In this document: positions 1 through 64,000 of the stretch, piece after piece
How the letters are laid out: every line of letters starts with the position of its first letter
Position numbering within the stretch: position 1 is the stretch's first letter
From: Squalus acanthias
Taxonomy: Eukaryota
Assembly: GCA_030390025.1 (NCBI GenBank)
Contig: CM059441.1
Span: forward strand, 22,320,001 to 22,384,000
Reading direction: 5' to 3'
Length of the DNA stretch: 64,000 nucleotides
Notes under the pieces: generated by a model
What the model was told of the DNA's origin: nothing
The model's input: only the letters and a program-made list of their open reading frames with translations
The model's database searches: none
Position numbers and translations under genes: made by a program

Positions 1-225
1 TGATCTAGCGAGATTGAGAAAAGCAGTTATTTGTTGCTTTTTGTTTCAGTACATCTTCAAAGGACGTTAATGATCTATCTGAGCTGACTTTACACCAGTA
101 AACAGTTTTCAGCTTTCCGGCCAGCCGAGAGTTTTTGCGTTTTAAGTTTGTGCCAAACAGCTGAGAAGCGATGTCACTTCAAAAAAAAAAAATGTTAATT
201 TTTTTAATTAAATTTAAAAATGAAG

Positions 226-448
226 CCTTGATTTTTAAAATTCTCATCTTTTTTCAAATCCCTCGCCCCCTCCCTATCTCTGCAATCTCCTCCAGCCCTA
301 TAATCCCCCTCGACCTCCGCACTCAGTCTCTTTGCACCTGCCGTAACATCTCCTTATGTGGCTCGGTGTCAAATTTTTCTTTTATAACACTCCTGTGAAG
401 TGCCTTGGGACGTTTTATTACATTAAAGGCGCTACATAAGTTGTTGTC
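226..448 (+). mobile_element. L2-clade LINE 3' fragment (internally deleted)
   Basis: Tail ctccttatgtggctcggtgtcaaattt...aaaggcgctacataagttgttg is shared with the L2 copies at 51165 and 57852. Confidence 0.75.
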
Positions 449-690
449 ACATGTTTCACAGCGTAAGAAGATAGCTTTTATTTTGAAGTCTGCGTATTGC
501 GAAAGTGAGTGGCGTCTATTTTATGTATTGAGAAGAACAGTGAAGTTTATGATTCCCTGTATTACACTGTATATTGTTCACTTTTATATATTTTTCTGAA
601 ACTCTCTATTGCTTTAGTGCCTGGGCTTCAGTCTGATGGAATATATTCAGTCTGATGTTTAAGGAGAGGAGTTTCACACGGTGGTACGTG

Positions 691-1288
691 ACATAGAAAC
701 ATAGAAAAATAGGAGCAGGAGTAGGCCATTCGAGCCTGCTCCGCCATTCAATATGATCATGGCTGATCCTCTATCTCATTACCATATTCCCGCTCTCTCC
801 CCATACCCCTTGATGCCTTTTGTGTCTAGAAATCTATCTCCTTCTTAAATATATTCAGTGACTTGGCCTCCACAGCCTTCTGTGGTAGAGAATTCCACAG
901 GTTCACCACCCTCTGAGTGAAGAAATTTCTCCTCATCTCAGTGCTAAATGTCCTACCCCGTATACTGAGACTGTGACCCCTCGTTCTAGAGCCCCCAGCC
1001 AGGGGAAACATCCTCCCTGCATCCAGTCTGTCTAGCCCTGTCAGAATTTTATACGTTTCAATGAGATCCCCTCTCATTCTTCTGAACTCTAGTGAATACA
1101 GGCCTAGTTGACCCAATCTCTCCTCATACGACAGTCCTGCCATTCCAGGAATCAGTCTGGTGAACCTTCGCTGCACTCCCTCTATGGCAAGTATATCCAT
1201 TCTTAGGTAAGGAGACCAAAACTGCACACAATACTCCAGGTGTGGTCTCACCAAGGCCCTGTACAACTGTACTAAGACATCCTTGCTG
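691..1288 (-). mobile_element. CR1-clade LINE, 5'-truncated 3' end
   Basis: ORF 826..1320 (-) is the CR1 ORF2 C-terminus (LYRALVRPHLEYCVQFWSP, RRMRGDLIETYKIL, RTRGHSL, FFTQRVVNLWNSLP); (acatagaa)n tail. Confidence 0.95.
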
Positions 1289-1496
1289 TAGTGACAAACT
1301 ACAGTTGCTGGAGTGCACATTCTTGCTATTGTTTACCCATGTATTTGGCCGAAAACTCTACGCTCCGGATTGTAGGGGATGCAAGGTCTGCTTACAGGAC
1401 CTGGTGACTCTGAACCGGAGAAAATATCTAGCGGTAAAAACTCCAAAAACACGACCCTACTACTCTTAACTCATTCTTCCCTAATGACGCTATATA

Positions 1497-1846
1497 GTGT
1501 CGGCCGTGGCTCAGTGGGTGGCACTCTCCCCTCTGAGTCAGAAGGTTGTGGGTTCCAGTCGCACTCTAGAGACTCGAGTACAAAAACCTAGGCAGACACT
1601 CCCAGCGCAGTACTGAGGGAGTGCTGCACTGTTGGAGGTGCCGTCTTTCGGATGAGACGTTAAACCGATTATCTGGTCATTATCACATTGCTGTTTATGG
1701 GAGCTTGCTGTGCGCAAATTGGCTGCCACGTTTCCTACATTTCAACAGTGACTATGCTCCAAAAAGTACTTGATTGGCTGTAAAGCGCTTTGGGACGTCC
1801 TGAAGTCGTGAAAGGCGCTATAGAAATGCAACTCTTTCTTTCTTTT
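1497..1846 (+). mobile_element. tRNA-head DeuSINE (SacSINE1-like), internal deletion
   Basis: A box gtggctcagtgg, degenerate B box; L2-like tail aaaggcgctatagaaatgca + (tctt)n; homologous to more than 15 copies in the window. Confidence 0.85.
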
Positions 1847-2774
1847 TCACAAGACCTTTAAAACTATGTAAACTTCTCGGCTCCCTCAGCCGTCTCATCC
1901 TCCTACAATCAACAGGCTTTTATCACCCAAACTTGGTATCTGCGCTACTCATTTATCTCATCTCATCTGTCCATCTCTGGATGTTCAAGCTTCATTATCC
2001 TGATCATTAGGTGATTTTGCTGTAAGGAGGAAGGGCGACTTTTGGCATCTCACAATGGCCCCTGAGACAACCAGGAACTTGCTTCAGCTCCATTCTGTGG
2101 ATCGAGCTGAAAGTAGCTGCCAAGCTAAAGGAAGTAATTTACTGATCTGAAGGAATTAGTCGCAGCTGGTCTGATGTGACCCATTAGAATTAGGTCTTGT
2201 TGTAGATAATACCTTTTTATTTTCTGCTAATCCGCTGCTCAGAATTAGTTTTGGAGTTTTTTTTAATGTCCGGTTTAAGCTCTGGCGATGGTGCGCATTT
2301 CATTACGTTGGCTTTATCGGTTGAGTTATTCTGGTTCCCAGCTGCCCATCATGACTGGAAACACATGGCTCTGAGATCAATGCTGTACTCACCTGCCCTC
2401 TACAATATATGGCCTTCCAGCAGGGGTCAACAGACAACAACAACTTGCCCTTATATCGCGCCGTAAAACGGCCCAAGGCCCTTCACAGGACTGTGACTGT
2501 CCCACCACTCGGATCTGGATGCAGACCGGATTGAACCTGGAGCATTCCTAATCTGTGTAGCTCGATTCTGCAGCATGGGATGCAGTTCTTGCAGCAAGAA
2601 CTACCAATACATTTATTGCTGAACACAATGATGGGCCTCCATCTGGTTTAGTCTCCCACAGGCCATAGGTTTCCGTTGATCCCCTGAATGCTGCCGATTG
2701 GTGCTGCTTGAACATTCTAATGTGTGTTGCTCTAGAGCAAGACCTTTTGAGTGCCTGTGTAACTTTTCGTTACC

Positions 2775-3011
2775 AGTTACCATTATGGACTCTCCTTCCT
2801 TCTATCCTATCACAGACCTTCCCTTTTGTTCTTTCCTTCCCCCCCACTCCCCACTCCCTTTCCCTGCCCCTACACTTGCTTAAAAACCTGTTACATCTCC
2901 AACTTTTTCCAGTTCTGACGAAGGGTCATCGACCTGAAACATTAACTCTGTTTCTCTCTCCACAGATGCTGCCTGACCTGCTGAGTATTTCCAGCATTTT
3001 CTGTTTTTATT
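2775..3011 (+). mobile_element. Penelope-like element pLTR/3' fragment with hammerhead-like motif
   Basis: Close match to 8240-8440, which follows a GIY-YIG ORF; contains agtt-CTGACGA-agggtcatcgacct-GAAA-catt-aact. Confidence 0.8.
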
Positions 3012-3031
3012 ACCATTATGGACTTGATTGG

Positions 3032-3445
3032 TCATAGAGTCATAACGGCACAGAAGGAGGCCATTCGGCCCATCGAGTCCGTGCCGGCTCTCTGTAGAGC
3101 GATCCAGTCAGTCCCATTCCCCCTGCTCTATCCCCATAGCCCTGCAAGTTTATTTCCCTCAAGTGCCTATCCAGTCTCCCCTTGAAAACATTGAGTGTCT
3201 CCGCTTCCACCACTTCCGTCAGCAGCGAGTTCCAGGTCCTCACCACTCGCTGCATAAAAAAGTTTTTCCTCACATCCCCCCCCGTATCTCTTGCCCAAAA
3301 CCTTAAATCTGTGTCCCCTAGTCCTTGTACCATCAACTAGTGGGAACAGCCTTTCTCCGTCTAGCCTATCCAAACCTGTCAATGTTGTACACCTCTATCA
3401 ATACATTCCACAACCTCCTTTGCTCTAATGAAAACAAATCCAGTA
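3032..3445 (-). mobile_element. CR1 LINE 3' fragment
   Basis: Minus ORFs LDRLDGERLFPL..TRTRGHRFK and FFMQRVVRTWNSL..VVEAETL. Confidence 0.9.
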
Positions 3446-3504
3446 TTGGTACTGTTGACACATTGACTCGAGTGGAATGCTACTTCACTGACTAGACCTC
3501 AGCT

Positions 3505-4030
3505 AGAATATTGTGTCCAATTCTGGGCACCACACTTTAGAAAGGGTGGCAAGGGCTTGGAGAGGGTGCAGGGGAGATTTATTAGACTGGTACCAGGGGT
3601 GAGGGGGTTTCAGTTATCTGGAGAGACTAGAGAAGCTGGGGTTGTTCTCCTTAGAGCAGAGAAGGGTAAAGGGAGATTTAATAGAAGTGTTCAAAATTAT
3701 GAGGGGTTTTGATAGAATAGATAGGGAGAAACTGTTTCCACTGGCAGGAGATTCAGTAACCAGAGGGCACAAATTTAAAAAAAAAACAGGGGGAGACTAG
3801 GAGACTGTTACTTTGTTTTTTTACGCATCGAGTTGTGATCTGGAATGCGCTGCCTGAAAGGGTGGTGGAAGCAGATTCAATAGTAACTTTCAAAAAGGAA
3901 TTGGATAAATACTTGAAAAGGAACAATTTGCAGGGCTATGGGGAAAGGGCAGAGGAGTGGGATAAATTGGAGAGCTCTTTCACAGACACGATGGGCTGAA
4001 TGGCCTCCTTTCCGTGCTGTATGATTCTCT
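3505..4030 (+). mobile_element. CR1 LINE 3' fragment
   Basis: ctagaatattgtgtccaattctgggcacc (LEYCVQFWAP) through the tail gatgggctgaatggcctcc. Confidence 0.9.
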
Positions 4031-4511
4031 GACCTGGTACTCTACGGTGACTTGGGTGTGCGATGATGCAGGTTGCAAGGGAGGCAGTTAGCTATTCTGT
4101 TTTGCTAAATATTTCAGTTGTTTGTGCAATTCGTAGCAGTTTTTGAAGTGAAATGAATGTTGTCACGGAGATAGATAGCACTTTTATTTTGTGTCTCGAA
4201 CTGCTGTTCTTAATTGTATTGCGAGAGCCACTTCCGTTTCTTTCAGATGTAAAGATACTTTGTGCTCGAAAGCGTATCTGTATCCTTGTATAAAATCTAG
4301 TCTTCAATCTTCCCGTTAGATAGAACAGTCAACTTGTTTATTTAAATGTTTTTAATCTTTTTTCCATCGTGTAAAATCAGCTGCCATTTATCCAACTGAA
4401 ATCAATTGAAACCTACAATTGATTGTGAAATAGACACAACTTTTTGCGTGCACTCAAAGCACCTCCATATTTGTGCAAAACTATATTTAATAATTGGATT
4501 CTCCAAATACA

Positions 4512-5025
4512 ACGTGCAAATTGGCTGTCGCGTTTTCTACATTACAACAGTGACTACACTTCAAAAATTACTTTGTTTAAAAAATCATGAAGGGTTTATA
4601 TAGAGTAAATAAAGAGAAACTGTTTCCAATGGCTGAAGGGTCGATAACCAGAGGGCACAGATTTAAGGTGATTGGCAAAAGAATCAGAGGCGACACAGGG
4701 AAAAACTTTTTACGCAACGAGTGGTTAGGATTTGGAATGAACTGCCTGATAGGGCGGTGAAGACAGATTCAATAGCAGCCTTCAAAAGGGAATTGGATAA
4801 ATACTTGAAGGAGAAAAAATTGCAGGGATATGGGGAAAGAGCGGGGGGAGTGGGACTAACTGGATTGCTCTTCGAAAGAGCCGGAGCAGACTCGATGGGC
4901 CGAACGGCCTCCTTCTGTGTTGTGCTATTCTATGATTCTGTGATTTGCTATAAAGTGCCTTGGAACGACCTGAGGTCGTGAAAGGTGCTATATAAATGCA
5001 AATTCTTTGTTTTCTTTCTTTTATA
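4512..5025 (+). mobile_element. DeuSINE 3' half interrupted by a CR1 3' fragment (~4580-4940)
   Basis: SINE sequence stops after cttcaaaaattac and resumes at tgctataaagtgccttgg; ORF 4721..4981 (VRIWNELPDRAV..FKRELDKYL) lies between. Confidence 0.8.
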
Positions 5026-5086
5026 ACAGGTTGCTCTGAATACATGCTAGAATTGTGAATAATATTTCAACTGCAACTTGTAATTT

Positions 5087-5226
5087 TGCTCAGTGTGGTC
5101 CTGTGCCATGCAGACCATCCGGGTCCTGGCTTGAGCTGGCTACTTTCAGCTGGGGCAACTGTAGGAGCACGGCAAATGCTGTCAATGTCCTTGGGCCAGG
5201 GAGGGATTGAGGTTGCTATCCAGTGA
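5087..5226 (+). mobile_element. Old tRNA-SINE (AmnSINE2-like), 5' part; 3' part resumes at ~6098-6170
   Basis: gagctggctactttcagctggggc...cttgggccagggaggg...gctatccagtga is homologous to the 10085 and 18943 copies. Confidence 0.5.
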
Positions 5227-5585
5227 AAAAGAAAGAAAGACTTGCATTTATATAGCGCCTTTCATGACCACTGGACGTCTCAAAGCGCTTTACAGTCAAT
5301 GAAGTACTTTTTGAAGTGTAGTCACTGTTGTAATGTGGGAAACGCGGCAGCCAATTTGCCCGCAACAAGGTCCCACAAACAGCAATGTGATAATGACCCA
5401 GATAATCTGTTTTTGTGATGTTGGTTGAGGGATAAATATTGGCCAGGACACCAGGGATAACTCCCCTGCTCTTCTTTGAAATAGGGCCATGGGATCTTTT
5501 ACAACCACCTGAGAGAGCAGACGGGGCCTCGGTTTAACGTCTCATCAGAAAGACGGCATCTCTGACAGTGCAGCACTCCCTCAGC
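5227..5585 (-). mobile_element. DeuSINE (SacSINE1-like), lacks the head
   Basis: Reverse complement of the SINE body and tail (aagaaagacttgcatttatatagcgcc...gggatcttttac). Confidence 0.9.
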
Positions 5586-5689
5586 TGTGTGTGTGTGACA
5601 GCGTTCAGTTAGACTGATGTTTTCCAAAGCTACATAGCCTACTCGCCACCCTGGATCACATGTGGGGTGTGGCTAGAGATCATGCATGT

Positions 5690-5995
5690 AGTGTAGTTAA
5701 AGCTGGTATCAGTAGAAAGTGACCATGAATCTATTGGATTGTTGTAAAAACTCAACTGGTTCACTGATGTCCTTTTTATGGAATGAAACCTGTTGTCCTT
5801 ACCCGGTCTGGCCGATATGTGACTCCAGTCCCACACCAAAGTGGTTGTCTCTTAACTGTCCCCTGAAGTGGCCTAGTCAGCCTCTCGGTTGTATCAAGAA
5901 GGCCCACCACCTTAAGGCTACTGGAGATGAGTAATAAATGCCAACTTTGCCAGCATCACCCAAATCCCAAGAATAAATAAAAAAAAAAAAAAAAA
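5690..5995 (+). mobile_element. Short retroposon (SINE) sharing its 3' tail with LINE family B
   Basis: Ends aagaaggcccaccacc...taataaatgccaactttgccagcatcacccaaatcccaagaat + poly-A, like the LINE-B tails at ~21960, 38720 and 62260. Confidence 0.65.
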
Positions 5996-6118
5996 TTGGC
6001 CGAGGTACTAGAGGGTTGCCAAAAAATTTGGGTGAGGTACTAGAGGGTTGCCAAAAAATTTGGGTGAGGTACTAGAGGGTTGCCAAAAAATTTGGGTGAG
6101 GTACTAGAGGGTTGCCAA
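5991..6118 (+). repeat. 32-bp minisatellite, ~4 copies
   Basis: Unit gaggtactagagggttgccaaaaaatttgggt starts at 6002, 6034, 6066 and 6098; no spacers. Confidence 0.95.
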
Positions 6119-6889
6119 TACCCATGAAACCATACTTCAGAAATCGCCACCTTCCCGAAGGGAATTCTAAAGGAAAAGCTCTTTCACCCTGTCCCCCAAC
6201 TAGATTCCGACGTGGCCATGTTGGGGAGTTTTGAGATTGGTTGAGTGCTTCCAAAATTCTGCCGTGTTGGTCGAAGGGAATTGGATCAATACTAGAAGGG
6301 GAGAAAGTTGCAGGGCTATGGGGAAACAGCTAGCGGAGGGGTCTAATTGGAGAGCCCTTTCAAAGAGCAGGCACGATGAGCCGAATGGCCTCCTGTGCTG
6401 TAAGATTCTATGATATGATTCTATAGTGCAATGTTAATGCTGCCATAGGCACTAAAGATACTGCACATGAGCTTTTCACACAATACAGCTTCATCAAAAA
6501 ACAAAGATAAATTGATAGTGCCGAGTGTCATCCGAGAACTGGTGTTGTTATTGATCGTGCTGATTATGATCGCCTTCATTTTAGTTATAATGTGTATTAT
6601 GCAACACTTCATGACAATACTGTCCGTTTCAAATGGACATCAGATCTACACAATTCTGTTCTGCTCAATCTGCTCTACAACTGGTGCTCCATGAATTGCA
6701 ATACCTGGGTGTGTAATAACATTAGTGACCGCAATAACATGATGACCTATAGTCACCTTATTGGACCTGCTCCGTTGGGACTCCATTTATTATTGCAGTG
6801 TTATTGGTAAGATCACCTCGTTAGAAGGCTGTGCCCATATCTCCATCCCAAACTTTGCATAACCTATCCAAAGGTCTTTCCATACCATC

Positions 6890-7300
6890 GTGCGAGTATG
6901 CTGTCACCTCTGCCAAAAGTTGAGGGTTGAAGACCCACAGCAGGACATAATCCAGGCTGACACACCAATGCATTACTGAGGAAATGCTGCACTGTTGAGG
7001 GTGAAGTCCATTGGGTGAGGTGTTCAATTGAGTTCCCATCTAATCTGTTCATGTGGACACTAGAGATCCCATCCACTGTTTGGTAAAGGGGCAACAATTC
7101 TTCTGGCGTCCTAGCCAATATTTGTCCTTCATCCAATAACACCAAAAAAAGTGTTAACTGGTCTTCCATTTCATTGCTGTTTTGTGGAGGTTGCTGGTGC
7201 AGAAAGGCTGCCACAGAAGTCATTCGATTCATTGAGCAAAGTGCCTTGAGATATTTTGATTGTGTGATTAGGCACTATATTGGGCGCACTAATTTTTTTT
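6890..7300 (+). mobile_element. Old diverged DeuSINE
   Basis: atccaggctgacac..ctgaggaaatgctgcactg..gagatcccat..gtcctagccaatattt is colinear with the young copies. Confidence 0.7.
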
Positions 7301-7647
7301 TTTCATCCACTGCCCGAACCTTGATATCTGTTCCCCTGACCTTAATGGGGAATGTTCAGGCCTGGCTGTTTAGTTATGGGTTGTGCAGTGTTCCTCCTGA
7401 CTATTAATACTGGCCAGTGCTACAGTGGAGCTTGTTTCATCCCAGCCAAGCTTTGAGTATTCCATCATAGATACTTCTGTAGGCAGCAAGAGTATTGAGG
7501 GATATGGAGAAAAGATGGGTACTGGGATTTAAGAGATGCAGCAGCTGATGAAATGATGGAGGAGCTTTAAGGGGCTGAATGTCCTGCTCTTGTTTCTATC
7601 TCTACCTACATTTTGCCTTGAATGAAAATATTGCATTGATGTGCTTT

Positions 7648-8440
7648 ATTCCCCACGGCACCTTCCCGTGCAAGCGCAGGAGATGCAACACCTGCTCTTT
7701 TACCTCCTCCCTTCCCACTGTCCAGGGCCCCAAACACTCACTCCTTCCAGGTGAAACAGCAATTTACTTGTTGTACTTACAATTTAGTATACTGTATTCG
7801 TTGCTCATGATGCGGTCTCCTCTACACTGGGGAGACCAAACGCAGATTGGATGACCACTTTGCGGAACACCTCCATTCAGTCCGTAAGGGTGACCCTGAG
7901 CTTCCGGTCGCCTGTCACTTTAATTCTCCGCTCCACTCCCACTCTGATCTCACCGTCCTCGGCCTCTTACACTGTTCCAACAAAGCTCAACGTAAGCTCG
8001 AGGGACAGCACCTCCTTTCGATTAGGCACTTTACAGCCTTCTGGACTCAACATCGAGTTCAACAATTTCAGATCATAACCTCGGCCCCTATTTTTTTTTC
8101 TCTCTCACATGGCAGCTGTTGATGATTCTGCCATTGCCATTTGCACCTCATCTAGAGTCATCTTTTGTTTCTTAACTTGTCCCATTACCATCTCCTTTTG
8201 CCTTGCACCATCATCCCGTCTGTCTTTTAATCTCTCTTGCCTTCCATCCTATCACAGACCTTCCCTTTTGTTCTTTCTTCCCCTCCTCCCTTTCTCTGCC
8301 CCTGCACTTGCTTAAAAATCTGTTACTTCTCCAACTTTTTCCAGTTCTGACGAAGGGTCATCGACCCAAAATGTTAACTCTGTTTCTCTCTCCACGATGC
8401 TGACTGACCTGCTGACTGTTTGTTTCCAGCATTTTCTGTT
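7648..8440 (+). mobile_element. Penelope-like element 3' part: GIY-YIG endonuclease (frameshifted) plus pLTR
   Basis: PHGTFPCKRRRCNTC...LLYTGETKRRL.DHFAEHLHSVRK.DPELPVACHFNS...FRLGTLQPSGLNIEF assembled across frames. Confidence 0.9.
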
Positions 8441-8467
8441 GCTTTTTTTCCCTCGTTGGTTTATGTG

Positions 8468-9555
8468 CGGGTGGCAGACAGGAAGCAAAGAGTTGGAATA
8501 AACGGGTCTTTTTCCGAGTGGCAAGCAGTGACTAGTGGGGTACCGCAGGGATCGGTGCTAGGACCCCAGTTATTCACAATATATATTAATGATCTAGACG
8601 AGGGAACTAGATGTAATATCTCCAAGTTTGCAGACAACACAAAGCTGGGTGGGCGTGTGTGCTGTGAGGAGGATGCAGAGAAACTCCAGTATGATTTGGA
8701 CAGGTTGGGTGATTTGGGCAGATGCATGGCAGATGCAGTATAATGTGGATAAATGCGAGGTTATCCACTTTGGTGGCAAAAACAGGAAGACAGATTATTA
8801 TCTGAACGGCAATAGATTGGGAAAAGGGGCAGTGCAACGAGACCTGGGTGTCCTTGTGCACCAGTCGCTGAAGGTAAGCATGCAAGTGCAGCAGGCGGTT
8901 AAGAAGGCAAATGGTATGTTGGCCTTCATAGCGAGAGGATTCGAGTACAGGAGCAAGGATGTCTTGCTGCAGTTGTACAGGGCCTTGGTGAGACCACACC
9001 TTGAGTACTGTGTGCAGTTTTGGTCACCTTATCTGAGGAAGGATGTTCTTGCCATGGAGGGAGTGCAGCAAAGATTCACCAGACTGATACCTGGGATGGC
9101 AGGAATGACTTATGAAGAGAGATTGGGTCGATTAGGCTTCTATTCGCTAGAGTTTAGAAGAATGAGAGGGGATCTCATTGAAACTTATAAAATTCTAACA
9201 GGACTAGACAGACTAGATGCAGGAAGGCTGTTCCCGATGGCGGGGGAGTCCAGAACCAGGGGTCACAGTCTAAGGATAAGGGGTAAGCCATTTAGGACTG
9301 AGATGAGGAATTTCTTCACCCAGAGAGTGGTGAACCTGTGGAATTCTCTACCACACAAGGCAGTTGAGGCCAATTCATTAAATATATTCAAGAAGGAGAT
9401 GGATATATTTCTTAAGGCTAAGGGGATCAAGGGATATGGGGAGAAAGCAGGGACAGGGTACTGAATTTGGATGATCAGCCATGATCGCATTGAATGGCGG
9501 AGCAGGCTCGAGGGGCCGAATGGCCTACTCCTGCTCCTATCTTCTATGTTTCTAT
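8468..9555 (+). mobile_element. CR1 LINE, RT C-terminal half plus 3' UTR
   Basis: [41 protein letters not shown] (FADD mutated to FADN), frameshift into ORF 8628..9464; (ttctatgt)n tail. Confidence 0.97.
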
Positions 9556-10084
9556 GGGTGAAGTATTGGTAGATTTTGGAGCATGATTCATTAAACTCGG
9601 GATTGAGAGGAAACATTTGGAATCTGGTCGTATTAAAAGAGCAACTCAGTGTGGTGCCAAGGTCTCATTGAAAATAATCTCGTTAGTGCGCAGTAATGAA
9701 TTCGGCGATACAGCAACATGTCACTGATTATCTCTGGTGTGAATTTCTTCCCCTCTGCTGAAAGCTACTGAAGTGAATAAATGCATGTTGTAAAAGTTCA
9801 TGCTGCGGCACAGGCAAAATCTGCTGCCTTATTATCAGTGTAGTAACTGGAATATGTGGTCTTAGGACTTGAGAGAGGTAGTGGAAGGTGACTGGCATCA
9901 ACTGCCTGAAAGCTGACCTGTGCATTATGGACGACCCGTTGGATGTGATGAAATGGAGAAGGCCCAAAGCATGATGTGTGTGCTATTGAATTTTTTTTTC
10001 CAAATGTATAATCCTGTACCTTTTTTATCCCCAGAGCATCTATTCTAATCTTGCATATAGGATCAAGAGCTGCTGCTCGGCTCT

Positions 10085-10410
10085 CCCTGTGGCTCAATTG
10101 GGTTTATCGAAGGAATAGCTGACAAGTTCAATCCCCAGTCTGGATTGAGTTAGCAGATCTGCACTAGAGATGTCAATGTGGAAGCTGGAGGTGTCCTCCA
10201 CGTTTCATATTAGGGAGGGGGCAATTGACCAGGGTTCTTGCTCCTTATGGCTATCTAGCATGGTCTGCTGGAACTGCCCCTATGTGGGCATTGGGTGGTG
10301 CCAGGATTGGATTCTGCTGCAATATCCCGACTGTACTCATACTCGCTGGCAAGACTCGCGCGTGGAGCACCACCACCTTGAGTGAGGTACTGGAGGGTGA
10401 CAGACGTGAA
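10085..10410 (+). mobile_element. Old tRNA-SINE (AmnSINE2-like)
   Basis: tgtggctcaattgg head, gttcaatcccc B box, tgagttagcagatct..ttagggagggg..ccagggttc..gagtgaggtactggaggg. Confidence 0.6.
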
Positions 10411-11169
10411 ATTGGAAGCAGTTTTGCTATAACCTTACCTGTGAATGCAGTGGAATTTGTCCTCTTTTTATATTGCTTGGCAGAGCCTACAACACTTGTG
10501 GCAACAAGCTGCTGTGGATGTCTAAGTTTGAACATGCTGGGTTCAAAAGCCATGAATAGCCAATTTCACATCTTGCCGTTGACCCTTAGCCCAACTGTGC
10601 AGGCTACCACTGGGCAAACTGCGACACTGGGCAGCATGGGTGGGCTGAATGGTCCACCTGCCTGGAACCAGAAAAAAATGGCATCTTTGCTGTTCTTGGT
10701 ACAACCTTCAGAATCACCCAGAAAAGCAGAGCGTGAGGTGGGTGTGGCCTTCTCTAGAGATGCAGTCGTAGCCTCATTCACCTTAGCGTTGCCAGTGACA
10801 TTGCAGGAGGATAAAGGCAGCATGCGTGAGATATATAATATATATATTTGGATTGTCTGGAGGGCGGTGGCAGACTGGCACTGACTCGGGTGAGGGGGAA
10901 GGACTGAGTGCCATTGGTTGGAGCGGAGAGATTACCACTTTTTCTTTGAAGTAGTTTCCAATTGTTGCTGTGCAGACAGACCATGGCCATATTAGACATG
11001 AAGTACACCAAATACTTGAACTGCAGGATTCCTTTGGCTAAAGATTACTGAAAAGATTAGACCAATATTGTTAAATCAATACTTTCTAAAAAGAAATGTC
11101 TTTTTTTTCTCTGATCTGCCCTGCCCCAAAAGACCACTTACTCTATCCTACAGGAATCTTGGAAATCTT

Positions 11170-11295
11170 GGAGTTGAAACTCCACTGTGTGCTACGAAGG
11201 AGGCCAAAATGTTACATTAACTAATGAGCGTGGGAATTTTACACAACCCTGTTAACCAATACACTAAAAATAACAGTCAGTGGAATTTCAGCCCC
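11170..11295. mobile_element. MITE with 18-bp TIRs (Harbinger-type termini)
   Basis: Left ggagttgaaactccactg versus reverse complement of right ggggctgaaattccactg (15/18). Confidence 0.65.
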
Positions 11296-11679
11296 TTGGT
11301 GTATGTAAGCTGGACTCAGATTAAATAAAATCTCTGCTGGTTGTAACTCTGTGATTGACCGAGCAATAATATTGTGCTTGCAGGGACTGGAAACGAGTAC
11401 CACAGAAATGAAAAGCCATCACTTAAATAAGCTTCCCGTTAGAAACAAAATTGATTTGAAAGAATGATTCCTGTCTCGGATGGGTGCAAATTCAATAATA
11501 TAGGTTGGTGTCGTTTTGCAGCTTAAATATCGAGCTGACTATTGCCTACGGTAAACAATAACACTTCAAACTGAAGCAGCCTGCTGGGGCTCTGTGCAAT
11601 ATATAAGGCAGTTGATGACACGCATGAGTTTATTGTTTGGGCAGCACTCTCGTTCAGTACGACTGCTGAATAATTCCTT

Positions 11680-12480
11680 CTCTCTCTCTTGAGGACGGGG
11701 CTACGGTTCCGCAGGTGCGGCCTGCCCCCCCAGTAATTCGCTCAAGTGACCACTCTTTATACGTGAGCCTTGACGGTGAATGTTGGCAGGCTGTGGGGTG
11801 TCATCAGAGCCAAGCTCATTCCAGAAGAGATCATTGAATAGCAATTGGGAACCACTGACTTTTTTATTTTAACACTCTTTCCTAGCCCAAACCCACAAGA
11901 AAGATGGAAGAAAGACTTGCATTTCTATAGCGCCTTTCACGACCTTGGGACGTCCCAAAGCGCTTTACAGCCAATGAAGTACTTTAGAAGTGTAGTCACT
12001 GTTGTAATGTAGGAAACGCGGCAGCCAATTTGTGCACAGCAAGGTCCCACAAACGGCAGTGTGATAATGAATCTGTTTTTGTGATGCTAAATTTTGGCCA
12101 GGACACCGGGGGATAACTCCTCTGCTCTTCTTCGAAATAGTGCCACGGGATCTTTTATGTCCACCTGAGGGGGCAGCCAGGGCCTCGGTTTAATGTCTCA
12201 TCTGAAAGACGGCACCTCCGACGGTGCAGCGCTCCCTCAGTGCTGCATTGGAGTGTCAACCTGGATTTTGTGCTCAAGTCGCTGGAATGGGACTTGAACC
12301 CACAACCTTCTGACTGAGGCGAGAGTGCTACCCACTGAGCCACAGCTGACACCAATTGTAGTATTGTACTGACCTGAGTGAAGCTAACTTGGCCCGATCC
12401 AGGGATTGAACCTGTGACCTTTCATGACTTGTGGTTCAATACTGCACCATGAGATGCGCTTACCTACTTTGCCATTAGGG
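11680..12480 (-). mobile_element. AmnSINE2-like SINE split by a DeuSINE
   Basis: 3' part 11680-11890 (ctcaagtgaccactct..gtgagccttgacggtga); head 12353-12480 (gctaact..ccagggattgaacctgtgacc). Confidence 0.6.
11905..12352 (-). mobile_element. Full-length DeuSINE (SacSINE1-like)
   Basis: Head cccactgagccacagctgacac to tail aagacttgcatttctatagcgcc. Confidence 0.93.
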
Positions 12481-12904
12481 AGGGTGGGGCTGAACTCTTG
12501 TCCTTCCAACTTCCTCTGCTGTTGGAGACCGCCGTTTCTTGAGCAGTGCTTGTTCTCGGCAATGTGAACCATCATCGTTTCTGGTATCTGTTCGAGAGAT
12601 CGATGAATAATCTCGCACGAGCCAGATACCATCTTGGTGGGAGCGCTGTATAGAGACGGAAGACTGCAAGAGGATGCTGTGGAGATGAGATTTCAGATAG
12701 TTAAAAGTATGAACAAGTGAAAGATGGGTTGCTGTTTCCTTAGTGGTGTTTAGTTGTGTGGCAGAAAATGAACAAAAACATTGTTGAAAGAGTATGTGTT
12801 TATCTTTAAGTTTAACGAGCTGCTATCCCTCCTCCCCTCGTTCTAAAGATATTTTTTGTGCTCCTCCCATCAGAAAAATTGTCCTTGTAAATTCCTGTTG
12901 AAGT

Positions 12905-13745
12905 CTCTTGCACCCCTCCATTGGTGGCCGTGCCTTTAGCCACCTAAGCCCCATGCTCTGGAATTCCCTCCCTAAACCTCTGCCTCGCCATCTCCCTCTC
13001 CTCCTTTAAAATCCTCCTAAAACCCAGCTCTTTGAACCCTCCTTTCCTTCCTTTTCCTTTAATGGCATCCATTGCAAAGTATTACAAAGTATTTACAGCA
13101 CAGAAACGGGCCCTTCGGCCCAACAGGTCCATGTCCGTGTTTATGCTCCACACCAGCCTCCTTCCACCCTTCTTCATCTAACTCCATCAACATATCCTTC
13201 TATTCCTTTCTCCCTCATTTGCTTAACCAGCTTCCCCTTAAATGTATCGATGCTATTCGCCTCAACTACTCCTTGTGTTAGCAAATTTCACATTCTAACC
13301 ACTCTTTGGGTAAAGCAGTTTCTCCTGAATTCCCAATTGGATTTATTAGTGACTATCTTGTATTTATGGCCCCTAGTTCTGGTCTTGCCCACAAGTGGAA
13401 GCATCTTCTCTATGTCTACCCGATCAAACCCTTTCATAATGTTAAAGACCTCTATCAGATTACCCCTCAGTCTTTTGTCTGGAGAAAAGATCCCCAGACT
13501 GTTCAATCTTTCCTGATGGGTATAACCTCTCGGTTCTGGTATCATTCTAGTAAATCTTTTTTGCACCTTCTCCAGTGCCTCTGTGTCCTTTTTATAATAT
13601 GGAGACCAGAACTGTGCACAGTACTCCAAGTGTGGTCTAACCAAGGTTCTTTCCAAGTTTAACATAACTTACACCGCTGCATAGCCCCTTGGGGCATTTC
13701 TTTCTACGTTAAAGGCCCTGTACATGTGTGATTTGTGCTGTTGCT
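12905..13745 (+). mobile_element. L2 3' fragment interrupted by the CR1 at 13070-13670
   Basis: ccattggtggccgtgcc..ctctggaattccctccctaaacc at 12918-13035; tail tacgttaaaggccctgtac resumes at ~13700. Confidence 0.6.
13070..13670 (-). mobile_element. CR1 LINE 3' fragment
   Basis: ORF 13288..13665 (-): LVRPHLEYCAQFWSPYYKKD..RTRGHKYK..FTQRVVRM. Confidence 0.93.
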
Positions 13746-13879
13746 GCCACTTGTCACTGGTGTTTGCCTCACAAAGGTTTAACAGTTTGTGACAAAGTGT
13801 TGCTGAGTATAATAGGCTGGATTCTATCCCTGGTATTGCTTCAACCAAGTGGAGAGAGTCAGAGTGGGAGACATTTAAT

Positions 13880-14720
13880 TAAAAAAAATTGTTCCTGGAA
13901 TGTGGGCGTCACTGGCAAGACCAGCATTTATTGCCCATCCCTAATTGCCCTTGAGAAGGTGGTGGTGAACCGTCGTCTTGAACCGCTGCAGTCCGTGTGG
14001 TGAAGGTGCTCCCACAGTGCTGTTAGGGAGGGAGTTCCAGGATTTTGACCCAGCGACGATGAAGGAACGGCGTTGTATTTCCACGTCAGGATGGTGGGTA
14101 ACTTGGAGGGGAACTTGCAGGTGATGGTGTTCCCATGCATTTGTCTTTCTAGGTGGAAGAAGTCACGGGTTTGGGTGGTGCTGCCAAAGAAGCCTTGGCG
14201 AGTTACTGCAGTGCATCTTGTAGATGGTACACACTGCAGCCACGGTGCTCCAGTGGTGGAGGGAGTGAATGTTTAAGGTGGTGGATGGGGTGCCAATCAA
14301 GCGGGCTGCTTTGTTCTGGATGGTGTCGAGCTTCTTGAGTGTTGTTGGAGCTGCACTCATCCAGGCAAGTGGGGAGCATTCCATCACACTCTTGACTTGT
14401 GCTTTGTAGATGGTGGAAAGGCTTTGGGGAGTCAGGAGTTGAGACACTCGCCGCAGAATACCCAGCCTCTGACCTGCTCTTGTAGCCACAGTATTTATGC
14501 GCCTGGTCCAGTTAAGTTTCTGATCAATGGTGACTCCCAGGATGTTGAAGGTGGGGCATTCGGCGATGGTAATGCCGTTGAATGTCAAGGAGCAGTGGTT
14601 AGACTCTCGCTTGTTGGAGATAGTCATTGCCTGGCACTTGTGTGGCACGAATGTTACTTGCCACTTATCAGTCCAAGCCTGAATGTCGTCTATGTCTTGC
14701 TGCATGTGGGCATGGACATC
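13880..14720 (-). mobile_element. Non-LTR LINE family B (CR1/Jockey group), 3' fragment
   Basis: ORF 14163..14705: QQDIDDIQAWTDKWQVTF..KC..ILGVTIDQKLNW..TIYKAQVKSVME..LDTIQNKAARLI. Confidence 0.9.
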
Positions 14721-15075
14721 AATCCATCAGTTTGAGTAGGAGCTTAGCCCATTTCAAAGGATAGCATTCAAACCGGCTACATCATTTGAGAGAGAGGAGA
14801 CCATCATTCCATCAGCTTGGGCTGTTAATTATTGTCCTTCAGTGTTAACATTTTTCTCACCACTTTTTTTTAGCAGTTAGAAGTTTGATGTTTTAAGGTG
14901 AAAAGGTCAGAGTTCGGTAACCAGACTGCAGGATTCTGTTCTGAAAAAGGCAATCTGAATTTTAATAACACCTAGTTCAGATGTACAGAAGGTCTTATTA
15001 TAATTGAATGGGCTCATGCAGTGGGCGCAGGCAGCAATTTGCATGGGTGAGTTTAGGACACCATGGTAACCTAAT

Positions 15076-15767
15076 GGCTCAGAAATTCCGTTCGCAGGCC
15101 TCCTGCGGGCGGAGGGCTGCGAACTGGAAAAATCTGCGCCTAGACCGGCGGGCTCCTGGGAGGCGCAGAGTTCCGTTGCTGGGCCTCTCCAAACTGCCGG
15201 TGTGCAGGGCCCACGCATCCCAGAGGTGCAGGCGGTTCGCAGTGTCCCTGGGATCACGTGGGCCATGGGGAGCCAATCAGAGAAGGGAATCTCCCTTCAT
15301 ACATTTGACGGGAAGACCTGTCAAATATATGAAGAGATCACCCCCAAAACATAGTAAAACTTTAATTTTTTTTTTAAAAAATCACATTTTTAAAATGACT
15401 TTAAATTAAAGTTTTTAACAGGGCTAAAAATAAACTTACCTTTCTTTGAAGTATTTTTAAATGATAAATCAGTGGAATTTTTTTTTTAATTACTTTTTTC
15501 AACTCTTATCCTGGTAAAAGCAGGCCTTACGCCTGTTTTTACCAGTCGCAAGAATTGTAAGTGTTTTCTGCGGGCGGAGGGTCTCCAAAAAACGGAACTC
15601 TCCACCCGCAGAGGCCCTTCTCCCGGGCAGGCAGAGGATCTGTCAAGAGCTTTCTTGACAGATCGGAAATGCTGGTTTCCAGTGCATGCCTAAAACCGGC
15701 ATTTCCAATGTCCCTACGGGTGAGTACACAGCGCGTACACACCCATAGGGAATGGAATTTCTGGCTC
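15076..15767. mobile_element. ~690-bp non-autonomous DNA transposon/MITE
   Basis: TIRs ggctcagaaattccgttcgc versus reverse complement gagccagaaattccattccc; GC/CpG-rich arms around an AT-rich centre. Confidence 0.75.
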
Positions 15768-15899
15768 ATCATAATTGAACCGAGTGCCTGTGAGAGTCAC
15801 CTGACCTAAATGGATCAGTCCTCGCTGCCTGGGGGCTCTGCTTTGTATTAACAATCTTGTTGGAAATGATTTAATTTGGTTTTGATATTTTAATTTGTT

Positions 15900-16270
15900 T
15901 AAGGTGACAGATATCCGTGCCAGAGAATGAAGCCCTTTTGGGGCCTCATGTTGGCATCAATCACTCCACTCGGGCACAATATTACTAAGTACAGAGTGCA
16001 GCTCTATATGCTGCCCCAACAATACATCTTAACCCCAAAGACACAGTAAGCTCCCTCTACAGCCTCCGTGATCTCTCTTTGAGTGAGGTTACCAATTTAG
16101 TGCTAATTTGTGGTGAATTGTGCAGTTTTGTGTGAGGGGCTCACTCTCTGTAGGAAATTGTTGAGACCGTTCTCGGACATATCTCACGGGGTCCTTTACG
16201 GCTGACCGATTAGAAGACCTTCCTCCCATCAGTCCGAGTTAGAATCAAACCCAAGTTCCAGAAATTATGA
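15900..16270 (-). mobile_element. LF-SINE-like ancient SINE
   Basis: aaggtgacagat..agagaatgaagcc, agtgcagct..ctgccccaacaat..cttaaccc and ccaatttagtgctaatttgtg..gttttgtg are colinear with the reverse complement of LF-SINE as I recall it. Confidence 0.5.
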
Positions 16271-16354
16271 GATCACAAGAAAAATACTGATGGCAAAAGG
16301 TTAGTACCTCTTAGTACATTTATCTAGAAAGAACCGACAGTTCCTTCATCCAGT

Positions 16355-16805
16355 TATGAGGGACTTCAGTTCTGAGGAGAGGTTGGAAAAGTTCGGACTG
16401 TTCTCCTTGGAACAAAGACGGTTAATAGCTGACCTAATAGAGGTTTTCAAAATGATGAGCGGTTTCAATAGAGAAAAATTATTACCTTTGGCGAGTGGGT
16501 CAAGAACCAGAGGTCACAGATTTAAAATCATTGGCAAAAGATCTAGAGGGGAGATGAGGAGAAATTTTTTCACTTGAGAGTTGTGGGGATCTGGAACGCA
16601 CAACCTGAAAAGCTGGTGGAAGCTGATTCCGTCAATAATGTTAAAAGGGAGTTGGACAGGTGCTTGAGGATGAGGAACTTACAGGGTTACGGACAAAAAG
16701 CGAGGATGTGGGACTGAGCACGACTGCTCTTTCAAAGAGCCAGCACAGGCATGACGGGCCGAATGGCCTCCTGTGCTGTAAGTTTTTATGATGCTATTCT
16801 ATGAA
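16355..16805 (+). mobile_element. CR1 LINE 3' fragment
   Basis: ORF 16356..16577: EERLEKFGLFSLEQRRL..DLIEVFK..RTRGHRFK. Confidence 0.92.
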
Positions 16806-16957
16806 CTGTTTTTAAAATAATTCCCAAGGATTTTGCCTTCGCTCCACTATCTAGCTGTTCATTCCAAGTGTTGCTCTCTCTTTGCGTGACGACATCGGTC
16901 CTAAATTTGCCAGTTTGAACCCATACTTCCTTGTCTTCATCACCATTTAATTCTTAG

Positions 16958-17411
16958 TAAAGAAAGAACTTGCATTTCTTTAATGTCGTTCACGACCTCA
17001 GGACATTCCAAACCCCTTCGCATCCAATGAAGTACTTTTGAGTTGTAGCCACTGATTTGTAATGTAGGAAAGATGGCAGCCAGTTTGCGCACAGCAAGGT
17101 CCCACAAACAGCAATGAAATAACTGACCAGATGATCTGTTATGTAGTAGTGTTGGTTGAGGGATAAATGTTGGCCAGGACGATGGAATAACTCCCCTACT
17201 GTTCTTTGAATGTGGCCATGGGATCTTTTATGTCCACTTGAAAGACCAGACCAGGCTTCGGTTTAATGTCTCGGCCAAATGAGGGCACCTCCAACAGTGC
17301 AGCACTCCCTCAGTACTGCACTGACATGTCAGCCTAGATGATATGCTCAAATCTTTGGAGTGGGACTTGAATTCAGAGACGAGAGCACTACCCACTGAGC
17401 CAAGGCTGACC
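16958..17411 (-). mobile_element. DeuSINE, full length, moderately diverged
   Basis: Colinear with 11905-12352. Confidence 0.88.
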
Positions 17412-17429
17412 CCATTTGGCAAAGATTAC

Positions 17430-17850
17430 TTTCAACATCCATCTCTGAACTGGGTTGTCAGAATTGCTTTGGCTGACCTTCCAGATTTATCTTTTCTATA
17501 CTGCTTTAATGCCTTGTATACTTCTTGAAGTTCCCCCTCAGTTGCATCCATTCATATCCAAGTTTCTCCAGTCTTCCCTTAAAACTCTTGCCAGGGATCA
17601 TTCTCCTGGCTCTTTTCTGAGCCACCTCTCGAGCCTGAATGTTCCCCTTGTATCTGTGACGAAAAGTGGGCACTGTACTTGAGGCACTGTACATTTTCAG
17701 AATGCCCTCCTCTGGCTTGTACTCTAATGGTTACGCAGTATCGCTCAGCACGGTCATCTGCTTTGTTGTTTGATGCTCTGTCATAACTGGACAGGTTAAA
17801 TGCAGAGTCTACTGCCTCCCCATAGATCTCTTCCAAAGTAACCGATGGCT
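17430..17850 (-). mobile_element. Ancient CR1 fragment
   Basis: Minus strand EVAQKRARRMIPG..GRLEKLG..QLRG. Confidence 0.6.
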
Positions 17851-18942
17851 AATTCTACCAATAAAGTTTTTTATTTTGTAATTGTACTTAAAGTTACCAT
17901 GAAATTCCCATGGAAAGTGATGATTCCTGAACTCTTTCAGCGTTTAGGCAAAAGGTCATGAGCTATAAATCAAGTTTACCTTTCCTACAATCTAATATTT
18001 ATTGACTTTGAGATGCTAATGCCTTGGTTTAATTGTGTGCTGAATAAAATCACTCTCTCAAACATTCAGCTTTAGTGCTTTAAACAAATTTGAATAATTC
18101 GAGTTGCAGCGATTAACGCATCAGTGAAATGTCACTGTTTCTCGGGACAGATTTGAGATCAAATGCGGCTGGTTTGCGATAGAAAAGGATCGCAGGAGTT
18201 GCACAAAGTGACTCAAAACCTTCAGGCCAGTGAGTAATTTATGGGACCGAATATTGTCGCTGTGAGCTCATGGGTTGGTTGAACGGGGTAACTGTGGTCC
18301 AAAGGAATTAAATATGTCCCCACTTCTAGTTTTGAAGATGTGTTGTGGAGATTTGGTGTTGTGATAAGTTCACCAGTCATCACGTTTCGCAGAAAAACAA
18401 CAGAATGGAAAACGCAACCAAAGCATTTGATTGACTTTGTGTTTTTCACATTAAAGTGAGGCGTTGCCGAGATGGAAATATTAAAATGGAGAGTTGGGTG
18501 GTGAGGGGCCGAGGGGAGGTGGCGTGTTGCTGTTGTGATGGTACACTAGTTCAAATTCTTCACACATAGAAAAAGAGCCAGCGTTCCATGGCGTGCTTCA
18601 AGTCCACTTTTACTGGGGCAAGGAATTGCAAAACCAATTCCTACATTTTTTTCATGCCATTTTTTGTGGCCATGATTAATGATGGCTTTGGGCACCGTGC
18701 TGTCTGAAAATTGCTTTGAAACTTTAACCAAAAAAAAATGAGGTGATTTGCACTTTTGGTGCTGACCTTGATGTTACCATGTTGGTCGTGTATCATCACC
18801 TCAATCAGTTACCAATTAGGTGAAACCACTGCCTATTAACCAGGTGTTGGAACGTAACCGGGAGACTTTTTCCAGAAGTTTAACCTGCATTCAGTTGGGG
18901 ATGGCACAATCTGCGCAGTATGTTCATAACGTCCTTTGGTCT

Positions 18943-19343
18943 GGGGAGTTATCCAAATGGCTCAGTGGATAAATGGACCACGTAGTATTATACTGAGTCA
19001 TCTAGATTTGGAAGGTCTCTTCTACGGTGCCTGATCTGTGCTGCGTTGGTTGACCCCAGCTCAGGTGATGCTGGGGGTGATAGTTGATCTCTTCATTCCT
19101 AGAAGTGGGGAAAAGTCAGATGGGGTTCACTCTCTTTCTCTATTCCAGACCAGTGCTGGAAGGTACATGTGTGGATTTATTCTAAGGACATGACCAGGGT
19201 TGGCTGTGTTGAACTCTGCTGTTGAGCAACATGTTGACATTCACTGCCTAGGCTCATTATGTGGTCACTTGGGTGAGCTACCAAAGGGCTGTCAGAACCA
19301 GTGTAACTCGGCAAGAATCATTGCCTGCAGGAGAGGAGGGAAG
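18943..19343 (+). mobile_element. AmnSINE2-like old SINE, near full length
   Basis: tggctcagtgg head; ctgtgctgcgttggttga..cagtgctggaagg..cactgcctaggctca..gtcacttgggtgagctacc..caggagaggaggg. Confidence 0.6.
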
Positions 19344-19394
19344 GAAACTTGGAAAAATGAACTCTTCCATTAAATATTTCACTAGATCAGGGGA

Positions 19395-20560
19395 TAAACA
19401 TGAACAAGGAAGACCATTGAGTCCATCTTATCTCATCTATCTAGAAAAACCTACAGGGCCCCCCACTGTCCCCATCCCTCATTTCAGCTTCCAACGATAG
19501 CTTAGATGACTACCTCTGCTAATCACTCTTTACATGTAGGAGAACTTCCTGATGTTGATTCTAGATTTGCCTTTCATCACTTTGAACCTGTGACCCTTTG
19601 TTCTGCTTTCATGGTTTTCATTAAGGTAGTGTTCTGGATTTGTCTATATATATTTTTTTGTATATCCCTCAGTCACCTCCTTTGGCTAGGGAGCCAGAAT
19701 TTCTCCAGTCCATGGTCATAAATAAATCCTTTGACAATAAGAATCATCTTCATCACTCTTCTGCGCTGTGTCTTGATGAACTCTTTGATTGTTCCCAGCA
19801 AGTCTTCCTTCAACTTAAACTCTACTGATTTAGCAGTACAGTTCGATATTCTATGTGCTCTGTTGATTGGTGCTTCACGTTAACTGGACATGTTAAATGT
19901 CAATTCTGCTAACAGCCCATGGACTCTCAATATCACTCTTGGCTAGTCTGAAACCATTCATAGTATATGTGTGGTTTTTCTTCCAATGTGCAGTACCTTG
20001 TATGTATCCACGTTGTGATTCATTTGTCTCTGTTCTACCCGTTTGTAGATGTTACCCAGGCTCCTTGCCTGCCCCCCCTCCTGTTGGTGTTGTCTATGAA
20101 ATGTGCATTGTATCCAAATCATTGATGTCAATGAAAAACTTTAGGAAACTTAAACTGATATTCGAAGCACTCCACTCATTACTCCCAGCGACCTCTTCAC
20201 TACCACTCCTAGAAAATACCTGTTGCTTTTTACTGTCAATTTTTTTTTGTACCCGTATTTGTCCAAATTGACTTTCCACTGCCTTAAGCTTACCTTACCT
20301 GACGGATTTTTGTTAGTGGCTTTCTGGACGTCTTGGCGTACCACACCATATGGTTTATCACCGTCCATTTGGGATGTCCCTTGTTCAGAAAGTCAAGAAG
20401 TTAGGTCAGGTCATTGCTCTTCTGAAGCTGTGTTGGGAGCTACCTACTTGCTTAGGTTATTATGCAGGCAGTCTTCTAGTTTGTTCCTAAATAATAGATT
20501 TCATGATTTTGCAAGTTATTAATGCAAGACTAATTGACCTGTAGTTTCCTGGGTTTGTCA
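19395..20560 (-). mobile_element. Ancient, heavily decayed CR1 RT
   Basis: Reverse complement has a GNYRSISL motif (~20530-20550), KFFIDINDLD, and an RGH-region 3' UTR. Confidence 0.6.
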
Positions 20561-21689
20561 TTTTAAAAAAAAATAAAATAAAATAATTCTGACTAAAGTC
20601 TACTGATGATTTAAAGTAAATTTTGAATTAAGCAGTCTTTTAAATTAAGCAACTCTGAATGAAAACCAGTAAACTATACTGAAACCAGCTTGTTGCCAAT
20701 CCAGAGGGACCTCCCCAGCATTCACTGACTGCCTGCTCATGTTATCTCTCGCTTGTTAGTAGATCTTGTCTTGTGTCTCTCTCTGGGATTGTAGGATGTG
20801 TTTTTCTTGATCTCTTTCTCCATCTCATTGATACAGAAGTTGTTAAATCTCTTTGGCTTATCCCCAATAATCAAGAACATGCTTCTCATGTTTTCTCCAG
20901 TGAGCACTTCAAGGAGGTAATATTGAGTATGTTAACTATTTTAATTCATCCTCCGCTTCAGACCTGTTTGCATCTTCACAGGGTTATCGATTCTTCATGG
21001 ACAACCCACTTACTTTTATAGTCATGGGAGAATTTCTGGCTCTTGTGTTGAACATCAGTCTTTTTTATTTGGGGAATTGGGCGATGGGGATTAAATTCAG
21101 AATAAGGAACCTTTAGTTGAAAATTCCAACAAAACAGCTTAAAGTACAATAACAACCTAGTGTAAGCAAGTCAAGGATCCAAGTAGTGAGACATGCATTC
21201 TTAACTTCAGTTGCATTTTGGTGACACTTAAGGAAGCTTTGTTATTGCTACTGGCTGGAACAATTGATGACTATCTTTCAGCCAAGTTCGTGGTTGCAGG
21301 AGCTTCTCAATTAAATTTGCTGCTACCTATACTGATAGGGTTGTGTTGCCGTTCTCTATTTCTGCTATTCCAGTGCAACTTGGCAGTGTACCTTCAGCAT
21401 GCCTTTCAAAAGTCCAATAGTTGGAGAGTTATAATTAACTTTGGGTTAATCACTGACCCCGAGAAATTGGCTGGGAGAAGACATAAATATAATACCCTAG
21501 AGACAGGATCGTTAACCCAGCCATCTTGTCTATTTGAATGCCTGTCTGTATGTGCTGTTCAGTTTTCTCATGCTGGTCCAGTAATGCACGTTAGCCACTT
21601 CCACCAAAAATCTTGGGTTTCCTCTCACTCCAAGATCAGAATTAAATACAGGAACAAACTGTTAAATGCTAGTGAAGTTCCCCAAGATA

Positions 21690-22045
21690 TGTCTACCATC
21701 TACAAGATGCACTGCAGCAACTCGCCAAGGCTTCTTTGGCAGTACCTCCCAAACCAGCTAAAAGGACAAGGGCAGCAGGCACATGGGACCACCACCACCT
21801 CCAAGTTCCCCTCCAACTCTCACACCATCTTGACTTGGAAATATATCCCCCGTTCCTTCATCGTCGCTGGGTCAAAATCCTGGAACTCCCTCCCTAACAG
21901 CACTGTGGGAGTACCTTCACCGCACAGACTGCAGCAGTTCAAGAAGGTGGCTCACCACCACCTTCTCGAGGGCAATTAGGGATGGGTAATAAATGCTGGC
22001 CTTGCCAGCGACGCCCACATCCCATGAATGAATTTTTTTTTAAAA
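21690..22045 (+). mobile_element. LINE family B 3' end
   Basis: TIYKMHCSNSPRLL..GSKSWNSLP..FKKVAHHHLLEGN followed by the tail. Confidence 0.9.
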
Positions 22046-22419
22046 AGATAAGTGTAATAATGTTGAGTTCATAAATAAATCTGTGCCCCTAACCATATAG
22101 CTCCATGTCATCCACCTGATCTTGCCATGAATTATATAGCAATTAGTTTAGATGGTACCAGAAATATATAGAATGTAGTCTGATGTTAATTCAAAGTCAT
22201 TTTAGCTCAATAAAAATTCAAATTATCCAGTAGTTCGAATTAAGTCATTTTAATGAAAATGTCTTCTGTGCTGTTTTAATTTGAATTAAGTAACTTGGAA
22301 TTAAAATTAGACTAAGTATTAAAAAAAAATCAAATTATATATTTGTATCAAATTACACCAAAATATATAACTTTGTCTGAAATCTATCTTCTCCCAGTTT
22401 TGTATGATTCTCCCTCTAG

Positions 22420-22745
22420 TATTTGTGTCTCTAATCCTTCAACCAACGCTACTGAAACAGATTAAAAACAGAAAATGCTGGAAATACTCAGCAGGTTAGG
22501 TAGCATCTGTGGAGAGAGAAACAGAGTTAACGTTTCAGGTCGATGACCCTTTGTACTACTGAAACAGATTACCTGGTCAGTTAGCTCATTGGCTGTTTGT
22601 GGGACCTTGCTGTGCGCAAATTGGTGGCCATGTTTGCCCACATAATGACCGTGTCTACACTTCCCAATTAATTAATCGGCTATGATGTAATTTTGGATGT
22701 CCTGAGGTCGTGAGAGGAGCTAAATAAATACAAGATTTGTTCTCT
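22420..22745 (+). mobile_element. Old DeuSINE 3' half containing a Penelope pLTR fragment (-, 22465-22555) between 16-bp direct repeats
   Basis: ctactgaaacagatta at 22449-22464 and 22556-22571; the insert is the reverse complement of the pLTR at ~2920-3010. Confidence 0.8.
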
Positions 22746-22759
22746 CTCACTCTTTCTCA

Positions 22760-22792
<33 letters not shown>
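22741..22792. repeat. (CT)n microsatellite
   Basis: Direct reading. Confidence 0.95.
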
Positions 22793-22795
<3 letters not shown>

Positions 22796-23124
22796 ATATC
22801 CTAATCACACAAACTGCTCTTGTGCCCCTTTTTGCTGGTTAGGAGCAGGAATGGGAAAATGTGTTTGCATGCAGGAAAAAGTCATGAGCATTCAGAAAGG
22901 ATGACTCTTGATAAGGTAATCTTTTTGTGGCACATGCGGGTTATTCTTTAACAGGATCTGAGCACACAGGCCAGAATAAAGGAGCATACTGCTGTTTGAT
23001 TAATGCTTTATCCTTATCTAAAATGTGGGAAAGAATAATAGCCGCAGCAAACACTGACTACCTGTTTTGTTCTGGGTCTATCAGATGACGGTCTCCATGG
23101 CAATGAATAATTGCGCCTTAATTA

Positions 23125-23692
23125 AAAACAACAACTTGTATTTATATAGCGCCTTTAAAGTAGTAAAACGTCCCAAAGCGCTTCACAGGAGTGATTATCA
23201 GACAAAGTTTGGCATAGATATTTGAAAATGCTAAAAATACTCCGCAGGTCAGGCAGCATCTGTGGAGAGAGAAACCGAGTTAACGTTTCAGGTTGGTGAT
23301 CATTTGTCTGAACTGGAAAATGTTGCAGATATAATGGGCTTTAAGCAAGTGCAGAGGCAGGGAAAGGGGGGTGGGGGGAGAGGAGAAAAGAGCAACAGGG
23401 ATGGTCTGTGATAGGGCGGGAAGGCAGGTGTGATTAAATGAGAAAAGGGATGACGTGACCAAAAGCTTGGTCAAAGAGGTAGGTTTTAAGGAGCGTCTTA
23501 AAGGAGGGAGAGAGGTTTAGGGAGGGAATTCCAGAGCTTCGGGCCCAGGCAGCTGAAGGCACAGCTGCCAAAGGTGGAGAGATGAAAATCGGGGATGCGC
23601 AAGAGGCCAGAATTGGAAGAGTGCAGAGAACCCTGAGGGTTATAGGGCTGGAGGAGGTTACAGAGATGGGGAGGGACGAGGCCATGGAGGGA
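23125..23692 (-). mobile_element. L2 3' fragment with a nested Penelope pLTR (-, ~23225-23455)
   Basis: L2 tail 23125-23215; pLTR gcaggtcaggcagcatctgtggagagagaaac..; L2 resumes at gtgaccaaaagcttggtc. Confidence 0.8.
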
Positions 23693-23788
23693 AACTCCCA
23701 TTTACTGCTGGGGCTTCTATTAAGGTAGTCCCCACTCCCTTTGGCACGCCGATGGCCTTTCTGAAAGGAATTTAATTATTATATTTAA

Positions 23789-24428
23789 TAAGAACATAAG
23801 AACATAAGAAATAGGAGCAGGAGTAGGCTAATCGGCCCTTCGAGCCTGCTCCGCCATTCAATAAGATCATGGCTGATCTGATCCTCACCTCAAATCTAAA
23901 GAACACAAGAAGTAGGAGCAGGACCCGGCCACTCAGCCCCTGGGCCCGCTACGCCACCCACAGGGCCCTGACCGATCCGAACTCAGCCTCATGTCCAATT
24001 TCCTGCCCGCTCCCCGTAACCCCTAATTCCCTTTACTTCTAGGAAACTGTCTATTTCTGTTTTAAATTTATTTAATGATGTAGCTTCCACAGCTTCCTGG
24101 GGCAGCAAATTCCACAGATCTACTACCCTCTGAGTGAAGAAGTTTCTCCTCATCTCAGTTTTGAAAGAGCAGCCCCTTATTCTAAGATTATGCCCCCTAG
24201 TTCTAGTTTCACCCATCCTTGGGAACATCCTTACCGCATCCACCCGATCAAGCCCCTTCACAATCTTATATGTTTCAATAAGATCGCCTCTCATTCTTCT
24301 GAACTCCAATGAGTAGAGTCCCAGTCTACTCAACCTCTCCTCGTATGTCCACCCCCTCATCCCGGGGATTAACCGAGTGAACCTTCTTTGTACTGCCTCG
24401 AGAGCAAGTATGTCTTTTCTTAAGTATT
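23789..24428 (-). mobile_element. Young CR1 3' fragment with a doubled 3' terminal module
   Basis: Uninterrupted ORF 23989..24450 (YLRKDILALEAVQRRFTRLIPG...GIRGYGERAG); two aagaa..taggagcagga modules. Confidence 0.93.
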
Positions 24429-24454
24429 TATTTCTTGGAGGAAGACACAAAAAA

Positions 24455-24920
24455 CCTCCCAGAAATATGAGAAAACCAAGGCTGTGGTGAGAATGAGGAA
24501 CTTCAAGAAATTATTATTAAAAAAAACAGTACTAGCAAAATTAATGGGACTAAAGTCGATAAATCCCAAGGACCGGATGACCTACATTCTAGGGTTTTGA
24601 AAGAGGTGGCCTTTGGGATAGTCATCTTCCAAAATTCTATAGGTTCTGGAACGGTTCCTGCAGATTGGAGGATAGCAAATGTAACCCTGCTATTTAAGAA
24701 AGGAGGGAGAGAGAAAACGGGGAACTACAGACCTGTTAGCCTCACATCAGTAGTTGGGGAAAATGCTGGAATCTATTATAAAGGATGCAATAACTGGGCA
24801 CTTAGAAACTAATAGTAAGATTAGGCAGAGTCAACATGGATTTATGAAAGGGAAATCCTGTTTGACAAACCTATTGGAGTTCTTTGAGGATATAACTAGT
24901 GGAGTAGACAAAGGGGAACT
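24455..24920 (+). mobile_element. CR1 internal RT N-terminal fragment
   Basis: VPADWRIANVTLLFKKG..GNYRPVSLTSVVG / QHGFMKGKSCLTNLLEFFE. Confidence 0.9.
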
Positions 24921-24924
24921 ATGT

Positions 24925-26260
24925 GGTTTTGATGTGCTGTCCATATTCTATTACTCACCCAGACAGCTTGCATGCCCTCTCATCTTCCCATGTTTGACTT
25001 GTTTCTGTGACATTGGCCTCCATTCTAGGGCAATGGGTTGTAGAATCTTCTGTTGTGAGATATGACAAATAAAACTACAGATTTGGTGCATGGCACTTTT
25101 TGTTGTTGTTGGGGCCACTTCTCCATTGCCCATCTCTGTGTAGAGAGAGAGAGACCACCCCCTCCTCCAGTGTCTGGGAAGCAGCCGCCCTCTTGCATGA
25201 CCATCTCTGCGAGGGTTCTTCCCCCCCCCCACGCCAGTTTCTGGGCAGTGATCCTCTTGCACGTTTTCCGCTGCACCATGCCCATCTTTGGGGTGGGTCT
25301 CCACTACCAGTAACTGGAGAGTGATCCTCATGGAATATATCACAGGCCGCACACGGTGGTTTTGTGAATCAGAGAGCAGTGCTTTCATAGTCCAATGTGT
25401 TCAGTTTTCCATTCCCACAGAAAACAGTCGAGTGCTGGTAAAAAGGCCCCCCCTGCCAACTCTGGGGTGGGAACCTGTACTCTTGAGTTTCAGTGGGAAT
25501 GAACCACTTGGCTCTGTGGTTAAGCTCACCCATGTGACATGAATCAGTGGAAAACCAGTGCATATTTTCTCACTTTCTCACCCTTCTGGTTGCTAAGGAC
25601 CAGTGTTGAACCAACAACTTCCACCAATTGGAATAGTTGTTGTTTATTTGAGAATTTAGTGATGTTTGTCCCAGTTTGCATCCTTCTGATTCAGGGAGAG
25701 CTGAAGTTTTAATATAAAACAAGGGGAATTGTGTCGTGGGCAAGTTTCCTGGCCGTGCACGGTCTTTTGTCATGATGTGAGCATCAATGTTTCCTTGTGT
25801 CCATGACGACTGAGGGTGACTGCAGAGTTGTGTATTTATTAAATGATCCCTTGTGATCTGGTGGGTTTGTGCAGATCTGACATCTTACTCCATGGCGATC
25901 TAGTTCTGTGGCTAGCTGCCCAATTCTATCAGTCTGGTACGTGGGAGGAGGTGCAGTCAGCGGCCTTGCTGGCCTAGGAGTTCTGTCCCCCAGCCTTGTG
26001 TCCTACTTTGCTTTTGGAGGAGAAAACTTAAAGAAGGCAGAAGAACCGGAAAGGACAAACTCTGTATCCTTCTGCAGTCTCAGCAGTGATAGGGTACTGA
26101 TGGTTGTACTATATCGGAGGTCACCTGGCAATAATGAACGCAGTATCCTAGCCAGTTGCTCTACTGGCGTCTGCTCGCCCATTACTAGCACTATATCCTG
26201 GCTGGGTTACTTTGGAACTTTTTTAATTTTGGCCAGAACTGATGACTACCCGTCTGAGGA
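24925..26260 (-). mobile_element. Ancient RTE-like LINE relic (tentative)
   Basis: Weak motifs on the minus strand: DIVLVMG (endonuclease-like), IALEWRP..KHGK (RTE C-terminal-like). Confidence 0.35.
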
Positions 26261-26827
26261 TCTACAGAAGGGTAGTCATCAGCTCTGAGTGCAATGGTGC
26301 TAGCCTCCAAGGATATAAATAATGATCAAAGTCCATGAAATTTTAATAATGCTTCTCTTTCCTTTTTACTGTTGGACAATAACCTGATGCTTCACTGTTC
26401 GCTGACTATCAGAAATAATGGAAGGAACGGATCTCCACCAGCTCCTTCATTGGTGGCACGTTGGAGAATGGCGACCACGGAATATCTCCAATGTTAGAGG
26501 CAACGTTGGAACGTCTTATTGTTTGAGAGTGGAAACGTCAGTTGACTGAGTGCAGGCCCAAAGGCCAGGAGGTCTTGGGTTTGGTCCCAGCCAGGCTCAC
26601 TCAGCTTTGCATAAAAGGTGGATGAAATGAGTACCGTGTCTTAAGATGGGGTGGAAGAGCAGCAGACTGCAGAGACAAAGCAGCTGCGACCACACCATTG
26701 CGGTATCTTGCTGTTAGGCAATGGAAATGGGGCTCAACACCATATTCGATGGGCATTTCATGTCTAATGAAGACCAGTCTTTGAGGAGTGCTTGCGCTCG
26801 TGCTCTCTCTCTCTCATTCCTACGGTT

Positions 26828-26950
26828 TACATAAACAGGAGTAGGACATATGGCCCCTCAAGCCTGTTCCGCCATTTAATAAGATCATGGCTGATTTTCT
26901 ACCTCAACTCCACTTTCCCGCCCTATCCCCATATCCCTTGATTCCCTTCG
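26828..26950 (-). mobile_element. CR1 3' UTR tail
   Basis: caggagtagg..gcccctcaagcctgttccgccatt..gatcatggctgat. Confidence 0.8.
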
Positions 26951-27415
26951 TTTTCGGTTTAAACTCTGCAAATCTAGAAAGTATCACTTCTGGGGATATG
27001 ATGGATAGGTGTATATGGGGGTGGGGCGACACGTGGAGCGTGCTTATGAGAGAGAGTTGAAGTGACTACATAATGTTGGATAGACTCCGATGAGTAGATA
27101 CAGATACCTGTCCCCTTTCCTCTCCCTGCTCGGAGAACACTCTCTACAACAGTTGGATAAAACATTGCGCTCATCTACCCAACCTTAACAGAGTTGGTGA
27201 TATGACGTATTCTGAGATTGAGTTGCCTTTAAACTCTTGAAGTAAAAACCAAAGTAAGATTGGACTTACAAATCTCACGCGCGTGAGTAAATGACAGATT
27301 CCTGCAGCGATTTCTTTCTTTCTTGGAAGGCACAGTGACTATTAAGATTATTCTGATTTCAGTTTGTACGGAGCGATTTTCGATAGATTGTTCAAAATGG
27401 CAGCGATCAGGCTAT

Positions 27416-27710
27416 ACAACAACAACAAATTGCATTTATATAGCGCCTTTAACGTAGTAAAATGTCCCACGGTGCTTCACAGGAGCGTTATCGAATGAAA
27501 TTTGACACCAAGCCACATGAGGAGCAGGACAGATGACCAAAAGCTTGGTCAAAGAAGTTTTATGGAGCGTCTTCAAGTAGGAGAGAGAGGCGGAGAGGTT
27601 TAGGGAGGGAATTCCAGAGTTTAGGGCCCAGGAACTGAAAGCACGGCCGACAATGGTGGAGCGATTAAAATAAGGGGGAGGAGTGCAGAGATCTTGGAGG
27701 GTTGTAGGGC
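27416..27710 (-). mobile_element. L2 3' fragment
   Basis: (aac)n-ttgcatttatatagcgcctttaacgtag..gagggaattccagag. Confidence 0.85.
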
Positions 27711-28021
27711 TGAAGGTTCTATGGCTGGCGATGGTGTGTGAACTGAAAATGTAATGGACAAGAGTGTGTTGGGAGCGAATAACAATGAGCAGAGTGAAGG
27801 TGGTTTAGGAATTTTAATCTCTATCCCTTTTAGTGGGGGGATATGACTATGGAAGGGCACGTAGAATACTTTCAGCCTGTATACTGACGACCCCCCACCT
27901 CCTCCCCTGTACTAATATTTTTTAAAGTTCAATATTTCAGACTGATGCTCTTTGAGACCTGGCTCAAAGGCTGGTTCCATGGTTAACTACGCCATGTAGC
28001 ACTGGCCATATAGTTGTTCCA

Positions 28022-28120
28022 CCTGTGGCTCAGTTGGTCGCACTCTCTCCTCCTGAGTCAGGAGATTGAGAGTTCAAGTCCCACTCCAGAGACTTGAACA
28101 CAACCTAGGCTGCCACTCCC
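28022..28120 (+). mobile_element. DeuSINE tRNA head only
   Basis: gtggctcagttgg..gttcaagtcccactccagagacttga. Confidence 0.75.
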
Positions 28121-28789
28121 GTTTTACACGTGATCGGGTGGGATGTAAAACAGGCATCCGATCTGATCTCATCAGTTGCCCTCCTGGCGGATTAGGTTAA
28201 ATAACCCCCAGAGGTGAAGTACTGGTGGTCACAGGCCTGTCGGTCATGGTGATGATAAATGAGTAGAGCACAAGTGTGTCACAGCATTTACATGTATGGG
28301 CTTGTGTTTTTCTCCTTGTCCTGTATTAGTATCAGGACACTAAATAAACCTGGAAATGCTGCAGCATTGGAGTTGATTATATACTTGTTGTACAGACTGG
28401 AGTGGCTTGTCTTTCTTGGGATCTGTGTTGAATTAGTGTTATATTAACCAGACTGGGGATGCTAATCTGGCAGAAGTCTGTTGATGGCCTTTCAAGCAGA
28501 CAGGTTTACATGTGCAATAGTTAAGAAGGATCCTGCCTATCTGACTGACTGACCTCAATGGTATCATTATTATTGATTTCCTGCGCAGTGCAAGGCTCCA
28601 CAACCCATTGTGGACTGAATTCCTATCAGCCTTCCCTGGATTTTTACCGGTTGAACTCTTGAAATTATAGACCAATCTTTCCAGCGCACCTCATAATTTC
28701 TCCAGTGAACGATCGATGTGGCTCCTCGGGTCGAGAGCCAGCATTGAGAACTAAAGCCTCTCAAGAATTGCATCGAAATTACAACACAG

Positions 28790-29420
28790 AAAGGGGAGGG
28801 GGAGGGGGCGCCATGTTGACGTTTATCATCCAGGCGTGCTCGTCCTAATCCCAGGTGCCTGACCTGTTCCCATCTCCCTTTATCGCCATTTCCTTCAACC
28901 ACCCATCTAACCTTATCGTTAAATGTTGCCCTGATTTCTTGTTTCAGTTGCTAACTCTAGTAATGGAGTACCCAGCCTCACGACCGTCTGGGTGAAGAAG
29001 AAAAAAAGTGTCGCTGTCCTAAATCTCTTGCATTTAATATTGTATCTATGTCCCCTTGTTTTAGACTCCCACTCCCAACCACTAGGTACTGTTTGGACAG
29101 AACATTCCGCTTCACCGAGGGGTTGTGCGGGGGTAAAACAGGCAGAAGTGGATTTGCCATCTTTTATACGCTCCGTCCAATTTTCCTTCCCCTAGACCTC
29201 AATGATAAAGTAAGACGCCCTCTGTTTCTATCTCCCCTGCCCCCATCCCTGCACGATTTTAATCACCTCTATCAAATCACCTCGTAATCCCTTCTGTTCT
29301 AATGCGAACAACCCCAGTTTTTCCAAGTCGTTCTTCGTATTTATATTCCAAGGTAGCATCCCAGTGAATCTGCACTGTACCCTCTCTATATCCTCAACAT
29401 CCTTCCTAAAGTATGGAACT
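28790..29420 (-). mobile_element. Old CR1 3' fragment
   Basis: gaactcaaaactgcacaatact (reverse complement of YCAVLS-region), cctctatcaaatcacctcg, ccccttgttttagac. Confidence 0.6.
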
Positions 29421-30024
29421 CAAAACTGCACAATACTTGCCCAGGATTCACCTGTGGATGATGAGTGAGTTGTGTGGGTCAGGAGTCCCAGTATAGCAGT
29501 GGTTTTGACATTTTTCTGTGTGGGTGGGGGGGCACTCCTGACAAGTATTGACACAATCCCAGGGATCCCTGGTCTTGAACTTCATGAAGACCGCGTCCGC
29601 TACCCAAAGCAATACGGTGCTATCGTTAAGGAGAACATTTTTTACTGGTATACAGCACCACATGTAATGTGCTAGTAAGTCAAACACTACAATAGGAACC
29701 TTGATGCCCTCACAGACCCGGTCTGGGGGACCCCAGCTGGAAACCTATTCTCCTAATGGAGGTGGAAATTTGTCTTGGCTAGTAGTGTAGAATGGGTGAG
29801 AGCGAAAGAGCCGCCCAGTTTACATTCTGTCCGAAATTTCTTCTCCATTGATGTCAGTATTCCCACTTGGTGCTACATTACTCCCACGTGTAACGTGGCA
29901 TAGCGTGCCCAACCTCTCAAATTCCTACACAATGCGCTGCTGTAATTGTGCATTCAAAGACTCTGAGGCAATGCAAGTGCTGGTTTCCCGAGTGTAAGGA
30001 GCTCACTAGTCTTGGTGATGCTTA

Positions 30025-30705
30025 AAAGAAAGAAAGACTTGCATTTCTATAGCGCCTTTCACAACCTCAGGACGTCCCAAAGTGCTTTACAGCCAATTAA
30101 GTAATTTTTGAAGTGTAGTCACTGTTGTAATGCCGGAAACGTGGCAGCCAATTTGCGCACGGCAAGGTCCCACAAATGTGATAATGAACAGATAATCTGT
30201 TTGTGATGGTGATTGAGTAAAGGCGCCGAACACCTCGAGTCTCTTCGCCAGGAGCAAGCAGAAGGAGCGCACGTCAACCCAAGCACCCCACCCACCCGCC
30301 CCTTCAACCACCGTCTGCCCCACCTGTGACAGAGAGTGTAGGCCCCGCATTGGACTCATCAGTCACCTGAGAACTCATTTTTAGTGTGGAAGCAAGTCAT
30401 CCTCAGTTTCGAGGGACTGCCTAAGAAGAAGAAGAAGAAATATTGGCCAGGACACCGGGGAGAACTCCCCTGCTCCTCTTCGAAATAGCGCCACGGGGTC
30501 TTTTACATCCACCTGAGAGAGCAGACGGGGCCTCGGTTTAACGTCTCATCCGAAAGACAGCACCTCCGACACTGCAGTGCTGAGGGAGTGCTGCACTGGA
30601 GTGTCAGCCTAGATTTTTGTGCTCAAGTCTCGAGAGCGGGACTTGAACCCACAACCTTCTGACTCTGAGGCGAGCGTTGCTCCCAACTGAGCCACTGGCT
30701 GACAC
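30025..30705 (-). mobile_element. Full-length DeuSINE interrupted by an RTE insertion
   Basis: SINE breaks at gattgag (~30215) and resumes at aaatattggccagg (~30440). Confidence 0.88.
30216..30439 (+). mobile_element. RTE-clade (BovB-like) LINE 3' end
   Basis: Encodes ..TTVCPTCDRECRPRIGLISHLRTHF* (C-terminal Cys/His motif) and ends in an (AAG)n tail. Confidence 0.85.
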
Positions 30706-31384
30706 AAATCGTGTGGTTTTTATTAAATCGACAGAGGCACCAAATGGTTAATGTGACTGTTTGTTTATCTCGGTCTCCGCTTCCTATTTCCTGAGTAATG
30801 CTGCTGGTATCGACTGGGAATGACCTGTATTGTTCTCCATTAAGTCATGCCGCAGAACGCTACCAGCGTTGGTCTGTCTGACTGGGTTCCATCCTCGCTC
30901 GAGAACTCTCTCTCCAGAAGCTTTGATTACCCCGGCTTCAGAAATAAAGTTGGCCGTGGCTCACAGCAAAAGGGTTTTGTTCGGTATTTTCTATAAAATG
31001 GTCTCGGCCGCTGCACTCTGTGCATTGAATGCAAATCTACGCCTGTTCCGGTTAGTGTTGGAATGAACATCTTGACTCTTTACTTCGGCTTCACTTACTT
31101 CCTTTACCTCACCTGTAACATATCCTGACTGGGTCCACGCCATCGGTTGCTTATGACGATAAATGTGATTTTAGACTCTTTGGGGAGCGGGCAATAGGAA
31201 GTGTTTTAAAAGTGTCCTTTCTTCTTCTGTGAACTACTTTTAATCCTGTAGGTATTTATCTCACTCTAGCTGCCATCCATTGTTACATCTCCGTCTTTCT
31301 CCCAGCTCACGTTCACAGGAAAAAAGGGGGCTTCCATAAGGAGACCCACAACTCCTATGAACTAAAATTTGCACCCTTCTCCTA

Positions 31385-31525
31385 GATTCATAGGGTGATG
31401 CAGCACAGAAGGAGGCCATTCGGCCCATTGTGCCTGTGCCGGCTCTTTGAAAGAGCTCTCCAATTAATCCCACTCCCCCTGCTCTTTCCTGTAGCCCTGC
31501 AATTTTTTTTCCTTTATCCAATTCC
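31385..31525 (-). mobile_element. CR1 3' tail
   Basis: cagcacagaaggaggccattcggccc..ctttgaaagagc..gtagccctgcaa. Confidence 0.8.
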
Positions 31526-31577
31526 CTATTCTGTAGGATGGCAATGGGATAATGTCATAGACCTAACAGTTACCTTT

Positions 31578-32045
31578 CTTTAGCTTGGCTCAGTGGTAAC
31601 GATCTCTCTTCTGAGTAAAGAGAAGTTGTAGGGTTAAGTTCTGCTCCAGGACATGATCACACAATCCAGATCGGTTCCTCAGGATAGCACCAAGGGAGTG
31701 CTGCATTGTCGGAGATGCCATTTTCCTTGGATGAGGTATTAAACTGGGGCCCTATCCGGCTGTTCCGATGGACGTAAATGATCCCATGGCACTATTCCGA
31801 GAAGAGCAAGGAAGTTCTCCCGGTGTCCTAGCTAAGATTTATGTTTCAACCATCACCACCAAAAACAGCTTGACTGGCTATTTATCTCCTTTACTGTTTG
31901 CGAGACCTTACTGTGTGCAAATTGGCTGCTGTGTTTGACTGCAAAACAGTGTCTACACTTCAAAAGTAATTAATTGGCTGTGAAGTGCTTTGGGATCCAT
32001 TGAGAGTGTGAAAGGCATGATATGAATGCAAGTTGGTTCTTATAT
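31578..32045 (+). mobile_element. Old DeuSINE, full length
   Basis: ttggctcagtgg head; gatcccatggcactatt core; tail. Confidence 0.8.
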
Positions 32046-32287
32046 TTTATGATGGCGTTTTGCAGTGGTGACTACCCGGGCTACCGTCCATGCTGTTCTC
32101 TTCACTTTCTGAAAGATGCGAAATACAAATTGTCACACTTTATTACACAGGCTAAAACTAATGGTCAGATTTATTTACAAGCAGGATAATTGCGCAGAAA
32201 GCACAGATAGCAAGTAAACTATTAGTACAATACTTGACTTAGAGAATATTTAAACTAATCTAATATTTAAACTAATCTTAGTCTCTT

Positions 32288-32680
32288 CATAAGAACATAA
32301 GAAACAGGAATAGGCCACTTGGTCCCTCGAGCCTGCTCCGCCATTCAATAAGATCATGGCTGATCTTGGGCTCAAAGCCACTTCCCTGCCTGCTCTCCAT
32401 AACCCTTCACTCCCTTATCTTGCAAAAATCTGTCTATCTCCACCTTAAATGTATTTAATGATCCAGCCTCCACAGCTCTCTGGGGCAGAGAATTCCACAG
32501 ATTTACAACCCTCAGAGAAGAAATTCCTCCTCATCTCAGTTCTAAAAGGGCGACCCTTTTATTCTGAAATTATGCCCCCGAGTTCTAGATTTCCCCACGA
32601 GGGGAAACATCCTCTCTGCATCTACCTTGTCGAGCCCCTCAGTATCTTATGTTTCAATAAGATCACCTCTCATTCTTCTA
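32288..32680 (-). mobile_element. CR1 3' fragment
   Basis: cataagaacataagaaa tail; gagaattccacag..aaattcctcctcatctcag..gatcacctctcattcttct. Confidence 0.9.
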
Positions 32681-33164
32681 AGGAAACATGCGGATAATTC
32701 ACACTATACCCCTTTCACTAGTTATTCAATGCAGATACTAGAGATATAGGAAACCCAATGCTTTTGAGTCTACAAAGGGCAGATTTCCTTAAGATCAAAA
32801 GGTTTCTTGTTCAATAGGCAGACAATCGGTATATTAATTACTTTGCCTGAAATGGATATGGCGAGCAATCCCTTGATTGTCTGTTGATTTTGTTTGCTCA
32901 GGACGTCTGGTTGCAACAGAAATAATTTTACCTGTCTGATTTGAGCCTGGAGGTTTGTACATGTTTAATATTTCAAAATCCATGAGAGACTAGTCAAATC
33001 AACTTGGTCTGAATAGTTCTCGATCAGGCAGTAACACCAGAAACAATGGCTGGCCACCTCGTGAAACTAATAGTTTTCCAGACAGCTTCATGTTTTGCGT
33101 CCTTGTCTTTACCACAATTCACTGAGGTCCGTTTTAAACGGCCTAACCCCGTCTTCCAGCTGAG

Positions 33165-33475
33165 TCGTTAAACTGAGGCCCCGTCTGCTCTCTCAGGTGG
33201 GCACAAAAGATCCCACGGCACTTTTTCGAAGAAGAGCAGGGAGCTCTCCCCAGTGTCCTGGCCAATATTTATCCCTCAATCAACATCACTAAAAACAGAT
33301 TATCTGGCCATTATCACATTGCTGTTTGTGGGAGCTTGCTGTGTGCAAATTAGCTGCTGCGTTTCCTACATTACAACAGTGACTACACTTCCAAAAGTAC
33401 TTCATTGGCTGTAAAGCGCATTGGGATGTCCTGAGGTTGTGAAAGGCGCTATAGAAATGTAAGGGTTTTTTTTTC
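33165..33475 (+). mobile_element. DeuSINE 3' two-thirds
   Basis: cgttaaactgaggccccgtctgc..aaaggcgctatagaaatg. Confidence 0.88.
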
Positions 33476-33601
33476 TATTCTAAAGTCAGATTAAAAACAT
33501 GTAGTACATAAATGCTCGTATTTGAGGCATGGCTGAACATCCCTCACACCATCAAAACAGATGGTTTGATCATTTTGCCTGTATTAATTTAAATTATGTT
33601 G

Positions 33602-34092
33602 AATTAGTCTCTCTCTGTTAGGACAACCCTCTCATTCCAGGATGTTTATGAGGAGAGATTGAGTAAAATGGGCCTATACTCTGGAGTTTAGAAGAATGAC
33701 AGGTGATCTCATTGAAACGTATACAATTCTTACAGGGTTTGACAGGGTAGATGCTGGGAGTATGTTTCCCCTGGCTGGGGAGTCTAGAACTAGGGGGCGT
33801 CGTCTCAGGATAAGGGGTCGGCCATTTAGGACTCAGATGAGGAGAAATTTCTTCACTCAGAGGGTGGTGAATCTTTGGAATTCTCTACCCCAGAGGGCTG
33901 TGGAGGTTCAGTCGTTGAGTATATTCAAGATAGAGATCGATAGATTTTTGGGTACTTAGGGAATCAAGGGATATGGTGATCGGGTGGGAAAGTGGAGTTG
34001 AGGTCGAAGATCAGCCATGATCCTATTGAATGGTGGAGCAGGCTCGAAGGGCTGAATGAACTACTCCTCCTCCTATTTCTCACGTTCTTGTG
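33602..34092 (+). mobile_element. CR1 3' fragment with a short inverted 5' segment (33602-33642)
   Basis: ORF 33696..33959: GDLIETY..ESRTRG..FFTQRVVNLWNSLPQ. Confidence 0.9.
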
Positions 34093-34589
34093 TGTTAATA
34101 CGCCTCGGATCGCTGGTAGCGTGTGAGTACATCTGTCTATGTCTTGAATGGTCGCAAAGTGTAGGTTACATCCTTACTGTTTTCAATATATGGCTAGTTG
34201 CTCATGGGAGGTTAGTGTGAAATGTTTGTCCTGCTCCATGGATGTACACAGTTCATTCATGCCATCCTGGAGTACTGTTTTATTTTGGCTTTTTCTCTCC
34301 ATTTTGGTCATTTCTCCTCTCTCGATTTCATGCGTCAATCCCCAAGGAATGGGCCCCATGTTCATGCCGCTCAGCAATGGTTGAAAGAGATGGGAAAGCC
34401 TGGGGTCGTCATCCTCGGATTTCATTTTGCTCCTGTTCGCTGCTCAGTGCTCCTTGATATTCAGATAAACCACTGAATGGATGAGGAGCCCTCATTCACC
34501 ACCCCCCCCCCCCCCCCCCCCCCCCACCCCCACAACATGGCACAGTGTGGTGTTCTTCACTGTCCAGTAGCACTGTACTATTGTTATGG

Positions 34590-34905
34590 TAAAGAAAGAA
34601 AGATAGAACATGCATTTATATAGCGCCTTTCACAACCCTGGGACATCCCAAAACGCTTTACAGCCAATGAAGTACTTTTTGAAGTGTAGTCGCTGTTGTA
34701 ATGTGGGAAACGCGGCACCCAATTTGCGCACAGCAAGCTCCCACAAAGGCAATGTGATCATGACCAGACAATCTGTTTTTAGTGATGTTGGTTGAGGGAT
34801 AAATATTGGCCCAGGACACCGGGGAAACCTCTGCTGCTCCTCTTTGACATAGTGCCGTGGGATCTTTTACGTCCACCTGAGAGAGCAGACGGGGCCTCGG
34901 TTTGA
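34590..34905 (-). mobile_element. DeuSINE 3' part
   Basis: Colinear with the other copies. Confidence 0.88.
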
Positions 34906-36171
34906 CGCCTTGCTTTTTAGTCGTGTGATGTTCCCTACTATGACTCCAGTCATATTTGGATGGACCGACTTCTCCATCCGTGCTGCTGCCTGACCCAACT
35001 CCCAATCTAGGATTGTTATGCGGCCGTTTTTTTTTCTAGCGGTGTGAAGACACTGAATGTACCTCCAGGATGCGGATCTGGGTTCTTTTTCACTAGCGAT
35101 GCCAGATCAGTGTCTTTTAGAAACTGCTGGCACGAGAAATTATTTACTTGCTTGCTCATCAATGAGAGTAGTATTCCCACACTGCCAAACGTTGGCCCTC
35201 CTGTTTGTCCGTGGACAAGGGAGATATTCCCAAGTATCTCTGCACCACAGAATTCACACTGTGTCGTGTGCAGCTTTGTGTTCAATGCAAATACACATTA
35301 AGTGTCTGAAATGACAGTTCACTCCAAAAGCTAACCGCTGGGCCCTTGTGCGGGTTCTACTGCAAGTATCAAAAGCTTAATCAAGGAAACATTATAGTGG
35401 ACTTCGGCCTAAAGTAAAAAGGAAAGAGATCTGTAATCTGAATAGCAACCTTGTTACAGGGAGAGCAGTATCAAGAGTGTCTCTGCAGGCATGGGGTTCA
35501 TTCCTGGCCTTATGCCCAGTGTGAGCCTGCAACTATTTATAGGGTCGCTAACTTGGCATTGGCAAGAGTTTTTCTCTGGAGTAAAGAATGATGCTGTCTG
35601 ACTTGGTGCCTGCACAGGATGGGAGGTGCCCTGACAGGAATGGGCATTTAAAAGAATTCCAGGATGCTGGCTGGTAGAGGCGTTGTTTGCTAAGGGCCTG
35701 TGAAAAGGACTCTATATAACAAAGCAGGTTTGGCACTGTTCTTGATCCAGGTGCAGTGACAAAGGTGTACAAATCTGCAACAGCGTCAAACACAAGCTTG
35801 TAGCAGAAAAAACGTGGAGTGCGATGTGAACTCTGTGCCTCTCTTGGAATAATCATTTTTAAGCTCCAGTCAGGTTTCTGGGCACCCTGAACAGTACCAC
35901 AGGGCCAGATTAGACATAAAGAAAGAAGGACTGGCATTTAAATAGCGCCTTTCACGACCACCGGACGTCTCAAAGCGCTTTACAGTCAGTGAAGTACTTT
36001 TGAAGTGTAGTCACTGTTGTAATGTCGGAAACGCAGCAGTCAATTTGCGCACAGCAAGCTCCCACAAACAGCAATGTGATCATGACCAGGTAATCTGTTC
36101 TATTGATGTTGATTGAGGGAGAAATATTGGCCAGGACACCGGGGAGAACTCCCCTGCTCTTCAAAATAGTG

Positions 36172-36373
36172 AGAGGTCGCACAACACCAGGTTATAGTCC
36201 AACAGTTTTATTTGAAATCACAAGCTTTCGGCGCTATCGATCGCCCCTTCCTCAGGTGAAGGGGCGATCGATAGCTCCGAAAGCTTGTGATTTCAAATAA
36301 AACTGTTGGACTATAACCTGGTGTTGTGCGACCTCTCAATTTTGTCCACCCCAGTCCAACACCGGCATCTCCG
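36172..36373. mobile_element. Palindromic non-autonomous Penelope-type element with 13-bp TSD
   Basis: Arms 36170-36250 and 36258-36338 (80/81 complementary), 7-nt loop; TSD cttcaaaatagtg at 36159-36171 and 36374-36386. Confidence 0.85.
36218..36259 (-). ncRNA. Candidate minimal type I hammerhead ribozyme
   Basis: Minus strand UCAC-CUGAGGA-a-GGGGC-gaucgaua-GCGCC-GAAA-GC-UU-GUGA: stem I UCAC/GUGA, core CUGANGA and GAAA, palindromic AAGCUU at stem III. Confidence 0.6.
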
Positions 36374-36779
36374 CTTCAAAATAGTGCCATGGGAACGTCT
36401 ACGTCCACCTGAGGGGGCAGACGGGGCCTCGGTTTACCGTCTCATCCGAAAGACAGCACCTCCGACAGTGCAGCACTCCCTCAGTACTGCACTGGAGTGT
36501 CAGCCTAGATTTCTGTGCTCAAGTCTCTCGAGTGGGATTTGAACCCACAACCTTCTGACTCGGAGGCGAGTGTGCTATCCACTGAGCCATGGCTGACACT
36601 CGAGCGATGATTTGTGTTTTATTATTCTGTTAACCGAACCACATGGTGTCAAGAGGTTGGGCAGAATGACCCAATGAAACCACACAGAAATTTCAGCTTG
36701 GTCAGGTTTTTAGTACATTACCCGCTGTCGACCATTGCTGGCTTTCACCCAACATTCTTGTAATAAAAGTTAAAATACA

Positions 36780-38060
36780 ACATTTATGATAAATGTCAGG
36801 AGCAAGATTCAGTTAATAACCAGGAAGATTATGGAAAGTACAGGAGGGAATTGAAAAAGTTAATACAGGAGGCAAAGAGAGGTTTCGAGAAAAGATTAGC
36901 AGGCAACATTAAATTGAACCCTAAAACATTTTATAAACATATAAAGTGTAAGTGGTTAGCTGGGGAAAATGTTGGGCCTATTAAGGACCCAAAGGGAAAT
37001 CTTTATGTAGAGGCAAAAGACATGGCAGAAGTATTAAATGAGTACTTTACATCTGTCTTTACAAAGGGAGTGGATGATGTGAAGGTTACACTAAAAGAGG
37101 AGAGGGAAGTTATGGACAGGATAGTAATAGATAGGAAAGATGTGCTAAAAAGATTAGCATTACTGAAAGTTGGTAAGTCACCTGGTCCAGATGGCATGCA
37201 TCCTAGGTTGCTGAAAGAGCAAAGGTTGAAATAGCAGAGGCATTGGTCACAATCTTTCAATCCTCATTGGATACAGGAGTAGTGCTGGAGGATTGGAGGG
37301 CTGCTAATGTTATACCACAATCAAGAAAAGGGGCGAGGGATAAACCAGGAAATTACAGGCCAGTCAACCTAACTACAGGCCAGTCAGCCTAACATCGGTG
37401 TTGGGGAAGTTATTGGAAACCATTATCAGGGACAGAGTAAATTTTCATTTGGAAAAGCATGGGTTAATCAAGAATTTGTTAATCCTGTCCGACTAACCTG
37501 GATCAGTTTTGGGTCCATTACTCTCCAATTTTTATTAACAACCTAGACTTGTGTGTAGGGAGCAGTGTTATAAAGTTTGCAGATGATACAAAACTTGGCA
37601 AAGTAGAAGATCATGATGAGGATAGTTCTAGGCTTCAGGATGACATGGACAGGATGGTGAAGTGGGCAGAAGCACGGCAGATGGAGTTCAATGCGGAGAA
37701 ATGTGAAGTGGTGCACTTTGAGAGGACGAATATGGAAAGACAGTATATTATAAATGGCACGATTTTGAAAAGTGTAGATGAGCAGAGAGACCTTGATGTC
37801 CATATACACAAATCCTTAAAAGGTGGCAGGGCAAGTTGATAAGGTGGTTAAAAAAACACTTGGGTTTATAAATAAAGGAATAGAATATAAAAGCAAAGAG
37901 ATCATGCTAGAACTTTACAAATCACTGGTTAGGCCTCAGCTGGAGTATTGTGGACAATTCTGGGCACCACACTTCAGGGAAGATGTAAAGGGTGCAGAGG
38001 AAGTTTACCAGGATGTTACCAGGGATGAGGGACTTCAGTTATCGGAGAGGCTGGAAACTG
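36780..38060 (+). mobile_element. CR1 ORF2 internal fragments (decayed, internally deleted)
   Basis: NPKTFYKHIK..LNEYFTSVFT..KSPGPDGMHPRLLKE; VIKFADDTKLG..LQDDMDRMVKWA..FNAEKCEVVHF; LYKSLVRPQLEYC. Confidence 0.92.
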
Positions 38061-38263
38061 CGAGTTAAGATTGTTGGGTGAAAGCCAAAAACGCCAACTG
38101 CGTGTAATGAACTTAAAACCGGACCAAGCTGAAATTGCTGGGTGGTTTCATTGGGTCTTTCTGCCCACCCTCTTGGCACCATGTGGTCAGGCAAATGGAA
38201 TAATGAAATTGAAATCACCACATGTCTGATCTGGCCCCACAGTACTGTTCAGGGAATCCAGAG

Positions 38264-38795
38264 GCACAAGTAAGGAGTCTGATGGAATACTTTTCACTTG
38301 CCTGGATGAGTGCAGCTCCAACAACACTCGAGAAGCTCGACACCATCCAGGACAAAGCAGCCCGCTTGATTGGCACCCCATCCACCACCGTAAACATTCA
38401 CTCCCTCCACCACCGGCGTACCGTGGCTGCAGTGTGTACCATCTACAAGATGCACTGCAGCAACTCGCCAAGGCTTCTTCGGCAGCACCTCCCAAACCCG
38501 CGACCTCTTCCACCTAGAAGGACAAGGGCAGCAGGCGCATGGGAACACCACCACCTCCAAGTTCCGCTCCAAGTCACACACCATCCTGACTTGGAAGTAT
38601 ATCGCCGATCCTTCATAGTCACTGGGTCAAAATCCTGGAACTCTCTCCCTAACAGCACTGTGGGAGTACTTTCACCACACGGACTGCAGCGGTTCAAGAA
38701 GGCGGCTCACCACCACCTTCCCGAGGGCAATTAGGGATGGGCAATAAATGCTGGCCTTGCCAGCGACGCCCACATCCCAGGAACAAATTAAAAAA
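38264..38795 (+). mobile_element. LINE family B 3' copy, young, 9-bp TSD
   Basis: ORF 38222..38734 (AQVRSLMEY..LDTIQDKAARLI..); TSD aatccagag at 38255-38263 and 38796-38804. Confidence 0.93.
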
Positions 38796-40974
38796 AATCC
38801 AGAGAGGAGTGGTGGCGGAGAGGGGTGGGGTGGGGGGAGAGATCTAACTGGAGTTTAGAAATGATTGTGTTTCTGGGAATAGAGTTCACATTGCACTCTT
38901 GTGTTTCTGTGAGACTAGATCGTGTTTGATTCTGTTGTACGTTTGTGCACATTTATCACCGTGTCTAGATCAGCCACAGATAACAGAAAAAAATATATAA
39001 AAGATATGACTTTTTTTCCCCGTTATTGCTGTTTTCACTATCTGTTTCTGACTGCGGAGGGCTTGACTTATTATTCCGTCTCTTCCAAAGTCCCATTAAA
39101 AACAAATCCAATCCCGAAGTAGTCCTGTTTCTGACGTGATGGAGCTCTGCTTTCAGCGCATTCCCATTACCCTTTTAAACTATTACCCTGCTGAATAACT
39201 CAATGCTCCATTCAGTTACACAGCAGTGACTAGCCCTTGTAGTTTAAAAAAAAAAGAATGGACAGGGCAAAGGGGTTAAATCACTTCTGCCTAGTGATTT
39301 CCAATATGGTGGCCATGGTTACCAAACTACACAGAGCTGAGTGCTGATATCGGATCAGTGAAAATCTCTCGCTATGTCTCTTTTTTTATTGAGCAGTAAG
39401 AAAGCTTTGTTCCCCTCCCAACGATATGTCTCGCACCCTTTCCTACGGTACTTTTGTATCTCATGCCCTTATTTCAGACAAAAAACACATGCGCACACAA
39501 GGCCCTGTCAATGGCCAAGAAGTGGCATTGCATGAGGATGCCGTGTAGGTGCATACACGTGACCGGGGCAAACAATCTGCCCATGTGCCATTTACCTCAG
39601 AGAGGCATTATGCCAGTCTCTGGTTGTTGGATCAGTTGCTGTCATGTCATTCTGCCTGGAGAGAGGGGCGGGGCGGGGGGGGGGGGGGGGGGTGTTGGAT
39701 TTTCATTCTATTCCTGCAGGGTCTTTGCTTTTTGTTTTTAAGATATATCAAGCTGTATTTGCAGAAGTAAAGACCAGTGCGTTTGTTGTGTGGTGGAGAT
39801 TAATTTTTTTTTCAGATTGCTAGTTTGAAAGTCTCGCTTCCCTCTCAATTAGGGGGTTTAAAAAAAAAAGTCAAAGGAGCTGGGGTTGCAAATTGGAGAA
39901 AGTTGAATGCTCTGTATCAGTGGTTGCAATGAACACCTGCTCGTTACTTTAAATGCAACATTTGGCTCATGTTCATTTCACTTTTGCAGTTCTCTCTCCC
40001 CCTCCCCCCCAAATGTCTGTGTGAGGCATCAAATATGAAATTGCTTCACTATGAAAGGTTGAGCTATGAGAAGCTTTCATTCTGAAAATGAGAAATTGTT
40101 ACGCATTTGATCTACTAAATGAGTTAGTTCCAAATCTGCTGTTCTGCATCGCCTGCTGTTCAATTCCAGTCAGTTTCAACTTGTTTGGGTTCTAATTCAT
40201 TGAAGGTTACGCAAGATTCTCTTCGCTGTTGAGTATTCCCTGATTTATATAAATGACCATTTTTGACATTTTTATTAAGAAACTTGGATGAAGCCAATCG
40301 ATCAGAGCAACCCCAATGTTGACAAGAACAGGAGGGAAGTACAGGTTAGGGAAGGTAATACTAGGCTTGCGTTTTAAAAAAGCTTGAAGACGGTAGGAGG
40401 AAGAAAATCCTGAGGAGGTGAGGAGTGCCACGATTTTGGGAAACATTGCGTTCAAATAGGAGATAATACCTTATTAAACCCTTAGTTATGAATTCCTGAT
40501 TTAATTCCTTGAAAGAGTTGGTAAATCCCCATTTGGTACACAATTTGAGAAAGCATGTGTCTGCCGGCCGCATTTGAGGAATACACCGTATAGAAGGAAC
40601 CTAAAGAGTAGGAGGAAAGATAATTAGATCTGTCAGGGAAAGGTTTTTGAATATTGTAGATGCTGCTATACCAAAAGGTTATCTGCTGATAGTACAGATG
40701 ATGAGATAGATAGATAGATGGCTGGCTAGCTGTGCTGACTTGTAGCTATTCCAGTATCTTCAGGGTGAATCAAAGCTGTTGTCTTCAGGAAGCAACCTAA
40801 TAGGGCGGAGGAGAGAAAAAGCATGAGGACTATAACAAAATGCCATCTCTCGTAGTTCGAGCATCAGCAGAAAAAAACCACCGCAACCTTTGAAGAAACG
40901 TCTAATTTTGATATTTTTTCCCCCCTTCCACTCTAACAAGAATCTCCGAGATTATCTTGATGATGAATAGATTT

Positions 40975-41325
40975 TTTTGCTTTCAATGCGCTTTCTTGTA
41001 TTTCCACACAGCAAGGTCCCACAAACAGCAATGAGATAAACTGCTTTTAAGTAATGTCGGTTGAAAGATAAATGTTGACCAGGACACCAGAAGAACTCCC
41101 CTGCTCTTCGAATAGTGCCATGGAATCTTTTATACCCAACTCAACCAGGCAAATGGAGCCTTGGTTCAACGTCTCATCAAGAAGACAATACCTCGGGCAG
41201 TGCAGCACTCCCTCAATACTGTACTGAAGCGCCAGCCTAAATTATGTGTTCAGGTCTCTGGAGTGGGGCTTGGTTCCAGGACCTTCTGATTCAGGGGCAA
41301 GAGTGCCACCATTGAGCCAAGGCTG
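40975..41325 (-). mobile_element. Old DeuSINE
   Basis: gcaaggtcccacaaacagcaatg..atagtgccatggaatctttt..ccattgagccaaggctga. Confidence 0.82.
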
Positions 41326-42182
41326 AGATTTACTTCAGGACACTGCGATCCTGACATGTACCAGCTGGTAGAGGGCAGATGCAGCCCTTTGAAAGTTGCT
41401 TCAGTAAGGGAGGAGGGAACTACCAGACGTGTGCATACTGTGTAGAGATTTTTAGATACATAAATATTTATATGTATTTGTGAATATTCAGCAAAGTGCA
41501 TTTTTAAAACTATTGTCTGAACACCTGAAAGGAGATAATTTCCTTGGAATTTCTCCCAGTATCTGTAACTTGAATTTTCTGCAGATCCTGGGGCAGGTTT
41601 TATTTCCCATTTTTGGGTTGAGTGACACCCCCCCCCCCCCCCCCCCCACACACCCCACCAGCCTGCTCCAAGAGTTGGTGTGCCATTCTCACTGCAAGCT
41701 CAATGAACCATAGTCAAGTCCACGAATAAAACCAGTCAGTATATAACCGTTTGGTCGGGATATATTGCCCATTTGGTAGCTGCATTCCCGTGACTAGCTG
41801 TAACTCTCTCTATGTTGTAGCTGAGGGAGTGTTGATGCTTCATTTCGGGGGTGGGGGGGGTGACAAGTGGTGCAGATTCTCTGTGTGACACCTGCATACT
41901 TTTTCAGTGAGGGCTTTGAGGTGTGTTTCTGTCTGTATGATTCTTTTTCTTTAAGTGCCGCGAGTTGCAAAGAAAGAGAAACCAGAATTGGAAGGAATGC
42001 AAACAGAAACAAGAGCTTGTATTTCAACAGTGCTCCTCACATGCAGGTGGACATTCTCAAAGCACTTCTCAGTTAGAGGGCAAGTAATGGCGGATGCTGA
42101 ACGGAAGGGGGAAAGAGAGAAATGGAAAAAGGGTCGAGTTGGAGGATCGACGACATAGTTAACGGAAAATTTGTTTCTGGAG

Positions 42183-42765
42183 GTTGTATAGAACCTTGGT
42201 TAGACCACACTTGGAGTATTGTGAACAGTTCTGGTCTCCATATTATAAAAAGGATGTAGAGGCATTAGAGAAGGTGCAAAAACAATTTACTATCCTGATA
42301 CCAGAACTGAAAGGTTTTACCTATCAGGGAAAATGGAACAGGCTGGGGATCTTTCCTCTAGAAAAGAGAAGATTGAAGGCTGACCTGCTGGAGGCCTTCA
42401 AGATTATGAAAGGGTTTGATAAGGTAGACGTAGAGAAGATGTTGCGATTTGCAGGCAAGACCAGAACTAGGGGCCATAAATATAAAATAGTCACTAACGA
42501 TTCTAATAGGGAATTCAGGAGAAACTTCTTTACCCAGAGTGTGGTGAGAATGTGGAACTCACTACCACAGGGAGTAGTTGAGGCGAATAGCATAGATGCA
42601 TTCAAGGGGAAGCAAGATAAACACATGAGAAAGGAATCGAAGGATATGCTGATGGGGTTGGATGAAGAGGGGTGGGAGGAGGCTCGTGTGGAGCATAAAC
42701 ACCAGCATGGACCTGTTGGGTTGAATGTCCTGTTTCCGTGCTGTAAAAACTTTGTAATACTTCGT
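42183..42765 (+). mobile_element. CR1 3' fragment
   Basis: ORF 42184..42789: LYRTLVRPHLEYCEQFWSP..RTRGHKYK..VVEANSIDAFKG. Confidence 0.93.
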
Positions 42766-42784
42766 AGTACTTTGTCGATAGCAA

Positions 42785-43285
42785 GATGAAGGTAGGCAGG
42801 GAGGGCCTAGTAGCCACCATTGGTGGAGTGTGGGATAAGAAGAAGCCCTGTGCTAGTGAAGTGGACGATGTGTGCGGGAACATAAGGCGAGAGGAGATCG
42901 CTAAGGTTAAAGCACGGCTAGGCAAGGTTGTTGATTGGATTTGAAAGTGAGGATGAGAACTTTAAAATTAAACGCGCCGTGTCACTGAGCAAATGGAGCG
43001 TGGAGAGGACCTGAGCAATGGGAGTACACGATGTTGTGTGGGGGAAGGCATGGACTATGGCATTTTTGGATGAGTTGAAATCTGTGGGGGATAGCACCAC
43101 GATCATCTAGTAGAGTGTCGGAAAAGTCGAGCCCCGAGTGGACTAGGGTTTCTGAGTGGGTGAAGTCGGGGCAGAGTTGGGCAGTGTTGTGAAGATGGAA
43201 GCAGGTGGCCTTGGTAATGGAGAGGATATAGGGGAGGATGCTGAGCTTGAGATCGAGCTGTATACCAAGGTTACGCACCTGGATT
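42785..43285 (-). mobile_element. Old L2 fragment
   Basis: Minus strand RNLGIQLD..ITKATCFHLHN..LVHSGLDF (L2 ORF2 C-terminus). Confidence 0.7.
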
Positions 43286-43734
43286 AGCCTGAAAAACAGA
43301 AAATGCTTCCATTGGTGGGTGACTGCAGCACTGAGGCATTCGTACCTTCTCCATCAGCCAATGCATGGAAAAAGTCAGAGCCACAGGAATGTAGCTGTTA
43401 AATACGTCACTCAAAAAGAAAAGTTCCTTCCAACCTCCCAATATTGTTACAGCTGATGAAATAACATTTTGGATGAACACGTTTTTTTTAAGACAATCTG
43501 ATTTCAGTAAGGCTGAAACCCTGGAAGGCATTCAGTCCACAGGGTAACTCCCAGATCAGAAAGAGAAATGGATATTGTAGCTAAATTGTGATAATGTTGT
43601 AGCTTGCAGTATGATCTATCAGCAAGTGACGTTGACTGGATAACTTGAGTGGAGATATTTTATCTTGTGACCTATTCTATTTTTAACTTTGATTTTACTC
43701 GCAGTCTGACGGTATCTGAAGCTGCTTGAATGAC

Positions 43735-44680
43735 TCCCTTCACACGCACATTGTTTCCTTTCCCTTTCAAATCTGCTGTTTCCTTTCCCCTTCAAATCTG
43801 CTGTTATCAACCTCCTCACTTTTTAAAAAGCCCACTCTCCATCCCACCAACTTCTCCAACCATCGTTCCATCTCGAACCTCCCTTTCCACTCCAGTACGC
43901 GAACGCACTGTTGTAACCCAGCGCTGTGCACAGCTCTCCAATCATTGTGTTTGAATCCCTTGGGTCTGGTTTCTGTCCTGCCGACAACATCAGGACCACC
44001 CTGGTCAATGTCCCATTGGTGTCCTTTGTGACCAATGGCTGCGACCATGGAGTATTGTTCTTCTCAGCTTCTCCTCCCAATTTAACTCCATCCTATCGAT
44101 CACCAAGACCACATCTATCCACCTTCGTATTTATCTTTCCTCTACTGTTTAAGAAACCCTTCCAATGTCTCCAGGCTCAACATCTCCAATGCTTTCCTCA
44201 CCAGGCTCCTGACCTTCATCCTCTATAATCCCCAACATGCCCAAAACTCGGCTGCTCCCATCCTTCCCGACACTAAGTTCTGCTGTCGTCATTGACCTCC
44301 ATTTGTTCCCCATCCTCCAGTATGTTGAATTCAAAATCCTTGTTCTTGTTATAAATCCTTCCACAAGCTCACTCCACCCTACTTCTGCAGCCCCTATGTG
44401 CTAGCTTGCATCATCTGGTCTTCTGACACTGGTCTTGTGCCTGTCCTCTCCCCCTCTCAACTCCATCATTGATGACAAAGCCTTCAGTCATCTCCGCCCT
44501 GCCTTCTGGATCTCTCACCCTAACCCATCTGCTCTCTTCCCTCCTCTTCAAAAGTCTCCTCAAAACCTTTCTCTTTGATCACGCCTTCAGTCAACCCACC
44601 CTCCCAACTCCTCTTTAATTGCTTGCTGTCAGCCTCTTCTCTGCAAAGACTTTGGGGCATTCTCTATATTTATAAATGTT
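43735..44680 (+). mobile_element. Old L2 fragment
   Basis: LFKKPTLHP..NHRSISNLPF; QSGF-like SGFCP; attcaaaatccttgttc; L2-type tail. Confidence 0.65.
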
Positions 44681-44759
44681 TGTAGAGTAGATGTAGTCTT
44701 AGTGCTGTAGATGTTGTAGCTGCTGCTTTGTTATGTACCAATGGAAGCTCTTTTGCTTC

Positions 44760-45180
44760 CACTCCAAGACTTGAGCGCACAATCTTGGGTGACCCTCCAG
44801 TGCAGTACTGAGGGATGGCTGCACTGTTGGGGGCACCATTTTTTGGATGAGCTGTTAAGCTGAGGTTCTGGCTGCCTGCTCTGGTGGTTCAGGTGGATAC
44901 TAACGATCCCATAGGCAATATTCAAAGAAGAACCAGAGTGTCTTTCTGGTGTTCTGGCCAACATTCCTCCCTCAACTAACACTATGAAAAACAGATTAAC
45001 TGTTCATTCATCTCATTGTTGTTTGTGGTATCTTGCTGTGCACAACATGGCTGCAATGTTGCCCACGTTAAAGACAGTGACTGCACTCCAAGGTAATTTG
45101 TTGTATGTGAAGTGTTTTGGATGTTTCTGAGAGAATTTAGAGAATACATTGGTTTCTGCCTAAATAAATGCAAATCTTTT
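44760..45180 (+). mobile_element. Old DeuSINE
   Basis: ccactccaagacttgagc..ccagtgcagtactgagggat..gatcccataggca..aaatgcaaatcttt. Confidence 0.8.
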
Positions 45181-45875
45181 CCTCGCCTCATAACTGCACT
45201 GTTATTCTAGGAACTTGAGCTAAATGCACCATGTAAACAGCCCTCGGGGTCCTGTGACCTGAATTTGGGGCAACCTAAATCCAAGTGCAAAACTGCCCAA
45301 ACACGAGTTGGGACTTCCTCAGAAGCCATAAGATAGTGTGGAAAGTGGAGGTGCTCATGCACTGGCTTAGAGTAATAGCAGCTTTCCTCTTCATGGCATA
45401 ATTGGCCCGGAGTGTTTGACGGTACTGAGTGCTAAGAGGGGAACAATGTTCGAATCCTCTTAATTTGAACTCCCAACTTTGACCCAAAATCTATTTATCT
45501 ATCCATCTTGTATCTTGGCATGTCTGTCATATTTCAAGGTTTCAAAAATATATTTATATAAAAAAAGAGAAAGTAAGGCAGTCATTTTCTGCTGGTTTCT
45601 TCTGACTTGGAACCAGGAATTTACAATCACCTGCCAACCTACAAACTTTGTTCACCAACAGCAGTTAAACTCTAATGGACTTCAGGATGTGGTTATTTAT
45701 AGCAATTAGATTGTGTGCTCTTAAAGGCACAGACTAGATTAAAAACATCTGTGCCTTAGCAGCAAAGTAATAATTAGTGGGTTACATGGTGTAGAGCTCC
45801 CATCCGTAGAAACCAGTGTATCCTTCAAATTATCTTGAGGGAGATCTAGTTTTATTTAAAAGAAAATTGGCCACT

Positions 45876-46025
45876 GGGCACTTTCCTTGAGGGTTCTCCC
45901 GATCAGCCACTGTAACTTCAGCGGGAGATTGGTGGAAACACCCCCTTGATGAGGTTTATCCGGGGTTCCCGCTGAAGTTCGAGCAGCTGATCAGGAGAAC
46001 ACCGCCCCACCAGAGAAAATGACCA
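45876..46025. mobile_element. Palindromic MITE
   Basis: Arms ttctcccgatcagccactgtaacttcagcggga (45894-45926) and tcccgctgaagttcgagcagctgatcaggagaa (45967-45999). Confidence 0.7.
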
Positions 46026-47374
46026 ACGTATGTTGACATTCCATGATTGGGTGTAACGGGAGCCCAAAGCAAAAAGTTTCAGCTAGGAATGTGGCACACC
46101 TTTTTGAGATATGTTCGTTAGCACTGCGGTGTGACGAGCCTGCCTGTCCTCTTGTCAGCCTGAGGATTTCCGTCCTCCTTTCCCTCCCTCCCTCCCTTGC
46201 ACAAATGCTGGTGTGTGGTAACCAACTGTAAGGGCACGAGCCTCTTGTCTATGTTTTTGATGCATTGTGATTGAACGCTCGTGGACTATGGATAGTAAAA
46301 GCTGGGAGCCTTCCGTTTTTGTGACGAATTACTAGTGTCGTACTGAGCCTTGTTGCTTAGGACATGCGGGCATGGCAAATAATCCTTTGTGCTCTGAGTA
46401 TAGATTTGGGAAAATTAATTCCCAGTTATCCAGTCCATGATTGAGACACCATTGTTCTTTGCGATACAGAACCAGCTGCCGGTGAAAGACAAGTCTTTGA
46501 GGTTTCCTTGTAATTTATTCTTTTGAAAGGCACGTGGTCTCGGTGGCCTTGATAAGTTTTTAAAAATTATTTTCAGGGAGTGGGGGAGGAATACGATGAT
46601 GACCTTTCTTCGAACGAGATAACGCCTTGAGGGATATCCAGGTATCCTAAACCGTGCAGTGGCCAAGGTTACAATGTTGGCAACGGTACAATTTTATGAA
46701 GAAAAGGAAGTCGAACCAATTGCAAACTCATCTGAACTGACGCAGAGCATTTGTATTCCTCATTGAACTGCCCAAGAACAATGTTGTTTATTAAAAGGTC
46801 AAATTTTGCGCATGGTAAGTAAGATGTGACAATTTTGCAATAGTATTGGTGCTGTACTCTCTCTTCTCCCCCCACCCTGTACAGCTAGGGAGTGGCTGTG
46901 CAAAGCCTGGGGCAGCACTTTTGGCTGTGCTCCCACACAGTTTGTGGTGTAGCTGGGGACAGCACTGATCCTCCTCTGCTCCCTTAGCTGTGTTTGGAAG
47001 GGACGAGCCTTCGCTGTGCTTCTGCACACGTGCTCCAAATCCGAAGACCGACTTCCCCCTGTGCTCCCGTACGTTGGTTGTGTAGCATTCCGAGTTCTTC
47101 ACTGGCAATCACAGACTCTCCAATTATTAGAATGTGACGGTGTCTTTACCACCAGATTGTGCTGTGTGCAAATAGTGTGATGGTGACATCTGGTGGTAGC
47201 AAAGGTCATAACAGCTGAACATTTGTAAAGAGTTTGATATTTGTAAATCACCCCCCTTTAAATGAAGATATTATTGCTCCTCCTCAACCAAAACACCCAT
47301 CCCATTTTTAGACAGAAACATAGATTCTTTACAACAGCCAAGAAAGACGTTGATAGAATTATCTTTACAACTTT

Positions 47375-47600
47375 ACAAGTTGCATTTATATAGCGCCTTT
47401 AATGTAGCAAGAAGCTTCACAGAGGAGTAATCAGAAATAAATGGACGCCAAGCCAATGGAGCAGATATTGGGATGGGTGACCAAAAGGTTGGTCAAAAAG
47501 GTGGGTTTAAGAAGGTTTCTGGAGGAGAGGCTGGTGGAAAGGTTGAGGGAGGGAATTCTAGAGCATCGGGCCAAGGTGGCTGAAGACTCGGTGACGGGGA
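47375..47600 (-). mobile_element. L2 3' tail fragment
   Basis: ttgcatttatatagcgcctttaatgtag..ggtgaccaaaaggttggtcaaa..gagggaattctagag. Confidence 0.75.
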
Positions 47601-47604
47601 GGAG

Positions 47605-48995
47605 GTGGTTGGGATGTAACTTGGAGGGGAACTTGCTGGTGATGGTGTTCCCATGCGCCTGCTGCCCTTGTCCTTCGAGGTGGTAGAGGTCCTGGGTTTG
47701 TGAGGTGCTGTCGAAGAAGCTTTGGCGCGTTGCTGCAGTGCATCTTGTAGATGGTGTACACTGCAGCCACAGTGCGCCGGTGGTGGAGGGAATGAATAGT
47801 TAAGGTGGTGGATGGGGTACCAATCAAGCTGGCTGCTTTGTCCTGGATGGTGTTGAGCTTCTTGAGTGTTGTTGGAGCTGCACTCATCCAGGCAAGTGGA
47901 GAGTATTCCATCACACTCCTTGTGCCTTGTAGATGGTGGAAAGGCTTTGTGGAGTTGGGAGGTGAGACACTCGCCGCAGAATACCTAGCCTCTGACCTGC
48001 TCTTGTTGCCACACTATTTATGTGGCTGGTCCAGTTAAGTTTCTGGTAAATGGTGACCCCCCAGGATGTTGATGGTGGGGGATTCGGCAATGCTAATACC
48101 GTTGAATGTCAAGGGGAGGTGGTTAGACTCTCGCTTGTTGGAGATAGTCATTGCCTGGCACATGTGTGGCGCGAATGTTACCTGCCACTTATCAGCCCAA
48201 GCCTGTATGTCGTCCAGGTCTTGCTGCATGCGAGCATTATCGGGGGAGTTGCGAATGGAACTGAACACTATGCAATCATTAGCAAACATCCCCACTTCTG
48301 ACCTTATGTTGGAGGGAAGGTCATTGATGAAGCAGTTGAAGATGGTTGGGCCTAGGACACTGCCCTGAGGAACTCCTGCAGCGATGTCCTGGAGCTGTGA
48401 TGATTGATCTCCAACAACCACCACTATCTTCCTTTGTGCTAGGTATGATTCCAGCCAGTGGAGAGTTTTCCCCCCCGATTCCCATTGACTTCAGTTTTAT
48501 TAGGGCTCCTTGATGCCATACTCAGTCAAATGTTGCCTCGATGTCAAGGGCAGTCACTCTCACCTCACCTCTGGAATTCAGCTCTTTTGTCCATGTTTGG
48601 ACCAAGGCTGTAATGAGGTCTAGAGCTGAGTGGTCCTGGCAGACCCTAAACTGAGCATCGGTGAGCAGGTTATTGGTGAGTAAGTGCTGCTTGATAGCAC
48701 TGTCGATAACACCTTCCATCACTTTGCTGATGATTGAGAGTATACCGATGGGGTGGTAATTGGTCGGATTGGATTTGTCCTGCTTTTTGTGGACAGGACA
48801 TACCTGGGCAGTTTTCCACATTGCCAGTGTTGAAGCTGTACTGGAACAGCTTGCCTAGATGCACGGCTAGTTCTGGAGCGCAAGTCTTCAGCACGACAGC
48901 TGGGATGTTCTCGGGGCCCATAGCCTTTGCTGTATCCAGTGCGCTGAGCCGTTTCTTGATATCATGTGGAGTGAATCGAATTGGCTGAAGACTGG
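47605..48995 (-). mobile_element. LINE family B, longest copy (RT domain, frameshifted)
   Basis: AKAMGPENIPAVVLK; WKTAQVCPVHKK..NYHPI; VTALDI..FD; [26 protein letters not shown]. Confidence 0.95.
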
Positions 48996-49049
48996 CCATC
49001 ACAGAAGTCCCAATTCATCTGAACACGCATCCCATCTCGCGCTAAATTC

Positions 49050-49484
49050 AGAAAGAAAGCAAGACTTGCATTTTTATAGCGCCTTTCACAACCACCGGAC
49101 GTCCCAAAGCACTTCAGTCAATGAAGTACTTTTTGAAGTACAGTCACTGTTGTAATGTAGGAAAAGCAGCAGCCAATTTGCGCACAGCAAGCTCCCACAA
49201 ACAGCAATGTGATGATCTGTTTTTGTTATGTTGATTGAGGCAAAATTATTGGCCAGGACACCAGGGGTAACTCCCCTGCACTTCTTCAAAATAGTGCCAT
49301 GGGTTCTTTTGCGTCCACCCGAGAGGGCAGACGGGATCTCAGTTTAACGTCTCATCCAAAAGACTGCACCTCCTGAAGGAGTGTCAGCCTAGATTTTTGT
49401 GCTCCGGTCTCTGGAGTGGGACTTGAACCCACAACCATTCTGACTCCGAGGCGAGGGTGCTACCCACTGAGCCACGGCTGACAC
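49050..49484 (-). mobile_element. Near full-length DeuSINE
   Basis: Head cccactgagccacggctgacac. Confidence 0.9.
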
Positions 49485-49924
49485 TTGGATTTACTCCGGG
49501 TCTCTCCACCTGGTGGGGACTGGGGTTCAGAACCAAAATCAACTCTATACATAGCAGACTCGGTAATGCAATGTCCAAACCCGGCAGGCCGGCAATGCTC
49601 CATGGCACCCTTGAGGATTGAACAACCACCTTGGCTCACTGATGGGACCTAGAGGAGTAGGCCCACCACTGGGAGCTGCAAACCTTCCCACTTGAGTCCA
49701 GTTAAGCCTGCAATCCAATGACCCAATGGGCAAGGTTGGATAAGCAGTGGGAAGCTTCTGTGCTGGTAAGTTGCATGGTCCTAAGCTGGTTTAACTCCAG
49801 CAGTATCCCTGCACAAACTTGGGATTCATTGAGCCTTGACTCTGCCAGTCAATGCTTAAGCTGTCTGGCCTTAAATTGGTGGAGCGCGTCCCCATCACAG
49901 TGAGAGATTGCACAAACGGACCGC

Positions 49925-50385
49925 TAGAATCATGCAATTTTACAGCATAGAAAGGGGCCATTTGGCCCATTATGCCTGTACTGGCTCTCTGAAAGAGCTG
50001 TCCACATAGTCCTATTCCCTTGCTTTTTCCCTACATCCGTTAACATTTTTATTTTCTCTTTTAAAAAGCTATTATAAATTCTGCTTCCACCACTGTTTCT
50101 GGTAGAGCATTTCAAATCCTAGCAACCCTGTGTAACATCTCCTTCCATTCTTGTGGCGATGATCTTAAACTTGTGCTCTCTTTTACTGGCTCACTGACCA
50201 GTCGAGAGAGGGTTTTTTTTCCTCATTTACCTTGCCGAGCCGTTCAGAATCTTGAACATCTGTATTAATCTTTTCTTAACCACCATTGTTGTGATTGAAA
50301 AGAGCCCCAATTTCTATAATCTGCCTCATAACTGAAGCATCTCATCCCTAGTATCGCTTTAATGAATCTTCCCTTTGCCTGCGCT
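49925..50385 (-). mobile_element. Old CR1 3' fragment
   Basis: acagcatagaaaggggccatttggccc tail; tgcttccaccactg..ctcataactgaagcatctcatccct. Confidence 0.7.
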
Positions 50386-50799
50386 GGAGAATCTTAAACA
50401 CGGTGCTGGGTTTCAGCATGTGTTGAGACACCGTCTGACTCCACTTACAAAAAAGAATTCCCTCAATGCTATGAATTCAAAATCATCACCTTCACCTACA
50501 AATGCTTTCACTGCCTTGCCGTACTCTGTCTTTTGCAATGTTCTCCTCCAACCCTGCGCGACAGCATTGGCCCTCCACTCTTCTGATTCCAGTTTTCCTT
50601 GCAACCTTCCACCTCCTTCACGCCCCCCCCCTCCTCCCCCCACGGCACCAAAAAGCCATCTCTTCAGCCGTGCCTTCTGTCCCCATCGCTTGATTCTTCT
50701 ACTACTGCTCGCCGTCCATTTTTTCCTCTGTCATCTACCTTGGAACGTTTGCTAAGATGAAGACTTTATATATAACTGTAAGTTGCTGCTGCCTTTCTG

Positions 50800-50980
50800 C
50801 CGCGCTCCCTCCTTCTTTAAGACGCTGCTTAAAACCAACTCTTTGACCAAGCTTTTGGTCACCTGTCCTAATATCTCCGTATGTGGCTCGGTGTCAAATT
50901 TTGTTTGATAATCGCTCCTGTGAAGCACCTTTGGGTGTTCAACTACGTTAAAGGTGCTATATAAATGTAAGTTGTTAATT
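50800..50980 (+). mobile_element. L2 3' tail
   Basis: ctttaagacgctgcttaaaacc..tgtggctcggtgtcaaatt..ggtgctatataaatgtaagttgtt. Confidence 0.85.
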
Positions 50981-51164
50981 GTAATATTTGTGGGTGGAAC
51001 AACTGAAGGACAGAGACGCGATGAGCTGCTAGACAAGGTGCTTGTTTACTAGGCTAGAGCGAACTGAGCATGCTCCTACTAAACCATGTGATAATACATT
51101 ACATTAATGACACTGGATTTAACATTGGAAGCTGTAGAGTCGGGTCTGAGCATACAGTTCTGTG

Positions 51165-51437
51165 TTTTAATCCTGATTATAATCGCTCCACCATTGGCGG
51201 CCGTGCTTTCAGCTGCCTGGGCCCTAAGCTCTGGAATTCCCTCCCTCAACCTCTCCGCCTCTCCATCTCTCCTTTTAAGACGCTCCTTAAAACCTACCTC
51301 TTTGACCAAGCTTTGGTTATCTGTCCTAGTATCTCCTTATGTGGCTCGTTTTCAAATTTTGTTTGATAATCGCTCCTGTGAAGCACCTTGGGATGCTTTA
51401 TTAGGTTAAAGGCGCTATATAAATGCAAGTTGTTATT
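51165..51437 (+). mobile_element. L2 3' end
   Basis: PDYNRSTIGGRAFSCLGPKLWNSLP..FKTLLKTYLFDQA plus tail. Confidence 0.9.
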
Positions 51438-52867
51438 TTAGGCTGAAGTGTAACCTTCCCCTCTTTCCCTGAGGCACATTCCATCTACAGGTGGGGAGGA
51501 GGAAAAACGTTTCCCATCCATTTTAAAATCATCTTAACAATGACCTTGTCTTACTCTGCCTCTGTCGCTTGCCTGCCTGTCAGATTAAGCCTGTATCTCC
51601 TGTTGTCCCAGCATTTGGAAAGAGCTTGGCTCAGTTCTGGTCCCTCCTCGCACCCACCCATCTCCCCACTCCGCAGCTTCCTGGCCGAGATTGTGAACTC
51701 GCCATGGAGATCTATGAGCTTACCAAGACTAGACCAAATTCTCCATCGTGGATTTAAACACCACATCAATCCTGCCTGTTAGAATGAGGATTTTTTTTCC
51801 CCCTGAGAGTTTCGTGCAAAGGGCTGTTTGTACTGAAAACATTTTAGGAGATAATAGATTCCTCTTCACGATTCATCGTCGCAACGGTTCTGCAAGGGAG
51901 GCTGAAAAACACAGCCACCATTTTGTGACTTGGGTGCTTTCAATCTTGCGGACTATAAATCTGTTGCTGTTTATAAAGGGTGGATGTGTGTGTGTGTGTG
52001 TGTTTGTGTTTGCTTTTAAACAACATCCCTTGCCAGCCTAAATCTTTTTGCTGATCTATCAGGAAAATGCGCACCCATTGTAACTCGTTGAAACAGGCAC
52101 CACTCATTTGGAAATATTGGAACCGCAGTGCAGACCGTAAAGAGGTTATTCTCGGGGAGCTGGGGCAGATTCTGTAATGGAGTTAGCAGCTTCTGATGGA
52201 CTCTGTTCTGATGAAATGATTTCACCGCCTCCGGCTCCTCTCAATTCCGCAGACGTCCAGCTATTTGAACTCCCATTTTTCCCCATTAGATAAAAGTGAG
52301 CACAGTCGACCAGGAACGTGAGTCAGTGTGTGTCTCTCTCTCTCTCTCTCTCTTCAATTTGCTCCTCTGCAGCCGAAGATTGGCTGGCTGCTCTTCTAAA
52401 GAGTGCGAGGCTTTCAGAGTATTGATGAGTTTCTTACTGAGTGCACAGAACAGATCCTCTGTTTCAGTCCATTTCTGAAGACCATCCTTTTTTTTTCTTG
52501 CTTCCCTGACAATGCCCGATTGTCCCGCGCTGAATGGAAGTTCTGGGTATGAGAGAGAAACCATTGTGTTTTCTTGCCAAATTCCTCTCTCCTGCTCTTT
52601 GTTTGTTTTGTTTGGTGCTCACAAAGGATTGATAGCATATTGTCAACCCTGAGCTTTCATTACAAAGCTCGTATGTTGGGCACAGTGACCATATTATCTC
52701 TAATATGGTCACCAGTACCTTATTTCTTGGAGTAGGGGCCTTGAATTCTAGGCTCCATTTGTCTCTCAGGATTCATTAAGTCTGAGCTTCAAACAGTCCC
52801 AGATCATCAACTCATTTTTAAGTCCCAACTGGCTCATTTGGGGGGGAAAAAAGCTTGGATTTATATA

Positions 52868-53342
52868 CAACAACAACTTGTATTTATATAGCGCCTTTAA
52901 CATAGTAAAACGTCCCACGGTGCTTCACAGGAGTATTTTAAGACAAAAAATGTGATACCGAGCCACATAAGGAGATATTAGGACAAGTGACCAGAAGCTT
53001 GGTCAAAGAGGTAGGTTTTAAGGAGCGTCTTAAAGGAGGAGAGAGAGAGGTAGCGAGGTGGAGAGGTTTAGGCAGGGAATTCCCGAGCTTAGGACCTAGG
53101 CAACAGAAGGCACAGCCACCAATGGTTGAGTGATTATAATCAGGGATGCTCAAAAGGGCAGAATTAGAGGAGCGCAGATATCTCGGGGGCGGGGGTGTTG
53201 TGGGGCTGAAGGAGATTAGAGATGGGAAGGGGCGAGGCCATGGAGGGATGTAAAAACAAGGATGAGAATTTTGAAATTGAGGCGCTGCTTAACCGGGAGC
53301 CAGTGTAGGTCAGCGAGCACAGGGGTGATGGGCGAACGGGAT
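52868..53342 (-). mobile_element. L2 3' end
   Basis: Reverse complement of the sequence at 57950-58420. Confidence 0.9.
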
Positions 53343-53364
53343 ATAGCAACTTATTCCATTTTTC

Positions 53365-53640
53365 CAAGTGTCTCAAAGCACTTTTTTTGTGTACCAAATC
53401 CGTGTTGTTATGTAAGCAACCACAGGAGCCATTTTGTGCACAGCAAGGCCCCACAAACAGCAATGAGGTGCATGGCCAGTTGGACTGTTTTTTGGCGCTG
53501 TTGGTTGACTAAGGAACGTTCGCTAGGTGCATGGGAGGGATCTTCCTGTCCATCTCTGAAAAGTGCCATGGGATCTTTAACGCCTGCCATAACAGGCAAA
53601 TGGGGCCTCGGTTTAATGTCTCATTCAAAGGATGGCGATA
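53365..53640 (-). mobile_element. Old DeuSINE fragment
   Basis: gcaaggccccacaaacagcaatgag..agtgccatgggatctttaac..ggggcctcggtttaatgtctc. Confidence 0.75.
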
Positions 53641-54529
53641 AACTAACTTAAACCCACTGCCCCTTCCTAAAGTTTGATGGTGTCAAATCTCACCCTTGGG
53701 ATGGGTTATTTTCTTTCCTGCTCACTATTGTCCTCACTGAACAAAATTCACAATGAAGCAGGGCTGAATTTTGTTTCTCCCCCAGCTTGATTGGAGGGAT
53801 GGAGTTTGATCTTGTAACACATTTGTGTGCACGCACATGGCAAATGCACGGACGCACACACAGACGGACGCTGCTCTCCTCACACGGGACTTTAGTTTAG
53901 CTTGCTGACATCTTCACAGACAACAGTCATTGTCATTTATCCATCAGCCAAGTGGCAGGTCTGATTAAACCATGCGGGGGGGGAGGGGTGAGAGCGAGGA
54001 CAGACTGGTGGCGGGACAGGGGGCGCTGATAATGCAGCGTTATGGAGCCATTTGCGGCAGTATTCGGGATATTTCCCACTTTCTAATGTGCCCCTGGGTG
54101 AGGGGAAGCTCCCTTACCCATGAGCTGAGCGATCATTGGCAAGGAAACCTTTTTTTCTTCAGCCACAAAGTACTATCTTTTTAGCAACGATTTTGACTAA
54201 CTGGTAACTTTATCCCAAGTTACGGGAAGATCGAAGAGGCAGATTGTACATTTAAGACCAGGAGATCCCAAGAGCTGAACGAGTTCTTCATGGCAAATCT
54301 ATTCTCTTGTTTGTACATTTGAGCTTCTTTGACTGTGTAAACATTTTTCCGCACTTAGCCTTGTCAACAGTTTCCTTGAGTTTCCCTGTACCTCTACTCA
54401 AGGAAGCTTGTTCTCAGTCATACTCCTGAGCACTCCTTCCCCTTGTTCCTAAGAGGGGGATAAAAAATCGAGTTATACAATTCTGAATTTTGGAAGGATT
54501 GAGGTTTATGTTCATCAAGGTGAAGGACG

Positions 54530-54795
54530 CAGAACTTGCAGCACAGAAACAGGCCATTTGGCCCAACTGGTCCGTGCCGGTGTTTATGCTCCACACGAGT
54601 TTCCTCCCATCCCTACTTAATCTAACCCCATCAGCATATCCTTCTATTCTCCCTCATGTACTTATCCAAGTTCCCCCTAAATGCATCTATGCTATTCGCC
54701 TCAACCACTCCCTGTGGTAGCGAGTTCCACATTCTCACCACTCTCTGGGTAAAGAGGTTTTCCCTGAATTCCTTGGATTTGTTGGTGACTATCGG
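54530..54795 (-). mobile_element. CR1 3' end
   Basis: FTQRVVRMWNSLPQGVVEANSIDAFRG. Confidence 0.88.
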
Positions 54796-55339
54796 TGTTA
54801 GCAAATACCATCTCATCTCCAGTGCCAACGCTGGGAATTTCCTTGGGTGGGGCGCATGGTGGGGTTTGTGGTTTCTCTCGGTCGGCTGCTGTGACTTTGT
54901 AAACCCTGGATACGCGTGTAAACGTGGCTTGACCGAGGCAGGCTAACTCTCTGTTCTCTCTGTTTCACCTGAACAGTGCACCTCCGTGCAGGCCTTGCTA
55001 TTACTACTGCACTAGTGTCACAGTTCCATCCCGCATGCAAGCTGCTGTTATCGCCTCTGTGAGGGAGATTGCTAATTACTGCAGAATCATGGGCGGCTTC
55101 GTGCTTTGGGCTCTTTCTCACGAGCAACTGGTTTGACATTGCCTAATTTCGTGTAGTGTTGCGGCAGCATAAAGAGAGAAGGTTTTGATGCCGTCACTCC
55201 GGGCTGGATTCACATTCGTTCCCTTTCAGTCTCTTGGCCATCACTACCGCCGCCTCCCTCATCTGGTGACGGAGCTCATTTTCAAGCTGATCTCCGGTTT
55301 TACATCATCCATGGAGAGAGAGAAATCTTACACTGTTGG

Positions 55340-55810
55340 AGAAAAGAAAAACTTGCATTTCTATAGCGCCTGTTCACGACCACCGGACGTCTCAAAACGG
55401 TTTACAGCCAATGAAGTACTTTTGAAGTGTAGTCCCTGTTGTAATGTAGGAAACGTGGCAGCCAATTTGCGCACAGCAAGGTCCCACAAACAGCAATGTG
55501 ATAATGACCAGATCATCTGTTTTTGTTATGTTTGTTGAGGGAGAAATATTGGCCCCAGGACACTGGGGATAACTCCCCTACTCTTCCTCGAAATAGTGCC
55601 ATGGGATCTTTTACATCCACCTGAGAGAGCAGACGGGGCCTCGGTTTAACGTCTCATCCGAAAGACAGCAGCTCCGACAGTGCAGCGCTCCCTCAGCACT
55701 GCACTGGAGTGTCAGCCTAGCTTTATGTGCTCAAGTCCCTGGAGTGAGACTGTGAACCCACAGCCTACAGACTCAGGCGAGTGTGCTACCCACTGAGCCA
55801 CAGCTGACAC
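55340..55810 (-). mobile_element. Full-length DeuSINE
   Basis: Colinear with 11905-12352. Confidence 0.92.
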
Positions 55811-56064
55811 TGTAGAGAGCATTCAACTACTTCTGTTGGATAGAACAGACCTCTGGTGCGCTCAGCTCTCCTCCCTCCCAACAGTTAGATGATTGTCACC
55901 CTGCCTACCACACCAACCTTGGAATTACTGTCCTTGTAACCTCACCTAGGAATGCTGTCGCCCTTCCACAACATGTTAAAGGATCCAACGCTAGCCCTTC
56001 CCTATAGTACGTCAAAATCAACAAGACAGACACACTGGCTGTGCTGCTTCAATAGCTTGGGGTG

Positions 56065-56295
56065 TGATTTAAGGTGATTGGCAGAAGAACCACAGCCGAC
56101 ATGAGGAAAAACATTTTTACGCAGCGAGTGGTTAGGATCTGGAAGGCACTGCCTGAAAGGTAGATTCAATTGTGACTTTCAAAAGGGAATTGGATAAGTA
56201 CCTGAAGGAAAAAAAATTGCAGGGCTACAGGGAAAGGGCGGGGGAGTGGGACTAGCTGTGAAGGCTTCCTTCTGTGCTGTAACCATTCTATGATT
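56065..56295 (+). mobile_element. CR1 3' end
   Basis: ttttacgcagcgagtggttaggatctggaa..ttcaaaagggaattggataag. Confidence 0.85.
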
Positions 56296-56584
56296 CGAGT
56301 TTGCATCTGTTTTGGAAATTGGTTCGGTGCTGTCGGGCTGCTATGCAAACTGCATTGTGATGGTGCTCTTGACACAAGACAAATATATTGGATTTGCAAT
56401 GATAATGTTCTAAAGGACAGATGGAGGCGACACTTCAGTTCTTGGAATCCTGGGCACATTGGCTCAAAGTCACATTAGAGTCTATGACCATCTGCATATA
56501 CTTGCGCCCACCAGGATGGTAGATGGCAAGCTAGATGGACATTGATCCTTCGTCTAGCTGTTCCTACTCGATGTTGGTTCGTGG

Positions 56585-57280
56585 CAGGGGAGTTCTCCCC
56601 GGTGTCCTGGGCCCATATTTCTCCCTCAACCAACATAACAAAAACAGATGACCTGGTCATTTTCCCATTGCTGTTTGTGGGAGCTTGCTGTGTGCAAATT
56701 GGCTGTCGCGTTTCCCACATTACAACAGTGACTACACTTCAAAAGTACTTCATTGGCTGTAAAGCGCTTTGGGACGTCCGGTGGTCGTGAAAGACGCTAT
56801 AGAAATGCAAATCTTTCAAGTCTGTCTGTCTTTTGGTTACTGGAATTAACTGCAATGCTTGTTCTTTTTAAGTATTCAATTTGATTTGATATCGTAATAA
56901 GATTTTTTGTGTTGGCCTGGGATCAGTTGGTAGCACTCTCGCCTCTGAGTCTGAAGGTTGTGGGTTCAAGCCTCACTCCAGGGACTTGAGCACATAAAGC
57001 TAGGCTGACACTCCAGTGCAGTACTGATGGAGTGCCGCACTGTCGGAGGTGCCGTCTTTCGGATGAGACGTTAAACCGAGGCCCCGTCTGCCCCCTCTTG
57101 GCGGGCGTGAAAGGTCCAATGGCACTATATCGAAGAAGAGCAGGTGAAGTTCTCACGGTCTCTTGGCAACCATTTAATTTCTCAACCAACATTGCCAAAG
57201 CAGATTACCGCTTTTATTTTTTATCTCGCTGCTGTTTGTGGGACCTTCCTGTGGGCCAATTGGCTGCTGCTTTTCTGTAA
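56585..57280 (+). mobile_element. Two partial DeuSINEs (3' half 56585-56820; 5' two-thirds 56910-57280)
   Basis: Each is colinear with the SINE consensus seen elsewhere in the window. Confidence 0.85.
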
Positions 57281-57481
57281 CCATCAAGCCTCCGTACTTC
57301 ATGCACTTGGGGAACTTCCTGATGAGTGCACGCTCATTGGCTCTTTCTATTGTGCTGGTTTGAACACCAGTTGCAATGTGGCGCAGTTACTAGTTTGAAG
57401 CTCCACAGTTTTTTTTGGAAAATGGGCGAGTAAAAGGGTTTTGCAGCCCAATGTCTTCCCTTGTTAGAGCCTGATGTTTAC

Positions 57482-57705
57482 TACAACAACAACTTGCATT
57501 TATATAGCACCCTTGACGTAGTAAAACATCCCAAGGGGCGTCACGGGAGCGATTATCAAACAAAATTCGACACTGAGCCACATAAGGAGATTTTAGGACA
57601 GGTTTAAAAAAAAAAGTAGATAAATTTTAAGCAGCGTTTTAAAGGAGGTGAGAGAGGCAGAGTGGTCAAGAGGTTTAGGGAGGGAATTCCAGAGCTTGGG
57701 CAGAA
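57482..57705 (-). mobile_element. L2 3' tail
   Basis: (aac)n-ttgcatttatatagcacc..gagggaattccagagc. Confidence 0.85.
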
Positions 57706-57851
57706 GTAGATCACAAAATCTCTGGTGGATAGTAAAAAGATGGGAACATATTCAAAACGGGCCCTTCATTCACTGGAGGCATTGATGGAAATATTAAAAA
57801 GTTCAAAATGGTCCGGAGATGTGGTGTGTTAAGGAGGACTGCGTTTCAGTT

Positions 57852-58420
57852 ATGACTATTCCAACGCACTCCTGGCCGGCCTCCCACATTCCACCCTACG
57901 TAAACTTGAGGTCATCCAAAACTCGGCTGCCCATGTCCTAACTCGCACCAAGTCCCGTTCACCCATCACCCCTGTGCTCGCTGACCTACATTGGCTCCCA
58001 GTTAAGCAACGCCTCGATTTCAAAATTCTCATCCTTGTTTTCAAATCCCTCCATGGCCTCGCCCCTTCCTATCTCTGTAATCTCCTTCAGCCCCACAACC
58101 ACCCGAGATCTCTGCGCTCCTCTAATTCTGCCCTCTTGAGCATCCCTCATTATAATCGCTCAACCTTTGGTGGCCATGCCTTCTATTGGTTAGGCCCCGA
58201 GCTCTGGAAATCCCTGCCTAAACCTGTCCGCCTCTCTACCTCTCTTTCCTCCTTTTAAGACGCTCCTTAAAACCTACCTCTTTGACCAAGTTTTTGGTCA
58301 CCTGCCCTAATTTCTCCATATGTGGCTCGGTGTCAAATTTCTTGTCTTGTAATACTCCTGTGAAGCGCCTTGGGACGTTTTACTACGTTAAAGGCGCTCT
58401 ATAAATACAAGTTGTTGTTG
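57852..58420 (+). mobile_element. L2 3' end
   Basis: DYSNALLAGLP..LEVIQNSAA..ITPVLADLHWLPVKQRLDFKILILVFK. Confidence 0.93.
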
Positions 58421-59229
58421 AATTCCATAATCTTGAACACAAATCAAGTTGTTTCAGCACTGAGAGAGTTAACAGTTGCCTTCAATTCTGTGCTTGCTGT
58501 TGACTCACACACAAGAGCTTAAATTAAAACTTGCATTAACTCGATCACAGATTAAATCCAGTCCGGCGGACAAAGAAATTTGTTGAAAGGAAACGAGATA
58601 TGATGAAATCCAAACAGGAGGCTTTGGGAAGGGAAGGAAAGAGATAAACCTGCCATGAAAGCAGGAATGACGGAGCAAACTGTATGCCATTGTCCCCTTG
58701 TCACATTTCCCTTTTGTTTGAGTTCTTTTGTCCAGGGGCCCATTGTTCCACTTCCTTTCGTTCACAGTTCTCTCCGTTCTCTTTCCATTACAGAATAGGT
58801 TCTGTTGTTTTACTGCCTTTTGTTTGACGCTCCTCTAACTGCCACTTTGCGTGGAGCTGTTTGACTTGTAGGTTGAATTATTTGAGTTACTTTTGTTTGC
58901 AGTGATATTGTTATCGCCAGAAATCTTTTTTTTTTTGCGCCCATCGATTTCCGCACCTACACACCGTTTGCTCGGAGGAAAAGAAATCACGTGGTTTCTG
59001 TCATCTGTCAAGCGATGAATCCAATATTCCCTTTTGTTGAGTGCAGAATGGGCTTGTGTGTTCCCAGCAAAAAAAAAAAAGAAATCCATTTCGCACTTAT
59101 TCTTGCGGACGGCCTCTCGCTTGCAGAAATATCAGCTCCAAAAGAATTCGGGTGATGCCTGTGGAGTTGGATAAAGAAGTGTTTTTGTTGTCTTGGATCT
59201 TGGGGTTTGTAGAAGAAAAAACCTGCCAC

Positions 59230-59620
59230 CTTTTTTTTTAGTTAGACCGCTCGAGAGATGGCGAAATACCTTTCCGATTAGTCGTCCTAAATGCGCGTGA
59301 CGGATGCCTTAAAGTATCGCCTCTTCTCCTTTCCTCTCTGTTCACACGGGGATACCTGTGACCAATGTCTCTCTTTCCCCCCCCCCCCCCACCCACCCAC
59401 CCCAGGTAAGCCTCCTGCGCGGCCTGCCTGCCTCCTCCCAATGCGCGGCCCATTCAAATGACTGCGCGGTATCTACAATGTAAAAGCCGGAGAGCGGCCT
59501 GCGCGGGGCCTCACAGGTGACTGCGCGGCTTAGCGGGAACATTGCACGTGTCACCCCCCTTCTCGGATTCCATGGTTTTGTTGACTTTGCCGTTTCAGGT
59601 GGATCGGGCAGGTGGACTAG
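59230..59620 (+). promoter_or_regulatory. CpG-enriched segment with consensus splice donor CAG|GTAAGC (59405/59406): candidate alternative upstream exon or promoter
   Basis: Visibly higher CpG density than the flanks; donor lies 309 nt upstream of the SoxD acceptor. Confidence 0.35.
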
Positions 59621-59715
59621 ATTTCATCTCAGGTTTGAGCTTAAGAGTGCGACCAAAATTGAACTGATGTTACAGCTTCTGCTTTATTTTGCTCCCCCCC
59701 CCCTTGTCCTGCAGA

Positions 59716-59940
59716 ATGTCCGCTCGACAACTGGCTTCTTGTTGCATGGAAGTGAATGGAGACATGATCATGGTCCATGATCAGGTGAAAGTGGAGGAGG
59801 TGGAGGAAGAGCGCAGCTGTTACGGATCTCACAGTGCTTTGTTTCCCAACAATCCTCATTCCGAGGGGCTTCAGATCAAAGTGGCACCGGGGCGCGAGAA
59901 CCCTGACCTTGAAAGGTCAGGGGTTGTGAAACAAACGCAT
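59716..59940 (+). CDS. SOX13: ATG-bearing coding exon (exon 59715-59940) of a SoxD-group HMG-box transcription factor; most likely SOX13, SOX5 not excluded
   Basis: Polypyrimidine acceptor ccccttgtcctgcag|A ATG; phase-0 donor CAT|GTAAGT. The 75 codons MSARQLASCCMEVNGDMIMVHDQVKVEEVEEE..FPNNPHSEGLQ.. match, from memory, SOX5 ([41 protein letters not shown]) and SOX13 (MSMRSPISAQLALDGVGTMVNCTIKSEEKKE) without gaps over the first ~30 residues; exon size and phase fit recalled SoxD exon 2. Family confidence ~0.85, paralog ~0.6. Confidence 0.8.
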
Positions 59941-60307
59941 GTAAGTTACAAACGTGAGTGCGTGGCCGAGAACTTGAGTTTTATCCTACTCAGGCTGACT
60001 TTTGTTCCCTCGTGAATGAATTTTGGTAAAAGTCCCAAAACGGTCCCAATGTTAGTTGAAGTTTGGACTGTTTCACGCAAGTGGTAGGCCAGGCATGACG
60101 TGTGGTGGCAGGCAGCTAAGAATCAATCAATGTTGTATTCAAATCAAACGTAAAAGGCGGGATGAAATATGTGCGTTGATACTTTCTCCCTCCCGGAGAT
60201 CTCGCGCAGACTTGAAGCAACTACTTAATTCACCATCACTGACTCCTAAATCAACTGGGGGTGAAATTCCTCTTACAGCACAGGCAGTGCATTAAATGGG
60301 AGTTCAA

Positions 60308-60605
60308 CATTACAAAGTATTTACAGCACAGAAACAGGACATTCGGTCCAACTGGTCTATGTCGCTGTTTATGCTCCGCACGAGCCTCCTCCCACCCCTC
60401 TTCATCTAAGCTTCTATTCCTTTCTCCCTCGTGCTTATCGAGCTTCCCCTTAAATGCATCTGTGCTATTCGCCTCAACCACTCCCTGTGGTAGCGAGTTC
60501 CACATTCTAACCACTCTCTGGGTAAAGAAGTTTCTCCTGAAATCCCTATTGGATTTATTAGTGACTATCTCATATTTATGGCCCCTAGTTCTGGTCTCAC
60601 CTGCA
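60308..60605 (-). mobile_element. CR1 3' end
   Basis: VRMWNSLPQGVVEANSTDAFKGKLDKH. Confidence 0.9.
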
Positions 60606-61499
60606 TCATCTTACTTGTGTGGATGTGCCAGAGATGGAGGCTGAAGAAGGGCTGGCTGGTATTGAAAAGAAGCATAACCGTCCCACGGCCTCTTACGAGT
60701 TTGGTTCACGATTCATGGGGCCAGCTGTCAAATGGAGAGGACTTTATGGGCGCACTCTGTGTTGTGGATTCTGCTATTCGGTTGAGTGCTGTAGTTAATC
60801 GAGGTTCCTCAGCTACTGAACAGCATTAGTGACATCTGTAAGGTAGACCTCAGACTCTGAGATGAACAAGCACAGTTGGCGATGCTGAAGTCCACTCTGT
60901 GTGAAGCATTAATGCCAGCTTCAATGGTGCCCGGGGAGAGAGAATCCAGCAAACAATCCCAGACCTCATAGAAGTGCAACACAATGTGCTCGAACTCAGC
61001 CGCAGCCGATGTGAAGACTTGACCTCCAGCTGGTACCGGGACCATACTCACGACGTGCACCATACTCATTGATTGGCAGTCCCACCGCTTGGAGGCATGA
61101 AGCTTTAGCAGCTGCTGCTTGCCTCTCTGAAACCCAATTATAATGGGCACCCAATTATAATGGGCACTGAACCGTGGATGTATGATCATGCTGCCTCAGT
61201 ATTTCCTCATCAACTATATGCCTGGCATCTGCCTTCAGTGTGCTTGTGATGTGGCAGCCATCTTGATCCAAGTGCAGTATCACATACCAGGCAAACTTGG
61301 CACCAACAGCTTAATCCAGGTCCTACGAGAAGTTTTGTCCAAGTTGCCTGTCCACCATGAGGTTGACTCATCCCACCAGGGTGCTGAGGGCCCTGAGGGA
61401 AGCCAGAGCCATCCCTTACTGCAACCATTTCCTCTTTATTTGCTGCAAAACAACCTCATACATAGCCCTTTGAAAGCTTAGGAACTCCAGACCATGAAG

Positions 61500-62900
61500 G
61501 AGAACTGTTTGGACACACTTCTTACATCCCCATGCCATGGCTTGTTGCTGCTCAGCTTCCTCAAATGGATGCCTCTTTCTATGTGGCACAGCATGTAGAA
61601 CACCACCGTCATTCTGTCATTTCATACCAGAACACTAGAGCCATTGTTTAGTCATGCCAGATGGCCGCTTGAAGTTCCTACCTCTTGAATGAGCTTTGCT
61701 GTTTGCTGGATGGTATGAAGATTGAGTAGCTAGGTCATGAGCCATATCTTGAGCAGGTAACACTTGAGATACCAAACGTTCCCCTTCTCTACACCCTGGA
61801 ACCCATGATTCTCAAGGTTTCTCATGGCACAAGTAAGGAGTGTGATGGAATATTCTCCACTTACCTGGATGAGTGCAGCTCCAACAACACTCAAGAAGCT
61901 CGACACCATCCAGGACAAAGCAGACCGTTTGATCGGCACCCGATCCACCACCTTAAACATTCACTCCCACCACCACCGGCGTACCGTGGCTGCAGTGTGT
62001 ACCATCTACAAGATGCACTGCAGCAACTCGCCAAGGCTTCTTCGGCATCGCCTTCCAAACCCGCGACCTCTTCCACCTAGAAGGACAAGGGCAGCAGGCG
62101 CATGGGAACACCACCACCTCCAAGTCTCACACCATCCTGACTTAGAAGTATATCGTCGCTGGGTCAAAATCCTGGAACTCCCTCCCAAACAGCACTGTGG
62201 GAGTACTTTCACCACACGGACTGCAGCGGTTCAAGAAGGCGGCTCACCGCCACCTTCTCGAGGGCAATTAGGGATGGGTAATAAATGCTGGCCTTGCCAG
62301 CGACGCCCACATCCCATAAACGAATTTAAAAAAAAAAAGGATTTGTGCATCGTAGGTATTCCCTGGAAACCATGTGCATGATCTGGCAGCAGACCATTTG
62401 GATGCCCATCAAATGAAATCCTCTTCTGTTGATGGATGGTTTAGGATGTTGCACAGGTCCTTGAAAGACCACTTGGGTACAGTTGAGTGTTTGTACCCAG
62501 CGAATACCACAGCGTAGTCCGAAAACTCGTCAGCCTCTCACTGCTGCATGGAGTACTGATTCTAATGCATTTAACAGTATGTTGAAACAGGGCGCGAGTG
62601 ACCTGGTTAATGCACCAATGAACTGCAAACTGATTGATCCTTGATAGGTCTCCTGATCCTTGACAGGTCTCCTGCTGTTGCACAAGAGCCTGTGTCAAAG
62701 TCTGAGTGCCCTCATTCCTGTTGCCGTGCTGAAACTGCTCCTTCGTAGGACAATTCAAACAATTTCTGGGTGAGGTCCAGCTAACCGTATCAAGGCATGC
62801 AACCAGAAGTAATAGTGGACCCTGGTGGCCCTTCACCTATGGCCTTGGACCTCCATCTCCAGCATAAGGAAGATTTGCTGTTGCACCCATACTACTGCGT
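61500..62900 (-). pseudogene. Decayed PIF/Harbinger (HARBI1-like) DDE transposase, split by a LINE
   Basis: Minus-strand motifs in order: FDTGSCATAGDLSRI-NQFAVHWCINQVTRALF; GIRWVQTLNCTQVVFQGP; INRRGFHLMGIQMVC; WFPGNTYDAQIL; [LINE]; YLLKIWLMT*; TVVFYMLCHI. These parallel TGSFQ..GD..ISQ..V..CI..VT.AL, GAIDCTH, NRKGFHS.NVQ.VCD, PGS.HD..IL, GYPL..WLMTP and CC.LHN. Confidence 0.8.
61826..62338 (+). mobile_element. LINE family B 3' copy, young, nested in the Harbinger relic
   Basis: ORF 61824..62381 N-terminal part AQVRSVMEY..LDTIQDKADRLI; poly-A tail. Confidence 0.93.
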
Positions 62901-63279
62901 GGACTGCACCAGTTGAGTCACCCTTTACCGTGTCTTTTTCACTCGATAATGGACCTCTGCCCAATCTTTTCACTGCCTTAACACTCCTGTTATACAGGGT
63001 ATCAATAATGTGATGCGAGTTGGAAAACCAACCATGAGCAAATTTGCACGTTCGCCTTTCAATTGGTGCTTAATAAGCTCAAAAAAAAGTTCATGTGGGA
63101 TCTGTGCATGAATCGCTTCAGCGGTTTGGGCAAAACCAGGCTGGAGTCCATCAGTGTTCACGCACCAATTACCGCGCGTTTAGAATCATTGGTTCCACAG
63201 AGTCAGTTCACCCGCCCGCCCCCGAATATGAGCAATATGCCCCCATCTTCAAAAAACGGAGTTTCAAAGAACGTTAGGC

Positions 63280-63805
63280 AGAATCATACAGCACAGAGGG
63301 AGGCTTTTCGGCCCGTCGTGCCTGTGCCGGCTCTTTGAAGGAACTATCCAATCAGTCCCACTCCCCCGCTCGTTCCCCGTAGCCCTGCAAATTTTTCCTT
63401 TTCAAGTATATAACAAGTTCCCTTTTGAAAGTTGCTATTGAATTTGCTTCCACTGCCCTTTCAGGCAGTGCATTCCAGATCACAACAACTCGCTGAGTTT
63501 ATTTTAAAAAAAAAACCTCTCCTCATCTCCCCCCCTGGCTTTTTTTTTACAATTATCTTAAATCTGTGTCCTCTGGTTACCGACCCTCCTGCCAGTGGAA
63601 ACAGTTTCTCCCTATCTACTCCCATCAAAACCTCTCATGATTTTGAACACCTCTATTAAATCGCCCCTTAACCTTCTCTGCTCCGAGGAGAACAATCCCA
63701 GCTTCTCCAGTCTCTCCACATAACTGAATTATCTCATCCCTGGTACCATTCTGGTAAATGTCCACTGTACCCTCTCCAAGGCCTTGACCTCCTTCCTCAA
63801 GTGTG
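63280..63805 (-). mobile_element. CR1 3' fragment
   Basis: agaatcatacagcacagagggagg tail; caggcagtgcattccagatc; ctctattaaatcgccccttaaccttctc. Confidence 0.9.
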
Positions 63806-64000
63806 AGACAATAGTTGGCATGTTCATTTCCAGAGCCAGCTGCCACGTGAAACAGTCTGACTGCTAACTGCAAGATAAAGTTTTATCTCCTTGCTGCAGG
63901 GCACAGCAGATTGCTGTCCTGTCTTTTTTTTTATTCCCTACGTCTAAAGGAAAATTGAAATAGTTGACAACTTTGAAAAGTTTTTTTGCCCCCCCCCCCC

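What the first reader, a model, noticed from the sequence alone, without database searches (positions are those of the whole stretch)
36159..36386. 202-bp hairpin retro-element carrying a minimal hammerhead ribozyme
Seen: 81-bp arms with one mismatch, a 7-nt loop, a 35-bp unique tail (..gtccaccccagtccaacaccggcatctccg), a 13-bp TSD, retained CpGs, and no ORF of its own. The minus strand across the loop reads UCAC-CUGAGGA-A-GGGGC..GCGCC-GAAA-GC-UU-GUGA, a type I hammerhead topology with palindromic AAGCUU; the + strand has the same motif without CUGA. Established: Penelope elements often form inverted 5'-truncated pLTR structures and encode minimal hammerheads. Inference: a young, non-autonomous, retrozyme-like unit whose ribozyme competes with an 80-bp dsRNA hairpin (Dicer/ADAR substrate), inserted upstream of a SoxD coding exon. 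It is a different family from the pLTR at 2775/8240.
Basis: partly seen in the sequence, partly recalled or inferred. Interest (0 to 1): 0.7.

Follow-up and report, generated by a model that had tools for sequence, protein, structure and literature searches.

The report
Double-primed Penelope stub in a shark
This 202-base mirror-image insert is a stub of a young, abundant Penelope-type jumping gene in a shark genome, not a ribozyme element that spreads as a unit, and the ends of its relatives suggest that the parent likely cuts a symmetric target and copies its RNA from both cut ends at once.

Summary
The palindrome, loop, tail, 13-bp TSD and minus-strand minimal hammerhead are real. The unit reading is not supported. 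Both arms copy the 5' leader of an autonomous Neptune-type Penelope-like element (3,137-bp unit, 892-aa RT plus GIY-YIG ORF); two intact copies match the short arm and tail at 116 of 116 bases. The arm core has 14,440 exact matches. The palindrome is rebuilt at each insertion: junctions vary, arms run from under 100 bp to 3 kb, the tail sits on either arm, and both arms share one leader variant (47 of 48). No head-to-head insertion had two tails (one tail in 46 of 48, 39 of 39, 50 of 50); arm lengths correlate; 12 of 50 ultra-short junctions have no loop; targets are two-fold symmetric, TG[G/T]Y-N12-R[C/A]CA. Best model (inferred): a dimer nicks both strands, primes two cDNAs at two RNA sites and joins their 3' ends. 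This copy is likely dead: no promoter, a private change in stem II, hairpin favoured by 55 kcal/mol. The architecture is published, and the scan noted it before in other shark genomes; the symmetric target was not found in my searches.

The parts
36159..36171 (+). Left target-site duplication (13 bp; likely a 12-nt stagger plus one chance match)
   Evidence: family TSDs are 12-13 bp in 65 of 84
36170..36261 (-). Long arm: copy of the parent's 5' leader from its second base to the proximal start site; holds the hammerhead core; no tail
   Evidence: 91 of 92 bases match intact-ORF copies L317 and L324
36215..36261 (-). Minimal type I hammerhead; predicted cut between 36222 and 36221; stem II broken by the private change at 36232
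   Evidence: activity untested
36251..36261 (+). Head-to-head junction: 7-nt loop plus 4-nt GAAG microhomology shared by both arms
36258..36338 (+). Short arm: sense copy of the leader starting after the CUGA box
   Evidence: arm plus tail match L317 and L324 at 116 of 116 bases
36339..36373 (+). 35-bp tail: the stretch between the proximal and distal start sites, ending just before the parent's ATG
   Evidence: tail defined in PMC11167929
36374..36386 (+). Right target-site duplication
36155..36158 (+). Left half-site of the symmetric target (TGCT, one departure from TG[G/T]Y)
36386..36389 (+). Right half-site of the symmetric target (GCCA)
35916..36600 (.). Host repeat interrupted by the insert (SINE-like; that label is recalled); other copies in the window are empty here, and the same position was hit in L202 and L145

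Best explanation
The insert is two back-to-back copies of the 5' leader of an autonomous Neptune-type Penelope-like element, likely made in one insertion by double-ended target-primed reverse transcription. Shown: parentage, variable junctions, one tail per insertion, matched arms, symmetric targets. Inferred steps: (1) a dimeric RT-endonuclease nicks both strands of a TG[G/T]Y-N12-R[C/A]CA site, leaving 12-nt 3' overhangs; (2) one overhang primes at the distal RNA site (about +130 to +137, beside the ATG) and the other at the proximal site (about +90 to +97), which gives a tail on one side only; (3) both cDNAs run toward the RNA 5' end, here the presumed transcription start about 30 nt below a TATATA box; (4) their 3' ends are joined through a few complementary bases (GAAG here) and repaired. 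Priming in the downstream pLTR gives the long inverted copies by the same route. The stub lacks the promoter and is likely inert; the hammerhead is a passenger.
For: Parent: 892-aa ORFs from the ATG after the tail in L121, L122, L124-L127 (6 of 10 loci fetched); RVT_1 E 1.4e-8, GIY-YIG E 1.8e-4 at 22.1 bits, just under the 22.6 cutoff; 16 copies carry the window's variant and run into the ORF, 3 intact. Sample B, 70 insertions from the first 100 core matches on C1 (arm ends curated by hand): 39 head-to-head, 31 single; one tail in 39 of 39; arm-length Spearman 0.68 (0.88 for the 19 pairs with both arms long); 26 of 39 within 45 nt against a permutation mean of 10.6, maximum 19; 23 of 109 arm 5' ends fall at -4 to +4. 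Sample A: one tail in 46 of 48, none in 2, both in 0; same loop II variant in both arms in 47 of 48, with 10 variants present. In the window each arm holds sequence that the other lacks, so neither is a copy of the other. Ultra-short class: 462 in the genome; of the first 50, 50 have one tail and 12 are loop-less perfect palindromes, which a fold-back cannot easily prime. Targets: both half-sites in 36 of 84 against a background mean of 0.8, maximum 4; 23 of 58 after collapsing similar sites. In vitro, a Poseidon PLE cuts and extends both strands, starts at two sites that bound the tail, and is predicted to be a dimer (PMC11167929).
Against: No biochemical or RNA evidence for this family. 31 of 70 insertions have one arm only, 26 of them tail-less, and the model needs an added step for these. 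PMC11167929 saw no difference in start site between strands and no homology at priming, whereas here the two sites exclude each other within an insertion and ends show short microhomology (means 1.8 and 1.4 nt, no null computed). The pile-up of 5' ends could be an RT pause at the hammerhead stem rather than a transcription start. L010 and L026 share a change in one arm only, which unit copying would also give. 8 of 92 pairs had no exact TSD. The half-site motif was read from the same sites on which it was tested. A mix of two fold-back routes could mimic the one-tail rule.
Confidence: 0.75

Rival explanations
1. One cDNA is made, folds back on a short internal complement and copies itself (snap-back, or the antisense self-priming proposed in PMC3846280); the tail is left by resolution of the intermediate (PMC8557442).
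For: It explains identical arms, correlated lengths and short loops; the leader's 5' end can form a small hairpin with this loop. In sample B the tail-less arm reaches further in 22 pairs, the tailed arm in 13, equal in 4.
Against: A fold-back copy cannot hold sequence absent from its template, yet the tail lies on the shorter arm in 22 of 48 sample A pairs, as in the window. 12 of 50 ultra-short junctions have no loop. Both ends stop at fixed RNA sites, and the target is symmetric.
Confidence: 0.17
2. The 202-bp palindrome is a non-autonomous retrozyme-like unit that is transcribed and re-inserted whole.
For: All 40 scored BLAST places cover the whole unit at 97-100%; 523 junction-motif matches; the shared one-arm change in L010 and L026.
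Against: Junction, loop orientation relative to the tail and arm length vary; subfamily changes appear in both arms at once; no head-to-tail array of the short unit among the 60 sample A loci; no promoter; one catalytic core, buried in a hairpin favoured by about 55 kcal/mol.
Confidence: 0.05
3. It is a DNA-type MITE with terminal inverted repeats, or an assembly artefact.
For: Short, palindromic, ORF-less and flanked by a TSD.
Against: The tail lies outside the repeats, both ends vary, TSDs range from 10 to 15 bp, and the sequence is the leader of an RT-encoding element. Distinct TSDs at many loci argue against an artefact.
Confidence: 0.02

Closest known systems
EN+ Penelope-like element insertions with inverted pLTR and one-sided tail (Pen2a_Av, PMC3846280; general scheme, PMC8557442; D. 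virilis Penelope, PMC2377424; passages read)
   Same: Head-to-head inverted pLTR, 30-40 bp tail at one end, TSD, pLTR overlapping the ORF start, TATA-like and Inr-like motifs.
   Different: No ORF or promoter is retained; both arms stop at or near the leader's 5' end; those passages describe no sequence-symmetric target.
Poseidon_Ac (PAc) of the green anole (PMC11167929; main text read)
   Same: Two RT start sites that bound the tail; both strands cut and extended; hammerhead in the leader and not needed for insertion.
   Different: PAc is Poseidon clade with its ORF starting inside the hammerhead and an AT-rich ATT cut preference; here the parent has the CX4CxxC linker, the ATG follows the tail region, and sites are TG[G/T]Y-N12-R[C/A]CA.
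Minimal hammerheads of metazoan PLEs (PMC4209133; parts 1-2 of 4 read)
   Same: Type I, no helix III loop, palindromic 15.2-16.2 pair, extra base after A9, G10.1-C11.1.
   Different: This copy has a mismatch in stem II and is single and locked in a long hairpin.
Non-LTR retrozymes (PMC7229834, passages; bioRxiv 10.64898/2026.07.22.740005, parts 1-2 of 5)
   Same: Short, non-coding, PLE-related, type I hammerhead.
   Different: Retrozymes are head-to-tail repeats with at least two ribozymes on one strand; this is head-to-head with one core.
L1 twin priming (recalled, no call)
   Same: Both target ends prime reverse transcription; the cDNAs join by microhomology.
   Different: L1 gives an inversion of non-overlapping segments from chance internal priming; here both primers start at fixed neighbouring sites and copy the same sequence.

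Membership tests
EN+ Penelope-like element (parent) | Single ORF with RT and C-terminal GIY-YIG endonuclease | tested here: met
   892 aa; RVT_1 above cutoff; GIY-YIG E 1.8e-4, 0.5 bit under cutoff
EN+ Penelope-like element (parent) | Partial-tandem pLTRs | tested here: met
   leaders 3,137-3,140 bp apart in L121, L122, L125-L127
EN+ Penelope-like element (insertion) | Inverted pLTR, one-sided 30-40 bp tail, TSD | tested here: met
Neptune or Nematis clade | CX2-5CxxC linker before the endonuclease; two Cys between GIY and YIG | tested here: met
   read from the translation against PMC8557442
Neptune clade | RT phylogeny places it in Neptune rather than Nematis | not tested
   no reference PLE sequences were fetched; 'Neptune-type' rests on the linker
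Minimal type I hammerhead | Core boxes, stems I and II, palindromic 15.2-16.2 | tested here: met
   one stem II pair broken in this copy
Minimal type I hammerhead | Self-cleavage | not testable with these tools
   indirect test negative: no excess of arm ends at the cut site
Non-LTR retrozyme | Head-to-tail repeats with two or more ribozymes on one strand | tested here: not met
   window and 60 sample A loci
Non-LTR retrozyme | Circular RNA | not testable with these tools
   no RNA holder listed
MITE | Terminal inverted repeats, fixed ends, fixed TSD length | tested here: not met

The most novel reading that the evidence does not exclude
This family records a distinct integration mode: a dimeric RT-GIY-YIG protein recognises a two-fold symmetric target, makes a 12-nt staggered double nick, and runs two coupled reverse transcriptions from two fixed sites of one RNA before joining the cDNAs head to head. 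This would account for the inverted pLTR and one-sided tail of Penelope-like elements, and intact young ORFs are at hand to test it.
Probability: 0.6. Interest if true: 0.7.

Novelty: new member of a known kind. Interest (0 to 1): 0.42.

Why it matters
The single insert matters little: it is one of thousands and likely inert. The family matters because PMC8557442 calls the features of the cycle that make tandem and inverted PLE structures still undefined, and PMC11167929 leaves the steps after first-strand synthesis unvalidated. Here thousands of young insertions give rules that a model must meet (never two tails in the samples, matched arm variants, correlated arm lengths, loop-less joints, symmetric 12-nt target), plus intact ORFs, a short leader RNA and a defined target for an in vitro test. 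The by-products also seed the genome with near-perfect inverted repeats that could give dsRNA when read through (untested).

Tried and rejected
Rfam: nothing at gathering score; only long-hairpin miRNA-type hits by E-value, rejected as shape matches. PDB sequence search of the ORF: no hit. Hammerhead cut site as a source of 5' ends: 219 arms seemed to start at +42, and most of 30 loci read were true truncations, but the neighbouring-position control gave 229, inflated by a variant, and many +42 joints are GTGA microhomologies. Among 74 arm ends of 37 main-type ultra-short junctions, 6 mapped to +42 (3 of them sequence variants) against 4 at +41, 10 at +43 and 10 at +36: no spike; 13 of the 50 junctions were set aside as other subfamilies. 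Whole-genome step at the 5' end (4,288 against 2,672 matches) is confounded by upstream variants and was not used. RNA: no RNA holder listed; contigs of four runs gave no start or end information. Presence or absence of this insertion in other individuals or species remains untested. and the mismatch columns had indexing errors, redone. The automatic junction labels and 'DIFF' flags were corrected by eye (L039, L043, L061 parse errors; L051, L075 single point changes; L035 a real variant difference; L087 complex). L051 and L052 are one insertion duplicated later. No structure or complex prediction was run. Literature searches that did not show a symmetric PLE target or a two-cDNA model; the library lacks many subscription papers, Repbase and Dfam were not searchable, and no supplements were read (Figs S1-S2 of PMC11167929 bear on target sites; bioRxiv supplements are closed).

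Full report
Observation. The insert at 36172-36373 is flanked by an identical 13-bp duplication and consists of 81-bp inverted arms with one mismatch, a 7-nt loop and a 35-bp tail. It folds far better than shuffles (z -22) and keeps its CpGs (11 seen, 11.7 expected). It interrupts a common repeat whose other copies in the window are empty at this position. A SOX13-like exon lies 23 kb downstream on the + strand; its relatives are shark and ray proteins. Whether the insert lies inside that transcript was not tested.

The hammerhead. The minus strand 36261-36215 has the minimal type I layout described for PLEs (PMC4209133). In 30 distinct natural variants 98.2% of stem cells pair, against 28-46% for slid controls, and one stem I pair changes on both sides in 9 related rows. 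The motif is thus kept in the family. In this copy the arm mismatch is private and is the one unpaired cell of its stem II pair. The long hairpin (-158.3 kcal/mol) beats the best fold that keeps the ribozyme (-102.8). The + strand lacks the CUGA box.

The parent. Extending the tail led to copies that continue into an ORF. Six of ten fetched loci hold an intact 892-aa frame in a 3.14-kb unit with pLTRs. Pfam finds RT and, just under its cutoff, GIY-YIG; the CX4CxxC linker marks the Neptune or Nematis type. Sixteen copies have the window's loop II variant and run into the ORF; three are intact, and two of them match the short arm and tail at 116 of 116 bases and the long arm at 91 of 92. A 25-nt arm core occurs 14,440 times. 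No separate non-autonomous master is needed.

Is the palindrome a unit? The best BLAST places look like one, and the junction motif occurs 523 times. I fetched 60 of the first 64 listed hits, skipping the others (two were already held). They comprise 12 single arms and 48 head-to-head pairs: 17 window-type joints, 19 joints 4 nt longer, 12 complex. By extrapolation about 150 window-type copies exist. They come with the tail on either arm and in 7 leader variants. Both arms carry the same variant in 47 of 48 pairs although 10 variants circulate. A sample not chosen by junction (70 insertions from the first 100 core matches) shows a continuum of arm lengths up to 3 kb. So the mirror half is made anew at each insertion, and the window's loop recurs because of a 4-nt microhomology next to a frequent 5' end point.

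Rules of the insertions. (a) Arm 3' ends fall in two clusters, about +91 to +104 and +131 to +144, like the two start sites that bound the tail in vitro (PMC11167929). (b) One tail per pair: 46 of 48, 39 of 39 and 50 of 50, never two (two loci are shared between samples). (c) Arm lengths correlate (0.68; 0.88 when both are long). (d) 5' ends pile up at -4 to +4, 23 of 109, about 30 nt below a TATATA box; a transcription start is inferred. (e) 12 of 50 ultra-short joints are loop-less palindromes. (f) TSDs are 12-13 bp in 65 of 84, and the empty sites are symmetric, TG[G/T]Y-N12-R[C/A]CA: both halves in 36 of 84 against 0.8 in flanking DNA, and 23 of 58 after collapsing repeated sites. The motif was derived from these same sites.

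Mechanism. These rules fit a dimer that nicks both strands 12 nt apart, primes one cDNA from each overhang at the two RNA sites, and joins the cDNA 3' ends. In the window the long arm has the CUGA box that the short arm lacks, and the short arm has the tail that the long arm lacks, so neither can be a fold-back copy of the other. Matched variants and lengths suggest one RNA or two tightly coupled enzymes; L035, with two different variants, may be a two-RNA case or a point change. Against: 31 of 70 insertions have one arm; the in vitro study saw no strand difference in start site; a pause could explain the 5' pile-up; two fold-back routes together could mimic rule (b). I found no sign that the ribozyme sets the 5' ends, in line with PMC11167929.

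Comparison and novelty. Inverted pLTR, one-sided tail and TSD are published PLE features (PMC3846280, PMC8557442, PMC2377424; passages read); PMC3846280 explains the palindromes by self-priming on an antisense template. The insert fails the retrozyme definition (PMC7229834, passages; bioRxiv 10.64898/2026.07.22.740005, parts 1-2 of 5) and the MITE definition. My searches did not show a symmetric target or a two-cDNA model in print, with the limits given above. The scan noted such stubs before: 72 notes in at least 10 genomes, several with the twin-priming or rebuilt-mirror reading; these are unchecked AI notes read after my own reading was fixed, and a word search for the symmetric target returned none. 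Verdict: a real, ordinary product of a known class, with useful mechanistic evidence in its family. Interest 0.42.

Noticed in passing
window 59716-59955 (+): N-terminal coding exon of a SOX13-like gene, 92% identical to its best shark relative.
   Followed up: partly
window 7748-8020, with repeats near 2775-3010, 8210-8440, 22460-22555, 23220-23455: GIY-YIG fragment of a second, older Penelope-like family, 38% identical to the parent ORF, with its own pLTR-like repeats.
   Followed up: partly
L009, L016, L020, L023, L063, L072, L090, L194, L230 and other clusters: The same position in common host repeats is hit again and again; 36 of 84 sites fall into 10 clusters of similar sites.
   Followed up: partly
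A1 alignment, loop II: Loop II of the hammerhead varies in length and sequence among very young subfamilies while stems and core stay fixed.
   Followed up: partly
sample B single-arm insertions: 26 of 31 single-arm insertions lack the tail, so the proximal site dominates when only one arm is kept; unexplained.
   Followed up: no
L161, L171: Arms with internal jumps in the ORF (skipped or inverted segments), suggesting template switching.
   Followed up: no
L121, L123, L127: Full-length, intact-looking elements with long inverted arms of 0.9 to 2.9 kb.
   Followed up: partly
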